Shown: piece by piece, positions 1 through 64,000 of the stretch
How positions within the stretch are numbered: position 1 is the first letter of the stretch
How the letters are laid out: each line of letters begins with the position of its first letter
Assembly (NCBI RefSeq): GCF_048403405.1
Contig: NZ_CP183129.1
DNA length: 64,000 nucleotides
Reading direction: 5' to 3' (one strand)
Source: Escherichia coli
Lineage (GTDB): Bacteria; Pseudomonadota; Gammaproteobacteria; Enterobacterales; Enterobacteriaceae
Translations under genes and position numbers: made by a program
The notes under the pieces: model-generated
Told to the model about the DNA's origin: nothing
Databases searched by the model: none
The model's input: the letters and a program-made list of their open reading frames with translations, nothing else

Positions 1-475
1 CCGGAGTTGCTTCTTCAGGCACTACCGGTGCTGGCTCACGTATTACAGGCTCGCCCATGCGTGATTCTCCCTGCGCCTCTTTCACCATGTGGTCATTGAT
101 TTGCTCCAGTCGCCGAACGTGCTCATCAGCTTCAAGCGCTCGCCGTTTCCAGATGGACAGGTCTTCACGAGCGCCCTGATATGCGTCACCGTATTCGCCG
201 TTAAATACTGGCGCTGGCGGGGCGATGCGTCCAAGCAACTTATTTACCTCTTTCGCCATCGCGTCATATTTATCTAAATAGCGATTAGCTTCTAAGCAGA
301 CTCGGTGCATCTGATCTGAGTTAACTCGTTTAACTGGATCTGCTTCCAATGATGCCAGTGCAATCCGTGCCAGTTCTTCCGCTTCTTCTGCTGGCAGTAC
401 AACGTTGCTACCCGGTCCGTATGTTTCGCGCCACTGCTTGATTGTCAGCAGTCGCCCTTTGGTAATAGTGATCAT
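1..475 (-). CDS. Hypothetical phage early protein, partial (runs off window start)
   Basis: Open minus-strand frame from ATG at 475 (MITITKGRLLTIKQW...) with no stop before position 1; absent from ORF track only because it is unterminated. Confidence 0.4.
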   Translation of the reverse strand, partial: MITITKGRLLTIKQWRETYGPGSNVVLPAEEAEELARIALASLEADPVKRVNSDQMHRVCLEANRYLDKYDAMAKEVNKLLGRIAPPAPVFNGEYGDAYQGAREDLSIWKRRALEADEHVRRLEQINDHMVKEAQGESRMGEPVIREPAPVVPEEATP

Positions 476-987
476 GCCGCGTTTCCTTCTTTCTTATTAA
501 CAATCACACCGTCATATATTTCATTAAGGTGCCCTCTCAACTCCATGCGCCTTAATGCAGATAACATGTAATCGCATTCAACCTGCTTATTCCCGGTAAA
601 TGGCTTATCGTCAGGATTACCCCAACAGCAATTACCCCTGGGCCATCCATGTACTTTCCGTACTCTTCCGTTAACAACGTGAAGTAATCCCCAGCCGGGA
701 GGTAAATCCTCAACTGAAATAATTTCCGGCTCACTAATAAAGAATCGCCAGTCGCCCATGCCAAGTGAGGGATTTTTACGGAAACGCTTTTTTCTATCTG
801 CCAACAAGTCAGCACGAGAACACTTCGCCTCTATCAGGCATGATGCTGAATTTCTGAATCCCATAGCATCTGGCTGTTCTCCGGTACTGGTTACAGCAAC
901 AAAGCGGTCATGAAAGCAAACCTTGAACCCGTTGCGCTTAAGGAACTTGTACGCAATCTGACAGAGTTCGTGGTGTGTTAACGCCAT
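472..987 (-). CDS. Hypothetical phage early protein; possible PD-(D/E)xK nuclease-like motif (D..EAK)
   Basis: 171-aa ORF, overlaps neighbours by 4 nt; motif guess is weak. Confidence 0.45.
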   Translation of the reverse strand: MALTHHELCQIAYKFLKRNGFKVCFHDRFVAVTSTGEQPDAMGFRNSASCLIEAKCSRADLLADRKKRFRKNPSLGMGDWRFFISEPEIISVEDLPPGWGLLHVVNGRVRKVHGWPRGNCCWGNPDDKPFTGNKQVECDYMLSALRRMELRGHLNEIYDGVIVNKKEGNAA

Positions 988-988
988 A

Positions 989-1588
989 TCACTCTCCTTT
1001 GATGCGAATGTCAGCGACGCGTAATGCGTGTTCTAGGTCAATCAGGTAAAGCCAACAGCCATTTTCTTTAGGTATCATGACTTGTCGCTCATCTGCATTT
1101 ATCGGGTGTCCATATCGAAGGTCGTAGCGAGTCGGTAATTGAACTTCCCGCGCTTCCAGTTCAGCAATACGCTTGCACCCATCAGAGATAACTCCCTCGT
1201 AATACTCGCGCTGCTCGTTGAGTTTTGATTTTGTCTCCTCAAGCTCAACGCGCAGCTTCCCTACCGTTAGCGCAATATCCTCGTTCTCCTGGTCGCGGCG
1301 TTTGATGTATTGCTGGTTTCTTTCCTGTTCATCCAGCAGTGCCAGCACGGTAGCCGGGTTAGCCTCTGCTATGAATTCAGCGTTTGCATAAGCCTGAGCA
1401 TCTGTTTCAACCAGGCAGTTAACGTGACATTCTGCAATTACGCCACCGGGTTCTCCTTTCCATTTTTGACAAACAAAAACTCCTGTTAAATTGCCGTGTT
1501 GGTTAACAGATGTATGCCCTACGATGTAGCTTCCTTTAGTTGCTTTCTCTGCCTTTTCACGCAGTACCTGATAGTTAATGTTGCTCAC
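989..1588 (-). CDS. Ead/Ea22-like early protein
   Basis: 199-aa ORF with acidic coiled-coil centre; family recalled from lambdoid early-left regions. Confidence 0.5.
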   Translation of the reverse strand: MSNINYQVLREKAEKATKGSYIVGHTSVNQHGNLTGVFVCQKWKGEPGGVIAECHVNCLVETDAQAYANAEFIAEANPATVLALLDEQERNQQYIKRRDQENEDIALTVGKLRVELEETKSKLNEQREYYEGVISDGCKRIAELEAREVQLPTRYDLRYGHPINADERQVMIPKENGCWLYLIDLEHALRVADIRIKGE

Positions 1589-1824
1589 TGGTTGCCTCCT
1601 TTACGGATCTGCGCTGCGATGCACGAAAAAAAAGACTTTCGCGTATGACTGTTAAGAGCTGGCGCGAACGCCGCGTTAAGAACGGCGGCATCACAGCCGT
1701 CATCGATATAGAGCGCAATTTTTTTCTCCAGGCGTGCTTTGGCTTCCTGCAACTGCATATCCCGGCACGCACGCGGGATATACTCAGCAATTTGAGCGAT
1801 AGATTTTTCGTTCTGTTTAAACAT
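1585..1824 (-). CDS. Hypothetical small early protein
   Basis: 79-aa ORF, start overlaps next gene stop, same operon strand. Confidence 0.4.
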   Translation of the reverse strand: MFKQNEKSIAQIAEYIPRACRDMQLQEAKARLEKKIALYIDDGCDAAVLNAAFAPALNSHTRKSFFSCIAAQIRKGGNQ

Positions 1825-2020
1825 GCTTCACCTCGATAGGCTTGATGGTATCGATCAGCAGTCGGCGGCGAGTATTTTCTGCAAAGTGGCGGCGTCCGGT
1901 TTCTTTGTGGTAAAACTCGTTTTTTCCGACGACCCACATCCGCTTTGTCTGGTGCAGTTTTTTTACCTGCGGACCGTCTCGGGTGATAACAATTCCTGTA
2001 TGAGTTTTTATCACGCTCAT
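1817..2020 (-). CDS. Hypothetical small early protein
   Basis: 67-aa ORF in ATGA-coupled chain. Confidence 0.4.
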   Translation of the reverse strand: MSVIKTHTGIVITRDGPQVKKLHQTKRMWVVGKNEFYHKETGRRHFAENTRRRLLIDTIKPIEVKHV

Positions 2021-2379
2021 TTTTTATTCTTCGGTGCTTTCGGCATTACTGCCCAGTGAGTGATATTGACGTTTTCAAGGTCCCCGACCTGAAATGTCCA
2101 CAGCCATTCTCCGGTTTCTTTTTGTCCCCAGGTGTACCAGAGAGAACGCCAGCCAATTAGCCAGCCTTCTCCGTTAGCATCAAATAACAGAACACTTTCA
2201 TTTGCTGGCGGCAGTTCAGCTGACACTGGTATTATTTTGTTTTCCAGTGCCGCACATTTAGCTTCAAGCGCATCGAATTTACGTACCAGGTACTCAGCAT
2301 TTGTTTCATTCACTTTCAGATCTCGTGGTACACATTTCCCGCGAAGAAACCCTTCCATTTCGAAAACATTCATGCGCAT
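2017..2379 (-). CDS. Hypothetical early protein (Trp-rich C-terminus, DUF551-like guess)
   Basis: 120-aa ORF; W-rich C-terminal segment. Confidence 0.4.
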   Translation of the reverse strand: MRMNVFEMEGFLRGKCVPRDLKVNETNAEYLVRKFDALEAKCAALENKIIPVSAELPPANESVLLFDANGEGWLIGWRSLWYTWGQKETGEWLWTFQVGDLENVNITHWAVMPKAPKNKK

Positions 2380-2975
2380 TTGCGTAACTCCGATAACTCG
2401 TTAAAACGTTCCATAAACATCCCGTAGGCATGGCCTGGCGACAGTGGAATCACTTTGAACATCTCTGTTGCCGGGATACCTTCCAGTACAGGCCAGAAAG
2501 AGCTATCATCAAGCCCGAGATCGCGGCGTTCGGTTGCCAGCATGATGAGATCGGCATATTTCACGGGCGTGCTCATAACCGGGGGTAACCCGTATTTCTC
2601 ACGGATTACGGCGTCTATTTTTTCTTCCATCCGTTTATAGTCAGGAAGAAGGCGTTTCAGTGGAGCGGGAATATCCTGGCAATACGCTTCTGTTGCATCA
2701 TGCATTAACGCTTCAAAAGCAAATTCCTGCGGCACCAGCTGGCTGCAAAGCACCGCATGTTGGGCGACACTGTAGAAGTGAGAAAGATGATCGGCAAAGC
2801 GGCAGATATTTGAAAGGGAAACCGCGATATCGTTAATCACGATGTCGTCTTTATTTATCCTGTCATAATAAAAATGCTTCCCGGAAAAAGTTTTAATAAA
2901 TGACATTTTGTTCTCCACGTTATATGCGCTGCACCGCTCTGAATTTTGATTGCAGCAATCCAGCCCATTTGACAT
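2370..2975 (-). CDS. HD-domain phosphohydrolase (YfdR/YfbR-like 5'-deoxynucleotidase family)
   Basis: 201 aa with H...HD...D metal-binding motifs (FADHLSH, LMHDATEAY). Confidence 0.6.
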   Translation of the reverse strand: MSNGLDCCNQNSERCSAYNVENKMSFIKTFSGKHFYYDRINKDDIVINDIAVSLSNICRFADHLSHFYSVAQHAVLCSQLVPQEFAFEALMHDATEAYCQDIPAPLKRLLPDYKRMEEKIDAVIREKYGLPPVMSTPVKYADLIMLATERRDLGLDDSSFWPVLEGIPATEMFKVIPLSPGHAYGMFMERFNELSELRKCA

Positions 2976-2996
2976 GGGATGATTGCTGCAATTTTT

Positions 2997-3914
2997 TTAA
3001 GTTGTTGGATTTTGGCTTTTATCTTCTTTGTAAGAAAGAAGGTCACACATCAAATTAACTACCTTGCTGAATTGGAAAAGGTCAGCGCCAGTCTGATGAC
3101 GCCACTGGAATGCTTTATCATCTTCATCATTAAATGTCTGAGATTGAGTATTGATGCGCGAAAAATGGAAATTTTCGGTAAGAATGAAGGTCACACCGCA
3201 ACCGGATAACTCCATTTTATCAGCAGTGAAACTACTACTAAGGCTATCGGCCAGTTCGCTTTGAATTGACTCATGCTCAGCTGAGTAGCGAATAATTTCC
3301 TTTTGATCTGCGTAGCGTGATAGCTGAATATAATTTCCGACAGTGAATCCTTCAAATGCATTGGCTGCACCATTGATGTAGTTATTCAGGCGTGTAGTCA
3401 GTCCATTCTTGATATCACTGATGTTGATTGTTTCTGTTTTCACTGAACCGACAACCTTAATCAGCATTGCGCATACCATACCGGCTATTATTTTATTGGT
3501 TGTGTTGATTACCAATAATTTCTCATCAGTGCTGTACAATGCAAGAATCAGCGTAGACTTAACAAATGCCTGTTTGCATAGATCTACTCGTACGTTATCA
3601 ATAATGGCCAGTCGTTCGGCACGCTTTAATTTATTCCCGGACATATTTTCGATTGTTTGGATTCGAGAATTAGCTTCTTTCATGACGACATGTCGGGGAA
3701 TTATTTTCTGATCATGACGGATTACCATTGCGTACCCACCAGATATCGGAGTTACCAGTTCACCAGTGACAGGATTCTCTACAAAAGAGGACCGTGAAAA
3801 TTCTGTTTCCCCGATTTCAGAATAAGGGAGTTCGAGAAGATGACCTTCAATAGCCTGTATACTAGGTAATGTTGCTCGGTACACAATTGCGTTACGAAAT
3901 TTTGGTAATTTCAT
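2997..3914 (-). CDS. RdgC-like recombination-associated protein
   Basis: 305 aa from ATG at 3914 (MKLPKFRNAIVYRA..) with GAGGA RBS; N-terminus resembles RdgC; AT-rich gene; track N-terminal extension to 4064 uses TTG and is rejected. Confidence 0.5.
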   Translation of the reverse strand: MKLPKFRNAIVYRATLPSIQAIEGHLLELPYSEIGETEFSRSSFVENPVTGELVTPISGGYAMVIRHDQKIIPRHVVMKEANSRIQTIENMSGNKLKRAERLAIIDNVRVDLCKQAFVKSTLILALYSTDEKLLVINTTNKIIAGMVCAMLIKVVGSVKTETINISDIKNGLTTRLNNYINGAANAFEGFTVGNYIQLSRYADQKEIIRYSAEHESIQSELADSLSSSFTADKMELSGCGVTFILTENFHFSRINTQSQTFNDEDDKAFQWRHQTGADLFQFSKVVNLMCDLLSYKEDKSQNPTT

Positions 3915-4035
3915 TCTATTTTCCTCTGCACAATGTATTAGTTTCTCCACAAAACAGAGAAGAACACCTGCGGTGGCAGCCGCCCGGATGGATTGGGTTA
4001 TGAGCCCGTCGTCCGGTGATGCTCTTCTCTGTTTT

Positions 4036-4082
4036 GTAAAAAGAGCGGTACCAGCCGGAAGCAAGTGTACAAACTGGTACCG
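4036..4082 (-). terminator. Hairpin plus U-tract in early-left leader (tL-like)
   Basis: 9-bp inverted repeat cggtaccag/ctggtaccg (4046-4054, 4074-4082) followed on minus strand by cucuuuuuac; loop is long (19 nt). Confidence 0.35.
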
Positions 4083-4371
4083 CCAAAGCAGTGGCTGTTG
4101 TGGTGACCGGTGCTGATCTCCGGCTTGCGGTTATTTCAGACTCTCACGGGCGTTTAATTGCCCCGCCGAACAGCTCTTTTCCGCAATAGCTGCAATGTCT
4201 TTCGCGCATCAGCCTGCGCATTCACCACAACGCTAAGGATTCTCTCTGGTTGAAAATACTTAGCTGTTATGTGCCTGCTTTTAGCCACATCAGGCGAGGT
4301 GGACCTGGTTATTCCCCAACAACAAGGATTTGGTTATTATGTAACCCTCCCCAACAACGATAAGGATTTAT

Positions 4372-4461
4372 ATGGATCTATGTGTAGATAAGTATGAGGA
4401 GAGGCATGTGCCGTTAAGACAAAAGCCTCCAGTTCCTCCAAAACCACCCAAGGAAAACTGA
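4372..4461 (+). CDS. Micro-ORF P1, 29 aa proline-rich peptide MDLCVDKYEERHVPLRQKPPVPPKPPKEN
   Basis: ATG with AAGGA 5 nt upstream; stop 7 nt before the 164-aa gene start; shares motif with P2 and P3. Confidence 0.4.
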   Translation: MDLCVDKYEERHVPLRQKPPVPPKPPKEN

Positions 4462-4468
4462 GACTAAT

Positions 4469-4963
4469 ATGACCAGAGACGATTATAAATTTTATGTTCA
4501 CTACTCTTATGTATTGGAGAAGATGAATTACACGTTGTTAACTCGCATTGATAAATTAATAACGTTGATGTTAATCGTTCTCGGTTTTTCAGTTTTCGCC
4601 CCGTACAGTAATTTATTTATTTTCGGTTTGTTTGTTGCCGTACTTTCGGTTCTTCAGTTGGTCTATCAGTTTGGCCAAGAGGCTGGAATGTCTAAAGAGC
4701 AAGCGAGGCATTACAAAAGACTGCTGATTGAGTCTGATACCCTTCCTGAAGATCAGTTGCAAGCTAGGTATTTAAAAATCCAAGATACTGATAGTAATCC
4801 ATGGAAATCACTTGAACGAGCGGCTTTCATTCGGGCCTGTATTTTTGCTGGTGTTCCAACTAAGTACGATTTAACAACCAAAGAAAAATTTATAGCTTGG
4901 TGTGCGGGAGATCTACCTCTAGAGAATGAACTAACGGATATTAATGATGACCAACAAGCATAA
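4469..4963 (+). CDS. Two-TM membrane protein at rex/sieB-equivalent position (candidate superinfection exclusion or abortive-infection effector)
   Basis: 164 aa; two hydrophobic helices (aa ~30-46, 49-68) then charged soluble domain; rightward, opposite to early-left operon, convergent with cI. Confidence 0.6.
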   Translation: MTRDDYKFYVHYSYVLEKMNYTLLTRIDKLITLMLIVLGFSVFAPYSNLFIFGLFVAVLSVLQLVYQFGQEAGMSKEQARHYKRLLIESDTLPEDQLQARYLKIQDTDSNPWKSLERAAFIRACIFAGVPTKYDLTTKEKFIAWCAGDLPLENELTDINDDQQA

Positions 4964-5018
4964 TCCAGTTCACGGACATGTACCTCCGAAGCCGAAACCA
5001 CCGAAACCGAAGAAATGA
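4944..5018 (+). CDS. Micro-ORF P2, 24 aa proline/lysine-rich peptide MMTNKHNPVHGHVPPKPKPPKPKK
   Basis: Tandem ATGs overlap the last codons of the 164-aa gene in +1 frame (coupling geometry); weak SD. Confidence 0.35.
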   Translation: MMTNKHNPVHGHVPPKPKPPKPKK

Positions 5019-5037
5019 GACATAATAGGATTGGATA

Positions 5038-5106
5038 ATGAGTCGACCAATAGAGCCTTTTCATATTCCACCTCGTCCCAGGCCACCAGATCCAGGCCCA
5101 AAGTGA
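5038..5106 (+). CDS. Micro-ORF P3, 22 aa proline/arginine-rich peptide MSRPIEPFHIPPRPRPPDPGPK
   Basis: ATG with AGGA 7 nt upstream; 20 nt after P2 stop; PRPRPP core. Confidence 0.4.
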   Translation: MSRPIEPFHIPPRPRPPDPGPK

Positions 5107-5129
5107 GGGTTACTGATTTTTAAAGAGCG

Positions 5130-5156
5130 AAGCGTCCGGTAGGGCGCTTTTTTGGT
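5130..5156 (+). terminator. Intrinsic terminator ending the P1/membrane/P2/P3 operon
   Basis: 8-bp stem aagcgtcc/gggcgctt (one G-U), loop ggta, then tttttt. Confidence 0.6.
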
Positions 5157-5268
5157 ACTAACGAATCATCCTGGACTTCATATGCCCCAGGCGGCTACTT
5201 CGTGGGCGTCCTGCCTGTTCGTTATCTTTGATATAAAATCTAACTTAACTTAGTTTTAATGGCAAGAG

Positions 5269-5300
5269 AAAACACCAAACTTTTCTTAGTTCGGTGTTTT
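5269..5300. terminator. Hairpin between convergent cI and rightward operon (possible bidirectional terminator)
   Basis: aaaacaccaaac / gttcggtgtttt arms with 8-nt loop, 20 nt from cI stop. Confidence 0.35.
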
Positions 5301-5319
5301 GGTTAGAGAAAAGGGGGGG

Positions 5320-5946
5320 CTAGAGTTCGTATTGAACTCCTTTGACTACACCAATGATGAGGCAATTACCATTGATCGGGATGTTGGGGTACCGGGGATT
5401 TAATGGCACTAAAAACTTTTGAGGGCCATCGATAACTAATTTTTTTACTGTGGCTTCGTTTGTTCCATCAAGTCTAGCGATGACTATTTTTCCATGCCGG
5501 GGTTCTGCATCAGGATCTACAATCACTGTTGCGCCTTCTGGTATTGTTGGGAGGCCGTTAGGGTTAGTCATGGAGTCGCCTTTAACCTCCAATGCAAATG
5601 AGTTATCACCAATCTTTAATGATGTATCTACCCACTTGTCTACTTCACTAAACACTTCTGCTGTCCTGCACTCAGTAAACTGCCCAGCCTGAACCCACGA
5701 GATTACAGGAACTCTGCGCATGTTTGTGACGAGTTTGCCTTCAAACTCCGCACCATAAAGAATGTAATCTATTGACGTATTGAAGAACTTCGCTAATTTT
5801 GAAAGTGCTTCCCCACCAGGGACATTGATGTCTTTCTCCCAGTACCCCACAGCAACGTCACTTACTCCACAAAATTTACCCAATTCTTTCTGGGACGTTC
5901 TGGTAACTCTTCTCAGAGCTTTTATACGCTGACCAACCGTTTCCAT
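5320..5946 (-). CDS. cI: CI-type prophage repressor (HTH_XRE plus S24 LexA-like peptidase)
   Basis: 208 aa; N-terminal HTH, C-terminal GDSM serine and downstream Lys typical of S24 autocleaving repressors. Confidence 0.85.
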   Translation of the reverse strand: METVGQRIKALRRVTRTSQKELGKFCGVSDVAVGYWEKDINVPGGEALSKLAKFFNTSIDYILYGAEFEGKLVTNMRRVPVISWVQAGQFTECRTAEVFSEVDKWVDTSLKIGDNSFALEVKGDSMTNPNGLPTIPEGATVIVDPDAEPRHGKIVIARLDGTNEATVKKLVIDGPQKFLVPLNPRYPNIPINGNCLIIGVVKGVQYEL

Positions 5947-6043
5947 AGGAGCACCATTTCTTTAATTACTAAGTAATCTTAGTTTTTATTGACCTAAGAT
6001 AGATTGATAATTAACATCTAATAAAACTTAGTTTGGAGGGCAT
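5947..6043. promoter_or_regulatory. cI-cro divergent control region: predicted pR (TTGACC 5989-5994, 17-nt spacer, TAACAT 6012-6017) and operator palindrome ACTAAG-n4-CTTAGT (5968-5983)
   Basis: Read directly; heptamer ACTAAGT recurs at 6026-6032 (reverse) and near 5245 and 4258. Confidence 0.5.
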
Positions 6044-6244
6044 ATGACGACTGACGATATCGAAAGCTACTTCGGCAGCATTGAGAAAGTTGCTGCTTTT
6101 TTCGGCATAACAACTGAAGCCGTTTATCAGTGGCGAAACCGTCCTGGCCAGTTAATTCCAAAAGGACGTGCAGCAGAGGCTGCATATAGAACTTGCGGAC
6201 GGTTGCCATTTAAACCTGAGCTTTATGAAAAATCTAATGGATAA
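6044..6244 (+). CDS. cro: Cro/YdaS-like HTH regulator
   Basis: 66 aa, GGAGGG RBS, divergent from cI. Confidence 0.7.
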   Translation: MTTDDIESYFGSIEKVAAFFGITTEAVYQWRNRPGQLIPKGRAAEAAYRTCGRLPFKPELYEKSNG

Positions 6245-6866
6245 ATCGATTTACAGAAACCACAGATATGAGGGCTTAAACGTGGGTAAAGAACCTGAAT
6301 GGAAAGTTGATAAGCAACCAGCATGGCTGGTGGCAGCAATACGAAGAACGATTGCTGATTTACCTCATGGCTATGAGGAAGCAGCAGAAATTCTTGGTTT
6401 GTATAAATCTGATGATATCACCCCAGCAAAAGATCAATTGCATAACAGACTGCGTAGCGGTGGGGATCAAATTTTTCCACTTGAGTGGGCCATGGTTTTA
6501 CAGGATGCCAGTGGTACCAGGCATGTAACGGATGCAATAGCCCGTCGTAGTAATGGGGTGTTTGTGCCGCTGGTGGTCATTGATGACATTGACAATGGTG
6601 ACATTAATCAGCGGCTGATGGAGTCAATAGAATGGATTGGCAAGCATTCCCAGTACTTACGCAAGGCAACTGCTGATGGAGTTATTGACCAGGCTGAGCG
6701 TGAGCAAATCGAAGAGAACAGCTACCAAGTAATGGCGAAGTGGCAGGAGCATTTAACACTGTTATTTCGTGTTTTTTGTGCGCCGGAAAAGAGTAACGCC
6801 CGCGAGTGTGCAGCTCCGGGCGTCGTGGCGTCGATTGCTTCTGGTTGTGGAGAAACTAACGCATGA
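6225..6866 (+). CDS. Regulatory protein downstream of cro (CII-like or YdaT-like; family uncertain)
   Basis: In-frame ATG at 6225 overlapping cro stop; 213 aa. Confidence 0.4.
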
Positions 6867-7201
6867 ACAGTTTAACAACACACTACCGTCGCTCGCAACT
6901 GATTGCGCTTCCTGTACCGGGTGGAAAAGCGAAGGTGGAGTATTGCTATGCAGTGAATGTACCAGGTGACAGGGAAATTGTAACCCACAGCTTTGCAGAG
7001 TGGGCTGTGGGTGATTTCAACCGGCAGAAGGAGACAGTCCTTTGCGACAAGTTAACCGCTGGTTCAAAGATCACCACGGAGTGCCCGTCAGAGTCATTCG
7101 TTGGGAGCCGGAAACACAACGGGTTATCTACCTCCGTGAAGGCTATGAACATGAATGCTTCAGCCCACTTGAGCATTTCAGGCAAAAGTTCAGGGAGATA
7201 A
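6863..7201 (+). CDS. Hypothetical protein (ATGA-coupled start; 3' half low quality)
   Basis: 112-aa ORF; start overlaps preceding stop; second half Ser-rich and overlapped by a better-looking frame. Confidence 0.25.
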
Positions 7202-7233
7202 GGGACGATCATGAGCAAACCAGTAATGATTGA
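7042..7233 (+). CDS. Hypothetical small protein (TTG start with AAGGAG SD)
   Basis: 63 aa; AAGGAG at 7028-7033, 8 nt before TTG; charged Trp-containing composition. Confidence 0.3.
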
Positions 7234-8068
7234 TTCTGATAATTCTGGGCGTTATATTGTTCTGGCAGCGGCAAAATCCGTTGCCGGGATTGGCGTCCTG
7301 AAATTGATTACTGAGCATAACCGCGCTCATGCGGTTTTTTCGTGTCATGAGCATTGCTACGCCCAAATTATGGTGGGGCGTACAGGGCCGACTTCGGTCG
7401 GGCCGGGTTCGGTAGTCTCCGGTAACGCCAACCCTGTACGTCTCACCACCTCTGTGATTGGCGTCCCATGTGGTGAGTTTTCTAAAAAACTGACTACCGG
7501 GGCTGTCACTATGACTACTCTCCCAACCCTCTCTCAACCTGAAATTGCCATCGTTGATGGTCAGGCTGTTACATCTTCTTTGGCTGTTGCTGACTTCTTC
7601 TCTAAACGTCATGACGATGTTCTGAAAAAGATTCGCATTTTGGATTGTTCTCCAGAGTTTTGTGCCCGCAATTTTGCGGAGACATCAATTTTGGTACGCC
7701 AGCCCAACGGCGGTACTCGCAAACTACCTTGCTATCAAATAACCCGCGATGGCTTTGCGTTTCTTGCTATGGGTTTCACGGGTAAACGTGCTGCCCAGTT
7801 CAAAGAGGCATACATCAATGCCTTTAACCAGATGGAACAGGCGCTGATCGGAAAGGTTGATACTTCATGTGTCGCGCACAATGCCCACGTTGTTTACCTC
7901 TACATGGCTGAAATTCACCGCGTTTGGTTAGAACAACTTTATCCGATGCTGGTTTCAGTTCAGTCTCCGCTGGCTTCATCGCTCTACGACTACATCAACG
8001 ATGGTGTATTCGTTGCCGGGCTGGTGGACTCGGAACTGAACGAAAAGCATAAGGAGGTGCGTAAGTGA
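7211..8068 (+). CDS. Rha-family phage regulatory protein with ~100-aa N-terminal extension
   Basis: Rha-type segment starts at internal ATG 7511 (MTTLPTLSQPEIAIVDGQAVTSSL...); no stop between 7211 and 7511. Confidence 0.6.
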   Translation: MSKPVMIDSDNSGRYIVLAAAKSVAGIGVLKLITEHNRAHAVFSCHEHCYAQIMVGRTGPTSVGPGSVVSGNANPVRLTTSVIGVPCGEFSKKLTTGAVTMTTLPTLSQPEIAIVDGQAVTSSLAVADFFSKRHDDVLKKIRILDCSPEFCARNFAETSILVRQPNGGTRKLPCYQITRDGFAFLAMGFTGKRAAQFKEAYINAFNQMEQALIGKVDTSCVAHNAHVVYLYMAEIHRVWLEQLYPMLVSVQSPLASSLYDYINDGVFVAGLVDSELNEKHKEVRK

Positions 8069-9006
8069 GCACCAAATTAACCGGCTATGTATGGGATGGT
8101 TGCGCAGCGTCAGGCATGAAATTATCCAGTGTGGCAATTATGGCCCGTCTGGCTGATTTCAGTAATGACGAGGGTGTGTGCTGGCCATCAATTGAAACCA
8201 TTGCCCGCCAGATTGGCGCGGGGATGAGTACCGTCAGAACGGCTATCGCACGGCTGGAAGCAGAAGGCTGGTTAACGCGTAAGGCGCGTCGCCAGGGTAA
8301 CCGCAATGCGTCGAATGTTTATCAGCTTAACGTTGCGAAGCTTCAGGCTGCGGCATTTTCTCAACTGTCAGATTCTGACCCGTCAAAATCTGACGCATCA
8401 AAATCTGACCCGTCAAAATTTGATGCGTCGAAATCTGGCAAAAAAGCGTGTTTTCACCCGTCAGAATCTGGCGGGGATCCGTCAGTAAAATCAAAACATG
8501 ATCCGTCAGATAAAAAACCTTCTCGTCCGGACGCTTTGCAACCGGACACGCAGACGGCTGAACAGGATTTTTTAACTCGCCATCCTGATGCGGTTGTATT
8601 CAGCCCTAAAAAGCGCCAGTGGGGAACGCAGGATGATTTGACCTGCGCACAGTGGCTCTGGAAAAAAATCATCGCCCTGTACGAGCAGGCCGCCGAATGT
8701 GACGGCGAGGTGGTTCGTCCCAAAGAACCGAACTGGACAGCATGGGCAAACGAAATTCGCCTGATGTGTGTGCAGGATGGTCGTACTCACAAACAAATCT
8801 GCGAGATGTACAGCCGCGTCAGCCGTGATCCGTTCTGGTGCCGTAACGTGCTCAGCCCGTCGAAGTTGCGGGAAAAATGGGATGAGCTTTCCCTGCGCTT
8901 ATCGCCGTCCGTCAGCACGCACACAGAAAAACGTGAAGACCCGTACTTCAAAGCCAGTTACGACAACGTGGACTACAGCCAGATCCCGGAAGGATTCAGG
9001 GGGTGA
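8065..9006 (+). CDS. Replication initiation protein (N-terminal HTH, DnaT-like C-terminal domain; lambda O functional analogue)
   Basis: 313 aa; internal iteron array; domain assignment from memory. Confidence 0.6.
   Translation: MSTKLTGYVWDGCAASGMKLSSVAIMARLADFSNDEGVCWPSIETIARQIGAGMSTVRTAIARLEAEGWLTRKARRQGNRNASNVYQLNVAKLQAAAFSQLSDSDPSKSDASKSDPSKFDASKSGKKACFHPSESGGDPSVKSKHDPSDKKPSRPDALQPDTQTAEQDFLTRHPDAVVFSPKKRQWGTQDDLTCAQWLWKKIIALYEQAAECDGEVVRPKEPNWTAWANEIRLMCVQDGRTHKQICEMYSRVSRDPFWCRNVLSPSKLREKWDELSLRLSPSVSTHTEKREDPYFKASYDNVDYSQIPEGFRG
8370..8520 (+). repeat. Iteron array (putative phage origin) inside the replication gene
   Basis: At least five copies of CCGTCA[AG]AAT[CT]TG-like units then A/T-rich stretch; translated as SDPSKSD peptide repeats. 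Confidence 0.5.
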
Positions 9007-9497
9007 TCATGAGTCTTTTGAATGAAGTTCAGAAATTCATTGAAGCCCATCCGGGCTGTACTTCCGGAGACATTGCGGATGCTTTTGCAGGTTACTCACG
9101 GCAGCGCGTACTGCAGTCAGCAAGCAAGTTACGTCAGAGTGGGCGTGTGGCTCACCGTTGTGAAGGGAAAACACGCAGACATTTCCCACACCAGGCTGAG
9201 ATATCGCAGGAGGAGAAACTGCAACCTGTTCTTGAAACCATACCTGTGAGCAATTTCTATGTCGGCACTAACGACCCCTGGGTGATTTTGTGCCTGACCC
9301 GTCAGGCTGAAGAACTGGAGTCCAGGGGCTTATACCGTCGTGCTGCAACGGTGTGGATGGCGGCATTCCGTGAAAGCCACTCCCAGCCAGAACGAAACAA
9401 TTTTCTGGCGCGTCGTGAGCAGTGCTTACAGAAAAGCAGCAAGCGCGCAGCATCGGGTGAAGAGTGGTATCTGTCAGGGAATTACGTGGGGGCTTAA
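9003..9497 (+). CDS. PerC/ANR-like transcriptional regulator (tentative)
   Basis: 164 aa; segment AEELESRGLYRRAATVWMAAF resembles the PerC-family signature; recalled similarity only. Confidence 0.35.
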   Translation: MIMSLLNEVQKFIEAHPGCTSGDIADAFAGYSRQRVLQSASKLRQSGRVAHRCEGKTRRHFPHQAEISQEEKLQPVLETIPVSNFYVGTNDPWVILCLTRQAEELESRGLYRRAATVWMAAFRESHSQPERNNFLARREQCLQKSSKRAASGEEWYLSGNYVGA

Positions 9498-10150
9498 TGA
9501 GTAATAAATATTGTCAGGCACTGGTGGAACTGCGGAACAAACCAGCCCATGAACTGAAGGAAGTGGGCGATCAGTGGCGCACGCCGGACAACATTTTCTG
9601 GGGAATTAACACTCTGTTTGGCCCGTTTGTTCTGGATCTGTTTACTGACGGTGATAACGCCAAATGTGCTGCGTATTACACGGCGGAAGACAACGCGCTG
9701 GCGCATGACTGGTCAGAACGTCTTGCGGAGCTTAAAGGTGCTGCCTTTGGTAATCCCCCATACAGCCGCGCCAGTCAGCATGAGGGGCAATACATCACCG
9801 GCATGCGTTACATCATGAAACATGCCAGTGCCATGCGTGATAAGGGCGGGCGCTATGTTTTCCTGATCAAAGCTGCCACCAGCGAAGTGTGGTGGCCGGA
9901 AGATGCGGACCATATTGCTTTTATTCGCGGGCGTATTGGTTTTGAACTGCCTGCCTGGTTTATCCCGAAAGACGAAAAGCAGGTGCCAACAGGTGCTTTC
10001 TTCGCTGGTGCTATTGCTGTTTTCGACAAGACCTGGAAGGGAGCGGCAATCAGCTACATCGGGCGCGATGAACTTGAGGCATGTGGTGAGGCATTTCTGG
10101 CGCAGGTTCGCCAGCAGGCGGAAAAACTGGTCAGGGAGATGGTGGCATGA
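9497..10150 (+). CDS. Phage N6-adenine DNA methyltransferase (Dam-like, NPPY motif)
   Basis: ATG at 9497 overlaps previous stop; 217 aa; FGNPPY catalytic motif. Confidence 0.7.
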   Translation: MSNKYCQALVELRNKPAHELKEVGDQWRTPDNIFWGINTLFGPFVLDLFTDGDNAKCAAYYTAEDNALAHDWSERLAELKGAAFGNPPYSRASQHEGQYITGMRYIMKHASAMRDKGGRYVFLIKAATSEVWWPEDADHIAFIRGRIGFELPAWFIPKDEKQVPTGAFFAGAIAVFDKTWKGAAISYIGRDELEACGEAFLAQVRQQAEKLVREMVA

Positions 10151-10536
10151 AGCTAATACTGCCTTTTCCGCCCAGCGTGAACACCTACTGGCGACACCCC
10201 AACAAAGGGGCATTTGCTGGTAAGAGCCTGATAAGCGCGGCGGGGCGAAAATTCCAGAGTGCGGCGTGCACAGCAATAGTTGAGCAGTTACGTCGTCTGC
10301 CGAAACCAACGTCGGCACCTGCTTCAGTGGAGATCGTGTTGTTTCCTCCGGATAACCGGATCCGCGATCTGGACAACTATAACAAGGCGCTGTTTGACGC
10401 CCTGACCCACGCGGGTGTGTGGGAAGACGACAGCCAGGTGAAAAGAATGCTGGTGGAGTGGGGACCAGTTATCCCGGAAGGGAAGGTCGAGATCACTATC
10501 AGTAAGTACGAGAAAACGGCGGGTGCAGCCGCCTGA
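10147..10536 (+). CDS. rusA: RusA Holliday-junction resolvase
   Basis: 129 aa; RDLDN and LPFPPSVN motifs. Confidence 0.8.
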   Translation: MKLILPFPPSVNTYWRHPNKGAFAGKSLISAAGRKFQSAACTAIVEQLRRLPKPTSAPASVEIVLFPPDNRIRDLDNYNKALFDALTHAGVWEDDSQVKRMLVEWGPVIPEGKVEITISKYEKTAGAAA

Positions 10537-10555
10537 TTAAGAGGAGAAACGAAGT

Positions 10556-11365
10556 ATGAATAATCTGATGGTCATTGATGGTATTGAAGTTCGTCGTGAT
10601 GCTTATGGGCGTTACAGCCTGAACGATCTGCATCGCGCAGCAGTAGCATCTGGTGCAAATGCCAGAACCAAGGAGCCAGGAAAGTTTCTTTCCAGCCAAC
10701 AAACTGTTGAGCTTGTTCATGAATTGACCAACACCCAGAATTTGGGGGTTGACCCGGTGAGTGTGATTCATGGGGGAAATGAACGGGGAACGTATGTCTG
10801 CAAGGAACTGGTGTATGCCTATGCAATGTGGATCAGTCCATCATTCCATCTGAAGGTGATCCGTACTTTTGACATGGTAACCAGCGCACCGGATAAATTA
10901 TCCGGACAGGCTGCTGACAAGATGCAGGCTGGTGTGATTCTGCTGGACTTTATGCGCCGGGAATTAAACCTGTCTAACTCTTCAGTGCTTGGTGCCTGTC
11001 AGAAACTCCAGGAGGCTGTTGGCTTACCGAATCTGGCACCGCGCTATGCCATTGATGCTCCTGCCGATGCACCCGATGGCTCAAGTCGCCCCACGCTGTC
11101 GCTAAGTGCACTGCTGAAACAGTATGGTATCCGCCTGACGGCTAATCAGGCATATCACCAGATGGTGAAGCTGGGGATCGTCGAGCAGCGCGAACGATAC
11201 AGCCGTACCGCGATTAACAACATCAAAAAATTCTGGTCGCTGACGGCGAAAGGCTGCATGTTCGGCAAGAACATCACCAGTCCTGCAAATCCGCGCGAGA
11301 CGCAGCCGCACTTCTTCGAATCCCGATTCCCTGAGCTGTTAAAGCTGCTCGATACCGTTCATTGA
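10556..11365 (+). CDS. KilA-N domain protein
   Basis: 269 aa; N-terminal GIEVRR...LNDL KilA-N-like segment. Confidence 0.5.
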   Translation: MNNLMVIDGIEVRRDAYGRYSLNDLHRAAVASGANARTKEPGKFLSSQQTVELVHELTNTQNLGVDPVSVIHGGNERGTYVCKELVYAYAMWISPSFHLKVIRTFDMVTSAPDKLSGQAADKMQAGVILLDFMRRELNLSNSSVLGACQKLQEAVGLPNLAPRYAIDAPADAPDGSSRPTLSLSALLKQYGIRLTANQAYHQMVKLGIVEQRERYSRTAINNIKKFWSLTAKGCMFGKNITSPANPRETQPHFFESRFPELLKLLDTVH

Positions 11366-11366
11366 G

Positions 11367-12362
11367 GTGACCGTGAGAGCACTACTGACCCCTGAAATTG
11401 CCCCGCGTATGGGGATCGTATTGTTCAGACCAGGTTCAGAGCTGATGCCCCTGTTTATGCAGGGGCGTGTCCTGCTGGAGCCTGAGCCGGAACGTTATTC
11501 ATCTTTCGCCAGTGGTGCCGTTCCGGCGGCATCACAACCGCTGGCGGATGATCCTGCCGTTCGGGCCGTGTTCCGCAATGAGGCAGTGATCCGTCGTGCT
11601 GGTGGCGTGGAATGTCTTGAAAGCTGGTTACTTCGTGAAAAAGGCTGCCAGTGGCCTCATTCCGACTGGCACAGCGAGAACATGACCACAATGCGACACG
11701 CTCCGGGTGCAATCCGTCTGTGCTGGCACTGCGATAATCAGCTGCGCGATCAGTTCACGGAACGGCTGGAATCAATGGCAACGGATAACTGTGCCCGCTG
11801 GGTGTTGTCTGTTGTGCGTCGGGATCTCGGTTTTGATGACAGTCACGTTGTGACAATGCCGGAACTGTGCTGGTGGCTGATTCGTAATGATCTGGCGGAT
11901 GCCTTACCGGAAAGTGCAGCCCGTAAGGCACTGAGATTACCGAAGCCTGTTGTGCCGACTGTTACCCGGGAAAGTGACCTTGTGCCTTCGGTTCCTGCCA
12001 CCAGCATCATCCGGGATAAGGCGAAAAAGGTGCTGGCGCTGAAAGTGGATCCGGAGTCGCCGGAGTCTTTTATGTTACGCCCAAAACGTCGCCGCTGGGT
12101 TAATGAAAAGTACACGCGCTGGGTTAAGACACAGCCGTGTGCATGTTGTGGAAAGCCCGCTGATGATCCCCACCACCTGATAGGTCACGGTCAGGGTGGA
12201 ATGGGAACAAAAGCGCATGACCTTTTTGTGTTGCCTTTGTGCAGAAAGCATCACGACGAGCTGCATGCGGATACCGTGGCATTTGAAGAGAAGTATGGTT
12301 CCCAACTGGAGCTGATATTTCGTTTTATCGATCGCGCGCTGGCGATTGGTGTGCTGTCCTGA
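11367..12362 (+). CDS. NinG/DUF968-family protein with C-terminal HNH-like Cys/His cluster
   Basis: 331 aa; CACCGK...HH...CRKHHDELH. Confidence 0.55.
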   Translation: MTVRALLTPEIAPRMGIVLFRPGSELMPLFMQGRVLLEPEPERYSSFASGAVPAASQPLADDPAVRAVFRNEAVIRRAGGVECLESWLLREKGCQWPHSDWHSENMTTMRHAPGAIRLCWHCDNQLRDQFTERLESMATDNCARWVLSVVRRDLGFDDSHVVTMPELCWWLIRNDLADALPESAARKALRLPKPVVPTVTRESDLVPSVPATSIIRDKAKKVLALKVDPESPESFMLRPKRRRWVNEKYTRWVKTQPCACCGKPADDPHHLIGHGQGGMGTKAHDLFVLPLCRKHHDELHADTVAFEEKYGSQLELIFRFIDRALAIGVLS

Positions 12363-12379
12363 TTTTGTGGAGAAAGTTG

Positions 12380-12760
12380 ATGCGTGATATTCAGATGGTT
12401 CTTGAACGCTGGGGGGCATGGGCGGCAAGTGGTAACACCGGGGTGGACTATTCTCCGATCGCTGCCGGATTCAAAGGACTTTTACCATCTGCCACTAAAC
12501 CACGTCCGGCCTGCTGCGATGATGACGGACTTATCATTGAAAACTGTCTTGCTCGTCTGAAGCAGAAAAAACCTGAGGAGTATTCGCTTCTCATTGCTCA
12601 TTATCTGTTGCGAATATCAAAAAGACAGATAGCCAGGACGAGAAAGAAAAGCGAAAAAGCAATACGAATTGAGATGCAGATAGCCGAAGGGTTTATTGAC
12701 GGATGTTTGTCTGTGCTGGGGGTAAGACTGGAGATGGACGACTGGCTGCTAAAAAAGTAA
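12380..12760 (+). CDS. Late antiterminator Q (phage 82/21 type, QuuD-like)
   Basis: 126 aa from ATG 12380 (MRDIQMVLERWGAWAA...), GGAG RBS. Confidence 0.8.
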   Translation: MRDIQMVLERWGAWAASGNTGVDYSPIAAGFKGLLPSATKPRPACCDDDGLIIENCLARLKQKKPEEYSLLIAHYLLRISKRQIARTRKKSEKAIRIEMQIAEGFIDGCLSVLGVRLEMDDWLLKK

Positions 12761-12829
12761 AAAATGATTAGTGCGGTCCGCAAAAAGTATGTCAGTATGT
12801 TAAGAGTGGTTACTTCGCCACACAGCTTA

Positions 12830-12852
12830 AACCCGCCGCGAGCGGGTTTTTT
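12830..12852 (+). terminator. tR'-like intrinsic terminator downstream of Q
   Basis: Stem aacccgc/gcgggtt, loop cgcga, tttttt; about 70 nt after Q stop. Confidence 0.55.
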
Positions 12853-12914
12853 ATGGCTGAACGTTAAATGCGCTGGTGGTTGTGAATGCCGACTGCGGCG
12901 GTATTTTGGCGTGA

Positions 12915-13189
12915 CGGCGCAGGTGCCGTATACCGATGTCTGGACGCATAAACCGGTACAGTTCTATCCCGGGAAACATCCGTGCGAAAAACCGGCAGAA
13001 ATGCTGCAGCAGATAATCAGCGCTAGCAGTCGTCCGGGTGACCTGATTGCAGATTTTTTCATGGGGTCGGGTTCGACAGTGAAAGCGGCACTGGCGCTCG
13101 GGCGTCGTGCAATTGGCGTTGAGCTGGAGACTGAACGTTTTGAGCAGACGGTTCGGGAAGTACAGGATTTAGTCAGCCAGAACGGATGA
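12915..13189 (+). pseudogene. C-terminal remnant of a DNA methyltransferase
   Basis: Only the C-terminal region (KHPCEKP...GDLIADFFMGSGST) is present; the NPPY catalytic part is missing; track ORF spans the tR' hairpin. Confidence 0.45.
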
Positions 13190-13229
13190 TATTGAAGAAT
13201 TAATTACGCGTCGTTATTATGCGGCTCCC

Positions 13230-13305
13230 GGCCCTTTAGCTCAGTGGTGAGAGCGAGCGACTCATAATCGCCAGGTCGCTGGTTCAAATCCAGCAAGGGC
13301 CACCA
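13230..13305 (+). tRNA. tRNA anticodon CAU (Ile2 lysidine/Met type; ileZ-like of lambdoid and Stx phages)
   Basis: Cloverleaf read manually: acceptor ggccctt/aagggcc, anticodon loop cuCAUaa, CCA present. Confidence 0.8.
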
Positions 13306-13312
13306 TCACATA

Positions 13313-13389
13313 CCGCCATTAGCTCATCAGGATAGAGCACCAGCCTTCGAAGCTGGTTGCGCGGGGTTCGAGTCCTCGATGGCGGTCCA
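13313..13389 (+). tRNA. tRNA-Arg anticodon UCG
   Basis: Acceptor ccgccat/atggcgg, anticodon loop cuUCGaa, T-arm ggttcgagtcc. Confidence 0.75.
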
Positions 13390-13402
13390 TTATCTGTACC
13401 CT

Positions 13403-13479
13403 GCGTTGTTAGCTCAACCGGACAGAGCAATTGCCTTCTAAGCAATCGGTCACTGGTTCGAATCCAGTACAACGCGCCA
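13403..13479 (+). tRNA. tRNA-Arg anticodon UCU (argO-like)
   Basis: Acceptor gcgttgt/acaacgc, anticodon loop cuUCUaa, T-arm ggttcgaatcc. Confidence 0.8.
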
Positions 13480-13493
13480 GACTTATTTTTCCC

Positions 13494-13519
13494 GGCTCGC
13501 TTTTGCGGGCCTTTTTTTT
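13494..13519 (+). terminator. Intrinsic terminator after tRNA cluster
   Basis: ggctcgc tttt gcgggcc then 8 T. Confidence 0.6.
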
Positions 13520-13719
13520 AAATGTCTCACAATTCAGACGGTTGACAGTTGTCTGTTTTGCGGGGAGTTTGTTAAAAGAAACTGGCATGGTGAATCCCCC
13601 TGTGCGGATGGGCAATCAGCGAGTAGGTATATGGGATAATCGCGGATTCAGGTGCTGGTACTGAATTCACCGGGAGGCACCCGGCACCATGCAGTTGACT
13701 GAAACCATGTATACTCTCA

Positions 13720-13750
13720 GGCCCCACGCACATGTGTTGGGGCCTTTTTA
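13720..13750 (+). terminator. Second intrinsic terminator in spacer before holin
   Basis: ggcccca...tggggcc stem followed by ttttt. Confidence 0.45.
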
Positions 13751-13920
13751 CATGCAAAAAAAAGCCCGCATATTGATACGGGCGGCAAGGAACAAAAAAC
13801 GTGAAGTGATCTATTCAGCCAGTGGATAATACCCTGACGTTACCATATTGCGCAATCGCGCATTCTTTCTTTTTCGCTCCCCTTATAACTACGCCATCCG
13901 TTCGCTGCGGAGGTGAGGCT

Positions 13921-14136
13921 ATGAAATCCATGGATAAAATTTCAACGGGCATTGCCTACGGCACCTCCGCAGGCAGTGCTGGCTACTGGTTTTTACAGTG
14001 GCTTGATCAGGTCAGTCCGTCACAGTGGGCTGCGATTGGTGTACTGGGGAGTCTGGTTCTGGGCTTCCTGACATATCTGACTAACCTGTATTTCAAAATC
14101 AGAGAGGACCGTCGTAAGGCTGCACGGGGAGAGTAA
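13921..14136 (+). CDS. Class II holin (EssD/S21-like)
   Basis: 71 aa from ATG 13921, GGAGGTGAGG RBS; two TM segments; MKSMDK...AARGE matches DLP12 EssD family. Confidence 0.85.
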
Positions 14137-14140
14137 TTCA

Positions 14141-14485
14141 ATGACTCAAAACTATGAACTGATTGTGAAAGGGATCCGCAATTTTGAGAATAAAGTTACG
14201 GTAACTTTAGCGTTACGGGACAAAAAACGCTTTGACGGTGAAATTTTTGACCTGGACATCTCGCTGGACCGTGTTGAAGGTGCCGCGCTGGAGTTTTATG
14301 AGGAAGCAGCCAGAAGGAGCATCAGACAGGTCTTCCTGGATGTTGCTGCCGGGTTATGTGAAGGGGGTGAGCAGTCGCCGGAAAAGCGCCCCGTAATTTT
14401 AGAGGCGCAGAATGTGTGGATAACCTACAAAGGAAAGCTACCGGGAAGAATTACTGGTTCTCTGAAGACTCCACCGCTGGGCTGA
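14141..14485 (+). CDS. Hypothetical protein between holin and endolysin
   Basis: 114-aa ORF; no recognisable motif. Confidence 0.45.
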   Translation: MTQNYELIVKGIRNFENKVTVTLALRDKKRFDGEIFDLDISLDRVEGAALEFYEEAARRSIRQVFLDVAAGLCEGGEQSPEKRPVILEAQNVWITYKGKLPGRITGSLKTPPLG

Positions 14486-14535
14486 AGACTTAACATATCC
14501 AGGTATTCGGAACCGATAAATCCTGATAAATATCC

Positions 14536-15069
14536 ATGAACGCAAAAATCAGATACGGCCTGTCGGCTGCCGTTCTGGCGCTGATTGCCGCAGGTGCGCC
14601 TGCGCCTGACATTCTCGACCAGTTTCTGGATGAAAAGGAAGGCAACCACACCACGGCATACCGTGATGGTGCAGGTATCTGGACCATCTGCCGTGGTGCC
14701 ATCATGGTGGATGGCAAACCTGTCGTTCCGGGCATGAAGTTGTCGAAGGAAAAATGCGAACAGGTTAACGCCATTGAGCGTGATAAAGCGCTGGCGTGGG
14801 TGGAGAAAAACATCAGAGTGCCGCTGACCGAACCCCAGAAAGCGGGGATCGCGTCATTCTGTCCGTACAACATTGGCCCCGGTAAGTGTTTCCCGTCGAC
14901 GTTTTATAAGCGGCTGAATGCCGGTGATCGTAAGGGGGCATGCGAAGCGATTCGCTGGTGGATTAAGGATGGTGGGCGCGATTGCCGCATACGTTCAAAT
15001 AACTGCTATGGGCAAGTTATTCGTCGTGACCAGGAAAGCGCATTAGCCTGTTGGGGGATAGAGCAGTGA
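14536..15069 (+). CDS. SAR-endolysin (GH24 lysozyme, RrrD-like)
   Basis: 177 aa; N-terminal signal-anchor-release segment; E/D/T catalytic spacing. Confidence 0.85.
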
Positions 15070-15533
15070 GCAGAGTCGCCGCGATTATTTATGCTCTGGT
15101 TATCTGCATCATCGTCTGCCTGTCGTGGGCGGTTAATCATTACCGTGATAACGCCATCACCTACAAAGAACAGCGTGATAAAAAAGTCAGTGAGCTGAAG
15201 CAGCTGACCGCCACCATCGCTGACATGCAGCAGCGTCAGCGTGATGTTGCTGCGCTCGATGCAAAATACTCGAGGGAATTAGCCGATGCGAGAGCTGAAA
15301 ATGAAACTCTTCGCGCTGACGTTGCCGCTGGTCGTAAGCGCCTGCGGATCAACGCCACCTGCCCCGGTACCGTGCGTGAAGCCACCGGCACCTCCGGCGT
15401 GGATAATGCAACCAGCCCCCGACTGGAAGACACCGCTGAACGGGATTATTTCACCCTCAGAGAGCGGCTGATGACGATGCAGATGCAACTGGAAGGGGCA
15501 CAGGAGTATATCCGCACTCAGTGCATTAAGTAG
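15066..15533 (+). CDS. Rz-like inner-membrane spanin
   Basis: GTG at 15066 overlapping lysozyme stop; N-terminal TM then coiled-coil. Confidence 0.7.
15286..15471 (+). CDS. Rz1-like outer-membrane lipoprotein spanin (embedded in Rz, +1 frame)
   Basis: Lipobox LVVSAC, proline-rich [15 protein letters not shown]. Confidence 0.7.
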
Positions 15534-15575
15534 CCTTTTTATCGTGGTAAACATTTCGCAGGGTATGAGGTATTT

Positions 15576-15926
15576 ATGCCATCACTAATCCCACGAGCCT
15601 GCCGTAAGCGTGGATGTGCAGGAACAACCACAGACAGTTCTGGTTACTGCGATAAACATCGTGGCGAAGGATGGGTACAGCATCAACGAGGACTGAGTCG
15701 CCACCAGCGTGGCTATGGTTCGAAATGGGATGCCATACGTGCGCGCATACTGAAGCGTGATAATCATCTGTGTCAGAACTGCCTGCGCAATGGGAGAGCC
15801 GTTGAAGCCAGAACTGTGGACCACATCATTCCGAAAGCTCATGGTGGCACGGATGCAGACAGTAACCTGCAGAGTCTGTGCTGGCCCTGTCATAAAGCAA
15901 AAACAGCGCGCGAACGCATCAATTGA
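15576..15926 (+). CDS. HNH endonuclease (terminase-associated)
   Basis: 116 aa; Cys pairs and HxxH; adjacent to terS/terL. Confidence 0.8.
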   Translation: MPSLIPRACRKRGCAGTTTDSSGYCDKHRGEGWVQHQRGLSRHQRGYGSKWDAIRARILKRDNHLCQNCLRNGRAVEARTVDHIIPKAHGGTDADSNLQSLCWPCHKAKTARERIN

Positions 15927-16074
15927 TAACAGCTCCCATCTGCAGGGGAGGGGCGGGTCAAATCTCTGCAACCCTGGCTGTTCAGTACCGCCGCCTGACC
16001 CTTCCTCACATCGCCGCAGGTTCGAAAACTTTTTTTTGGAAATGTGAACAAACGATTGATAGGTAAGACCGATT

Positions 16075-16557
16075 ATGTCAGGACCTCCGAAAACCCCGCC
16101 ACGCCTGCATTTGATTCGAGGCAACCCCTCAAAGCGCCCCGTTAAAGACCACAAAAAAACCGCTAAAAAGGATGAAAAAGGTCTTCCTAAAATTCCGCAG
16201 CATTTAGGGGCTCAGGGGAAGTACTGGTTCAGGCGAATGGCGGAAGAGCTGAATGCGGAAGGGATCATTTCTCAGCTCGATGCACGTGCGCTCGAGTTAC
16301 TGGTGGAAGCCTACACCGAATACCGGCATCACTGCGAAATACTCGATGTTGAGGGTTATACCTACCGCACGAAAACGCAGAATGGCGATGTGCTGATCAA
16401 GGCACACCCGGCTGCTGCGATGAAGGCTGATGCCTGGAAGCGGATCCGGGCGATGCTTGCAGAATTTGGTATGTCACCGGCAAGCCGGGCAAAAGTAAAT
16501 ACCGCCGGACCGGATAATGTTGATCCGCTGGCAGAGCTTTTAAAAGCGAGAGACTGA
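16075..16557 (+). CDS. Terminase small subunit (P27 family)
   Basis: 160 aa, basic N-terminus, directly upstream of large terminase. Confidence 0.75.
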   Translation: MSGPPKTPPRLHLIRGNPSKRPVKDHKKTAKKDEKGLPKIPQHLGAQGKYWFRRMAEELNAEGIISQLDARALELLVEAYTEYRHHCEILDVEGYTYRTKTQNGDVLIKAHPAAAMKADAWKRIRAMLAEFGMSPASRAKVNTAGPDNVDPLAELLKARD

Positions 16558-18314
16558 TGGCAAAAGTGGCTGACGGGATCCGCTACGCCGAACGTGTTGT
16601 TGCAGGAGAAATTGTTGCTGGCGAATTTGTCCGCCTGGCCTGCCAGCGTTTTCTTGATGATCTGAAGTACGGCGAAAAGCGGGGGATTTATTTCAGTGAA
16701 CCCCGTGCGCAGCACATCCTGAATTTCTACAAATTTGTGCCTCATGTAAAAGGGGCACTGGCAGGCCAGCCCATTGAGTTGATGGACTGGCATGTATTTA
16801 TCCTCATTAATATTTTTGGTTTTGTCATTCCGCTGGTCAATGAAGAAACCGGGGAAGTTGTCATGCGCAGCGATGGCAGCGGACGTCCGGTGATGGTGCG
16901 CCGGTTCCGGACGGCGTACAACGAAGTCGCCCGTAAAAACGCAAAATCAACCCTGTCATCGGGTATCGGCCTGTATATGACGGGGGCAGATAGTGAAGGC
17001 GGAGCTGAGGTGTATTCAGCCGCAACCACGCGTGACCAGGCCAGAATCGTGTTTGAAGACGCCAAAAATATGGTCAGAAAAGCCCGGTCGACACTCGGGC
17101 GGTTGTTTGATTTCAACAAGCTGGCGATTTACCAGGAGCAGAGCGCATCAAAATTTGAACCGCTTTCCTCGGATGCAAACAACCTGGACGGTCTGAACAT
17201 CCACTGCGCCATTATTGATGAGCTGCATGCACATAAAACCCGCGACGTGTGGGACGTTCTGGAAACGGCAACCGGTGCCCGTCTGCAGTCCCTGTTATTT
17301 GGTATCACCACGGCTGGCTTTAACAAGGAAGGGATTTGTTACGAGCAGCGTGATTACGCCATCAAGGTATTGCGAGGCTATAACAGCGACGTGGAGGGCG
17401 CTGTAAAAGACGACTCTTACTTTGCGATCATTTACACGCTCGATGAGGGAGATGATCCGTTTGATGAAACGGTCTGGCAGAAAGCGAATCCTGGCCTGGG
17501 CATCTGTAAACGCTGGGATGATCTGCGTCGTCTGGCGAAAAAAGCGAAGGAGCAGGTCTCTGCGCGGGTGAATTTTTTTACCAAACACATGAATGTGTGG
17601 GTCACTGCCGAATCTGCCTGGATGGATATGATTAAGTGGGAGAAGTGCGAATACATTGCTCCACAACATGAGCTGAAAACATATCCCATGTGGGTCGGCG
17701 TCGACCTTGCTCATAAGATTGATATCTGTGCGGCGGCAAAACTCTGGCGAACCGATAACGGACATGTTCATGCTGATTTTAAATTCTGGCTTCCGGAAGG
17801 ACGGCTGGAACGATGCTCGCGGCAGCAGGCAGAACTTTACCGGAAGTGGGCGGAGATGGATAAGCTCATCCTGACGGATGGTGATGTTATCGATCATGCT
17901 CAGATAAAAAGTGACTTACTGGAATGGATTGGCGGTGAAAACCTCAGGGAACTGGGATTTGACCCGTGGAGCGCAATGCAGTTCAGTCTGGCACTGGCTG
18001 AAGAAGGGATACCGCTGGTGGAGGTTCCGCAGACGGTCCGCAATCTGTCAGAGGCCATGAAGGAAACGGAATCACTGGTTTATGCCGGGCGTTTCCATCA
18101 CAGCAATCATCCGGTCATGAACTGGATGATGTCTAACGTTACTGTAAAACCGGACAAAAACGACAACATCTTCCCGAATAAATCCACGCCGGAAGCCAAA
18201 ATCGACGGCCCTGTTGCGCTTTTTACAGCCATGAGCCGCTTTCTGGTAAATGGCGGGGGCGTGAATGACTTTCTGTCCACGCTTGATCCTGATGAGGACC
18301 TGTTAATTCTGTGA
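16557..18314 (+). CDS. Terminase large subunit
   Basis: 585 aa; ATPase and nuclease regions; position. Confidence 0.9.
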   Translation: MAKVADGIRYAERVVAGEIVAGEFVRLACQRFLDDLKYGEKRGIYFSEPRAQHILNFYKFVPHVKGALAGQPIELMDWHVFILINIFGFVIPLVNEETGEVVMRSDGSGRPVMVRRFRTAYNEVARKNAKSTLSSGIGLYMTGADSEGGAEVYSAATTRDQARIVFEDAKNMVRKARSTLGRLFDFNKLAIYQEQSASKFEPLSSDANNLDGLNIHCAIIDELHAHKTRDVWDVLETATGARLQSLLFGITTAGFNKEGICYEQRDYAIKVLRGYNSDVEGAVKDDSYFAIIYTLDEGDDPFDETVWQKANPGLGICKRWDDLRRLAKKAKEQVSARVNFFTKHMNVWVTAESAWMDMIKWEKCEYIAPQHELKTYPMWVGVDLAHKIDICAAAKLWRTDNGHVHADFKFWLPEGRLERCSRQQAELYRKWAEMDKLILTDGDVIDHAQIKSDLLEWIGGENLRELGFDPWSAMQFSLALAEEGIPLVEVPQTVRNLSEAMKETESLVYAGRFHHSNHPVMNWMMSNVTVKPDKNDNIFPNKSTPEAKIDGPVALFTAMSRFLVNGGGVNDFLSTLDPDEDLLIL

Positions 18315-18331
18315 AACAGCTTATTACTGAT

Positions 18332-18472
18332 ATGACCGGGCTGATCGGTTTCGGTCTGCTCACTGCTGGCGTTTATCTGTATGCAGGTCTGCCAGCGTCT
18401 CTGATGCTGTCTGGCTGTTTGTTGCTGCTTTATGCACTGGTGGTGTCCATGAGGAGAAAACATGCTTCTTGA
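18332..18472 (+). CDS. Small hydrophobic protein between terminase and portal
   Basis: 46 codons, TM-like; in-frame GTG at 18311 overlaps terL stop; not in ORF track. Confidence 0.3.
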   Translation: MTGLIGFGLLTAGVYLYAGLPASLMLSGCLLLLYALVVSMRRKHAS

Positions 18473-19688
18473 TGCTCTGTTTCGCAGTGAGCCTCTGGAA
18501 AATCCCTCGGTTCCGGTAACCGGAGAGGCCGCTGAGACGGATAATATTTTTGCCCGGGATGTGTATGTCAGTCCGGAAACGTCCATGAGGCTGGCTGCTG
18601 TCTATGCCTGTATTTATGTTATTTCATCCAGTGTGGCTCAGATGCCCCTGCATGTGATGCGAAAAACGAATGAGCATGTTCAGCCGGCACGCGATCACCC
18701 GTTGTTCTGGCTCGTTCATGATGAACCGAATGCCTGGCAGACCAGCTATAAGTGGCGGGAACTGAAGCAGCGTCATGTGCTGGGGTGGGGCAATGGTTAT
18801 ACGTGGGTGAAACGTAATCGTCGTGGCGAGGTTACCAGTCTTGAATGCTGTATGCCATGGGAAACCACGTTACTTAACACTGGAGGGCGTCATACCTACG
18901 GTGTGTATAACGAAGAGGGTGCATTTGCGGTAAGTCCGGACGACATGATCCATATCAGGGCGCTGGGAAACAATCAGAAAATGGGACTGAGTCCGATCAT
19001 GCAGCATGCTGAAACCATTGGTATGGGAATGAGTGGTCAGCAGTATACCAGTGCTTTTTTTAACGGTAATGCCCGTCCTGCCGGGATTATTTCTGTGAAA
19101 AATGAACTGAACGAACAGAGTTGGAGCAGGCTCAAGAATATGTGGCAGCGGGCGGTGACAGAGCTTCGCAGTCAGGAAAATAAAACCATGCTGCTGCCTG
19201 CGCAACTGGATTACCGTGCCCTGACAGTTTCTCCGGTGGATGCTCAGATCATTGATATGACCAAGCTGAACCGGTCGATGATTGCCGGAATTTTTAATGT
19301 CCCGGCGCACATGATTAATGACCTGGAAAAAGCCACATTTTCGAATATTACACAGCAGGCGATTCAGTTTGTTCGCTACACGATGATGCCCTGGGTTGCG
19401 AACTGGGAGCAGGAGCTTAACCGTCGCCTGTTTACCCGCACAGAACGGGCTGCCGGGTATTACGTTCGTTTCAACCTTACAGGATTGCTCCGCGGGACTC
19501 CACAGGAGCGTGCGCAGTTTTATCACTTTGCCATTACAGATGGCTGGATGAGCCGGAATGAAGCGAGGGCATTTGAGGACATGAACCCGGTTGATGGTCT
19601 GGATGAAATGCTGGTCAGCGTAAATGCAGCAAATCCGTTGAATGATTTTAAAGATACGAAAGGCAAAGAGGAAAAGAACGATGAATGA
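18462..19688 (+). CDS. Portal protein (HK97 family)
   Basis: 408 aa, gene order. Confidence 0.85.
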   Translation: MLLDALFRSEPLENPSVPVTGEAAETDNIFARDVYVSPETSMRLAAVYACIYVISSSVAQMPLHVMRKTNEHVQPARDHPLFWLVHDEPNAWQTSYKWRELKQRHVLGWGNGYTWVKRNRRGEVTSLECCMPWETTLLNTGGRHTYGVYNEEGAFAVSPDDMIHIRALGNNQKMGLSPIMQHAETIGMGMSGQQYTSAFFNGNARPAGIISVKNELNEQSWSRLKNMWQRAVTELRSQENKTMLLPAQLDYRALTVSPVDAQIIDMTKLNRSMIAGIFNVPAHMINDLEKATFSNITQQAIQFVRYTMMPWVANWEQELNRRLFTRTERAAGYYVRFNLTGLLRGTPQERAQFYHFAITDGWMSRNEARAFEDMNPVDGLDEMLVSVNAANPLNDFKDTKGKEEKNDE

Positions 19689-20280
19689 CCGTGAAACGCG
19701 CTGTTACAGCGGGGAAGTGCGGGCAGAACAATATGATAATGCCCCGACTCATATTTTGGGGTATGGCTCGGTATTTAACAGTCGTTCAGAACCTCTGTGG
19801 GGATTTCGTGAAATCATCAAGCCGGGGGCTTTTGACGACGTGCTGAATGATGATGTACGTGGATTGTTTAATCATGATCCTAATTTCATTCTCGGACGAA
19901 GTTCTGCCGGCACGTTGTCATTATCAGTGGATGAACGTGGTTTGCGTTACGACATTGTTGCACCGGATACGCCGACGATTTGTGACCTGGTGCTGTCACC
20001 AATGTTGCGTGGTGACATTAATCAGTCCTCGTTCGCGTTTCGCGTCGCTCGTGATGGAGAGAGCTGGTATGAAGACGACGAGGGGATTGTTATCCGGGAA
20101 ATCACGCGCATTTCTCGTCTGTATGACGTCAGCCCGGTGACATATCCGGCCTATCAGGACGCAGACTCTGGTGTCCGCTCAATGAAAGCCTGGCAGGAAG
20201 CGCGGGCGAGTGGTGCGCTGAAGAAAGCTGTTAACGAACGAATGGCGCGTGAGCGTCTTTTGACCCTTCTTAATGCATAA
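19681..20280 (+). CDS. Prohead protease (HK97 family)
   Basis: ATG 19681 overlapping portal end; 199 aa. Confidence 0.8.
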   Translation: MNDRETRCYSGEVRAEQYDNAPTHILGYGSVFNSRSEPLWGFREIIKPGAFDDVLNDDVRGLFNHDPNFILGRSSAGTLSLSVDERGLRYDIVAPDTPTICDLVLSPMLRGDINQSSFAFRVARDGESWYEDDEGIVIREITRISRLYDVSPVTYPAYQDADSGVRSMKAWQEARASGALKKAVNERMARERLLTLLNA

Positions 20281-20294
20281 GGATACTACTGACG

Positions 20295-21512
20295 ATGAAA
20301 CTTCATGAGATGAAGCAAAAACGAAACACCATTGCAAAGGATATGCGTGCACTGCATGAAAAAATTGGTGATAACGCATGGACTGATGAGCAACGGGCAG
20401 AGTGGAACAGGGCGAAAGCTGAGCTGGATGCGCTGGATGAGCAAATCGCCCGTGAAGAAGAGTTGCGCCGTCAGGATCAGGCATATGTGGATGAGTCCGG
20501 TCCGGAAGAGCGCCAGAATAATGAGGCGGAGAACGGGAAAAAGGCGGTGGAAGAGAAGCGCGCTGCGGCATTTAACCGTTTTCTGCGTGCCGGATTTGCA
20601 GAACTGAATGCTGAAGAGCGTAATCTGATGCGTGAACTGCGGGCTCAGAGTGTAACAACGGATTCTCAGGGCGGATATACGGTGCCCACGCAGATGCGTA
20701 ACAAAATCATTGACACCATGAAGGCTTATGGCGGGATTGCCAGTGTGGCGCAACTTCTGACCACATCAACCGGGCAGGATATCACCTGGTCAACGTCTGA
20801 TGGCACGACTGAAGAGGGCGAACTGCTGGCGGAAAATACAGCCGCAACGGAACAGGATGTGACGTTCGGGACCGCTATTCTGGGGGCTAAAAAGCTGTCA
20901 TCAAAAATAATTCGTGTGTCCAATGAGCTGCTCCAGGACAGTGGGGTGGATATTGAATCTTATCTGGCAAACCGTATTGCCCAGCGTATTGGTCGTGGAG
21001 AGGCAAAATATCTGGTTCAGGGGACCGGAACGGGATCACCGTTACAGCCAAAAGGGCTTGCAGCGTCGGTGACGGGAACCATCCAGACTGCAGCCTCTGC
21101 CGCTTTCACCTGGAAAGAAATGAATGCCCTGAAACATGCCATTGATCCGGCATATCGTGGTGGGCCGAAATACCGCTGGGCATTCAATGATGCCACATTG
21201 CAGACTATTGAAGAGATGGAGGATGGACAGAAACGCCCGTTATGGCTGCCGGATATTGCAGGCGGTACGCCGGCTACTGTGCTGGGGATCCCTTATGTTA
21301 TTGATCAGGCTATTGACGGGATTGGTACCGGAAAAAAATTCATTTTCCTGGGGGATTTCAACCGCTTTATCATTCGCCGCGTTACTTATATGGAACTGAA
21401 ACGTCTGGTTGAGCGTTATGCTGAGTTTGATCAGGTGGCATTTCTGGCTTTCCATCGTTTTGACTGTGTGCTGGAAGATGTGGCAGCCATCAAGGCGCTC
21501 ACTGGCAAATAA
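20295..21512 (+). CDS. Major capsid protein (HK97 fold)
   Basis: 405 aa; N-terminal coiled scaffold-like delta domain. Confidence 0.85.
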   Translation: MKLHEMKQKRNTIAKDMRALHEKIGDNAWTDEQRAEWNRAKAELDALDEQIAREEELRRQDQAYVDESGPEERQNNEAENGKKAVEEKRAAAFNRFLRAGFAELNAEERNLMRELRAQSVTTDSQGGYTVPTQMRNKIIDTMKAYGGIASVAQLLTTSTGQDITWSTSDGTTEEGELLAENTAATEQDVTFGTAILGAKKLSSKIIRVSNELLQDSGVDIESYLANRIAQRIGRGEAKYLVQGTGTGSPLQPKGLAASVTGTIQTAASAAFTWKEMNALKHAIDPAYRGGPKYRWAFNDATLQTIEEMEDGQKRPLWLPDIAGGTPATVLGIPYVIDQAIDGIGTGKKFIFLGDFNRFIIRRVTYMELKRLVERYAEFDQVAFLAFHRFDCVLEDVAAIKALTGK

Positions 21513-21533
21513 CCACTCGTTGTTCAGTTACAG

Positions 21534-21556
21534 ACCGCGCCGACGCGGTTTTTTTA
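21534..21556 (+). terminator. Intrinsic terminator after major capsid gene
   Basis: accgcg ccga cgcggt then 7 T; second hairpin gcccgca/tgcgggc at 21558-21577 before the next RBS. Confidence 0.5.
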
Positions 21557-21588
21557 TGCCCGCACAGTGTTGCGGGCAGGAGTTTCTG

Positions 21589-21906
21589 ATGGCAGCAATA
21601 GTGGAAAAACTCAGGGCGCAGTGCCGTATTGATACAGATGATGCAACTGATGATGAGTTACTGATGCTGTATTTCCGGGCTGCCTGCCGCAAGGCAGAAA
21701 ATTTTATCAACCGTAAGCTTTATGAGGAGACGGTGCCGGAAGGTGATCCTGAAGGGGTGCTTATAGCTGATGATGTTTTGCTGGCGCTCATGTTGCTGGT
21801 CGGGCACTGGTACGAAAACCGGGAAAATTCCTCAGATGTCAGCAAGACACCAGTCCCGTTTGGTTTTTCTTCTCTGCTGGAGCCTTATCGTTTTATTCCT
21901 TTGTAG
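21589..21906 (+). CDS. Head-tail connector (gp6-like)
   Basis: 105 aa from ATG 21589. Confidence 0.6.
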   Translation: MAAIVEKLRAQCRIDTDDATDDELLMLYFRAACRKAENFINRKLYEETVPEGDPEGVLIADDVLLALMLLVGHWYENRENSSDVSKTPVPFGFSSLLEPYRFIPL

Positions 21907-21914
21907 GAGGAGAC

Positions 21915-22253
21915 ATGCAGGCGGGCAGATTACGTGATCGCGTAATTATTCTGAATGTCACCACCGCCCGCTCTCCGTCAGGGCATCCGGTGGAGACGGT
22001 GACGGAGGGAGCTACCGTATGGGCAGAAGTTAAGGGTATCAGCGGGAGGGAGATAATCTCAGGCGGAGCAGAAACCGCTCAGGCTACGGTCAGAGTCTGG
22101 ATGAGATTCCGGCGCGATGTGACAGCGACTTCACGTCTGAAAGTGCTGACCGGTGCATTTAAAGGGGCCATTCTGGGTATAGAAGGTCCACCAATACCGG
22201 ATGCACGCGCTACCCGGCTTGAAATACTCTGCAGCCTGAAGGGGAATGTGTGA
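21915..22253 (+). CDS. Head closure / head-tail adaptor protein
   Basis: 112 aa, position. Confidence 0.6.
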   Translation: MQAGRLRDRVIILNVTTARSPSGHPVETVTEGATVWAEVKGISGREIISGGAETAQATVRVWMRFRRDVTATSRLKVLTGAFKGAILGIEGPPIPDARATRLEILCSLKGNV

Positions 22254-22699
22254 TGGATTTCAGTCTTGATTTTTCCGGCCTGGCGGATATTGCACGGGAT
22301 TTGGAGACGCTCAGCAGGGCAGAAAACAATAAGGTTCTGCGCGATGCCACCCGTGCCGGTGCTGAAGTTATGCGGGATGCAGTTGTTGAACGTGCGCCGG
22401 AGCGAACCGGGAAACTGAAGAAAAATGTGGTTGTTCTCACTCAGCGTTCAAAGCGTCGGGGGGAAATTATCTCGGGTGTCCACATTCGCGGACGGAACCT
22501 GCGAACCGGAAACAGTGATAACAGCATGAAAGCCAGCGATCCCCGAAATGCATTTTACTGGCGCTTTGTGGAGCTGGGAACGATAAACATGCCCGCGCAT
22601 CCATTCATTCGCCCGGCTTTCGATACGACAGAGGAACTGGCAGCACGGATTGCCATACAGCGAATGAATCAGGCTATTGATGAGGTCTTAAGTAAATGA
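22250..22699 (+). CDS. HK97 gp10-family tail component
   Basis: 149 aa, position. Confidence 0.6.
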   Translation: MMDFSLDFSGLADIARDLETLSRAENNKVLRDATRAGAEVMRDAVVERAPERTGKLKKNVVVLTQRSKRRGEIISGVHIRGRNLRTGNSDNSMKASDPRNAFYWRFVELGTINMPAHPFIRPAFDTTEELAARIAIQRMNQAIDEVLSK

Positions 22700-23040
22700 G
22701 AGAGGCCACACTGTATTCCCTGTTGTCTCAGCTGGCCGGAGGACAGGTTTATCCTTATGTGGTCCCACTGACGGATGGAAAGCCTGCGGTATCTCCGCCG
22801 TGGCTGGTGTTTTCTGTGGTGTCTGACACGGCATCTGATGTGCTTGATGGGCAGGCTGAATCCAGAATTACCGTGCAGATCGATGTCTGGGCGACAGTAC
22901 CTGATGACGCAGATAATATTCGTGAGCAGGCGCTTGATGCGGTAAGAAAACTGGCACCCTCCGTTATTTCTAAAACGCAGGGTTATGATCCTGACTCCCG
23001 TCTGAGCAGAGCCACGCTTGAATTCCAAGTAATAGCCTGA
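22696..23040 (+). CDS. Tail completion protein (DUF3168-like)
   Basis: 114 aa, position. Confidence 0.55.
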   Translation: MREATLYSLLSQLAGGQVYPYVVPLTDGKPAVSPPWLVFSVVSDTASDVLDGQAESRITVQIDVWATVPDDADNIREQALDAVRKLAPSVISKTQGYDPDSRLSRATLEFQVIA

Positions 23041-23060
23041 GGTCATTAATGATTTTACCC

Positions 23061-23082
23061 ACCCGCCGCTGGCGGGTTTTTT
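23061..23082 (+). terminator. Intrinsic terminator immediately upstream of major tail gene
   Basis: acccgcc gct ggcgggt then tttttt. Confidence 0.5.
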
Positions 23083-23099
23083 ATTTTCAGGAGACGAGT

Positions 23100-23804
23100 A
23101 TGTCCTCTAATTTTGAGCGTTCGCAACTGACGAAAATTATGATTTCGTCTGCACCGGTAACAGCAGAAACCCTGGATTCTGCCAGCTATCTTGGCCTGAG
23201 CTGTACAATCAAAGAGGTGCAGTTTACCGCAGGACAAAAGCAGGATATTGATGTCACCACGCTGTGTTCTGTTGAGCAGGAAAATATTAACGGCCTTGGG
23301 GCTGCTTCAGAGATTTCCATGTCAGGCAACTTTTATCTGAATGCTGCCCAGAACGCGTTGCGCAGTGCCTATGACAATGACACCACGTATGGCTTTAAAG
23401 TTATTTTTCCGTCAGGCAACGGATTTACCTTTATGGCAGAGGTGCGTCAGCATACCTGGTCTGCAGGAACCAATGGTGTTGTGGCTGCAACGTTTTCCTT
23501 GCGCCTGAAAGGTAAACCTGTGCTGACGACAGAGCCGCTGAAAGTGAAGGCCGATTTAAAAAGCACGCTGCGGGTTGCTTCCGGAGCGAAACTTGAAATG
23601 GCGGTTGAGGCTGCGGGTGGTGTGCCGCCTTATTCTTATGTCTGGAAGAAAGGTGGTTCTCCTGTTTCCGGACAGACGGCGGCAACGTTCAGTAAGGCAT
23701 CGGCAGTATCCGGTGATGCGGGTGCATATACCTGCGAGATTTCTGATTCAGCAAGCCCGGTTAACAAAGTGACCTCCACTTCCTGCACTGTAACCGTCAG
23801 TTAA
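23100..23804 (+). CDS. Major tail protein with C-terminal Ig-like domain
   Basis: ATG 23100 with AGGAG RBS; 234 aa. Confidence 0.7.
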   Translation: MSSNFERSQLTKIMISSAPVTAETLDSASYLGLSCTIKEVQFTAGQKQDIDVTTLCSVEQENINGLGAASEISMSGNFYLNAAQNALRSAYDNDTTYGFKVIFPSGNGFTFMAEVRQHTWSAGTNGVVAATFSLRLKGKPVLTTEPLKVKADLKSTLRVASGAKLEMAVEAAGGVPPYSYVWKKGGSPVSGQTAATFSKASAVSGDAGAYTCEISDSASPVNKVTSTSCTVTVS

Positions 23805-24190
23805 TGAGGATGGATGTGATGACTAAAAATATCCGTAATCTGGCACTGGCAACGATGTCGGGGTTTCGCCATAAAACCGTTGATGTGCCTGAATGGGAGG
23901 GAGCAACGGTTGTGTTACGGGAACCTTCTGCAGAAGCCTGGTTGCGCTGGCAGGAGATCGTTAAAGCAAAAGATGATGAGACACCGTTATCCGTTGCGGA
24001 GCGCGCCCGCCGAAATCTGGAGGCAGATGTTGAACTGTTCATTGATGTTCTGTGTGATACCGGACTGCAACCCGTATTTTCAGAGGATGATCGTGAACAG
24101 GTGATTGCCGTGTATGGCCCGGTGCATGCGCGGCTTCTTCGGCAGTCTCTGGAACTGATCAGTGATGCCGGCGAGGTTAAAAAAAAGTAG
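23804..24190 (+). CDS. Tail assembly chaperone G
   Basis: 128 aa ending GEVKKK; slippery site at 3' end. Confidence 0.7.
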   Translation: MRMDVMTKNIRNLALATMSGFRHKTVDVPEWEGATVVLREPSAEAWLRWQEIVKAKDDETPLSVAERARRNLEADVELFIDVLCDTGLQPVFSEDDREQVIAVYGPVHARLLRQSLELISDAGEVKKK

Positions 24191-24492
24191 CGCTTCCGGG
24201 GATGCGTTTTCTGATGATGCTGGCGCTCAGGATGGGGCGCACATTGTCAGAGTTACGCCGGGAAATGTCCACATCAGAAATCATGATGTGGGCAGAATTT
24301 GACAGGTTCAGCCCGCTGGGGGACGAACGGGCTGATATCCGGGCTGCCCAGATTGTTTCAGCTGTTTACGGTGCGCAGGGGGTCAAAGTGCCACTGAATG
24401 ATGCGCTTCTTCAGTGGGAGAAGGAGCAGACAGAAGGCGTATCAGATCCATTTGCCGGACTGGAAAACGCGCTTTTAATAGTGTCTCAGTGA
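23804..24492 (+). CDS. Tail assembly chaperone GT (-1 programmed frameshift product)
   Basis: Slippery heptamer A AAA AAG at 24181-24187; -1 frame open through 24492. Confidence 0.6.
24181..24187 (+). promoter_or_regulatory. Programmed -1 ribosomal frameshift site (A AAA AAG)
   Basis: X XXY YYZ heptamer at G/T junction upstream of tape measure. Confidence 0.6.
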
Positions 24493-24532
24493 GTCAACAT
24501 AACCGCTTCGGCGGTTTTTTTTCGTCCGGAGA

Positions 24533-27500
24533 ATGAGTGTGGCGACATTACGTGAACTGATTATTAAAATCTCGGCAAATTCCCGGTCATTCCAGTCAGA
24601 GATCTCCCGGGCTTCGCGTATGGGGCAGGATTACTACCGTACCATGCAGAACGGAGGCCGGCAGTCCGCTGCTGCATCCCGTGAAATGCGGCGTGCACTG
24701 GCAGAAGTGACGGATCAGATAAATACAGCTAAATCTTCGGCACTGAATATGGCGGGGGCATTTGCCGGGGCTTTTGCTACCGGTCATCTTATTTCTTTCG
24801 CCGATGAGTGGAATTCAGTAAATGCCCGTCTGAAGCAGGCCTCACAGTCCAGTGATGATTTTCAGGCATCACAGCGTGAATTAATGGCGATCAGCCAGAG
24901 AACGGGGACGGCGTTTTCTGATAACGCCAGCCTTTTTGCCCGTTCTGCAGCTTCCATGCGGGAGTATGGTTACAGTTCTGAGGAGGTACTGAAAGTCACC
25001 GAGGCGATCTCCACGGGCCTGAAATTATCCGGTGCCAGTACAGCAGAAGCCAGTTCGGTGATCACGCAGTTCAGTCAGGCACTGGCGCAGGGAGTGCTGC
25101 GCGGTGAAGAGTTTAACTCGGTGAATGAGAACGGCGATCGTGTTATTCGTGCGCTGGCTGCGGGAATGGGGGTTGCCCGTAAGGATCTGAAGGCCATGGC
25201 GGATAACGGAAAGTTGACCGCCGATAAGGTTGTTCCTGCACTGATTAGTCAGCTTGGGGCATTACGTGATGAATATGCGGCAATGCCTGATACGGTTTCA
25301 TCCTCTGCAACCAAAGTTGAAAACGCCTTTATGGCCTGGGTTGGTGGTGCGAACGAGGCAAGCGGAGTGACGAAGACGCTCTCCGGTGTGCTGAATGGTA
25401 TTGCAGGCAATATTGACACTGTGGCAACCGCTGCCGGTGCTCTGGTTGCCGTCGGGGTAGCCCGATATTTTGGCAATATGGCGTCATCTGCTGGATCTGC
25501 AACTGCCGGATTAATTACTGCAGCCAGAAACGAAGTGGCTCTTGCGGAAGCGCAGCTCCGGGGGACACAGATAGCAACAGCCAGGGCGCGTGCGGCGGTT
25601 TATCGTGCGCAACAGGCGGTTGTTGCTGCTCGCGGTACCGAAAGGCAGGCAGCCGCAGAAGCGAAACTGGCTGCTGCCCAGGCATCACTTACCCGTAATA
25701 TTGCGGCCAGAACAGCAGCACAGACAACGCTGAATACTGTCACGTCAGTGGGAAGTCGTCTGTTAAGTGGAGCACTGGGACTGGTTGGTGGGGTGCCGGG
25801 GCTTGTCATGCTGGGGGCCGCGGCCTGGTACACGATGTATCAGAATCAGGAGCAGGCCAGAGAATCTGCACGCCAGTATGCCGCAACAATCGACGAAATT
25901 CGCCAGAAAACGTCGGCAATGTCGCTTCCTGAAGCGTCAGATAATGAGGAAAAGACGCGGCAGGCACTTGATGAGCAAAACAGGTTAATTGACGAGCAGA
26001 AAAGTAAGATTAAATCCTTACAGGAAAAAATTGCTGGCTATCAGTATGTGCTGGCAAACCCGGGCTGGACAACCGATAACGGTTTTATGATTAACCACAT
26101 GACGTCGGTAAAAACAGTCACAGAAGGGCTTGCAGAAGCAACAAATCAACTGGCAGTTGAACAGTCCCGTCTCACACAAATGCAGGGCAAAGCGCAATCC
26201 ATTCAGGATGTGCTTGCCGGGCTGGAGGAGCGACGGGTGGCGTTGATCCGTCAACAGGCCGCGGAACAAAACAAAGCGTATCAGTCCCTGTTGATCATGA
26301 ATGGGCAGCATACCGAGTTTAATCGCCTTCTCGGGCTCGGTAATGAATTACTTCAGCAGCGACAGGGGCTGGTGAATGTACCGTTACGGCTACCACAGGC
26401 AACCCTGGATGATAAACAGCAGACTGCACTGAATAACAGCGAGCGCGAACTGGCTCTGTCCCGCCTGAAGGGGGAAGCCCGTGAGCGTGCCCGCCTGGGT
26501 TATGCTGCGGATGATCTCGGCTTTGTGGGAGAGGCGTATCAGACAGCCAGGCAGAATTATATCAATAACTCACTGGATGCCTGGCGAAATAACCAGGCAA
26601 ATAAACCCAAAGCGCATAAAAAGACCGAAGCGGAAAAAACAGAAGATATTTATAAACGGCTGATTAAACAGCAAAAAGAACAAATAGCACTGGCAGGGCA
26701 GAATACTGAACTGGCTAAGATGAAATATCAGGTCAGTCAGGGCGAATTATCAACCCTGTCAGAAGCGCAGAAAAAAACGCTTTTGCAGAATGCAGCACTC
26801 ATCGACCAGAAAAAGATTCGTGAGCAGCTTGCTGCGTATGAGAGCAGTCTGGCGGACAGTAATGCCAGTGCCCGGGCATCTGACGAAGCGCAGTTGCTGG
26901 GATATGGTGAAGGCTCACGGATGCGTGAACGACTCCAGGAAATGTGGAGTATCCGGCAGGCGTTTGAGCAGAAAAATAACGAGCTGCTGAGACAGTATCA
27001 GGCCGGAGAAATTGAAGAAGCCCTGTGGAAACAGGAGAAAGAACTGAATAAAAAATATCTGGAAGAGCGTCTCAGTGATCAGCAGGATTATTATGCAAAG
27101 GCCGATGCTTTACGTAATAACTGGAATGCCGGACTCCAGGAGGGACTGACCAACTGGGCAGACAGTGCCACCGATTATGCTTCACAGGCGGCAGATGCTG
27201 TCGTTTCCACTATGGACGGGCTGGTATCAAATATTTCCGATGCACTGGCCGGAAATGTTGTGGACTGGAGAAACTGGGGGAGTTCAATTCTCCAGGAAGT
27301 TTCAAAAATTCTGATGAACGCTGCCATCGTTAACGGGCTGAAGTCACTTTCCAAAAGCATGTCCGGTGCCGGAGGATGGCTTGGTACAGTCGGCGACTGG
27401 CTTTCCGGTGCAGTGGCAAACGCAAAAGGTGGTGTTTATACATCGGCAAATCTGAGTGCTTACAGTAACACCATTGTGGATACCCCGACGTATTTTGCTT

Positions 27501-27778
27501 TTGCGAAAGGTGCCGGGCTGATGGGCGAGGCCGGGCCTGAAGCTATCATGCCACTGACTCGGGCAGCGGACGGCTCTCTTGGAGTCAGAGCCATTGGCAA
27601 TGTGAATGGTGGCGGTGGATTTGTTTATTCTCCCGTATATCACATCAGTATTCAGAATAAAGGGAGCAATGGCGAGATAGATACGCAGTCAGCCAAGGGA
27701 CTGGTGGATCTGATCGACAGCAGGGTTGTGTCAATTATGCAGTCATCACGTCGGGACGGAGGATTATGCAGTGCCTGA
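24533..27778 (+). CDS. Tail tape measure protein
   Basis: 1081 aa, coiled-coil rich. Confidence 0.85.
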   Translation: MSVATLRELIIKISANSRSFQSEISRASRMGQDYYRTMQNGGRQSAAASREMRRALAEVTDQINTAKSSALNMAGAFAGAFATGHLISFADEWNSVNARLKQASQSSDDFQASQRELMAISQRTGTAFSDNASLFARSAASMREYGYSSEEVLKVTEAISTGLKLSGASTAEASSVITQFSQALAQGVLRGEEFNSVNENGDRVIRALAAGMGVARKDLKAMADNGKLTADKVVPALISQLGALRDEYAAMPDTVSSSATKVENAFMAWVGGANEASGVTKTLSGVLNGIAGNIDTVATAAGALVAVGVARYFGNMASSAGSATAGLITAARNEVALAEAQLRGTQIATARARAAVYRAQQAVVAARGTERQAAAEAKLAAAQASLTRNIAARTAAQTTLNTVTSVGSRLLSGALGLVGGVPGLVMLGAAAWYTMYQNQEQARESARQYAATIDEIRQKTSAMSLPEASDNEEKTRQALDEQNRLIDEQKSKIKSLQEKIAGYQYVLANPGWTTDNGFMINHMTSVKTVTEGLAEATNQLAVEQSRLTQMQGKAQSIQDVLAGLEERRVALIRQQAAEQNKAYQSLLIMNGQHTEFNRLLGLGNELLQQRQGLVNVPLRLPQATLDDKQQTALNNSERELALSRLKGEARERARLGYAADDLGFVGEAYQTARQNYINNSLDAWRNNQANKPKAHKKTEAEKTEDIYKRLIKQQKEQIALAGQNTELAKMKYQVSQGELSTLSEAQKKTLLQNAALIDQKKIREQLAAYESSLADSNASARASDEAQLLGYGEGSRMRERLQEMWSIRQAFEQKNNELLRQYQAGEIEEALWKQEKELNKKYLEERLSDQQDYYAKADALRNNWNAGLQEGLTNWADSATDYASQAADAVVSTMDGLVSNISDALAGNVVDWRNWGSSILQEVSKILMNAAIVNGLKSLSKSMSGAGGWLGTVGDWLSGAVANAKGGVYTSANLSAYSNTIVDTPTYFAFAKGAGLMGEAGPEAIMPLTRAADGSLGVRAIGNVNGGGGFVYSPVYHISIQNKGSNGEIDTQSAKGLVDLIDSRVVSIMQSSRRDGGLCSA

Positions 27779-28112
27779 GTCTGAAGTTTTTAACTGGATC
27801 CCCCGCGAGGGGATGGAGACGACACGAAAGCCATCTGTTATTACGGTAAAGTTCGGTGACGGATATGAACAGCGACGGGCTGGTGGTCTGAATGCAGATC
27901 TGAAAACGTTTAAACCGGTATTTCGTGTCACGGATGAATATTCCCGTGCCGCGCTGGACAGTTTTTTATCCCGTCATGCCGGGGTTCGTGCTTTTTTGTG
28001 GCGTCCGCCAAAACACAACAGGACTGTCCGGGTTGTCTGCAGGGAGTGGAGCATTTCGGATAATGCCATGTATACCGATTTTAACTGTACCTTTGAAGAG
28101 GTCACTCACTGA
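27771..28112 (+). CDS. Minor tail protein M
   Basis: GTG 27771 with GGAGGA upstream; resembles lambda gpM (FGDGY.QR...LN). Confidence 0.75.
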   Translation: MPESEVFNWIPREGMETTRKPSVITVKFGDGYEQRRAGGLNADLKTFKPVFRVTDEYSRAALDSFLSRHAGVRAFLWRPPKHNRTVRVVCREWSISDNAMYTDFNCTFEEVTH

Positions 28113-28810
28113 TGCAGGATATACAGCAGGAAACACTCAATGAGTGCACTAAAACGGAGCAATCCGCGCTGGTCGTGCTCTGGGAAATTGATCTGACAGA
28201 GGTCGGCGGAGATCGTTATTTCTTCTGTAATGAGCAGAACGAAAAAGGTGAACCAGTCACCTGGCAGGGGCGGCAGTATCAGGCCTATCCCATTCAGGGA
28301 AGTGGATTTGAGATGAACGGCAAAGGAGCCAGTGCAAGGCCAACGCTGAAAGTCTCTAATCTGCACGGCATGGTCACCGGGATGGCGGAAGACCTGCAGA
28401 GTCTGGTCGGCGGAACGGTGGTCAGGCGTAAGGTTTACGCCCGTTTTCTGGATGTGGTGAACTTCGTCAACGGAAACAGCGAAGCCGATCCAGAGCAGGA
28501 GGTGATCAGCCGCTGGCGCATCGAGCAGTGCAGCGAACTGAGCGCGGTGAGTGCCTCTTTTGTACTGTCCACGCCGACGGAAACGGATGGTGCTGTTTTT
28601 CCGGGACGTACCATGCTGGCCAACACCTGCACCTGGACCTATCGCGGTGATGAGTGCGGTTATCACGGTCCGGCGGTTGCGGATGAATATGACCAGCCGA
28701 CGTCCGATATCACGAAGGATAAATGCAGCAAATGCCTGAGTGGTTGTAAGTTCCGCAATAACGTCGGCAACTTTGGCGGCTTCCTTTCCATTAACAAACT
28801 TTCGCAGTAA
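28112..28810 (+). CDS. Minor tail protein L
   Basis: 232 aa, lambda gpL-like. Confidence 0.8.
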   Translation: MQDIQQETLNECTKTEQSALVVLWEIDLTEVGGDRYFFCNEQNEKGEPVTWQGRQYQAYPIQGSGFEMNGKGASARPTLKVSNLHGMVTGMAEDLQSLVGGTVVRRKVYARFLDVVNFVNGNSEADPEQEVISRWRIEQCSELSAVSASFVLSTPTETDGAVFPGRTMLANTCTWTYRGDECGYHGPAVADEYDQPTSDITKDKCSKCLSGCKFRNNVGNFGGFLSINKLSQ

Positions 28811-28814
28811 TCCC

Positions 28815-29558
28815 ATGACACAGACAGAATCAGCGATTCTGGCGCACGCTCGGCGATGTGCGCCAGCGGAATCGTGCGGCTTCGCGGTGAGAACGCCGGA
28901 GGGGGAAAGATATTTTCCCTGCGTGAATATCTCCGGTGAGCCGGAGGCGTATTTCCGGATGTCGCCGGAGGACTGGCTGCGGGCAGAGATGCAGGGTGAG
29001 ATTGTGGCGCTGGTCCACAGCCACCCCGGTGGTCTGCCCTGGCTGAGTGAGGCTGACAGGCGGCTGCAGGTGCAGAGCGATTTGCCTTGGTGGCTGGTCT
29101 GCCGGGGTGAGATTCATAAATTCCGCTGTGTGCCGCATCTTACCGGGCGGCGCTTTGAGCACGGGGTGACGGACTGTTACACGCTGTTCCGGGATGCTTA
29201 TCATCTGGCGGGGATTGAGATGCCGGATTTTCATCGCGGGGATGACTGGTGGCGTCACGGTCAGAATCTCTATCTGGATAATCTGGAGGCCACAGGGCTG
29301 TATCAGGTGCCGTTGTCAGCGGCGCAGCCGGGCGATGTGCTGCTGTGCTGTTTTGGTTCATCGGTGCCGAATCATGCCGCCATTTACTGTGGTGACGGCG
29401 AGCTGCTGCACCATATTCCTGAACAACTGAGCAAACGAGAGAGGTATACCGACAAATGGCAGCGACGCACACACTCCCTCTGGCGTCACCGGGCATGGCA
29501 CGCATCTGCCTTTACGGGGATTTGCAACGATTTGGCCGCCGCATCGACCTTCGTGTGA
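28815..29558 (+). CDS. Tail assembly protein K (JAB/MPN plus NlpC/P60)
   Basis: ATG 28815; HSHP metal motif and Cys/His hydrolase region. Confidence 0.8.
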   Translation: MTQTESAILAHARRCAPAESCGFAVRTPEGERYFPCVNISGEPEAYFRMSPEDWLRAEMQGEIVALVHSHPGGLPWLSEADRRLQVQSDLPWWLVCRGEIHKFRCVPHLTGRRFEHGVTDCYTLFRDAYHLAGIEMPDFHRGDDWWRHGQNLYLDNLEATGLYQVPLSAAQPGDVLLCCFGSSVPNHAAIYCGDGELLHHIPEQLSKRERYTDKWQRRTHSLWRHRAWHASAFTGICNDLAAASTFV

Positions 29559-30103
29559 AAACGGGGGCCGAAGCCATCCGGGCGCTGGCCACACAGCTCC
29601 CGGCGTTTCGTCAGAAACTGAATGACGGCTGGTATCAGGTGCGCATTGCCGGGCGTGATGCAGGTGAAACCGAATTATCTGCCCGTCTTAATGAGCCGCT
29701 GGCAAATGGTGCCGTGATCCATATCGTGCCGCGTCTGGCGGGAGCTAAAAGTGGCGGTGTGTTTCAGGTGGTGCTGGGGGCGGCGTTGATTGCGGTGGCA
29801 TGGTGGAACCCTGTGGGCTGGCTGGGTGCCGCGGCTGTATCGGGCATGTATGCGGCAGGGGCCAGTATGATCCTGGGCGGTGTGGCGCAGATGCTGGCAC
29901 CGAAAGCCAGGACGTCCACGGCAGCCAGTACAGATAACGGCAAACAGAACACCTATTTTTCCTCACTGGATAACATGGTTGCTCAGGGCAATGTTTTGCC
30001 TGTTCTGTACGGTGAAATGCGTGTGGGGTCGCGGGTAGTTTCTCAGGAGATCAGCACGGCAGACGAAGGGGACGGTGGTCAGGTTGTGGTGATTGGTCGC
30101 TGA
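29456..30103 (+). CDS. Tail assembly protein I
   Basis: Lambda gpI-like C-terminus; start uncertain (29456 or 29495). Confidence 0.7.
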   Translation: MAATHTLPLASPGMARICLYGDLQRFGRRIDLRVKTGAEAIRALATQLPAFRQKLNDGWYQVRIAGRDAGETELSARLNEPLANGAVIHIVPRLAGAKSGGVFQVVLGAALIAVAWWNPVGWLGAAAVSGMYAAGASMILGGVAQMLAPKARTSTAASTDNGKQNTYFSSLDNMVAQGNVLPVLYGEMRVGSRVVSQEISTADEGDGGQVVVIGR

Positions 30104-30163
30104 TGCAAAATGTTTTATGTGAAACCGCCTCCGGGCGGTTTTGTCGTTTATGGAGCATGACGA

Positions 30164-33100
30164 ATGGGTAAAGGCAGCAGTAAGGGGCATACCCCGCGCG
30201 AAGCGAAGGACAACCTGAAATCCACGCAGTTGCTGAGTGTGATTGATGCCATCAGTGAAGGGCCGATTGAAGGTCCGGTGGATGGATTAAAAAGCGTGCT
30301 GCTGAACAGTACGCCGGTGCTGGACACTGAGGGGAATACCAACATCTCCGGTGTCACGGTGGTGTTCCGGGCAGGTGAGCAGGAGCAGACTCCGCCGGAG
30401 GGATTTGAATCCTCCGGCTCCGAGACGGTGCTGGGTACGGAAGTGAAATATGACACGCCGATCACCCGGGCCATCACGTCGGCAAACATTGACCGACTGC
30501 GTTTTACCTTCGGCGTGCAGGCACTGGTGGAAACCACCTCAAAGGGGGACAGGAATCCGTCGGAAGTCCGCCTGCTGGTTCAGATACAACGTAACGGTGG
30601 CTGGGTGACGGAAAAAGACATCACCATTAAAGGCAAAACCACCTCACAGTATCTGGCCTCGGTGGTGGTGGGTAACCTGCCGCCGCGCCCGTTTAATATC
30701 CGGATGCGCAGGATGACGCCGGACAGCACCACAGACCAGCTGCAGAACAAAACGCTCTGGTCGTCATACACCGAAATCATCGATGTGAAACAGTGCTACC
30801 CGAACACGGCACTGGTCGGCGTGCAGGTGGACTCGGAGCAGTTCGGCAGCCAGCAGGTGAGCCGTAATTATCATCTTCGCGGGCGCATTCTGCAGGTGCC
30901 GTCGAACTATAACCCGCAGACGCGGCAATACAGCGGTATCTGGGACGGAACGTTTAAGCCAGCATACAGCAACAACATGGCATGGTGTCTGTGGGATATG
31001 CTGACCCACCCGCGCTACGGCATGGGGAAACGTCTTGGTGCGGCGGATGTGGATAAATGGGCGCTGTATGTCATCGGCCAGTACTGCGACCAGTCAGTGC
31101 CGGATGGCTTTGGTGGCACGGAGCCGCGCATCACCTGTAACGCTTACCTGACCACACAGCGCAAGGCGTGGGATGTGCTCAGTGATTTCTGCTCGGCGAT
31201 GCGCTGTATGCCGGTATGGAACGGGCAGACGCTGACGTTCGTGCAGGACCGACCGTCGGATAAGGTGTGGACCTATAACCGCAGTAATGTGGTGATGCCG
31301 GATGATGGCGCGCCGTTCCGCTACAGCTTCAGCGCCCTGAAGGACCGCCATAATGCCGTTGAGGTGAACTGGATTGACCCGGATAACGGCTGGGAGACGG
31401 CGACAGAGCTTGTGGAGGACACGCAGGCCATTGCCCGTTACGGTCGTAACGTCACGAAGATGGATGCCTTTGGCTGTACCAGTCGGGGGCAGGCACACCG
31501 CGCCGGGCTGTGGCTGATTAAAACAGAACTGCTGGAAACGCAGACCGTGGATTTCAGCGTCGGCGCAGAAGGGCTTCGCCATGTGCCGGGCGATGTCATT
31601 GAAATCTGTGATGATGACTATGCCGGTATCAGCACCGGTGGTCGCGTGCTGGCGGTGAACAGCCAGACCCGGACGCTGACGCTCGACCGTGAAATCATGC
31701 TGTCATCCTCCGGCACCACGCTGATAAGCCTGGTTGACGGAAGTGGGAATCCGGTCAGCGTGGAGGTCCAGTCCGTCACCGACGGCGTGAAGGTGAAAGT
31801 GAGCCGTATTCCTGACGGCGTTGCCGGATACAGCGTGTGGGGGCTGAAGCTGCCGACGCTGCGCCAGCGCCTGTTCCGCTGTGTGAGTATCCGGGAGAAC
31901 GATGACGGTGCGTATGCCATCACCGCCGTGCAGCATGTACCGGAAAAAGAGGCCATCGTGGATAACGGAGCGCACTTTGACGGCGACCAGAGCGGCACGG
32001 TGAATGGTGTCACGCCGCCAGCGGTGCAGCACCTGACCGCCGAAGTCACCGCAGACAGCGGGGAATATCAGGTGCTGGCGCGCTGGGACACGCCGAAGGT
32101 GGTGAAGGGCGTGAGCTTCCTGCTCCGTCTGACCGTAACAGCGGATGACGGCAGTGAGCGGCTGGTCAGCACGGCCCGGACGGCGGAAACCACTTACCGC
32201 TTCAGGCAGCTGGCGCTGGGGCGTTACACGCTGACGGTCCGGGCGGTAAATGCCCGGGGACAGCAGGGCGATCCGGCGTCGGTATCGTTCCGGATTAACG
32301 CACCTGCAAAACCCGCCACCATTGAGCTGACGCCGGGGTATTTTCAGATAACGGCGGTCCCGCGTCTTGCGGTGTATGACCCGACGGTACAGTTTGAATT
32401 CTGGTTCTCAGAAAAACGCATCACGAACACAGCACAGGTGGAAAAATCTGCCCGTTATCTGGGGACCGGCAGTCAGTGGACTGTCCAGGGGAGCCGGATT
32501 AAGCCGGGGACGGATTTCTGGTTTTACGTGCGAAGCGTCAACCTGGTGGGAAAATCTGCTTTTGTGGAAGCCAGCGGGCAGCCCAGCAATGATGGTGAAG
32601 GGTATCTGGAAATTTTCCGGGGGCTGATAGATGAGACGCTTCTGGGCCAGGCACTGAAAGAGCGCATTGATGCTTCAGCGCTGCGTACGGAGGTCACGCA
32701 ACTGGAAGAAGACATCCGTCAGCGGATGGACACGGATATCGCAGAAGTGACCCGGAAAATCGGGAAGGCGGAAAACAGCCTCACGCAGCTGGTTGCGAAA
32801 AAGAATGAGGACCAGACACTGGCCATCGCGCAGGTGAGCCAGAAAGTGGACCGGGTGAGCAGTGAAATCTCACAGACTGTCAGCCAGGGGCAGTCAGAAA
32901 ACGCCCGACAGATAGCACAGGTCCGCCAGTACGTGGATAAAAAAGGGAGTGAAATTACCTCGACCACGGATAAAAAGCTGGGTGACCAGGCCGTGACCAT
33001 ACAGCAAATCCAGCGGGTTCAGTCAGACACGCGCAATGAGCTGAATGCCATGTATATGCTGAAGGTGCAGAAAACAAAAAACGGTATTCCCTATGTGGCC

Positions 33101-33862
33101 GGGATTGGCGCGGGGATTGAGGATGTTGATGGTCAGACCCTGAGTAACATTCTGCTGCAGGCCGATCGCATTGCGATGATTACCCCGGAGAACGGCAACA
33201 CCACGCCGCTGTTTGTGGCGCAGGGGAATCAGCTGTTCATGAACGACGTGTTCCTGAAGCGACTGTTTGCGGTGAGCATCACGTCATCCGGCAATCCTCC
33301 GACGTTTTCCCTGACGCCGGATGGCAGGCTGACAGCCCGCAATGCGGATATCAGTGGAGCCATCATGGCGAATACCGGCACGCTCAATAATGTCACCATT
33401 AACAAGAACTGTGTCATCAGAGGGAAACTGTCTGCAAACCAGATTGAAGGCGATCTCGTTAAAACAGTGGGTAAGGCTTTCCCTCGTGACTCCCGTGCAC
33501 CGAAGCGTTGGCCATCAGGAACCATTACCGTCAGGGTTTATGACGATCAGCCGTTTAACCGGCAGATTGTTATTCCGGCGGTGGCTTTCAGCGGTGCCAG
33601 ACATGAGCGGGAGAACAGCGATACTTATTCGTCATGCCGCCTGATAGTGAAGAAAAACGGTGCTGAAATTTATAACCGTACCGCGATGGATAATACGCTG
33701 GTTTACAGTGGTGTTATTGATATGCCTGCTGGTCGCGGCGACATGACGCTGGAGTTTTCTGTATCAGCATGGTGGGTAAATGGCTGGTATCCCACAGCAA
33801 GTATCAGCGATTTGCTGGTTGTTGTGATGAAGAAAGCCACTGCAGGCATCACGATTAGCTGA
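30164..33862 (+). CDS. Host specificity protein J (central tail fibre)
   Basis: 1232 aa. Confidence 0.9.
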
Positions 33863-33929
33863 ATTTTATAACCCATATACGGGCGCCAGAAATGGCGCCT
33901 TTTTTATTGCAGAAAAGCGAGAGGTAATT

Positions 33930-34529
33930 ATGCGTAAATTATGTGCAGCCATTTTGTCCGCAGCCATCTGTCTGTCCGTATCCGGTGCGCCTGCATGGGC
34001 GTCTGAACATCAGTCCACACTGAGCGCGGGGTATCTTCATGCCCGTACGAACGCTCCCGGCAGCGATAATCTGAACGGGATTAACGTGAAATACCGTTAT
34101 GAGTTTACGGACGCGCTGGGGCTGATTACGTCCTTCAGTTATGCCAATGCTGAGGATGAGCAAAAAACGCACTACAGCGATACCCGCTGGCATGAAGATT
34201 CCGTGCGTAACCGCTGGTTCAGCGTGATGGCGGGGCCGTCTGTACGCGTGAATGAATGGTTCAGCGCGTATGCGATGGTGGGTGTGGCTTACAGCCGTGT
34301 GTCGACTTTCTCCGGGGATTATCTCCGCGTAACTGACAACAAGGGGAAAACGCACGATGTGCTGACCGGAAGTGATGACGGTCGCCACAGCAACACGTCT
34401 CTGGCGTGGGGGGCTGGCGTGCAGTTTAACCCGACCGAATCCGTAACCATTGACCTTGCTTATGAAGGTTCCGGTAGTGGCGACTGGCGAACGGATGCAT
34501 TTATTGTTGGTATCGGATACCGTTTCTGA
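33930..34529 (+). CDS. lom: Lom/Ail-family outer-membrane beta-barrel (moron)
   Basis: Signal peptide, ends with aromatic YRF. Confidence 0.8.
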   Translation: MRKLCAAILSAAICLSVSGAPAWASEHQSTLSAGYLHARTNAPGSDNLNGINVKYRYEFTDALGLITSFSYANAEDEQKTHYSDTRWHEDSVRNRWFSVMAGPSVRVNEWFSAYAMVGVAYSRVSTFSGDYLRVTDNKGKTHDVLTGSDDGRHSNTSLAWGAGVQFNPTESVTIDLAYEGSGSGDWRTDAFIVGIGYRF

Positions 34530-34680
34530 CAACAGACGCCGATTTATCTTCTGTAAATATTGTTATGATACGCAGGTTCATCCACCTTATGGGGTGAACT
34601 GCGTTTGAGGAAACGTAAAGTTACACTGTCCTGAAGCCCGTGGCGTCACTGCTGCGGGCTTTTTTTATTGGTGGAAAAGT

Positions 34681-60110: not shown

Positions 60111-61289
60111 TTAAGCTTGTACTTTTATCTGTGCTGCGGCGTGCTTTGCGCGATCAATCGCTTCATCAACACTCTCTGCAGTAGCCAGTGCCACCCCCAG
60201 ACGACGGCTGCCATCAATTTCCGGCTTACCAAATAAACGAATCTGCAAACCTGCGCCTACGGCATTCTGCACATTATCAAACGTGACATTCTCACTGGTC
60301 AGTTGTGGCAGGATAACGGCAGAAGCTGCAGGACCATACTGACGGATCCCGCCAACCGGAAGTCCGAGAAAGGCTCGCACATGCAGGGCAAACTCCGAGA
60401 GATCCTGAGAAATTAACGTCACCATCCCGGTATCATGTGGGCGAGGGGAGACCTCACTGAAAATCACCTCATCACCACAGACAAACAGCTCGACACCAAA
60501 CAGACCATAACCGCCCAGTGCCAGCACCACTTTACGGGCAATCTCCTGCGCACGTTCAAGGGCAAGCGGGCTCATTTGTTGTGGTTGCCAGGATTCACGA
60601 TAGTCGCCATTTTCCTGGCGATGACCTACCGGTGCACAGAAATGGACTCCATCCACCGCGCTGACGGTTAGCAGGGTAATTTCGAAGTCAAACTTAACGA
60701 CGCCTTCAACAATTACGCGGCCCGCTCCGGCGCGACCGCCTTGCTGAGCGTACTCCCATGCTTGAGCAAGTTGCTCTGCAGAACGAATAAACGTCTGCCC
60801 TTTACCGGAAGAGCTCATCACCGGTTTAACAATGCAGGGATAGCCGATGTCAGCAACCGCCTCGCGGAAAAGGCTTTCGCTATCGGCAAAACGATAAGTG
60901 GAAGTGGGCAGCTGCAGCTCTTCTGCCGCCAGGCGACGGATACCCTCGCGATTCATCGTTAATTTCGTTGCGCGAGCGCAGGGGACAACATTCAGCCCTT
61001 CCTCTTCAAGTTGGATCAGCATATCGGTGGCAATAGCTTCGATCTCCGGCACGATATAATGTGGTTTTTCCAGTTCAACCACACGGCGTAATGCATCACC
61101 ATCAAGCATATTAATGACATGGGAGCGATGCGCGACATGCATGGCTGGCGCGTCGGCATAGCGATCGACGGCAATCACCTCTACGCCGAGACGCTGACAC
61201 TCGATTGCCACTTCTTTACCCAGTTCACCGGAGCCTAATAACATCACGCGAGTTGCTGCCGGACGCAGCGCAGTGCCTAATAACGTCAT
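60111..61289 (-). CDS. purT: Formate-dependent phosphoribosylglycinamide formyltransferase
   Basis: 392 aa. Confidence 0.97.
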
Positions 61290-61385
61290 AACGAATATCC
61301 CCTGATTAATTCCGCGCGCAGTATAAACGAAAACGTTTGCGTGTGTCTTTATTGTTGATGTTGATTTCCCAACCGAGAAGAAATA

Positions 61386-61405
61386 TACTGTATAAAATCA
61401 CAGTT
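61386..61405 (+). promoter_or_regulatory. LexA box of yebG
   Basis: TACTGTATAAAATCACAGTT, 18 bp upstream of the yebG start. Confidence 0.8.
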
Positions 61406-61422
61406 ATTATGAGAGGCTGCAA

Positions 61423-61713
61423 ATGGCGGTTGAAGTTAAATACGTAGTCATTCGTGAGGGCGAAGAGAAAATGTCGTTTACCAGCAAAAAGGAAGCCGAT
61501 GCTTATGACAAAATGCTTGATACGGCGGATCTGCTTGACACCTGGCTGACAAATTCTCCAGTGCAAATGGAAGACGAGCAACGTGAAGCCCTTTCGCTAT
61601 GGCTGGCAGAACAAAAAGATGTGCTGAGCACCATTCTGAAAACCGGCAAATTACCGTCCCCACAGGTCGTCGGTGCTGAATCCGAAGAGGAAGATGCCTC
61701 ACACGCGGCCTGA
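61423..61713 (+). CDS. yebG: SOS-inducible protein YebG
   Basis: 96 aa. Confidence 0.9.
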   Translation: MAVEVKYVVIREGEEKMSFTSKKEADAYDKMLDTADLLDTWLTNSPVQMEDEQREALSLWLAEQKDVLSTILKTGKLPSPQVVGAESEEEDASHAA

Positions 61714-61731
61714 AGCAACTTGCGCTCCTGA

Positions 61732-62136
<405 letters not shown>

Positions 62137-62164
62137 TGGCCTCTGATAATTCGATTGACCGTCG

Positions 62165-62250
62165 GCGGATGCGGCGCGAATGCCTTGTCCGCCCCACAAC
62201 GCACCACAATCGTAGGCCTGAGAAGACGCAACAGCGTCGCATCGGGCAAT
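62165..62250. repeat. REP-like elements between yebF and yebE
   Basis: gtaggcctgagaagacgc...gcgtcgcatcgggc. Confidence 0.5.
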
Positions 62251-62462
62251 CAGCGTCAAACAGTGCCACTCAAAACGTCAAACTACTTTCACCTAAAATA
62301 CCCTTATCACCTGATATACAGTAAACACCTTACCTGGCGCGAATTTCTTTGAATAACGGTCTACCGCCCCGCTTATTTTCGCATCTTTTGTCTCGATATA
62401 CATTTTCTGACATCCTCATCCGCTATGCTACAGGCACTAAAAATGGTTATTGAGGAGCAAAT

Positions 62463-63122
62463 ATGGCTAACTGGTTAAATCAACTGCAATCCCTGCTTGG
62501 GCAAAGCAGTTCTTCTGCCTCCTCGTCTGCGGATCAGGGATTGGGCAAACTTTTAGTGCCAGGCGCATTAGGCGGACTGGCTGGGCTGCTGGTCGCAAAT
62601 AAATCAGCACGTAAACTTCTTACGAAATATGGCACCAACGCGTTACTGGTTGGCGGCGGAGCGGTAGCGGGTACGGTGCTGTGGAATAAATACAAAGATA
62701 AAATTCGCGCGGCGCATCAGGACGAACCGCAGTTTGGCGCGCAAAGTACGCCGCTGGATGAGCGTACGGAACGTTTGATCCTTGCGCTGGTCTTTGCCGC
62801 TAAAAGTGATGGTCATATTGATGCCAAAGAACGTGCGGCAATCGATCAGCAATTGCGTGAAGCCGGTGTGGAAGAACAGGGGCGTGTACTCATTGAGCAG
62901 GCAATCGAACAACCGCTGGATCCACAACGCCTGGCTACCGGGATCCGCAATGAAGAAGAGGCGCTGGAAATCTATTTCCTGAGCTGCGCGGCTATTGATA
63001 TTGACCATTTTATGGAACGCAGTTACCTGAATGCACTGGGTGACGCGCTGAAAATCCCCCAGGATGTTCGTGACGGCATTGAACGCGATCTCGAACAGCA
63101 AAAACGTACTTTGGCGGAATAA
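62463..63122 (+). CDS. yebE: YebE (DUF533, TerB-like inner membrane protein)
   Basis: 219 aa. Confidence 0.9.
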
Positions 63123-63285
63123 TTCCGCTCTCAGGATAGCCTGAAGTTGACTATTTCGGGCTATCCAGAACCGCACAGCCATTTGAACAGGCTGATTTTC
63201 TCTGTCTGCATAACATTCGATATCCGCGCCATTACCTGTCATCATGTGACTGCTCCCCGCCCTGTCGGGCGAGGCTTCCCACTTC

Positions 63286-64000
63286 TTAAGCCGCAACCGT
63301 CTGTGTGACGGATTTACGCTGGCCTCCATGGGCAGAAACGACGAGTCCCGCCGCTTGTAATTCCAGTATGCCCTTGCGTTTGATGTTGAGCGCCGCGTTG
63401 ATATCGCGGTCATGTTCAACTCCACACTCTGGACACTGCCAGATGCGCTTATGTAATGGCATCTCCGACATTTTGTGACCGCAGCAGTGGCAGGTCTTCG
63501 AACTGGCGAACCATTGATCCAGTTTCACCAGATGCACACCTTTCTCTGTTGCTTTGTATTCCAGTTTTGTGATGAATCCAGACCATCCAGCATCGCCTAT
63601 CGCACGAGCCAGATGGTGATTTTTCATCATATTTGCCGTTTTCAATGTCTCGACAATTACCGCTTGGTTTTCGTCAACAATTGCGCGAGATAACTTGTGC
63701 TGGAAATCGGCACGGGCACTGGCTACCCGTTCGTGAACGGCTGCAAGTTGTATTCTGGCTTTGCGCCTGTTTGCGCTCCCTTTTTTCTTACGGGACAGTG
63801 CTTTCTGCTTCCGGCGCAGGTTGCGACTTGCATTGATTAGGTGGCGGGGACTGGCAATTTTATTGCCGTCCGATTTGATGACAAAATGCGCCAGCCCCAT
63901 ATCCAGCCCTGTCACATTTGATATCAGTGCGGGCTTTGCCGGCGCTTCCATCCCGTCGTCACAGAGTAACGACGCGTAGTATTTCCCGGTTGCGCTGCGG
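63286..64000 (-). CDS. tnpB: IS605-family TnpB (RNA-guided nuclease), C-terminal part; gene continues beyond window end
   Basis: Zn-finger CHCCGH...CPECG and RuvC-III motif; frame stays open upstream of the track M at 63951. Confidence 0.8.
   Translation of the reverse strand, partial: RSATGKYYASLLCDDGMEAPAKPALISNVTGLDMGLAHFVIKSDGNKIASPRHLINASRNLRRKQKALSRKKKGSANRRKARIQLAAVHERVASARADFQHKLSRAIVDENQAVIVETLKTANMMKNHHLARAIGDAGWSGFITKLEYKATEKGVHLVKLDQWFASSKTCHCCGHKMSEMPLHKRIWQCPECGVEHDRDINAALNIKRKGILELQAAGLVVSAHGGQRKSVTQTVAA

Follow-up and report, generated by a model that had tools for sequence, protein, structure and literature searches.

Organization of the late-operon leader

We observed that positions 12761-13920 of a 64,000-nucleotide stretch of Escherichia coli DNA (the window) lie between a Q antiterminator gene and a holin gene, the first late protein gene (Table 1). 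Q belongs to the short Q family and matches PHROG 79 over residues 1-123 of 126. For the identical sequences, PGAP gives the labels 'antiterminator Q family protein' and 'class II holin family protein'. Between the two genes lie a predicted late promoter, a methylase remnant and three tRNA genes, and positions 13481-13920 contain the tRNA terminator, a probable STnc100 promoter with its gene, a convergent small RNA (sRNA) gene with its predicted promoter, and the holin leader. Four sites have the form of an intrinsic terminator, a G+C-rich hairpin followed by a U-run (-11.7, -14.0, -19.1 and -12.8 kcal/mol). An earlier note, made from the sequence alone, had taken the region after the tRNAs for a ~400 bp spacer of non-coding DNA; this description has to be withdrawn, since two convergent sRNA genes are found there.

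Table 1 Features of the locus in window coordinates, with the evidence for each.
Feature	Position	Strand	Evidence
Q antiterminator gene, 126 aa	12380-12760	+	PHROG 79 'anti-termination protein Q-like', E 2.5e-48
Predicted late promoter pR'	12771-12805	+	Homology only
First terminator after pR' (tR' of the earlier note)	12829-12852	+	Eight-pair stem and U-run, -11.7 kcal/mol
Deletion junction	12891-12893		blastn break points
DNA methylase pseudogene, C-terminal 98/352 codons	12893-13189	+	tblastn, Pfam, PGAP
tRNA operon promoter, TTGAAG-17-TATTAT	13192-13220	+	Scan, 9/12 matches
tRNA CAU, ileZ-type tRNA-Ile2 by annotation	13230-13305	+	ARAGORN; Rfam tRNA 72.5 bits
tRNA-Arg (UCG), argN-type	13313-13389	+	ARAGORN; Rfam tRNA 56.2 bits
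tRNA-Arg (UCU), argO-type	13403-13479	+	ARAGORN; Rfam tRNA 70.1 bits
tRNA operon terminator	13494-13519	+	Seven-pair stem and U8, -14.0 kcal/mol
Conserved block upstream of STnc100, probable promoter	13542-13584	+	Invariant bases among copies
STnc100-family sRNA gene (Rfam boundaries)	13556-13755	+	RF02076, 133.1 bits (threshold 47)
Convergent predicted ~65-nt sRNA gene, EcOnc08/21/42-type	13756-13820	-	Terminator scan, fold, homology
Predicted minus-strand sRNA promoter	13826-13855	-	Hexamers and spacing invariant in 4 copies, spacer varies
Holin, class II (S21-like), first late protein gene	13921-14136	+	PHROG 9876, PHROG 20 'holin'

The predicted late promoter, with a -10 element CAGTAT at 12793-12798 and a start near 12805, aligns to the annotated late promoter of VT2-Sakai; it is a poor match to the consensus and is absent from the promoter scan output. 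Nucleotides 1-48 of the Sakai pR' transcript correspond to 12805-12852 of the window with 82% identity. The tR' hairpin that the earlier note placed after Q is present, and it is homologous to the first annotated 'possible rho-independent terminator' of VT2-Sakai and to positions 5467-5487 of the Stx2a phage Stx2_14040 (comparison record L002). A second, Sakai-like tR' was rejected as a candidate, as it is degenerate in Stx2_14040 and its site is deleted in the window. We also treated as chance an isrK match on the pR' leader (12780-12852), which at 18.3 bits and E 0.47 falls far below threshold. A genuine isrK is present elsewhere in the 64-kb window.

The methylase is reduced to its C-terminal third, as the earlier note had read it: tblastn matches 12893-13186 to a 352-aa homologue at 95% identity, over residues 255-352 alone. 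The remnant covers only model positions 134-220 of 221 in Pfam PF01555 (N6_N4_Mtase), which is short of a complete domain; it keeps the AdoMet motif FxGxG, and the catalytic DPPY motif was lost with the deleted part. On the identical sequence PGAP calls a methylase pseudogene missing its N-terminus. The tR' hairpin had been thought to overlie this remnant. Instead, the remnant starts 40 nt past the hairpin and U-run; what does span the hairpin is a mechanical ORF (12764-13189), of which the first ~43 codons do not encode methylase.

Compared with Stx2_14040, 1181 bp are missing at this place (L002 5543-6723), a segment with methylase codons 1-254 and, together with its terminator, a small ORF; the junction shows microhomology of just 2-3 nt. 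The methylase deletion is an old event and a fixed allele of the phage lineage: among 5426 complete E. coli genomes, 103 have this junction, and PhiR49_2, deposited as a phage genome, agrees with the window at 99.6% identity over the whole locus. The lysis genes of PhiR49_2 appear intact, and the methylase is the sole decayed element of the leader.

The promoter of the tRNA operon sits 10 nt upstream of the first tRNA, at an offset matching that of a 'putative tRNA promoter' annotated in VT2-Sakai, and a primary start site driving these tRNAs has been mapped in strain Sakai (PMC7547250). The three tRNAs with anticodons CAU, UCG and UCU, proposed from the sequence, are confirmed by covariance-model scores well over the 29-bit threshold of the Rfam tRNA model RF00005. 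ARAGORN labels the CAU tRNA as Met by its anticodon, and both PGAP and the annotation of the VT2-Sakai counterpart give tRNA-Ile. In tRNA-Ile2 of the ileZ type, a CAU anticodon reads AUA once it carries the lysidine modification. VT2-Sakai also has a terminator annotated at the place of the tRNA operon terminator, before stx2A. The codons AUA, AGA and CGA/CGG are used 2-4 times more by the phage than by neighbouring host genes: per 1000 codons in prophage early, prophage late and host ORFs, respectively, we counted 9.8, 4.1 and 2.3 for ATA, 6.7, 4.2 and 1.8 for AGA, and 11.6, 18.2 and 6.2 for CGA plus CGG. In a lysogen, the operon would be transcribed from its own promoter up to its own terminator, and the three tRNAs would supply decoding for these codons.

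Two small RNA genes between the tRNAs and the holin

The plus-strand gene matches the STnc100 model over its full length (1-206 of 206; E 1.5e-30). Two intrinsic terminators had been noted after the tRNAs, and both are present as plus-strand hairpins; the second, at 13719-13749 (-19.1 kcal/mol), is the terminator of STnc100 itself. The RNA has a minimum free energy of -65.3 kcal/mol (z -2.5). Across 8 copies of the family the helices contain 37 consensus pairs, 5 of them with double-sided compensatory changes, and the window copy breaks one pair through a mismatch in the second hairpin. Among the copies the 5' domain is constant and the 3' linker comes in at least four forms. In the window, neither the variable single-stranded linker (about 13693-13718) nor the sequence of the terminator resembles its counterpart in the seven other compared copies, and only 96 of the 5426 genomes have the segment that includes both (13694-13920) at megablast level. 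Further copies occur in Stx2_14040 (L002 8718-8932, 159 bits), where the family begins 75 nt past stx2B, in VT2-Sakai (208 bits), after stx1B in record L009 (177 bits), and in S88 (two copies), CFT073 and E2348/69. PasD in E2348/69 PP4 scored below the STnc100 threshold.

Upstream of STnc100, the elements TTGACA (13542-13547), TTGYCT (13549-13554) and TGtTAAAAR (13570-13578) are invariant, though the copies are only 67-70% identical overall. This block is the probable STnc100 promoter, with non-canonical spacing to a standard -10. TTGACA was rejected as a canonical -35, given that no acceptable -10 lies at 16-19 nt, and TTGYCT with an extended -10 is the likelier predicted pair. The predicted start falls near 13585, compared with a 5' end at 13556 in Rfam. 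A sigma-54 promoter was also discarded: TGGCAT at 13583-13588 has no -12 element to go with it, and the other copies do not conserve it.

The minus-strand sRNA faces STnc100. Its predicted fold (-22.7 kcal/mol, z -5.1) was equalled by none of 200 shuffles, and its terminator consists of a stem at 13783-13764 followed by U8, with compensated changes in the stem among copies. The predicted promoter combines a -35 TTGCGC (13855-13850), an 18-nt spacer and a -10 TATTAT (13831-13826), and scores 8/12 in the scan. The -35 lies inside a conserved palindrome (13849-13862), and both also occur upstream of AsxR in VT2-Sakai. A fuzzy search located the core of this sRNA in the window and in comparison records L001-L005 and L009, and the element is present in 58 phage records. 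It is also found 3' of stx1AB, where EcOnc42 has been described (PMC7547250). The family is not in Rfam 15 and is unannotated in the database records examined. RNAduplex gave no signal that either sRNA pairs with the other or with the translation start of the holin gene (z scores of -1.3 to +1.3 against shuffles, the method being poor for long RNAs), and we rejected such pairing.

Anatomy, homologies, insertion points and allele frequency are shown by the sequence comparisons. The activity of the promoters, the dependence on Hfq, the targets and read-through under Q are inferred from this arrangement and from characterized relatives, as follows. In a lysogen, the late promoter after Q would fire and its transcript would end at the first hairpin. 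Beyond the tRNA operon, the two facing sRNA genes would each use their own promoter and terminator, and by homology to their Hfq-bound EHEC and EPEC relatives both RNAs would base-pair in trans, regulating host and phage mRNAs. After induction, Q-modified RNA polymerase would pass all three plus-strand terminators and reach the holin-endolysin-Rz genes.

Cargo points and alternative readings

The earlier note had placed the locus at the site of stxAB in Stx phages and had seen no toxin genes there, and both statements are borne out. Homology to stx1, stx2 and nanS-p is absent from the entire 64 kb by tblastn; with Stx1A/B and Stx2A/B as queries, the window gave no match up to an E value of 1e-3, and the prophage does not classify as a Stx-converting phage. 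Alignment with Stx and non-Stx phages resolved the exchange boundary to 13520/13523: homology to Stx2_14040 stops at 13520 and restarts at 13523, with ~1.3 kb of stx2AB between, and the tRNA terminator forms the left edge of this insertion point. In other prophages the same point (point A) holds a DUF3927 gene (CFT073), ISEc13 (E2348/69 PP6) or an extra STnc100 copy (S88). A second variable point (point B) separates the holin from the sRNA pair; Stx phages have the nanS-p esterase there, and CFT073 has iraM with DUF1737. Neither point holds protein cargo in the window. The proposal of a cargo hotspot in an empty or decayed state thus stands as regards a hotspot without protein cargo, and fails as regards decay, which is confined to the methylase.

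Taken together, we consider it quite likely that the late-operon leader at 12761-13920 is intact and minimal and belongs to a non-Stx lambdoid prophage of E. coli. This type of locus, the ordinary late-gene leader of a non-toxigenic lambda-like prophage, is already described, and all of its components are already published or annotated. On sequence grounds, the sRNA pair is backbone common with Stx phages, and neither debris nor part of the toxin cassette. In Stx1 and Stx2a phages the convergent pair lies a short way downstream of stxB.

A former Stx or other-cargo phage that lost its cargo by deletion, including precise excision, would correspond to the decayed state. Such a history could account for a Q module, methylase and tRNAs that are 93-95% identical to those of Stx2a phages, and one deletion, that in the methylase, certainly happened nearby. 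However, the window holds no stx or nanS-p remnant, the junction at 13520/13523 is seamless, and the continuity from tRNAs through terminator to STnc100 is kept at 93% in unrelated non-Stx prophages such as S88, where 12893-13693 is unbroken; we regard cargo loss as unlikely. It is very improbable that 13520-13920 encodes small proteins instead of RNAs. The candidates are a 46-aa ORF (13689-13829), hypothetical in PhiR49_2, and a minus-strand ORF that PGAP calls a partial hypothetical protein. Public records thus annotate both, and ribosome footprints are reported on some EDL933 STnc100 copies, where the ribosome coverage value reaches 3.2 (PMC5331693). Yet neither ORF hits any PHROG family, the 46-aa ORF crosses two back-to-back terminators, the STnc100 covariance-model score is 86 bits over threshold, and conservation tracks promoter hexamers and, through compensatory changes, RNA helices rather than a reading frame.

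The 1 kb preceding the holin contains three terminators on the plus strand and one on the minus strand, and STnc100 has its second-hairpin mismatch. On these grounds the sRNA-like sequences might also be read as a terminator stack only, which would protect the lysis genes against read-through while the phage is lysogenic and would have lost regulation. This is very improbable in our judgment: the promoter elements of both RNAs are invariant in copies that are otherwise 63-70% identical, the homologues accumulate to high levels, bind Hfq and have numerous partners in RIL-seq, and insulator and regulator roles can coexist.

Within the preferred reading of an intact leader, we hypothesized that the sRNA pair is a fixed lambdoid leader module in which RNA bodies are swapped behind shared promoters, and that the minus-strand sRNA might also act as a cis antisense brake. 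Swapping is consistent with the alternation of AsxR and EcOnc42-type RNA at the minus-strand position among phages and with the different 3' linkers of STnc100. A brake is consistent with the full complementarity of the minus-strand sRNA to the part of the late transcript that lies 100-165 nt before the start of the holin gene. The combined proposal is speculative and, in our view, rather doubtful; if true, the brake would hold back leakage of late transcription and keep lysogens from lysing too early.

The main value of the analysis is correction, and the locus alone opens no new question. Intergenic stretches of prophage late leaders that resemble empty spacers between terminators contain regulatory RNA genes at high density, which standard annotation overlooks or calls hypothetical proteins. 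The stx insertion point now has base-pair-exact boundaries, and the assignment of the sRNA pair to the backbone bears on claims of sRNA evolution toward toxin regulation.

Comparison with Stx phages and their small RNAs

The first part of the leader resembles the source of StxS, the short pR'-tR' RNA of Stx1 and Stx2a phages, and of lambda 6S RNA, in which a constitutive late promoter is likewise followed by an early terminator. The predicted window product is only ~50 nt in comparison with StxS. The 74-nt functional 3' fragment of StxS and its terminator are absent, and only nt 1-48 of the 258 nt of the Sakai transcript have a counterpart. In Sakai, tR' was mapped by experiment 258 nt from pR'; the window has no equivalent of it, its tR' hairpin being the counterpart of the first of two Sakai leader terminators. 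The window Q has 126 aa, compared with the 144-aa Q clade that StxS accompanies (PMC7547250).

STnc100 (RF02076) corresponds to EHEC EcOnc27/sRNA103 and is related to EPEC PasD1/PasD2, a relation between STnc100 and PasD sRNAs having been proposed (bioRxiv 10.64898/2026.05.13.724894). Hfq-bound EcOnc27/sRNA103 overlaps STnc100 downstream of stx2B (PMC12711010), and STnc100 homologues are expressed in EDL933 lysogens, where a Northern blot showed one copy (PMC5331693). The window copy shares with the family its helices, the closing stem GCAUGGUG/CACCAUGC, the invariant CCGGGAGGCACCCGG hairpin and the terminator, as well as the location between tRNAs or stx and the holin.

The minus-strand sRNA is most similar to EPEC E2348C_1409.E2348C_1408.IGR, an RNA that is Hfq-bound by RIL-seq in E2348/69 and that its authors call homologous to EHEC EcOnc08/EcOnc21/EcOnc42. 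The two are alike in promoter hexamers, core (UUCACGUUUU..UUCCUUGCCGCCCG), terminator architecture and position convergent with STnc100, and their 3' ends coincide (published position 1444797, equal to L005 2298). They differ in the 5' part, which is 4 nt shorter in the window, in the U-rich stretch, and in terminator stem and loop (GCCCGUAU/AUGCGGGC in the window, GCCCGCG/CGCGGGC in EPEC). The predicted length is 65-69 nt, compared with 182 nt estimated by the RIL-seq authors for the EPEC homologue. In VT2-Sakai, the AsxR anti-sRNA (RF02703, phage Sp5) occupies the same place, also on the minus strand and convergent with STnc100, and shares the upstream block of -35 and palindrome. The AsxR covariance model finds AsxR in VT2-Sakai with 88 bits and gave no match in window positions 12300-14300 at E up to 1. 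The body of AsxR is unrelated to the window sRNA, and its sponge function is not transferable.

As a whole, the locus compares best with the late leader of the Stx2a phages 933W, Sp5 VT2-Sakai and Stx2_14040, which runs Q, pR'/tR', (methylase), ileZ-argN-argO, stx2AB, STnc100, nanS-p, holin. The window departs from it in lacking stx2AB at 13520/13523, nanS-p before the holin, the StxS 3' fragment and the second terminator of the leader; its methylase has 98 codons and its holin is S21-type. The backbone parts are in identical order and orientation, with 95% identity to Stx2_14040 for the Q module and 93% for the methylase C-terminus and tRNAs. The offsets of the tRNA promoter and terminator equal those annotated in VT2-Sakai, and in the Stx2a leader as in the window, STnc100 comes next and is faced by a convergent small RNA.

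Small RNA genes between the tRNAs and the holin

An earlier note on this DNA had described the stretch between the tRNAs and the holin as a non-coding spacer of ~400 bp. We observed two convergent sRNA genes there instead, one a full-length match to the Rfam family STnc100 and the other a homologue of an EPEC sRNA detected by RIL-seq; this is the sole real correction to that note. All of 13481-13920 could be assigned, to the tRNA terminator, the STnc100 promoter and gene, the minus-strand sRNA with its promoter, and a 65-nt holin leader. Both terminators claimed past the tRNAs were found, on the plus strand, and the second is STnc100's own. Reading the spacer ORFs as small proteins was a dead end, as was predicting duplexes of the sRNAs with the holin start. 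Over the sRNA genes lie two features annotated "hypothetical protein": PGAP has a partial pseudogene on the strand opposite STnc100 (13575-13733, -), and the deposited phage genome PhiR49_2 has a 46-aa CDS across both terminators (13689-13829, +). These are probably propagating annotation artefacts.

Features of the late-gene leader and its flanking genes (window coordinates)
Feature	Position	Strand	Support
Q	12380-12760		PHROG 79, E 2.5e-48
Hairpin + U-run	12829-12852		-11.7 kcal/mol
Promoter-like site TTGAAG-17-TATTAT	13192-13220		3' end 10 nt ahead of first tRNA
tRNA CAU	13230-13305		ARAGORN; Rfam tRNA model 72.5 bits
tRNA UCG	13313-13389		ARAGORN; Rfam tRNA model 56.2 bits
tRNA UCU	13403-13479		ARAGORN; Rfam tRNA model 70.1 bits
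Terminator, tRNA block	13494-13519	+	-14.0 kcal/mol
STnc100 sRNA, full-length	13556-13755	+	RF02076, 133.1 bits (gathering score 47), E 1.5e-30
Terminator, STnc100	13719-13749	+	-19.1 kcal/mol
Terminator, ~65-nt RNA	13783-13764 plus U8	-	directly past STnc100
-10 TATTAT, ~65-nt RNA	13831-13826	-	invariant
-35 TTGCGC, ~65-nt RNA	13855-13850	-	invariant
S21-type holin	start 13921

The family helices are kept, with compensatory changes, in 8 STnc100 copies from six prophages and phages. A block 5' of the gene, TTGACA..TTGYCT..TGtTAAAAR (13542-13578), is invariant among copies just 67-70% identical overall; we infer that it is the STnc100 promoter, with non-canonical spacing and a start near 13585. 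A sigma-54 reading of this promoter was a dead end. The 3' linker of the window copy (~13693-13718) is unlike those of the seven other copies compared, and no more than 96 genomes have the stretch 13694-13920, with the linker, the terminator and the minus-strand sRNA, so targets of this STnc100 are not transferable from relatives. Among the copies in the window, Stx2_14040 (an Stx2a phage), S88, E2348/69, CFT073, VT2-Sakai and an Stx1 phage, the structured 5' domain is constant and at least four unrelated 3' linkers lie just 5' of the terminator, which may represent seed swapping. E. coli S88 carries tandem copies between the tRNAs and the holin (L004 4163-4353 and 4631-4840), and the convergent minus-strand sRNA follows the second only.

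The promoter spacer of the minus-strand sRNA is fixed at 18 nt and variable in sequence, its terminator stem is compensated among copies, and the RNA has a folding energy of -22.7 kcal/mol (z -5.1). A homologue in EPEC E2348/69, the sRNA E2348C_1409.E2348C_1408.IGR, was detected by RIL-seq as Hfq-bound; its published 3' coordinate is exactly the predicted 3' end, and its authors equate it with EHEC EcOnc08/21/42. Sy et al. placed EcOnc42 3' of stx1AB (PMC7547250), and we located an EcOnc42-type element 3' of stx1AB in an Stx1 phage. At this position, convergent with STnc100, VT2-Sakai has AsxR (RF02703, 88 bits; L008 4241-4293, -; window equivalent 13756-13855, -). AsxR and the EcOnc42-type RNA have the upstream -35 and palindrome block in common, but their RNA bodies are unrelated, as if cassettes had been exchanged behind a shared promoter; this is a small point of which we know no earlier statement. 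The palindrome, TGCGCAATCGCGCA (13849-13862), overlaps the -35 and precedes a T-rich run. Every copy keeps it as GCGC-N4-GCGC, and its role could be that of an operator or of a fourth, weak plus-strand terminator.

Predicted late promoter, methylase remnant and tRNAs

Q and the hairpin 3' of it were both present, as claimed. The annotated late promoter of VT2-Sakai aligns with the region 3' of Q, and 12805-12852 is 82% identical to nt 1-48 of the pR' transcript of Sakai. This alignment suggests that the late transcript starts near 12805 and that, of the two leader terminators in Sakai, the hairpin is equivalent to the first. By sequence comparison, neither the mapped tR' of Sakai, which lies 258 nt from pR', nor the 74-nt StxS fragment is represented in the locus; tR' is a reasonable name, by position, for the predicted terminator hairpin. 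A weak isrK match on the pR' leader was a dead end. In the early region, isrK (Rfam, 68.6 bits; 7265-7341, +) adjoins a C4 antisense RNA (82.3 bits; 7366-7453, +) where a long mechanical ORF (7211-8068) begins; the pair resembles a C4-controlled antirepressor immunity module of the P1/P7 type.

The methylase is truncated, as had been noted: tblastn with the 352-aa Stx2_14040 methylase recovered residues 255-352 only (12893-13186, 95% identity), and the Pfam PF01555 match is limited to model positions 134-220 of 221. The AdoMet motif FFMGSGST is kept; the catalytic DPPY motif was in the lost part. Compared with Stx2_14040, a deletion of 1181 bp (L002 5543-6723) took out 254 codons of the methylase along with a small ORF and the terminator of that ORF, with a junction at 12891/12893 and 2-3 nt of microhomology. 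The deletion is neither a sequencing error nor private decay: of 5426 complete E. coli genomes, 103 match a 95-nt probe spanning the junction, PGAP calls the remnant a pseudogene, and PhiR49_2, a phage genome with ECOR13 as host, has 99.6% identity over 12361-14140. The statement that tR' overlays the gene applies only to the mechanical ORF 12764-13189, where methylase sequence is absent from the first ~43 codons; the remnant itself starts 40 nt past the end of the hairpin and U-run. An intact phage N-6-adenine methyltransferase in the early region (9497-10150, +; PGAP, identical sequence) may be why loss of the late methylase is tolerated.

ARAGORN and covariance-model scoring confirmed the three tRNAs, all above the 29-bit Rfam threshold. 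The VT2-Sakai annotation has a "putative tRNA promoter" at the same offset as the promoter-like site and a terminator directly past the third tRNA; in strain Sakai, a mapped primary start site drives these tRNAs (PMC7547250). ATA, AGA and CGA+CGG are 2-4 times more frequent in the window's prophage ORFs than in flanking host genes (per 1000 codons in early, late and host ORFs: ATA 9.8, 4.1, 2.3; AGA 6.7, 4.2, 1.8; CGA+CGG 11.6, 18.2, 6.2), so the tRNAs can be understood from the phage's own needs, without a toxin gene.

Prophage boundary and other elements

The prophage occupies ~1-39500, ending near 39.5 kb, and host genes follow in 40059-64000, beginning with a yecD-like ORF and aspS; further host genes, judged by their N-termini, appear to be ruvC, ruvB, znu genes, pykA, zwf, edd and eda. 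Over 12761-13920, the sequence matches that of the urine isolate E. coli ECO_2_R with 100% identity. At the prophage right end, an IS009 RNA family match (225 bits; 38050-38248, +) lies inside or beside the tail-fibre assembly region; a Pas-sRNA preprint describes IS009 as frequent near PasB. In the host part, STnc490 (146 bits; 52813-52936, -) adjoins an IS200-type transposase ORF (52345-52803, -), and CFT073 has the same pair between Q and the tRNAs (L007 1804-2395).

Cargo points and comparison with known phages

Searches by tblastn with Stx1A/B, Stx2A/B and nanS-p esterase gave no match anywhere in the 64 kb, in agreement with the reported lack of toxin genes, and no remnant pointing to stx loss was found by tblastn over the same 64 kb. 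Homology with Stx2_14040 runs up to 13520 and again from 13523, with stx2AB in between and STnc100 starting 75 nt past stx2B. VT2-Sakai and an Stx1 phage have the same arrangement, which is also in the literature (PMC12370729; PMC12711010). At this insertion point, CFT073 carries a DUF3927 gene, E2348/69 PP6 carries ISEc13 and S88 carries an additional STnc100 copy. Cargo also varies at a second point, lying past the sRNA pair and ahead of the holin: Stx phages have nanS-p there, and CFT073 has iraM and DUF1737. With different cargo at the same points in other phages, the earlier idea of a cargo hotspot was right; both points are empty of protein genes in the window prophage. The tRNA-to-STnc100 contiguity recurs in non-Stx prophages (for example S88, 93% identity). 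The sRNA pair is backbone, there with or without toxin.

In the lysogen, pR' transcripts would end at 12852, with separate promoters driving the tRNAs and each sRNA. To judge from homologous RNAs that are expressed and bind Hfq, both sRNAs would act in trans as regulators. After induction, none of the three plus-strand terminators would stop Q-modified polymerase, which would go on to transcribe the lysis genes. In conclusion, the earlier observation was largely correct and its interpretation half right. The anatomy and homologies of the locus are what we observed directly, and they are those of a well-known arrangement, every component of which was already published or annotated.

Follow-up and report, generated by a model that had tools for sequence, protein, structure and literature searches.

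We conclude, with a probability of roughly 85 per cent, that the interval between the Q gene and tRNA cluster and the holin-endolysin-Rz cassette of this lambdoid prophage consists of two convergent small RNA (sRNA) genes at a moron site. The plus-strand gene is an ordinary member of a known sRNA family, STnc100. The minus-strand gene, judged by its sequence, is a homologue of the EcOnc08/21/42 RNAs and of the EPEC E2348C_1409/1408-IGR RNA. An original prediction had described the interval as a structured spacer that could be a small RNA or a leader. Its features lie far beyond chance, in the Rfam match (E = 1.7e-30), in the stability of the two folds (z = -2.5 and -4.4), and in the covariation of the helices.

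The prophage locus and its plus-strand RNA

All positions refer to the window, the whole stretch of 64,000 nucleotides of E. coli DNA that was analysed. The late region of the prophage includes genes for a DUF968 protein (11367-12362) and the Q antiterminator (12365-12760; Pfam PF06530), followed by the C-terminal remnant of a DNA methylase and a plus-strand cluster of three tRNAs (Ile2/Met-CAT, Arg-TCG, and Arg-TCT; 13230-13479), each of which Rfam also matched. An intrinsic terminator closes the tRNA cluster (13494-13511, then T8 to 13519) and forms the left border of the element; this junction recurs in many O157 prophage copies. On the other side lies a P21-type holin gene (ATG at 13921), then DUF1327, lysozyme, and Rz. 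Between these borders, the plus-strand terminator ends near 13750 and the minus-strand terminator at about 13757, so that two genes on opposite strands abut at their 3' ends. The same convergent layout is found in Sp5 and Sp4. Convergent sRNA pairs occupying the moron site 3' of PR' were reported by Tree et al. 2014 for Sp3, Sp4, Sp5, Sp9, Sp10, Sp11, Sp15, and Sp17 (PMC4104026), and a convergent pair upstream of the lysis genes is a known arrangement in lambda-like prophages. The locus also has close matches elsewhere: positions 13520-13800 are 100% identical to a chromosomal prophage of the urinary isolate ECO_2_R, and 13480-13925 are 99.6% identical to the temperate phage PhiR49_2 of ECOR13. 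The RefSeq minus-strand 'hypothetical protein' pseudogene drawn over the interval is almost certainly spurious.

An Rfam scan of 12300-14600 placed STnc100 (RF02076) at 13556-13755 on the plus strand at 133.1 bits, where the gathering threshold is 47 (E = 1.7e-30), and the match was found again when the whole window was scanned. It covers the covariance model at full length (positions 1-206 of 206). The conserved four-helix core spans 13585-13692. Its long-range closing helix, P1 (GCAUGGUG/CACCAUGC), joins 13585-92 with 13685-92, and the 5' hairpin P2 pairs 13597-601 with 13608-12, carrying T13609 in place of the consensus G. A hypervariable loop (13613-13643) separates P2 from P3 (GGAUUCAG/CUGAAUUC; 13644-51 with 13661-68), which is followed by P4 (CCGGG/CCCGG; 13670-74 with 13680-84). 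All the core helices of the family are present (the closing helix, CCCCU/AGGGG, the variable hairpin, and the CCGGG-AGGCA-CCCGG hairpin), with one C-U mismatch in P2. The minimum free energy (MFE) fold of 13585-13752 (-65.3 kcal/mol, z = -2.5) recovers P1, P3, P4, and the terminator.

The core is followed by a variable 3' module (13693-13751), made up in the fold of a single-stranded stretch (13693-13719), which is the probable target-pairing region, and an intrinsic terminator (stem 13720-13744, U5 at 13745-13749). The U-tail is short, with five U only; a simple terminator scan missed this terminator, and it was recovered by folding. Both plus-strand terminators that had been claimed are therefore present (13494-13511 then T8; 13720-13744 then U5). 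The two hairpins reported from the letters correspond to core helices as well: attcag/ctgaat is P3, in which GGATTCAG (13644-13651) pairs with CTGAATTC (13661-13668), and ccggg/cccgg is P4 (13670-13674 with 13680-13684).

The suggestion of a small RNA is borne out by the full-length family match and by relatives that are bound by Hfq and seen on Northern blots (PMC4104026 Table S2; PMC8550237 Table S6). EcOnc04, EcOnc05, and EcOnc27 were found in EHEC by both Hfq CRAC and Northern blot (PMC4104026), STnc100_4 was also seen by Northern blot, and STnc100 has been found in vesicles of Shiga-toxin-producing strains. Few bacterial sRNAs are annotated as often as this family, which is listed without function (PMC9029176), and a validated target, phenotype, or specific function of STnc100 itself is not established in the literature. 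A machine-learning study of O157:H7 reported variants in the STnc100 copy of the Stx2 phage as the strongest predictors of haemolytic uraemic syndrome (PMC12711010).

The nearest published counterparts are EcOnc04/05/27 of EHEC (sRNA103 in EDL933), which occupy the same place, after ileZ-argN-argO-type tRNAs and before the late genes. They share with the window the terminator-proximal 3' module that is the Hfq crosslink site in homologues; its position here matches the Hfq CRAC peaks of EcOnc27 and EcOnc05 and the seed of PasD. The window differs from them in carrying another allele of the 3' module and one broken pair in P2, and the holin gene follows its element directly, in place of the nanS-p-type esterase.

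A second comparison is with PasD, which was validated as an Hfq-dependent sRNA and detected by RIL-seq in EPEC E2348/69 (Pearl Mizrahi et al. 2021; PMC8550237) and has been related to STnc100 (Zhu, Shabalina and Storz 2026; bioRxiv 10.64898/2026.05.13.724894). PasD1 and PasD2 lie at the same type of locus as the element in the window, between Q and holin, and their promoter and 5' end (GCAUGGUGAAUCC...) are homologous to it. The two also follow a common plan of a structured 5' domain, then a seed, then a terminator. In contrast to the window, the PasD core is degenerate, with P4 partly deleted, and falls below the Rfam threshold; PasD lacks the TCACAATTCAG upstream block; and neither the UGUGAG seed nor the GGCUGCGCAUGGCGCGGC terminator of its longer 3' module (~65 nt) is found in the window. 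On this comparison of sequences PasD is a relative of the family and not the same gene as the window element.

We also considered IpeX of K-12 DLP12, which is likewise a prophage sRNA in a Q-to-lysis interval with a QuuD-type Q protein. It arises by processing of the transcript of the nmpC porin gene (PMC12197685). There was no STnc100 match in K-12 572500-578500 (DLP12 quuD-nmpC-essD), and IpeX is a positional analogue only.

Upstream of the core, E. coli-type copies share a conserved plus-strand block (TCACAATTCAG..TTGACA..TTGTCT..TGtTAAAAG; 13527-13584), which starts with TCACAATTCAG at 13527 and is kept behind at least six unrelated upstream contexts. This block could either hold the promoter of a short form of the RNA or be transcribed as the 5' leader of a longer one. 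The putative short-form promoter has a -35 TTGTCT (13549-54), an 18-nt spacer, and an extended -10 TGtTAAAAG (13570-78), with a predicted start at G13585. Such a start fits the mapping of PasD and the promoters of copies in other genera: the annotated 5' ends of PasD1 and PasD2 (1060260 and 741157) are the first G of GCAUGGUG (GCATGGTG), and the copies in other genera have TTGAC-N17/18-TAnnnT promoters ending ~6 nt before P1, each with its own terminator. The short form from G13585 would measure ~166 nt and the long form from ~13529 ~222 nt. On published Northern blots EcOnc04/05 ran at ~222 nt and EcOnc27 at ~235/247 nt (PMC4104026); a 5' end at the 13527 block predicts 220 and 234 nt, much nearer to these than the short form. 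Both forms may exist. The -10 of the window (TAAAAG) is without the -7 T, which makes for a weak promoter. A leader hairpin (CAGAC/GUCUG) that overlaps the putative -35 is paired by A-U, G-U, and G-C in three alleles and broken in others. There is a TCACA half-site with its centre at -61.5 relative to G13585, and it is conceivable, if unlikely, that transcription of the plus RNA depends on CRP.

Relatives, covariation, and the reading frame

A 281-nt query was matched in 2791 of 5426 complete E. coli genomes, at up to 11 places per genome. Most of these matches end at 13693, the end of P1; the element is complete in ~100 E. coli genomes. One motif search returned 120 viral contigs and a second returned 39 genome stretches outside E. 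coli, often with tandem arrays. The genera with the core motif include Citrobacter, Enterobacter, Klebsiella, Raoultella, Leclercia, Kosakonia, Superficieibacter, Phytobacter, Franconibacter, and Trabulsiella, among others.

Part of P1, P2, and P4 was prescribed by the search pattern, and covariation can therefore be tested at the free positions only. Among twenty-seven distinct cores, 92.3% of pair cells were paired, compared with 41-50% when partners were slid by 1-3 columns, and the covariation score was reached by 0 of 500 shuffles. The third pair of P1 is AU in seventeen of these cores and GC in eight, and one P3 pair is GC in fifteen and AU in eleven. In a larger set of seventy-four distinct cores from many Enterobacteriaceae, P1 pair 3 is GC in thirty-nine and AU in thirty. 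MAFFT placed the inner P3 pairs of copies from outside E. coli in the wrong register (68% paired), and we therefore checked P3 copy by copy with RNAfold; a P3 hairpin abutting P4 is kept in sixty-nine of the seventy-four cores, in forty-five different sequences. The original prediction had named covariation across homologous spacers as one of its checks, and the helices do covary.

Insertions and deletions mark both the loop at 13613-13643 and the stretch from P1 to the terminator, which are hypervariable. Among Escherichia copies P2 and P4 are nearly invariant in sequence and P1 and P3 covary freely; in copies from other genera, for which the search fixed the P2 and P4 motifs, the 3' strand of P2 was left free and varies little. 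This pattern would suit a core on which a host or phage factor docks in a sequence-specific manner, a speculative reading that we regard as unlikely. The family would then amount to a modular scaffold, with target-recognition cassettes (the internal loop and the 3' module) exchanged through recombination at the conserved helices, and such swapping is suggested by the chimeric nature of the window allele.

The window core is identical at 107 nt to the commonest variant (found fifty-one times among the fetched loci), the single exception being T13609. In its 5' block (95% identity) and core (99%) the allele follows the Sp4-like copy of O157 Xuzhou21, itself a match to Sakai Sp4, where EcOnc05 maps. 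The 3' module has diverged, at 51-59% identity to the Sp4 and Sp5 copies, and since the 5' block and core stay near the Sp4 type, we consider the allele a mosaic.

T13609 breaks a C-G pair of P2 that is intact in twenty-six of twenty-seven aligned variants, and with P2 so weakened this copy could be impaired. It is conceivable that the element is a decaying, non-functional copy, one of many redundant ones, as its P2 mismatch and weak promoter might indicate. In the MFE fold, P2 is re-paired with the variable loop, and truncated copies do exist, such as the EPEC PP6 copy cut by ISEc13. Against decay, the core agrees with the commonest variant at its other 107 nt, the Rfam score is still 133 bits, and the full element is present in ~100 E. 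coli genomes. In addition, the variant of the overlapping reading frame that T13609 creates (Met for Arg) recurs in a second, non-identical copy, which is probably that of phage PhiR49_2. On balance we think decay quite improbable.

That reading frame, of 25 codons, had been given with the correct peptide (MVNPPVRMGNQRVGIWDNRGFRCWY) and with its ATG at '~13596'; the start codon in fact lies 9 nt further upstream (ATG 13587-13589, stop 13662-13664, plus strand), and the frame overlaps P1 to P3. A functional micropeptide encoded at 13587-13664 would account for the ATG or GTG found at this position in all ninety-seven unique copies (GTG mostly outside the E. coli-type group). Ribosome profiling also detected footprints on some EDL933 copies of STnc100, with footprint-to-transcript ratios up to 3.2 (PMC5331693); some copies may thus be translated to some extent, and we count this as weak contrary evidence. 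The start codon, however, lies inside helix P1, and its conservation is explained by the RNA. The first nine residues (MVNPPVRRG) overlie P1 and P2, and after residue 9 frame and sequence diverge, with homologous frames of 11-71 codons (11 in the Sp5 copy). There is no Shine-Dalgarno sequence before the ATG at 13587, and a transcript beginning at 13585 would place the ATG 2 nt from its 5' end and bury it in an 8-bp helix. Because neither length nor frame is conserved and a Shine-Dalgarno sequence is lacking, we judged the frame to be non-coding and, as far as its sequence tells, a by-product of the RNA; a small-protein gene here is extremely improbable.

A predicted convergent minus-strand RNA

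We searched for a convergent gene in the window because the STnc100 copy of Sp5 directly abuts AsxR on the opposite strand. The minus strand has a promoter with a -35 TTGCGC (13855-13850), an 18-nt spacer, and a -10 TATTAT (13831-13826). From it, an sRNA of ~63 nt (GCUGAAUAGAUCACUUCACGUUUUUUGUUCCUUGCCGCCCGUAUCAAUAUGCGGGC then U8; ~13819 to 13757) is predicted, with a 5' variable part, a U-rich stretch, the seed CCUUGCC (GGCAAGG on the plus strand at 13784-13790), and a terminator, in that order. The terminator consists of a hairpin (13783-13764) and U8 (13763-13756, eight A on the plus strand). A minus-strand hairpin with an A-run had been noticed at this place and its parts are there, the stem at 13764-13783 and the eight A at 13756-13763; the accompanying remark that it had no obvious gene to terminate does not hold, as it ends a conserved convergent sRNA gene. 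A 61-nt version of the transcript folds at -17.4 kcal/mol (z = -4.4).

Across twenty-four distinct homologues the promoter and body are retained, and upstream of the promoter the sequences are unrelated. Among the homologues there are three different terminator stems, each internally complementary, that is, covarying. The window allele occurs in ninety-six E. coli genomes and an Sp4-type allele (74% identical) in ~573; none of these copies is annotated. Both EPEC PP6 and Sakai Sp4 carry the Sp4-type allele, under published Hfq peaks, and in Sakai Sp4 the EcOnc08 Hfq peak (1179938-1180010) ends 5-6 nt from the start predicted by the promoter.

The window shares with EcOnc08/21/42 and the E2348C_1409/1408-IGR RNA the promoter, the body (...ACUUCACGUUUU..UUCCUUGCCGCCCG), the seed CCUUGCC, and a convergent position that abuts the STnc100 terminator. 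The window allele departs from them in its terminator stem (GCCCGUAU/AUGCGGGC) and in a shorter U/G-rich tract, with an overall identity of 74%. The RIL-seq targets of E2348C_1409.E2348C_1408.IGR (cfa, dppA, tir, and others) share GGCAAGG/GGCAGGG (PMC8550237), motifs complementary to the CCUUGCC retained in the window. Longer homologues have been reported, of ~271 nt by Northern blot in EHEC and of 182 nt by coordinate estimate in EPEC. The length of 63 nt is a prediction from promoter conservation, and forms like the longer ones cannot be inferred here because the sequence upstream of the promoter is unrelated.

AsxR and AgvB resemble the minus-strand RNA in being short convergent sRNAs, in their size class (51-60 nt), and in a terminator back-to-back with that of STnc100 (in Sp5). 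Their conserved 3' region (..AGUAUCUCAUGCNAUUGCCCGAACCCAYUCGGGC; ~42 nt common to EcOnc01-03) is absent from the window. We found no RF02703 or RF02702 match at E<=1 on 2.3 kb or at E<=10 on 191 nt, and we reject membership in that group. The low-scoring Rfam matches on the minus RNA (anti-hemB, OmrA-B, and snoZ182) reflect a generic terminator only.

Leader, insulator, and trans-acting roles

As for a leader, the layout of the plus-strand element does resemble that of a riboswitch, with a promoter, a structured domain, a variable linker, a terminator, and downstream genes. If the element were an attenuator, the core would sense a signal and control its own terminator, and hence holin expression. 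Many E. coli copies even have a terminator arm, GGAGGGGC, that equals the 3' strand of P2, which would permit an alternative pairing. This antiterminator-like pairing is confined to some E. coli alleles and is not conserved; PasD-type copies and those of other genera have unrelated terminators. Moreover, the genes downstream vary (a holin, an esterase, a tRNA, or another STnc100 copy), a convergent gene often stands in between, and there is no convincing match to an Rfam cis-regulatory family, as the only such matches scored well short of threshold (ClpQY_promoter, 12.5 bits, and Plastid-ycf2, antisense to a tRNA). We consider an attenuator very unlikely.

Nor does the element appear to be the PR'-tR' late leader of the lambda 6S or StxS type. 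That identity was rejected because in Sp5 STnc100 lies downstream of stx2B, and in the window a separate candidate tR' (12829-12852), by inference the late-leader terminator, directly follows Q ~700 nt upstream of the element. With promoter-like signals and a terminator of its own, its occurrence in tandem arrays, and differing downstream genes, the element lends no support to the leader reading.

A cis-acting role is harder to set aside. The back-to-back terminators could form an insulator that in lysogens mainly blocks read-through from the tRNA or moron promoters into holin, the RNAs being by-products; Q-modified polymerase would disregard these terminators. In every case the element stands between moron cargo (tRNAs, stx, or an esterase) and the late genes, an intrinsic terminator closes every copy, and lambdoid phages are known for morons bracketed by a promoter and terminator of their own (Juhala 2000, as cited in PMC4104026). 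A bare terminator, however, needs neither a promoter of its own nor a 108-nt core with invariant P2 and P4 and covarying P1 and P3. Tandem arrays would not be expected of an insulator, homologues are abundant Hfq ligands with RIL-seq targets, and the tRNA cluster is already closed by the terminator at 13494-13519. We regard insulation as the main role as rather unlikely; as a secondary function it is plausible and compatible with an sRNA role.

The preferred reading remains a pair of convergent sRNA genes. By analogy with the homologues, both RNAs would be made in the lysogen and would bind Hfq through their terminator and U-tail modules. The plus RNA may then pair in trans, through its variable single-stranded regions, with host or horizontally acquired mRNAs or sRNAs, and the minus RNA may act in trans by pairing CCUUGCC with GGCAAGG-type sites. 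Upon induction, Q-modified RNA polymerase from PR' would pass both terminators into the lysis genes.

All parts of the interval fit published families, and the arrangement is therefore already known. It should be annotated as STnc100 plus a convergent EcOnc08-type sRNA, in place of a spacer, a leader, or a micro-ORF, and the locus is best seen as modular and mosaic.

The region between Q and STnc100

Shortly 3' of the antiterminator gene Q (12365-12760), within 12760-12856, the plus strand carries a hairpin (AACCCGCC..GGCGGGUU) with a U-run behind it, at about 12829-12852. They are probably the short leader of the late promoter PR' and its terminator tR' in this phage, and lambda 6S RNA and StxS would be analogues of this putative leader. 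Rfam places a weak isrK-like match over the same interval (12780-12852, plus strand; 18 bits, E 0.55). The likely leader is overlapped by the 5' part of a 141-codon ORF at 12764-13189, which is flagged as partial in RefSeq. Only residues 50-130 of this ORF match N6_N4_Mtase (PF01555), and the match is to the C-terminal part of the domain; the ORF is a methylase remnant.

Next comes a trio of tRNA genes (13230-13479). The first (13230-13305) was called by ARAGORN as Met, with anticodon CAT, and an identical gene is annotated as tRNA-Ile in RefSeq. This tRNA is of the ileZ type, read as Ile once modified with lysidine, and the trio as a whole is the ileZ-argN-argO type of cluster known from lambdoid and Stx prophages. 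Beyond the tRNAs, the motif TCACA at 13527-13531 is conserved (within 13513-13534). It may form the right half of a putative CRP-like site centred at -61.5 relative to G13585, the first base of the closing helix P1 and the candidate 5' end of STnc100. Some alleles carry AAATGTTAAATGCCTCACAATT at this position, which contains TGTTA-N6-TCACA.

Annotation over STnc100 and other RNAs in the window

On the minus strand, 13575-13733 (2556-2714 of locus L002) is marked by RefSeq/PGAP as a partial pseudogene for a 'hypothetical protein', and many other E. coli genomes have the same annotation across STnc100. It overlaps the conserved RNA (13556-13755, plus strand) and is most likely a spurious call.

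In the early region of this prophage, Rfam gave strong matches to isrK (7265-7341, plus strand; 68.6 bits) and, directly 3' of it, to C4 antisense RNA (7366-7453, plus strand; 82.3 bits). Together these look like an antirepressor control module of the P1/P7 or Gifsy type. Two further matches exceeded the Rfam threshold, IS009 at 38050-38248 on the plus strand (225 bits) and the Hfq-binding RNA STnc490 at 52813-52936 on the minus strand (146 bits).

STnc100 copies elsewhere

Tandem arrays of two or three STnc100 copies were found at six loci (L130, L137, L139, L144, L154, and L042), with hosts including Superficieibacter, Leclercia, and some E. coli phage contigs. Each copy in these arrays has its own promoter and its own terminator, and L130 fits three copies inside about 620 nt. 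In prophage PP6 of EPEC E2348/69, an ISEc13 insertion has cut off the 5' end of the STnc100 copy (L127 1321-1497); the RIL-seq sRNA convergent with it is undamaged. An 888-bp Xanthomonas pisi contig (L145) contains a stretch identical to the STnc100/AsxR region downstream of stx2B in the Stx2 phage Sp5; the contig probably entered that assembly as contamination from E. coli or an Stx phage.

Downstream of stx2B, a T/C variant at +90 and the deletion of a T at +103 have been reported to abolish the features predicting haemolytic uraemic syndrome (PMC12711010). By our own count these fall at about positions 702 and 715 of the Sp5 locus (L005), downstream of stx2B, and the paper's exact numbering may differ. 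The variants would therefore lie, within L005 700-716, at or beside the putative extended -10 of the Sp5 STnc100 copy and between that -10 and the start of its P1.

What the first reader, a model, noticed from the sequence alone, without database searches (positions are those of the whole stretch)
14141..14485. Unassigned 114-aa gene inserted between holin and endolysin
The canonical cassette is holin-endolysin-spanins. Here an extra ORF with no recognisable motif sits between holin and lysozyme with 4-nt spacing to the holin stop. It could be a lysis regulator or a moron; YdfR/DUF1327 in Qin-type prophages occupies a similar position as recalled, but identity is unverified.
Basis: partly seen in the sequence, partly recalled or inferred. 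Interest (0 to 1): 0.35.

Follow-up and report, generated by a model that had tools for sequence, protein, structure and literature searches.

The report
YdfR-family gene in prophage lysis cassette
The extra gene between the holin and the endolysin is an ordinary member of the YdfR/DUF1327 family, an optional small cytoplasmic protein that three quarters of E. coli genomes carry at exactly this spot and whose only tested activity is binding the host RNA-cutting enzyme RNase E, not cell lysis.

Summary
The ORF is real: 14141..14485 (+), 114 aa, 4 nt after the holin stop. It has a strong Shine-Dalgarno site, and its N-terminal domain is under purifying selection. It is not unassigned. It matches Pfam DUF1327 (E 6e-42). 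NCBI's annotation pipeline names an identical copy 'YdfR family protein'. K-12 Qin has the same order, essQ-ydfR-rrrQ-rzpQ, with the same 4-nt gap. Similar DNA occurs in 4059 of 5426 complete E. coli genomes.

The protein has a conserved ~75-aa domain (three strands and a helix) and a tail predicted disordered. It has no membrane segment. The gene is optional: phage 933W joins S directly to R. Where ydfR is present it takes the ribosome site that serves R in 933W, and R keeps a leader without one.

More distant relatives sit in tail modules or upstream of other holins. They are usually followed by a small gene on the opposite strand. The window's allele looks like a deletion derivative that lacks that partner.

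The only experiments (K-12 YdfR, 78% identical in this domain) show binding to the catalytic half of RNase E and co-purifying RNA.

Verdict: a known, ordinary gene. It is an accessory late gene, probably not a lysis protein.

The parts
13556..13755 (+). STnc100-family prophage sRNA directly upstream of the lysis genes (context: leader of the late operon)
   Evidence: Rfam RF02076, 133 bits against a gathering score of 47, full-length match. Terminator-like hairpins lie at its 3' end.
13921..14136 (+). Phage-21-type class II holin (71 aa, with Met1 and Met4 as two possible starts); its 3' end contains the ribosome-binding site of ydfR
   Evidence: Pfam PF04971 Phage_holin_2_1, E 8.6e-36. PGAP names the identical locus 'class II holin family protein'.
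14126..14133 (+). Shine-Dalgarno sequence GGGGAGAG serving ydfR, inside the last holin codons
   Evidence: Duplex energy with the 16S rRNA 3' end is -8.5 kcal/mol. The same element serves R in phage 933W, which has no ydfR.
14141..14485 (+). ydfR-family gene (114 aa plus stop): the finding
   Evidence: Pfam DUF1327 E 5.9e-42. PHROG 406 matches full length. Copies 100% identical at the DNA level in E. coli are annotated 'YdfR family protein', WP_016239030.1.
14141..14365 (+). Codons 1-75: the conserved DUF1327 core domain (strands 5-14, 18-27, 34-43; helix 50-73)
   Evidence: AlphaFold2 pLDDT 76-92. 78% identical to K-12 YdfR over 77 aa. dN/dS 0.25-0.3. This is the only part shared with the distant 72-76-aa relatives.
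14366..14482 (+). Codons 76-114: basic tail predicted to be disordered; a separate mosaic module
   Evidence: pLDDT below 50. pI 9.8. Synonymous divergence from BP-4795 is 0.12 here against 0.64 in the N-domain, and selection is inconclusive, dN/dS 0.2-0.9.
14470..14485 (+). Apparent deletion junction: after TCCACCG (to 14476) the sequence continues with the region that lies just upstream of R in longer alleles; the last two codons and the stop come from it
   Evidence: Alignment A4. The 183-aa alleles carry about 520 bp more here (a C-terminal extension, a convergent 69-aa ORF and a hairpin). The extra DNA is flanked by CCACCG / CCCACCA.
14486..14535 (+). 50-nt spacer and leader of the endolysin gene, A/T-rich, with no Shine-Dalgarno match
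   Evidence: Duplex energy +0.3 kcal/mol. The leader GATAAATCCTGATAAATATCC is conserved in the ydfR-bearing cassettes aligned, except K-12 Qin, which keeps only ATAAATATC.
14536..15069 (+). Lysozyme-type endolysin with a Gly/Ala-rich N-terminal segment that looks like a signal-anchor-release (SAR) sequence
   Evidence: Pfam PF00959, E 3.2e-24. 92-93% identical to the R proteins of Qin, BP-4795 and Evi. The SAR reading is my inference from the sequence.
15066..15533 (+). Rz spanin (inner-membrane subunit), GTG start overlapping the R stop
   Evidence: Pfam PF03245, E 1.8e-49. PGAP start in the identical locus. Shine-Dalgarno energy -8.4 kcal/mol.
15286..15471 (+). Rz1 spanin lipoprotein embedded in Rz
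   Evidence: Pfam PF06085, E 1.1e-20.

Best explanation
The ORF is a YdfR/DUF1327-family gene: an optional accessory gene of the late operon of lambdoid prophages, in its usual slot between a phage-21-type holin and the endolysin.

Shown from the sequence:
- It is read from the strong ribosome site embedded in the end of the holin gene.
- It encodes a 12.8-kDa soluble protein. This is made of a conserved acidic ~75-aa domain (three strands and a helix) and a basic tail predicted to be disordered.
- The endolysin gene behind it has a leader without a ribosome-binding match.

Inferred by homology: like K-12 YdfR, whose residues 1-72 carry the interaction surface, the domain binds the catalytic N-terminal half of host RNase E and perhaps RNA.

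Inferred, weakly: it acts on RNA turnover late in induction. It is not part of the holin-endolysin-spanin machinery.

The allele in this window is a reduced form. Compared with fuller alleles, it lacks a helical C-terminal extension and a small gene on the opposite strand.
For: Identity:
- Pfam DUF1327 at 142 bits, and PHROG 406 full length.
- PGAP names an identical locus 'YdfR family protein'.
- K-12 Qin has the same gene order and the same 4-nt gap.

Real protein: dN/dS of the N-domain is 0.25-0.3.

Soluble: the highest 19-residue hydropathy is 0.68.

Domain plus tail: the AlphaFold2 model.

Optional:
- 933W has S, 4 nt, then R, with no ydfR.
- Only 101 phage records hold a YdfR relative.

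Not tied to lysis:
- Five of seven distant relatives have informative contigs, and all five lie in lambda-like tail-tip modules.
- Others lie upstream of unrelated holins.

Function, from PMC13232886:
- K-12 YdfR(1-72) was fished out with RNase G as bait. It binds RNase E 1-597 in two-hybrid tests, and RNase E 1-598 co-purifies with it.
- DNase-resistant nucleic acid also co-purifies.
- Overproduction is not toxic.
- The window protein is 78% identical to K-12 YdfR over this domain.

Reduced allele: alignment A4.
Against: - The RNase E link rests on one study that used overproduced, tagged K-12 protein. Overproduction changed few transcripts and gave no phenotype.
- Nothing was tested for this allele, and its tail differs from that of K-12.
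- The left junction with the holin is invariant: 4 nt in 87 of 88 loci.
- The K-12 ydfR deletion appears among envelope-leaky mutants (PMC3879167 supplement). Together with the fixed junction, this keeps a lysis-related role possible. The deletion may instead act through polar effects on the endolysin gene rrrQ, which is my inference.
Confidence: 0.55

Rival explanations
1. Module reading. YdfR is one half of a mobile two-gene unit: the DUF1327 gene on the late strand plus a variable small gene on the opposite strand. Its job concerns that partner, for example controlling or neutralising it during lytic growth. The solitary allele in this window would then be a relic whose function is reduced or lost.
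For: A convergent ORF abuts the DUF1327 gene in every locus that has room for one.
- Phage Evi has a 98-aa partner.
- The 81-aa, 69-aa and ~127-150-aa types occur in E. coli lysis cassettes.
- All seven distant relatives have one, as do five further viral loci.

The Evi partner is 61-65% identical to partners in tail modules.

The partners are real genes: dN/dS is 0.26 and 0.39. PGAP annotates hypothetical proteins under these regions.

The window allele looks like a deletion that removed the partner.
Against: - The partners fall into at least five unrelated families, which argues against a specific protein-protein relationship.
- Solitary alleles are the commonest form in the loci sampled: 54 of 88 have the 63-nt gap.
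- The N-domain is under purifying selection across the close alleles sampled, most of which are solitary.
- The partner has no family, defence or informative fold match.
Confidence: 0.2
2. Cis-effect reading. The main consequence of the insert is on the endolysin. By occupying the ribosome site at the end of the holin gene, it leaves R with a leader lacking a ribosome-binding match. This lowers or uncouples endolysin synthesis relative to holin and so tunes lysis. The protein product would be secondary.
For: - The GGAGAG element at the end of S serves R in 933W and ydfR here, both at -8.5 kcal/mol.
- R has no Shine-Dalgarno match in the window, K-12 or Evi (0.3 to 1.1 kcal/mol).
- The R leader is conserved in the other ydfR-bearing cassettes aligned.
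Against: - A pure spacer would not keep a protein domain under purifying selection.
- A pure spacer would not recur in tail modules.
- No expression data were available.
- A/T-rich leaders can still initiate well (general knowledge).
Confidence: 0.15
3. Trans-acting lysis regulator. YdfR modulates the pinholin or the membrane-tethered endolysin, for example by delaying triggering or release.
For: - The position next to the holin is fixed in 88 loci.
- The gene is the second of the lysis operon.
- The K-12 deletion is listed among envelope-leaky mutants.
Against: - There is no membrane, signal or SAR segment.
- It matches no lysis-category family.
- The holin has two possible starts, Met1 and Met4. 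In phage 21 this arrangement yields the antiholin form (my knowledge), so a separate antiholin would not be needed.
- 933W has the same cassette type without ydfR, and such cassettes are known to lyse (my knowledge).
- Relatives occur outside lysis cassettes.
- Overproduction causes no growth defect.
Confidence: 0.08
4. A decaying, functionless ORF carried along in a prophage.
For: - The allele looks like a deletion product, and its last codons are accidental.
- Selection on the tail is inconclusive.
Against: - The N-domain is intact, has a strong ribosome site and is under purifying selection.
- 68 complete E. coli records hold copies at least 99% identical.
Confidence: 0.02

Closest known systems
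YdfR of the E. coli K-12 cryptic prophage Qin (b1555, P76160; Pfam DUF1327)
   Same: Same family. 78% identical over residues 1-77. Same position between essQ (holin) and rrrQ (lysozyme), with the same 4-nt gap after the holin stop.
   Different: After residue ~72 the sequences are unrelated. K-12 has a 30-aa helical tail, and its stop overlaps the rrrQ start (gap -4). The window has a 39-aa tail predicted disordered and a 50-nt spacer.
ORF47 of Stx phage BP-4795 and the equivalent gene of Stx1a/Stx2c phages ('YdfR family protein')
   Same: Same length (114 aa), same tail, and same junction with the R leader.
   Different: The N-domain is highly diverged (61% identity overall; synonymous divergence 0.64 against 0.12 in the tail). 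The gene is therefore a mosaic joined near codon 75.
Phage proteins that target RNase E: T4 Srd, phiKZ Dip, T7 gp0.7 (from my own knowledge of the literature)
   Same: These are phage-encoded proteins that act on host RNase E. Srd, like K-12 YdfR, binds the N-terminal half.
Morons of lambdoid phages (for example lambda bor and lom, HK97 gp15; from my own knowledge)
   Same: An extra gene present or absent at a precise junction between conserved late genes (933W against the window). The opposite-strand partner genes of fuller alleles resemble bor, which sits reversed after Rz1 in 933W.
   Different: ydfR has no promoter-like or terminator-like site of its own. It is read on the late strand from the holin's ribosome site.

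Membership tests
YdfR / DUF1327 (Pfam PF07041) | Sequence match above Pfam's gathering score | tested here: met
   142.2 bits against a cut-off of 25, E 5.9e-42, residues 1-112 on profile positions 1-92 of 93.
YdfR / DUF1327 (Pfam PF07041) | Position of the type member: directly after a phage-21-type holin and before the lysozyme gene | tested here: met
   K-12 Qin reads essQ-ydfR-rrrQ-rzpQ/rzoQ. The gap after the holin stop is 4 nt in 87 of 88 lysis-context loci, the window included.
YdfR / DUF1327 (Pfam PF07041) | Conserved ~72-aa N-terminal core domain | tested here: met
   78% identity to K-12 YdfR over 77 aa. The core aligns with 72-76-aa stand-alone relatives. The AlphaFold2 model shows three strands and a helix at pLDDT 76-92.
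YdfR / DUF1327 (Pfam PF07041) | Binding to the catalytic N-terminal half of RNase E (shown for K-12 YdfR residues 1-72) | not testable with these tools
   Known only from PMC13232886.
Holins, antiholins and accessory lysis regulators (phage 21 S antiholin form, T4 RI, P1 LydB, Mu releasin) | A membrane-spanning, signal or SAR segment, or homology to a lysis family | tested here: not met
   The highest 19-residue hydropathy is 0.68. All five PHROG matches are 'unknown function'. NCBIfam and PADLOC gave no hit.
Holins, antiholins and accessory lysis regulators | Constant presence in cassettes of the same type | tested here: not met
   933W has the same holin type joined to R by 4 nt, with no ydfR. 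Only 2 Stx2a phage records hold a YdfR relative, against 124 that match the cassette DNA.
Double-stranded-RNA-binding domain (dsRBD) | Alpha-beta-beta-beta-alpha fold with significant structural similarity | tested here: inconclusive
Moron (independent transcription unit inserted between conserved phage genes) | Presence/absence polymorphism at a precise junction | tested here: met
   Alignment A3: the insert lies exactly between the holin stop and R.
Moron (independent transcription unit inserted between conserved phage genes) | Own promoter and terminator | tested here: not met
   No promoter-like or terminator-like site lies between 13863 and 15700. These are consensus scans only.

The most novel reading that the evidence does not exclude
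DUF1327 genes travel with a variable opposite-strand gene as a mobile two-gene unit. The unit inserts at gene junctions all along the late operons of lambdoid phages: holin/endolysin, Q/holin, and the tail genes M/L, L/K and I/J. The most novel reading not excluded is that YdfR is a phage-encoded RNase E/RNA adaptor. It would deal with the sense-antisense RNA conflict that such convergent genes create inside the long late transcript, for example by silencing the partner's mRNA or protecting the late mRNA during lytic growth. The solitary allele in this window would then be a remnant of that system.
Probability: 0.07. Interest if true: 0.6.

Novelty: already known. Interest (0 to 1): 0.2.

Why it matters
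As it stands, this is routine annotation: a named family member in its usual place.

It matters modestly for three reasons.
- YdfR is one of the commonest prophage genes of E. coli. Similar DNA is found in 75% of complete genomes, yet no physiological role is known.
- It is the second gene of the lysis operon of many Stx phages.
- The single functional lead, RNase E binding, would make it a temperate-phage counterpart of the RNase E modulators known from virulent phages.

Two observations give concrete handles for experiments. The endolysin loses its ribosome site wherever ydfR is present. The gene also usually comes with an opposite-strand partner.

Tried and rejected
- NCBIfam and PADLOC gave no hit.
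- A profile search of PDB sequences gave no hit.
- Foldseek against BFVD gave nothing at E 0.001 or better.
- The afdb50 library was not available.
- I looked for a remnant of an opposite-strand partner gene in the window by tblastn and found none.
- The minus-strand ORFs 14425..14649 and 14490..14873 overlap the endolysin gene and match none of the partner ORFs compared, so I treated them as spurious.
- Selection on the tail (codons 76-112) is inconclusive: dN/dS is 0.2 among close alleles and 0.92 against BP-4795, with few changes in either comparison.
- The partner proteins have no Pfam, PADLOC or PDB-sequence match. Their only family matches are to PHROGs of unknown function.
- A promoter scan for the partner gene in L070 found nothing.
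- A nine-sequence alignment of distant relatives was too diverse for a locus scan. A five-sequence one returned only five loci.
- The main text of Paradis-Bleau 2014 does not mention ydfR. It appears only in the supplementary hit lists.

Full report
**Observation.** The ORF exists as described: 14141..14485 on the + strand, ATG start, 114 aa.
- The upstream ORF, counted from Met at 13921, is a 71-aa phage-21-type holin (Pfam PF04971, E 8.6e-36). It stops at 14134-14136, so exactly 4 nt separate it from the ATG.
- Downstream lie a lysozyme-family endolysin (14536..15069, PF00959), Rz (PF03245) and the embedded Rz1 (PF06085).
- The Rz start is the GTG at 15066. This follows from the annotation of an identical E. 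coli locus and from its ribosome site.
- The ORF is not a chance reading frame. It has a GGGGAGAG ribosome site (-8.5 kcal/mol against the 16S rRNA 3' end), a strong family match, and purifying selection on its N-terminal domain (see Anatomy).

**Identity.**
- The protein matches Pfam DUF1327 at 142 bits against a cut-off of 25 (E 5.9e-42). It matches PHROG 406 over its full 114 residues, a family of unknown function.
- Copies 100% identical at the DNA level occur in several complete E. coli chromosomes, where NCBI's pipeline names the product 'YdfR family protein' (WP_016239030.1). The surrounding genes are annotated holin, lysozyme, lysis protein, HNH endonuclease and terminase.
- In K-12 the cryptic prophage Qin reads essQ-ydfR-rrrQ-rzpQ/rzoQ, with the same 4-nt gap after the holin.
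- Megablast finds similar DNA in 4059 of 5426 complete E. coli genomes.
- The family is nevertheless narrow. There are 308 clusters at E 0.001 or better among 5.8 billion proteins; those named by a source are almost all Escherichia or Shigella. Only 89 representatives turn up among 1.84 billion in an exhaustive profile search.

**Setting in the window.** The cassette is part of a lambdoid prophage. In order the region holds:
- a Q-family antiterminator (12365..12760);
- a truncated DNA methyltransferase;
- three tRNA genes (13230-13479);
- a full-length STnc100 sRNA (13556..13755, 133 bits), ending near terminator-like hairpins;
- then S-ydfR-R-Rz/Rz1, an HNH endonuclease and the terminase genes.

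By the established layout of lambdoid phages, ydfR is thus the second gene of the Q-dependent late transcript. This last step is an inference.

**Anatomy.**
- Alignment of family members shows a shared core of about 72-75 residues followed by unrelated C-termini. Length classes are 103, 104, 114-116, 176-183 and 263 aa.
- The AlphaFold2 model gives three antiparallel strands (5-14, 18-27, 34-43) and a long helix (50-73) at pLDDT 76-92. Residues 76-114 fall below 50, so the tail is predicted to be disordered.
- The protein has no hydrophobic segment: the highest 19-residue hydropathy is 0.68. The core is acidic (pI 4.9) and the tail basic (pI 9.8).
- The core is under purifying selection, with dN/dS of 0.25-0.3 against K-12, BP-4795 and others. 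The tail is inconclusive (0.2 to 0.92, few changes).
- Against BP-4795, synonymous divergence is 0.64 in the core but 0.12 in the tail. The gene is therefore a mosaic joined near codon 75.
- At the 3' end all alleles agree up to TCCACCG (window 14470-14476) and then diverge. The 183-aa alleles carry about 520 bp more: a helical extension, a 69-aa ORF on the opposite strand and a hairpin. They then rejoin the conserved leader of R.
- The extra DNA is flanked by CCACCG and CCCACCA. The window allele thus looks like a deletion between short repeats, and its last two codons and stop are accidental.

**Optional, and with a cis consequence.**
- Phage 933W has the same holin type joined to R by 4 nt, with no ydfR.
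- Only 101 phage records hold a YdfR relative.
- The element GGAGAG at the end of S serves R in 933W and ydfR here. In the window, K-12 and Evi, R has no ribosome-binding match (+0.3 to +1.1 kcal/mol).
- In 88 lysis-context loci the left gap is 4 nt in 87 and 3 nt in one. The right gap takes the values -4, 28, 50, 55, 63, about 320, 343, 448 and 511 nt.

**Family-wide context.**
- Every long right gap holds a small ORF on the opposite strand that abuts or overlaps the ydfR stop. The types are 98 aa in phage Evi, 81 aa, 69 aa and about 127-150 aa.
- These partners are real genes. dN/dS is 0.26 and 0.39, and one copy is broken by a stop. NCBI's pipeline annotates hypothetical proteins under these regions. 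The 81-aa type region is found in at least 1052 complete E. coli genomes and the 69-aa type in 310.
- I looked up the seven most distant relatives, 72-94 aa consisting of the core alone. All are followed by a convergent small ORF.
- Five of the seven have informative contigs, and all five lie inside lambda-like tail-tip modules: between M and L, between L and K, between I and J, or directly upstream of J.
- Five further viral loci show the same pair between Q and an unrelated holin, between hicAB and a holin, and between I and J.
- The Evi partner is 61-65% identical to partners in tail modules. Overall, however, the partners fall into at least five unrelated families.
- The window holds no remnant of a partner.
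- The common denominator is therefore the late operon, not lysis.

**Function.** The only experiments concern K-12 YdfR (PMC13232886).
- A fragment of residues 1-72 was recovered in a two-hybrid screen with RNase G as bait.
- Full-length YdfR interacts with RNase E 1-597, and RNase E 1-598 co-purifies with Strep-YdfR.
- DNase-resistant nucleic acid also co-purifies.
- Overproduction changes few transcripts and does not slow growth.
- ydfR is not expressed in standard culture.
- The window protein is 78% identical over this domain, so transferring the interaction to it is reasonable but untested.
- The K-12 deletion mutant appears in the envelope-leakiness hit lists of PMC3879167. Since ydfR lies directly upstream of the endolysin gene, a polar effect is a plausible cause. 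That is my inference.

**Explanations.**
- Best: an accessory late protein whose conserved domain binds RNase E and perhaps RNA. It is not a component of the lysis machinery. The identity part is near certain. I put the mechanism at roughly 0.4.
- Rival 1: YdfR works with or for the opposite-strand partner, and this allele is a relic (0.2).
- Rival 2: the main effect is in cis, on endolysin translation (0.15; this is compatible with the best explanation).
- Rival 3: a trans-acting lysis regulator (0.08).
- Rival 4: a functionless ORF (0.02).

**Comparison and verdict.**
- The gene is a member of a curated family, in the family's type position, and an identical product is already in RefSeq. Novelty: already known.
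- A specialist would not be surprised, and interest is low (0.2).
- The association of DUF1327 genes with variable convergent genes at many late-operon junctions lies outside the window. It is recorded as a lead rather than a result.

Noticed in passing
L094 2001-2540 (phage Evi); L070 566-809; L049 3553-3760; L095 2793-3242; L083-L092; L099-L103: DUF1327 genes are usually followed by a small gene on the opposite strand. The partners fall into at least five unrelated families, and two types tested give dN/dS of 0.26 and 0.39. The pair occurs at holin/endolysin, Q/holin and hicAB/holin junctions, at the tail-gene junctions M/L, L/K and I/J, and directly upstream of J. One ~100-aa partner family (phrog_25324) is shared between lysis and tail contexts. 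No function could be assigned: the model is a generic four-helix bundle.
   Followed up: partly
window 14486-14535 and 14126-14133; L097 4040-4053: The strong ribosome site at the end of the holin gene serves R in 933W but ydfR wherever ydfR is present. R then has a conserved A/T-rich leader (GATAAATCCTGATAAATATCC) with no ribosome-binding match.
   Followed up: partly
window 13556-13755 (+): A full-length match to the prophage sRNA family STnc100 (Rfam RF02076, 133 bits) lies directly upstream of the holin and ends near terminator-like hairpins. A 2026 preprint relates STnc100 to the PasD sRNAs of Stx-type prophages.
   Followed up: partly
window 13230-13479 (+): There are three tRNA genes between Q and the lysis genes. 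ARAGORN calls the first tRNA-Met (CAT), but NCBI annotates the identical gene as tRNA-Ile. The other two are Arg-TCG and Arg-TCT.
   Followed up: no
window 12764-13189 (+): A DNA methyltransferase ORF whose C-terminal part is annotated as an N-terminally truncated pseudogene in the identical E. coli locus. Phage mEp460 has a full-length 1053-nt methyltransferase gene at this position.
   Followed up: no
window 15576-15926 (+): An HNH endonuclease gene sits directly upstream of the P27-family small terminase subunit and the large terminase subunit.
   Followed up: no
L072 list (P0072, P0094); P0011, P0029, P0037: Some database entries show an internal duplication of the YdfR core (P0072, 196 aa). 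Others show holin-YdfR fusions (PF04971 plus PF07041), most likely from frameshifts or gene-calling across the 4-nt gap.
   Followed up: no

What the first reader, a model, noticed from the sequence alone, without database searches (positions are those of the whole stretch)
15927..16074. Candidate cos/packaging recognition region between HNH endonuclease and small terminase
HNH-terminase pairs in HK97-like phages cut at cos next to these genes. The 148-bp gap is GC-rich with short repeats (ggggagggg, gcggg) and a T-run, so it is the likely packaging site and defines the genome ends of the induced phage.
Basis: inference. Interest (0 to 1): 0.25.

Follow-up and report, generated by a model that had tools for sequence, protein, structure and literature searches.

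The report
HK97-type cos site of prophage
The gap between the HNH nuclease and small terminase genes is very probably the prophage's DNA-packaging cut site (cos), homologous to the mapped cos of phage HK97, which is an expected feature.

Summary
Window 15927-16074 lies between a zinc-ribbon HNH endonuclease gene and P27-family TerS and HK97-type TerL genes, in a complete-looking ~41.5 kb lambdoid prophage inserted in yecE. The gap aligns without gaps to cos regions whose ends are mapped or annotated: HK97, SfI, phiP27, Proteus phage Pm34 and Pseudomonas phage D3.

All of these share one layout:
- A G-rich box (window 15945-15967, GGGGAGGGGCGGGTCAAATCTCT).
- Exactly 29 nt of poorly conserved spacer.
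- A cut at (G/T)AC|CG.
- A GC-rich overhang of about 10 nt.
- An AT-rich, TerS-type-specific block.

By homology, the bottom-strand nick falls between 15988 and 15989 and the top-strand nick between 15998 and 15999 (±1). That gives a 10-nt 3' overhang, CGCCGCCTGA. The block at 16007-16037, which includes the T8 run, is the candidate TerS binding site.

The gap is not GC-rich overall (51.4% against 50.9% for the window). It is bipartite, 61% GC on the left and 42% on the right.

This is an ordinary finding. The same module occurs in 1042 of 5426 complete E. coli genomes. The one possibly new point is the G-box at a fixed 29-bp distance. It is conserved across phages whose TerS, TerL and HNH proteins have diverged strongly. 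I found no description of it, and it can be tested in the HK97 in vitro system.

The parts
15576..15926 (+). HNH endonuclease gene with an N-terminal zinc ribbon (CRKRGC...CDKH). It is the accessory nuclease of HK97-type cos cleavage.
   Evidence: Pfam HNH E=1.9e-16. Full-length match to PDB 5h0m, annotated only as 'HNH endonuclease' in that output, E=6e-15; my recollection is that it is the Geobacillus virus E2 enzyme. 37% identity to HK97 gp74 over 70 aa. RefSeq annotates it 'HNH endonuclease'.
15945..15967 (+). G-box GGGGAGGGGCGGGTCAAATCTCT, a conserved upstream cos subsite in the position that cosQ occupies in lambda.
   Evidence: Single exact occurrence in the window. Found upstream of the cut in HK97, SfI, SfV, phiP27, Pm34, mEp235, Fraca, PhiR49_2 and D3. 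In 36 non-redundant loci, positions outside the searched 14-mer are also conserved: GGGA at 64-81%, and CYCT with three positions at 86-92% and the Y position at 61% T. It is read in different frames where an HNH ORF overlaps it.
15960..15988 (.). 29-nt spacer of fixed length and variable sequence between GGGTC and the cut.
   Evidence: The length is exactly 29 in the window, HK97, SfI, phiP27, Pm34, mEp235, Fraca, PhiR49_2 and D3 (sequences). Among the 122 G-box occurrences scanned, 59 have AC|YGCC at exactly 29 nt. Mean pairwise identity in the spacer is 35% against 85% for the box, with no indels in a 28-sequence alignment.
15985..15992 (-). Predicted bottom-strand nick between 15989 and 15988. 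The minus strand reads 5'-GGCG^GTAC-3', which is AC|CG on the plus strand.
   Evidence: It aligns with the left boundary of the HK97 overhang (TGAC|CGCCGCCAAA), SfI (GGAC|TGCCCGCCCC), phiP27 and the Pm34 record ends. The CG^GT core matches the nick specificity of zinc-ribbon HNH nickases N.phiGamma and N.phiE2 (PMC3592412).
15989..15998 (+). Predicted 10-nt 3' cohesive end CGCCGCCTGA (the cosN overhang). The top-strand nick is predicted between 15998 and 15999, ±1.
   Evidence: Gap-free alignment to the HK97 overhang CGCCGCCAAA (7 of 10 identical), the phiP27 cos-site CGCCCGCCCC, SfI TGCCCGCCCC and Pm34 CGCCCCCTTA. The Fraca record has a chimeric junction at the homologous +1. The Pantoea AH07 record boundary aligns 1 nt further right.
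16007..16037 (+). Conserved block CACATCGCCGCAGGTTCGAAAACTTTTTTTT, specific to this TerS type. It is the candidate TerS binding site (cosB-like) and includes the T8 run.
   Evidence: 28-29 of 31 positions are identical in Pm34, Fraca and mEp235, whose TerS genes are only 62-71% identical at the nucleotide level, and the block sits at the same distance from the TerS ATG. It is absent from SfV- and phiP27-type cos regions, which have other TerS subtypes. In HK97, TerS binds +15 to +29, a C:G pair plus an A-tract (PMC11331095).
16075..16557 (+). Small terminase subunit (P27 / Terminase_4 family).
   Evidence: Pfam PF05119 E=2e-25. RefSeq 'phage terminase small subunit P27 family'.
16557..18314 (+). 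Large terminase subunit of HK97 type (ATPase plus nuclease domains).
   Evidence: Pfam TerL_ATPase and TerL_nuclease. 28% identity to HK97 gp2, E=6e-41.

Best explanation
The gap is the cos site of an HK97-type lambdoid prophage of about 41.5 kb inserted in yecE.

Proposed mechanism: when terminase meets this site on concatemeric DNA, the duplex is cut with a 10-nt stagger. The bottom strand is nicked at 5'-GGCG^GTAC-3', between 15989 and 15988. The top strand is nicked about 10 nt downstream, between 15998 and 15999. This leaves 3' cohesive ends CGCCGCCTGA. TerS binds the conserved A/T-tract block just inside the left end of the virion DNA (16007-16037). TerL and the adjacent HNH endonuclease supply the two nicks, and the HNH enzyme most likely makes the CG^GT nick. 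The G-box lies exactly 29 bp upstream of the bottom-strand nick, at the right end of the packaged genome. It is a conserved cos subsite that probably positions the nuclease complex.

Shown here: the gene context, nucleotide homology to mapped cos sites, the fixed spacing, and the conservation pattern.

Inferred: overhang length and polarity, which protein cuts which strand, the role of the G-box, and TerS binding to the 31-nt block.
For: - Gene context: HNH, TerS, TerL, portal, S78 protease and HK97-fold capsid.
- The HK97 record ends ...GGGGGGGGGGATC + 29 nt ...TGAC|CGCCGCCAAA and starts GTTTGAATTT. The paper's numbering (T16, C:G at 21, A:T at 24-29) fits the record, so these are the mapped ends with a 10-nt 3' overhang.
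- The SfI 10-nt gap TGCCCGCCCC was determined on virion DNA. It sits 29 nt after the same G-box.
- The phiP27 annotated cos-site CGCCCGCCCC is at the homologous position.
- The Pm34 record ends fall at GGAC|CGCCCCCTTA, aligned base for base with window 15988|15989.
- The D3 record ends 29 nt plus a 9-nt GC-rich tail after GGGGCGGGTC, with an HNH gene upstream.
- A viral-contig scan for the G-box 14-mer was analysed. About 90 of the 120 loci have an HNH ORF ending just upstream, and most also show TerS and TerL downstream where the contig extends that far. They span at least 4 TerS subtypes. Among 36 non-redundant sequences, AC ends at offset 38 in 53% and at offset 37 in 22%. The 10 nt after the cut are 80% GC and the next 20 nt are 46% GC.
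- The HNH protein matches PDB 5h0m over its full length. The N.phiGamma/N.phiE2 class of zinc-ribbon HNH enzymes nicks CG^GT.
- The literature model has the HNH enzyme nicking one strand and TerL the other.
- The 31-nt block is more conserved than the TerS coding sequence.
- No promoter-like or terminator-like site and no Rfam family lies in the gap.
Against: - No virion DNA of this prophage was examined. Nick positions rest on homology, and the right boundary is uncertain by ±1. D3 has a 9-nt tail, and the AH07 record boundary aligns 1 nt to the right.
- I took the record ends of Pm34, D3, phiE125 and AH07 at face value as physical ends.
- HK97 gp74 and the Skunavirus HNH enzyme cut non-specifically in isolation, so assigning the CG^GT nick to the HNH enzyme is an inference.
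- The G-box sample was selected by an exact 14-mer, so conservation of those 14 positions is by construction.
- The prophage carries a few pseudogenes, including a truncated side tail fibre, and may not be inducible.
Confidence: 0.85

Rival explanations
1. The gap is only an intergenic spacer that carries expression signals for the head operon (a ribosome-binding site for TerS, a promoter or a terminator). Packaging would start elsewhere, for example from a pac site inside terS with headful cutting.
For: A Shine-Dalgarno-like AGGTAAG sits just upstream of the TerS ATG. The T8 run could be read as a terminator tail.
Against: There are no promoter-like or terminator-like sites. Non-coding blocks are more conserved than the adjacent coding sequence. 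The region is homologous to mapped unique ends in HK97 and SfI. The TerL is of the HNH-associated HK97 cos type.
Confidence: 0.04
2. The site is a genuine cos sequence but a relic. The prophage is defective, so the site is never cut in this host.
For: The prophage has a few pseudogenes: a frameshifted small ORF, partial ea22, a partial methyltransferase and a truncated tail-fibre gene. No induction data are available.
Against: All core modules are present and intact: int, xis, cI, cro, replication, Q, lysis, HNH, TerS, TerL, portal, protease, capsid and tail. Near-identical modules occur in isolated phages such as phi467 and vB_EcoM-606R7. The cos elements show no degeneration relative to relatives.
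Confidence: 0.1
3. The conserved G-box is not a packaging signal. It would instead be an RNA or DNA structure (a hairpin or G-quadruplex in the late transcript), or a signal tied to the HNH gene such as a homing or mobility target.
For: The G-box almost always follows an HNH gene. It contains three G-runs. A weak 5-bp stem can be drawn.
Against: RNAalifold gives only -1.28 kcal/mol with almost no covariation, and there is no Rfam hit. Only three G-runs are present in most variants. The spacing to the mapped cut is fixed at 29 nt while the spacer sequence drifts. In PhiR49_2 a 650-bp insertion separates the HNH gene from the G-box but keeps the G-box-to-cut unit intact.
Confidence: 0.08

Closest known systems
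Cos site of Escherichia phage HK97 (and HK022): 10-nt 3' overhang, gp74 HNH-stimulated cleavage, TerS site at +15 to +29
   Same: Same gene order (HNH, cos, TerS, TerL). Same layout: G-rich box ending (G/A)TCAAATC, a 29-nt spacer, then GAC|CGCCGCC. The overhang is 7 of 10 identical (CGCCGCCTGA against CGCCGCCAAA). An A/T tract lies downstream of the cut.
   Different: TerS is unrelated at the sequence level: HK97 gp1 is not in Pfam Terminase_4 and the window TerS has no PDB hit. TerL is only 28% identical and HNH 37% identical. The HK97 HNH lacks the N-terminal zinc ribbon (PMC3592412). The T-tract lies at +32 to +39 here against +24 to +30 in HK97. The sequence right of the cut is unrelated.
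Cos sites of Shigella phages SfV and SfI and Stx2e phage phiP27
   Same: The HNH 3' end, the G-box and the spacing are homologous at about 78-83% nucleotide identity. All have a 10-nt GC-rich overhang at the same offset. SfI is experimentally mapped and phiP27 is annotated.
   Different: The overhang sequence differs ((T/C)GCCCGCCCC). The region right of the cut differs (GTCGTTTTTTTATACCCGCGAAAAATG) and goes with a different TerS subtype.
Lambda cos (cosQ, cosN, cosB)
   Same: Tripartite logic. An upstream element sits on the right end of the packaged chromosome. In lambda this is cosQ, which is required for bottom-strand nicking at termination. A nicking site follows, then a downstream TerS-binding region with bent A/T-rich DNA (PMC4856287).
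   Different: Lambda makes 12-nt 5' overhangs with a different terminase family and no HNH enzyme. It has three R sites and an IHF site. No sequence homology was found. The single IHF-consensus match here (minus strand, 16049-16061) is not conserved in relatives.
Zinc-ribbon HNH nicking endonucleases next to cos and terminase genes (N.phiGamma, N.phiE2; PMC3592412)
   Same: The window HNH has an N-terminal CxxxxC...CxxH ribbon plus the HNH core. It matches PDB 5h0m over its full length (E=6e-15). The enzymes characterised in that paper nick CG^GT (AC^CG), and that tetranucleotide sits exactly at the predicted bottom-strand nick.
   Different: The nick specificity of this enzyme is untested. 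Some packaging HNH enzymes (HK97 gp74, sk1 HrdP) are non-specific on their own. That 5h0m is the Geobacillus virus E2 enzyme is my recollection, not shown in the tool output.

Membership tests
HK97-type (HNH-associated, 3'-overhang) cos site | Lies between an HNH endonuclease gene and TerS/TerL genes of the HK97 morphogenetic module | tested here: met
   Pfam HNH, Terminase_4, TerL_ATPase and TerL_nuclease, portal, S78 protease and Phage_capsid. RefSeq annotation agrees.
HK97-type (HNH-associated, 3'-overhang) cos site | Nucleotide homology to a cos region whose ends were mapped on virion DNA | tested here: met
   Gap-free alignment to the HK97 ends and to the SfI cos. The G-box, the 29-nt spacing and the AC|CG cut are all shared. 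The overhang is 7 of 10 identical to HK97.
HK97-type (HNH-associated, 3'-overhang) cos site | Virion DNA of this phage carries 10-nt 3' cohesive ends generated at this site | not testable with these tools
   This needs virion DNA (run-off sequencing or read-start analysis).
HK97-type (HNH-associated, 3'-overhang) cos site | TerS recognition sequence with an A-tract a short distance inside the left end | tested here: inconclusive
   A 31-nt block with A4-C-T8 at +9 to +39 is 90-94% conserved among phages with this TerS type. No binding data exist, and the position differs from HK97 (+15 to +29).
HK97-type (HNH-associated, 3'-overhang) cos site | Cleavage depends on or is stimulated by the HNH protein together with TerL | not testable with these tools
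   Known for HK97 gp74. Here it is only inferred from gene adjacency.
Lambda-type cos (12-nt 5' overhang, gpNu1/gpA terminase, R sites plus IHF site) | Lambda-family terminase and a cosB with repeated R sites and a conserved IHF site | tested here: not met
   The terminase belongs to the HK97/P27 families. No direct repeats longer than 7 nt occur in the gap. The only IHF-consensus match (16049-16061, minus strand) is not conserved in mEp235 or Fraca.
pac / headful packaging | Permuted, terminally redundant virion DNA with no unique ends | tested here: not met
   Homologous sites in HK97, SfI, Pm34 and D3 give unique ends. This was not tested directly for this prophage.
Zinc-ribbon HNH nicking endonucleases (N.phiGamma / N.phiE2 class) | HNH beta-beta-alpha-metal core plus an N-terminal zinc ribbon | tested here: met
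   Pfam HNH at residues 66-112. The N-terminal CRKRGC...YCDKH aligns with the ribbon of PDB 5h0m, E=6e-15 over residues 1-114.
Zinc-ribbon HNH nicking endonucleases (N.phiGamma / N.phiE2 class) | Strand-specific nicking at CG^GT (AC^CG) | not testable with these tools
   The site GGCG^GTAC is present at the predicted bottom-strand nick, and AC ends at the same offset in 19 of 36 non-redundant loci. Enzyme activity cannot be assayed here.

The most novel reading that the evidence does not exclude
The G-box (consensus GGGA-GGGGCGGGTCAAAT-CYCT) is a previously uncharacterised, widely conserved cos subsite of HNH-associated HK97-type phages in Escherichia, Shigella, Proteus and Pseudomonas, with a looser variant in Burkholderia. 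It would act as a fixed-distance anchor: the HNH-TerL nuclease complex binds it and places the bottom-strand CG^GT nick exactly 29 bp downstream. That would make it a functional counterpart of lambda cosQ, which is needed for bottom-strand nicking at termination. It would also explain why the DNA site is far more conserved than TerS, TerL or HNH. Current HK97 termination models, which invoke only the TerS site at +15 to +29, would then be incomplete.
Probability: 0.35. Interest if true: 0.5.

Novelty: new member of a known kind. Interest (0 to 1): 0.27.

Why it matters
In practice, the result fixes the predicted virion genome ends at base resolution, ±1. It applies to a prophage module carried by about one in five complete E. 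coli genomes. None of the 11 closest phage records in the phage collection is linearised at this site, so such records could be re-oriented and prophage induction checked by read-start analysis.

For mechanism, two observations bear on a question the HK97 papers leave open: which nuclease cuts which strand, and how the cut position is set. The first is the conserved AC|CG at the bottom-strand nick. The second is the G-box at a fixed 29 bp. Both are directly testable in the reconstituted HK97 system.

Tried and rejected
- **Promoter or terminator in the gap:** none found, against 0.8 and 1.1 expected in shuffles.
- **Known RNA family:** only noise hits outside the gap.
- **Conserved hairpin around the G-box:** hand-drawn stems showed apparent compensatory changes in SfI and Pm34. 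RNAalifold on 28 non-redundant sequences gave only a 5-bp stem at -1.28 kcal/mol, with one covarying pair. Rejected.
- **IHF site:** a perfect WATCAANNNNTTR match lies on the minus strand at 16049-16061. It is not conserved in mEp235 or Fraca, so I treat it as chance or as overlap with the ribosome-binding region.
only 6-7 nt pairs, at chance level.
- **Unbiased sampling of HNH or TerL loci:** The search for related loci on alignments A1 and A2 failed because no stretch was conserved enough. The G-box survey is therefore biased by the exact 14-mer used.
- **Literature search for the G-box or overhang sequences:** only unrelated papers came back. Kala et al. 2014 is not held.
- **Structure homology of TerS to HK97 TerS:** no PDB hit by sequence.
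- **Klebsiella KLB28 and Serratia Opt-148 record ends:** uninformative, because those records are linearised arbitrarily.
- **Pantoea AH07:** ambiguous. Its G-rich box is non-canonical and 12 nt closer to the cut, and its record boundary aligns 1 nt from my predicted top-strand nick.

Full report
**What is there**

Window 15927-16074 is a 148-bp non-coding gap.
- Upstream is a 116-aa HNH endonuclease gene (15576-15926; Pfam HNH, E=1.9e-16).
- Downstream are a P27/Terminase_4 small terminase (16075-16557), an HK97-type large terminase (16557-18314), a portal, an S78 prohead protease and an HK97-fold capsid gene.
- Further upstream lie lysozyme, Rz and Rz1.

A 100% identical copy lies in E. coli ECO_2_R, where RefSeq annotates a complete-looking lambdoid prophage. 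It runs from int and xis through cI, cro, replication, Q, three tRNAs, lysis, HNH, TerS, TerL, head and tail genes to J, Lom and the tail fibres. It is about 41.5 kb long and is inserted in yecE, between yecD and yecN. The window begins about 2.5 kb inside the prophage's left end, and the prophage ends near window 38.9 kb. The HNH-gap-TerS module occurs in 1042 of 5426 complete E. coli genomes and in isolated phages such as phi467 and vB_EcoM-606R7.

**Checking the observation**

The gap is not GC-rich overall. It is 51.4% GC against 50.9% for the window, the 47th percentile of 148-nt windows. It is bipartite, with 61% GC up to 15998 and 42% after. Repeat analysis gives only chance-level 6-7 nt pairs. 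Composition alone would not single this gap out. Conservation does.

**Homology to mapped cos sites**

A sensitive BLAST of 15900-16100 against phage genomes hit phiP27, whose record annotates a 10-nt 'cos-site' under the match, and also SfV and SfI. Reading the sequences shows one shared layout.

| Phage | Sequence around the cut | Basis |
|---|---|---|
| phiP27 | GGGGAGGGGCGGGTC + 29 nt ...GGGAC\|CGCCCGCCCC\|GTCAAA | annotated cos-site |
| SfI | the same box + 29 nt ...CCGGAC\|TGCCCGCCCC\|GTCG | 10-nt TGCCCGCCCC gap found by run-off sequencing of virion DNA (PMC3636060) |
| Pm34 (Proteus) | GGGGAGGGGCGGGTC + 29 nt ...CTAGGAC\| joined to \|CGCCCCCTTACCTCTTTTCAC | record ends |
| HK97 | GGGGGGGGGGATC + 29 nt ...AAATGAC\|CGCCGCCAAA, then GTTTGAATTT at record start | mapped ends |
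| D3 (Pseudomonas) | GGGGTGGGGCGGGTC + 29 nt + GCGCCCCCA | record end, HNH gene upstream |
| phiE125 (Burkholderia) | looser G-rich box, 28 nt, GGGAC\|CGCCCGCTTC | record end |

The HK97 papers state a 10-nt 3' overhang. Their numbering (T16, C:G at 21, A:T at 24-29) matches the GenBank record, so the record's last 10 nt are the overhang.

The window reads GGGGAGGGGCGGGTC (15945-15959), then 29 nt (15960-15988, ending CAGTAC), then CGCCGCCTGA (15989-15998), then CCCTTCC. By homology, the bottom-strand nick is between 15988 and 15989 and the top-strand nick is between 15998 and 15999. The 3' cohesive end is CGCCGCCTGA, 7 of 10 identical to HK97.

The right boundary is uncertain by ±1. D3 has a 9-nt tail. 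The Pantoea AH07 record boundary (CCTGAC|CCTTTTT) aligns one base to the right of CCTGA|CCCTT.

**How general the layout is**

I scanned IMG/VR for the 14-mer GGGGCGGGTCAAAT, which returned 120 stretches, and analysed them in Python.
- **Gene context:** about 90 have an HNH ORF ending 2-90 nt upstream, or overlapping the box. Most of these also show TerS and TerL just downstream where the contig extends that far.
- **Diversity:** these loci span at least four TerS subtypes and HK97-, SfV- and window-type TerL.
- **Level of conservation:** where the HNH ORF overlaps the box, the box is read in different frames (GAGQIS, GRVKSL, GGSNP). The conservation is therefore at the DNA level.
- **Spacing:** 59 of the 122 G-box occurrences have AC|YGCC exactly 29 nt after GGGTC. 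Another group has CGGCG(C/T)GGGG at exactly that offset.

Results for 36 non-redundant sequences (less than 85% identical):
- Positions outside the searched 14-mer are conserved. GGGA on the 5' side is at 64-81%. On the 3' side, CYCT has three positions at 86-92% and the Y position at 61% T.
- The spacer is near-random in sequence (35% pairwise identity) yet has no indels.
- AC ends at offset 38 in 53% and at offset 37 in 22%.
- The 10 nt after the cut are 80% GC, against 46% for the next 20 nt.

In PhiR49_2, a 650-bp reverse-strand gene is inserted between the HNH gene and the G-box, and the unit from G-box through the 29-nt spacer to the cut is untouched. The caveat is that the 14 searched positions are conserved by construction. 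My attempts at protein-based, unbiased sampling failed.

**The right half of the gap**

To the right of the cut, the sequence tracks the TerS subtype. The 31-nt block CACATCGCCGCAGGTTCGAAAACTTTTTTTT (16007-16037) is 28-29 of 31 identical in Pm34, Fraca and mEp235. Their TerS genes are only 62-71% identical at the nucleotide level, and the block sits at the same distance from the ATG. SfV- and phiP27-type sites have a different block.

In HK97, TerS binds +15 to +29, a C:G pair followed by an A-tract whose bendability is essential. By analogy, the A4-C-T8 block is the likely TerS site here. This is inference. The window TerS has no detectable sequence similarity to HK97 TerS.

**Mechanism**

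The literature model for HNH-associated cos phages has the HNH enzyme and TerL each nicking one strand. Three points support it here:
- The window HNH carries an N-terminal zinc ribbon and matches PDB 5h0m over its full length (E=6e-15).
- Xu and Gupta showed that this class (N.phiGamma, N.phiE2) nicks CG^GT, which is AC^CG on the other strand.
- The bottom strand at the predicted left boundary reads 5'-GGCG^GTAC-3'. A nick there, plus a top-strand nick 10 nt downstream, gives a 3' overhang, the polarity known for HK97.

I therefore assign the bottom-strand nick to the HNH enzyme and the top-strand nick to TerL. Confidence in this assignment is moderate, because HK97 gp74 and sk1 HrdP are non-specific in isolation.

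The G-box sits where cosQ sits in lambda, upstream of the nick site on the right end of the packaged chromosome. Lambda cosQ is needed for bottom-strand nicking at termination. A fixed 29-bp distance to the bottom-strand nick fits a distance-measuring anchor for the nuclease complex. This is the most novel reading that the evidence does not exclude.

**Alternatives**

- There is no promoter or terminator, no Rfam family and no conserved secondary structure.
- The IHF-consensus match at 16049-16061 (minus strand) is not conserved in relatives.
- Headful packaging is contradicted by the unique ends at homologous sites in five phages.
- I cannot exclude that the prophage is defective. A few pseudogenes are present, but all core modules are intact.

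**Verdict**

The finding is an ordinary member of a known kind, an HK97-type cos site, in a very common E. coli prophage. The proteins have diverged far more than the site: TerL is 28% and HNH 37% identical to HK97, and TerS is unrelated. The nick-site core and the G-box are nevertheless nearly unchanged. That, together with the strict 29-bp spacing, is the only aspect a packaging specialist might find worth an experiment.

Noticed in passing
L136 (Escherichia phage Evi, LR597642.1) 1385-1510: The Evi record lacks the HNH 3' end, the G-box and the cut site. In their place is an inverted copy of about 120 nt of terS, joined at the T-run. This is probably an assembly artefact at the physical genome ends rather than a real rearrangement.
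   Followed up: partly
L008 (Escherichia phage Fraca, LR597645.1) 1-130 and L135 560-665: The Fraca record starts with a 125-nt TerL fragment fused at CCTC. That is exactly the predicted first base of the left end. The record is terminally redundant across cos. Its G-box variant GGGGAGGGCGGGTA keeps the 29-nt spacing.
   Followed up: partly
L137 (Escherichia phage PhiR49_2) 862-1600: A reverse-strand 171-aa gene of unknown function, about 650 bp, is inserted between the HNH gene and the G-box. It looks like a moron placed just upstream of cos.
   Followed up: no
window 13230-13479: Three phage-borne tRNA genes lie between the Q antiterminator and the lysis genes. ARAGORN calls them CAT (Met; RefSeq annotates this one as Ile), Arg-TCG and Arg-TCT.
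   Followed up: partly
window 11367-12362: The DUF968 protein upstream of Q ends in a Cys/His-rich segment (CACCGKP...HHLIGHG...CRKHHDELH) that looks like a second HNH-like nuclease motif in the same prophage.
   Followed up: no
window 15972-15976: The spacer contains a Dcm site, CCTGG. Related spacers keep CCWGG at the same place, with CCTGG in phiP27 and CCAGG in L060, L115 and PhiR49_2. This may be coincidence or a methylation-sensitive position in cos.
   Followed up: no
L140/L143 (Pantoea phage AH07, MZ501270.1) record ends: AH07 has a non-canonical G-rich box (GGGGAGGGTGGATG) that lies 12 nt closer to the CCTGACCC junction than in the window, roughly one helical turn less. It does not fit the 29-nt rule.
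   Followed up: partly
window 18311-18472: A 53-aa hydrophobic ORF sits between TerL and the portal gene, overlapping both. RefSeq annotates it as hypothetical.
   Followed up: no
L009 (mEp235, PV340540.1) 700-1000: The mEp235 record leaves its HNH endonuclease gene upstream of cos unannotated on the plus strand and calls small reverse-strand ORFs instead.
   Followed up: no

Follow-up and report, generated by a model that had tools for sequence, protein, structure and literature searches.

We analysed a window of 64,000 nucleotides of Escherichia coli DNA (the whole stretch at its full length) whose end falls within an IS200/IS605-family element located between yebE and ptrB. This element is very probably a complete 1,763-bp copy of ISEc46, endowed with mobility and TnpB-ωRNA homing as inferred from the paradigms of IS608 and ISDra2. 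RefSeq/PGAP labels in window-identical genomes were 'IS200/IS605-like element ISEc46 family transposase' for tnpA and 'RNA-guided endonuclease InsQ/TnpB family protein' for tnpB. Judged by that label, which ties it to the type copy, the element is ISEc46 (ISfinder name; IS200/IS605 family), already catalogued and annotated, and nothing was found that sets it apart. A search of the literature returned the name ISEc46 as listed in resistome and mobilome surveys only, and no functional study. The element is thus known and annotated in hundreds of genomes, its mechanism is probably the known one that the IS608 and ISDra2 paradigms predict, and it is of little importance in itself. What matters is that the map is corrected (the right end lies at 63246, the scaffold mostly in the 3' end of tnpB and the guide in the flank), that TTAG is assigned as target and transposon-adjacent motif for this TnpB clade, and that covariation backs an ωRNA structure which could help in annotating those relatives from Photorhabdus, Serratia, Idiomarina and Halomonas-group bacteria that lie outside Rfam coverage.

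The last 4 kb of the window contained purT, yebG, yebF and yebE, all on the plus strand, with the yebE stop at 63122. Past yebE, a minus-strand frame still open at the window end terminated in TAA at 63288-63286 (237 aa plus stop). Six complete Escherichia coli genomes were 100% identical to window positions 62900-64000; over the last 20 kb of the window, five of them were 100% identical along the full length and the sixth 100.0% by rounded identity. The N-terminal 152 codons of tnpB, the tnpA gene and the left end lie outside the window and were read from the five to six genomes whose sequence equals that of the window throughout its last 20 kb; strain 4621 (locus L001, where adding 56899 to a coordinate gives that of the window) served as the reference. 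A preliminary description, made from the window alone, had recognised an IS605-family tnpB beside yebE, of which the C-terminal half was visible and the frame continued to the window end, and had placed its partner tnpA outside the window. These points held: the frame matched the protein families given below and was annotated by RefSeq in identical genomes, residues 153-389 of 389 were present (slightly more than half, and far beyond chance), and tnpA was found past tnpB in the window-identical genomes. Nor was this a truncated tnpB devoid of element ends, the other outcome considered at that stage: the genomes identical over 20 kb carried a full-length tnpB, an intact tnpA and both ends.

The ends of the element were defined with E. 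coli K-12 MG1655, which had no element between yebE and ptrB. Alignment of the K-12 intergenic region with that of L001 showed an exact insertion of 1,763 bp without a single duplicated base and with unambiguous cut points; the plus-strand junctions (slashes) were ...cattacctgtcatcat/GTGACTGCTCCCCGCCC... and ...GGTTTACGGCGTTTTTCG/ctaagcaatgac... The left end was located 85 bp before ptrB, and the right, tnpB-proximal end at 63246, i.e., the boundary fell between 63246 and 63245. Only 40 nt therefore separated the tnpB stop codon from the end of the element (63285-63246, minus strand). This non-coding right end was kept to its last base in more than 60 related loci, all ending in ...GAGCAGTCAC, and the sequences diverged beyond that point. 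After the stop codon, these loci shared the arrangement GAAGTGGGAAGCCTCGCC-loop-GGCGGGGAGCAGTCAC, and similarity stopped at the final C. The right-end 40-mer occurred exactly once in the window, against none expected by chance, and no further right end with up to three mismatches to it was found in the window. The segment 63123-63245 is native yebE-ptrB intergenic DNA because element-free K-12 carries the same stretch, with two base differences; a hairpin just past the yebE stop (63131-63169; inverted repeat I1) belongs to this native DNA.

The part of tnpB inside the window (63286-64000, minus strand; residues 153-389 and the TAA stop), delimited by its translation and by Pfam, NCBIfam and phmmer matches, gave hits with Pfam OrfB_IS605 (PF01385, E=4.7e-25) and Cas12f1-like_TNB (PF07282, E=9.6e-26). 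The full product in window-identical genomes, 389 aa long (WP_000942662.1), also matched PF12323 and scored 342 bits with the NCBIfam model guided_TnpB (cutoff 100). By phmmer it was homologous to ISDra2 TnpB of Deinococcus radiodurans (8bf8/8exa/8h1j) practically over its whole length (E=3.6e-74, residues 4-380). In the ISDra2 alignment, D185 (63903-63901), E269 (63651-63649) and D351 (63405-63403) corresponded to the RuvC catalytic residues D191, E278 and D361, so that all three catalytic codons lie in the window (span 63403-63903, minus strand). Both CxxC pairs of the zinc finger (C322/C325 and C341/C344, encoded within the same span) were also kept. The protein has the features of an RNA-guided endonuclease, an OrfB_IS605/RuvC D-E-D triad and a zinc ribbon, and cleavage itself is predicted.

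Gene order in strain 4621 was a full tnpB, a 56-bp spacer, a divergent tnpA of 141 aa and then ptrB. The TnpA sequence, read from genomes identical over 20 kb, is that of a Y1 HUH single-strand transposase: it scored 133.5 bits with Pfam Y1_Tnp (cutoff 23) and 141.8 bits with NCBIfam transpos_IS200 (cutoff 55), and it carried an HVH motif and a tyrosine in the sequence SRSYF. The remaining traits of the IS200/IS605 family were also found, namely the lack of terminal inverted repeats and of target duplication, subterminal imperfect palindromes on the same strand at both ends, and insertion 3' of a fixed tetranucleotide, TTAG, that abuts the left end. The divergent arrangement of tnpA and tnpB differs from that of ISDra2, where the two genes are co-directional and overlapping, and gene order and orientation differ from those of IS608 too. 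The TnpB of IS608 was reported to be inactive in an interference assay (bioRxiv 10.1101/2023.03.14.532601). Note that in E. coli 042 the tnpA of the yebE-ptrB copy was frameshifted (L002, 7613-8037) and tnpB was intact; therefore at least one lineage carries a non-autonomous copy.

The recognition signals of TnpA were compared with those of IS608. In IS608, the left top-strand cleavage site of TnpA lies 3' of TTAC, at a distance of 19 nt on the 5' side of the left palindrome, and the right one follows TCAA, 10 nt away on the 3' side of the right palindrome; the cleavage sites are recognised by pairing with four bases 5' of the palindrome foot, which at the left end are AAAG (PMC3201880). In ISEc46, the left palindrome on the tnpB-sense strand, CCTCGCCC-AATGC-GGGCGGGG, began 17 nt past TTAG and had AAAC just 5' of it. 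The right imperfect palindrome, CCTCGCCC-GACA-GGGCGGGG (63274-63255, minus strand), is part of a right end that was identical at three E. coli sites and was followed there by unrelated flanks; by the IS608 pattern it is preceded by a presumed TnpA guide tetranucleotide, GAAG (63278-63275), and followed by a 9-nt tail that ends in the presumed cleavage site TCAC (63249-63246, within 63254-63246). The distances from hairpin to end, 17 nt at the left and 9 nt at the right, compare with 19 and 10 nt in IS608. The pairs TTAG/AAAC in ISEc46 and TTAC/AAAG in IS608 follow the same pattern with the fourth pair swapped, and TCAC/GAAG parallels TCAA with a guide that is reportedly GAAT, the fourth position being different. 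The two elements also share a Y1 HUH transposase, subterminal imperfect palindromes, insertion 3' of a tetranucleotide and no target duplication. The layout of palindromes and guides identifies the tnpB-sense strand (minus in the window) as the active top strand, and it argues for an IS608-like single-strand mechanism in ISEc46.

Among 5,426 complete E. coli genomes, 455 contained the full ISEc46, and 400 (about 7% of the total) had it at the yebE-ptrB site. Copies at least 99.7% identical were found at two other places in E. coli. One lay on the 5.8-kb plasmid pJNE070796_3 (L004, 901-2663), immediately after a gene for a retron Se72-type reverse transcriptase, and the other (L005, 1501-3263) split yfaX, which encodes an IclR-family regulator, between yfaV and yfaY. 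On the tnpB-sense strand, all three E. coli sites read ...TTAG/CGAAAAACGCC at the left end and ...GGAGCAGTCAC/unrelated flank at the right end. A scan with one genome per species gave 80 loci with relatives of 63-99% amino-acid identity, in hosts that included Photorhabdus, Serratia, Rahnella, Idiomarina, Vibrio, Shewanella and Halomonas-group bacteria. In most of about 60 left junctions from related gammaproteobacterial loci, TTAG was followed by C(A/G)AA. With TTAG as the insertion target, 5'-TTAG is also the expected transposon-adjacent motif (TAM) of the ISEc46 clade. A full-text literature search for TnpB, TTAG and TAM together returned no paper.

Some E. coli relatives had lost tnpA. A plasmid element of about 1.3 kb (L007, NZ_CP063350.1, 1501-2819), 79-81% identical to ISEc46, shared with it the right end, tnpB, the left end and an abutting TTAG, and it lacked tnpA, as in tnpB-only (IS1341-like) derivatives; the chromosomal yebE-ptrB copy differs from these in keeping tnpA, and is in this sense autonomous. 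Approximately 125 further E. coli records, whose best match was 80-90% identical, were grouped with it. Such non-autonomous elements might be mobilisable in trans by the ISEc46 TnpA. Another plasmid copy (L006, NZ_CP195357.1, 1501-3011; 78% identical) was clearly decayed: its tnpB was frameshifted, its tnpA was truncated beside IS91, and a deletion of about 16 nt had removed most of stem 1 of the ωRNA (see below).

The orientation of the yebE-ptrB copy relative to replication was deduced from strand biases of the window. Over its 64 kb, the plus strand had a GC skew of +0.062, 12 Chi sites versus 4, and 4 KOPS motifs versus 1, which indicates that the plus strand is the leading nascent strand. 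The template of that leading strand is therefore the top strand of the element (minus). Excision and insertion of the single strand are described as taking place on the lagging-strand template (PMC8612924, PMC3201880), and so the yebE-ptrB copy is in an orientation where replication-coupled excision is expected to be rare and homing may seldom be called on. The copy in yfaX, which K-12 synteny places on the same replichore, lies in the opposite, favoured orientation. The disfavoured orientation may help to explain both the stable inheritance of the yebE-ptrB copy and the decay of tnpA in strain 042.

A different reading of the same locus is that tnpB is decaying or domesticated, as an incipient pseudogene or a TldR-like nuclease-dead regulator, and that the element is a fixed immobile relic of one lineage. 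The copy at yebE-ptrB is common to 400 genomes and so is largely inherited vertically, its top strand is placed where excision is disfavoured, its tnpA is frameshifted in strain 042, and the related plasmid copy with a frameshifted tnpB and an ωRNA deletion points the same way. We nevertheless consider such a relic very unlikely: the D-E-D triad and zinc finger were intact, tnpB and tnpA were full length in window-identical genomes, the ends and the ωRNA helices were preserved, and the copies of at least 99.7% identity at no fewer than two other sites, on the plasmid and in yfaX, argue for recent movement. A complete element with its mobility and homing functions remains the preferred reading.

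TnpB of ISDra2 binds an RNA of about 150 nt that corresponds to the tnpB 3' end plus the right end and terminates in about 16 nt of flanking sequence, the guide (PMC8612924). An equivalent scaffold was looked for in ISEc46 with an alignment (A1) of the 175-185 nt leading up to the element end, made of the window and 41 non-redundant relatives (n=42). RNAalifold predicted six helices. Of the cells in the 30 predicted pairs, 97.9% held a standard pair, and 16 pairs showed compensatory double changes among the 42 sequences. None of 500 shuffles reached the observed values, and with the partners slid by 1-3 columns only 35-56% of cells were paired and 3-6 pairs were compensatory. Among different lineages, for example, stem 3b was found as CCGTC/GACGG, CTGGC/GCCAG, CCGGT/ACCGG or CTCGA/TCGAG, and stem 2 as CCCA/TGGG, CCAA/TTGG or CTTA/TAAG. 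The single-sequence fold of the scaffold had z=-3.0. The predicted ωRNA (reRNA) scaffold occupies about 111 nt (63246-63356, minus strand), most of it over the last 23 codons of tnpB; its part 63356-63286 is inside the tnpB frame, the stop codon included. These results point to a structured ωRNA formed from the 3' end of tnpB and the right end, and ending at the element boundary.

[quoted passage not shown] Stem 1 was placed at 63356-63350/63342-63336 (-111 to -105/-97 to -91; in ISDra2, -116 to -111/-91 to -86) and stem 2 at 63332-63328/63282-63278 (-87 to -83/-37 to -33; in ISDra2, -84 to -81/-35 to -32). Stem 3a was at 63324-63318/63294-63289 (-79 to -73/-49 to -44; in ISDra2, -77 to -71/-48 to -42) and stem 3b at 63311-63307/63301-63297 (-66 to -62/-56 to -52; in ISDra2, within -70 to -49). 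Stem 4, at 63274-63268/63261-63255 (-29 to -23/-16 to -10; loop at -20 to -17 in ISDra2), is the right-end palindrome itself, and the scaffold ends in the 3' tail AGCAGUCAC (63254-63246). The ISDra2 RNA has a pseudoknot between -105 to -103 and -5 to -3 (PMC10097598 for all ISDra2 positions). A similar one is possible in ISEc46, by complementarity and analogy with ISDra2, between GACU in the stem-1 loop (63344-63347, minus strand; -102 to -99) and AGUC at 63251-63248 (-6 to -3), both sides being almost invariant and so giving no covariation signal. A long-range GAC/GUC pairing proposed by RNAalifold (columns 23-25 with 202-204) was set aside, since both sides were invariant and the ISDra2-like pseudoknot would, by analogy, explain the 3' nucleotides better. 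Beyond the shared catalytic triad, zinc finger and RNA geometry, the two systems differ in their target/TAM, TTGAT in ISDra2 and TTAG in ISEc46.

A scan of the whole element on both strands with Rfam 15 (RF02998, RF03065 and other ωRNA families; E<=1) gave no match, a result that fits the published narrow coverage of the Rfam models, which represent only a small subset of TnpB ωRNAs (bioRxiv 10.1101/2023.03.14.532601). When 63000-64000 was scanned for promoter and terminator consensus sequences, the number of sites was about that expected by chance; the only promoter-like ones were two weak sites within tnpB, and no candidate RNA start emerged. In Idiomarina, Aliidiomarina and Halomonas-group loci (L067, L068, L070, L073-L077, L080 and L081-L087), stem 4 contained an extra inner hairpin, e.g. 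CGTGGCGCTTTAGCGCTTAGG, where the loop was longer by about 15 nt and self-complementary.

The paired regions might instead reflect single-stranded DNA signals for TnpA combined with codon constraint at the end of tnpB, with no RNA involved: stem 4 doubles as the right-end palindrome that TnpA would bind as DNA, and stems 1-3 are largely within coding sequence. Such an origin is highly improbable, however, because IS608 TnpA requires only a subterminal palindrome, a 4-nt guide and a cleavage site (PMC3201880), codon constraint does not predict the 10 compensatory pairs in stems 1-3, the geometry agrees with that of the ωRNA seen by cryo-EM for a homologous TnpB (E=3.6e-74), and G-U pairs, tolerated in RNA and not in DNA, were frequent (e.g. 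80/96, 83/93, 109/155). Practically no credence is left for the layout of the preliminary description, which expected the scaffold in the 163 nt between the yebE and tnpB stops (63123-63285) and had the element end near yebE or outside the window: a right end is generally expected after tnpB, and there is a hairpin at 63131-63169, but the empty-site alignment rejects this layout, with the insertion boundary exact at 63246 inside the window and 63123-63245 also present in element-free K-12, so that only 63246-63285 is element; moreover, the right ends of more than 60 related elements diverge fully past ...GTCAC, and the covarying helices stand at 63356-63255, in a scaffold covering 63356-63246.

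With an ωRNA scaffold ending at 63246, the ISDra2 rule (PMC8612924) would take the adjoining flank as guide. This predicted guide is 5'-AUGAUGACAGGUAAUGGCGC (63226-63245, minus strand), of which 63245-63230 form the first 16 nt. The guide-matching flank stood directly after TTAG in the empty K-12 allele, i.e., the joint left at the donor site would be a perfect TAM plus target.

A cycle for ISEc46 can be proposed in which each step (excision by TnpA, production of the RNA, cleavage by TnpB) is inferred by homology. TnpA, following the IS608 and ISDra2 paradigms, would find where to cut through TTAG/AAAC and TCAC/GAAG base pairing, and would release the tnpB-sense (top) strand as a circle of single-stranded DNA, to be re-inserted 3' of another TTAG. 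After scarless excision, TTAG would stand directly before ATGATGACAGG..., a joint identical to the K-12 allele. An RNA made of the last ~70 nt of tnpB and the 40-nt right end (63356-63246), extending for about 16 nt into the flank (63245-63230), would provide the guide 5'-AUGAUGACAGGUAAUG. The complex of TnpB with this RNA would recognise TTAG followed by ATGATGACAGGTAATG at the donor joint and cut it through the RuvC site D185/E269/D351, and repair from the sister copy would restore the element, as in the model of Karvelis et al. (PMC8612924) and Meers et al. (bioRxiv 10.1101/2023.03.14.532601). The occupied locus would be spared, since there TCAC rather than TTAG precedes the guide-matching DNA and it is therefore not a target.

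Whether the whole system operates is a separate matter. That ISEc46 is a fully active TnpA, TnpB and ωRNA system native to E. coli, with TTAG as its TAM, is a tentative proposal that we hold possible though doubtful. As a resident of E. coli, an intact TnpB system of this kind could be a convenient native model. If ISEc46 is active, the yebE-ptrB and yfaX copies would provide a test, in the native host, of the roles of orientation, excision rate and TnpB homing in copy retention, and orientation could explain the fixation of the yebE-ptrB copy in a whole lineage.

Two further kinds of sequence were related to ISEc46. Unannotated 38-bp fragments equal to its right end (tail plus palindrome) were present on several plasmids (NZ_CP033379.1, L088, 2501-2538, and hits H78-H85); on the plasmid examined, the fragment adjoined IS3-family insertions and hokD, and it looks like the remnant of a truncated element. 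A 1,960-bp contig labelled 'MAG: Collinsella sp.' (L008, JAIJJM010000608.1) was 99% identical to ISEc46 and included the flank found on the yebE side in E. coli (atgatgacaggtaatggcgcgg...); almost certainly, this is a piece of E. coli sequence mis-binned in an actinobacterial metagenome-assembled genome.
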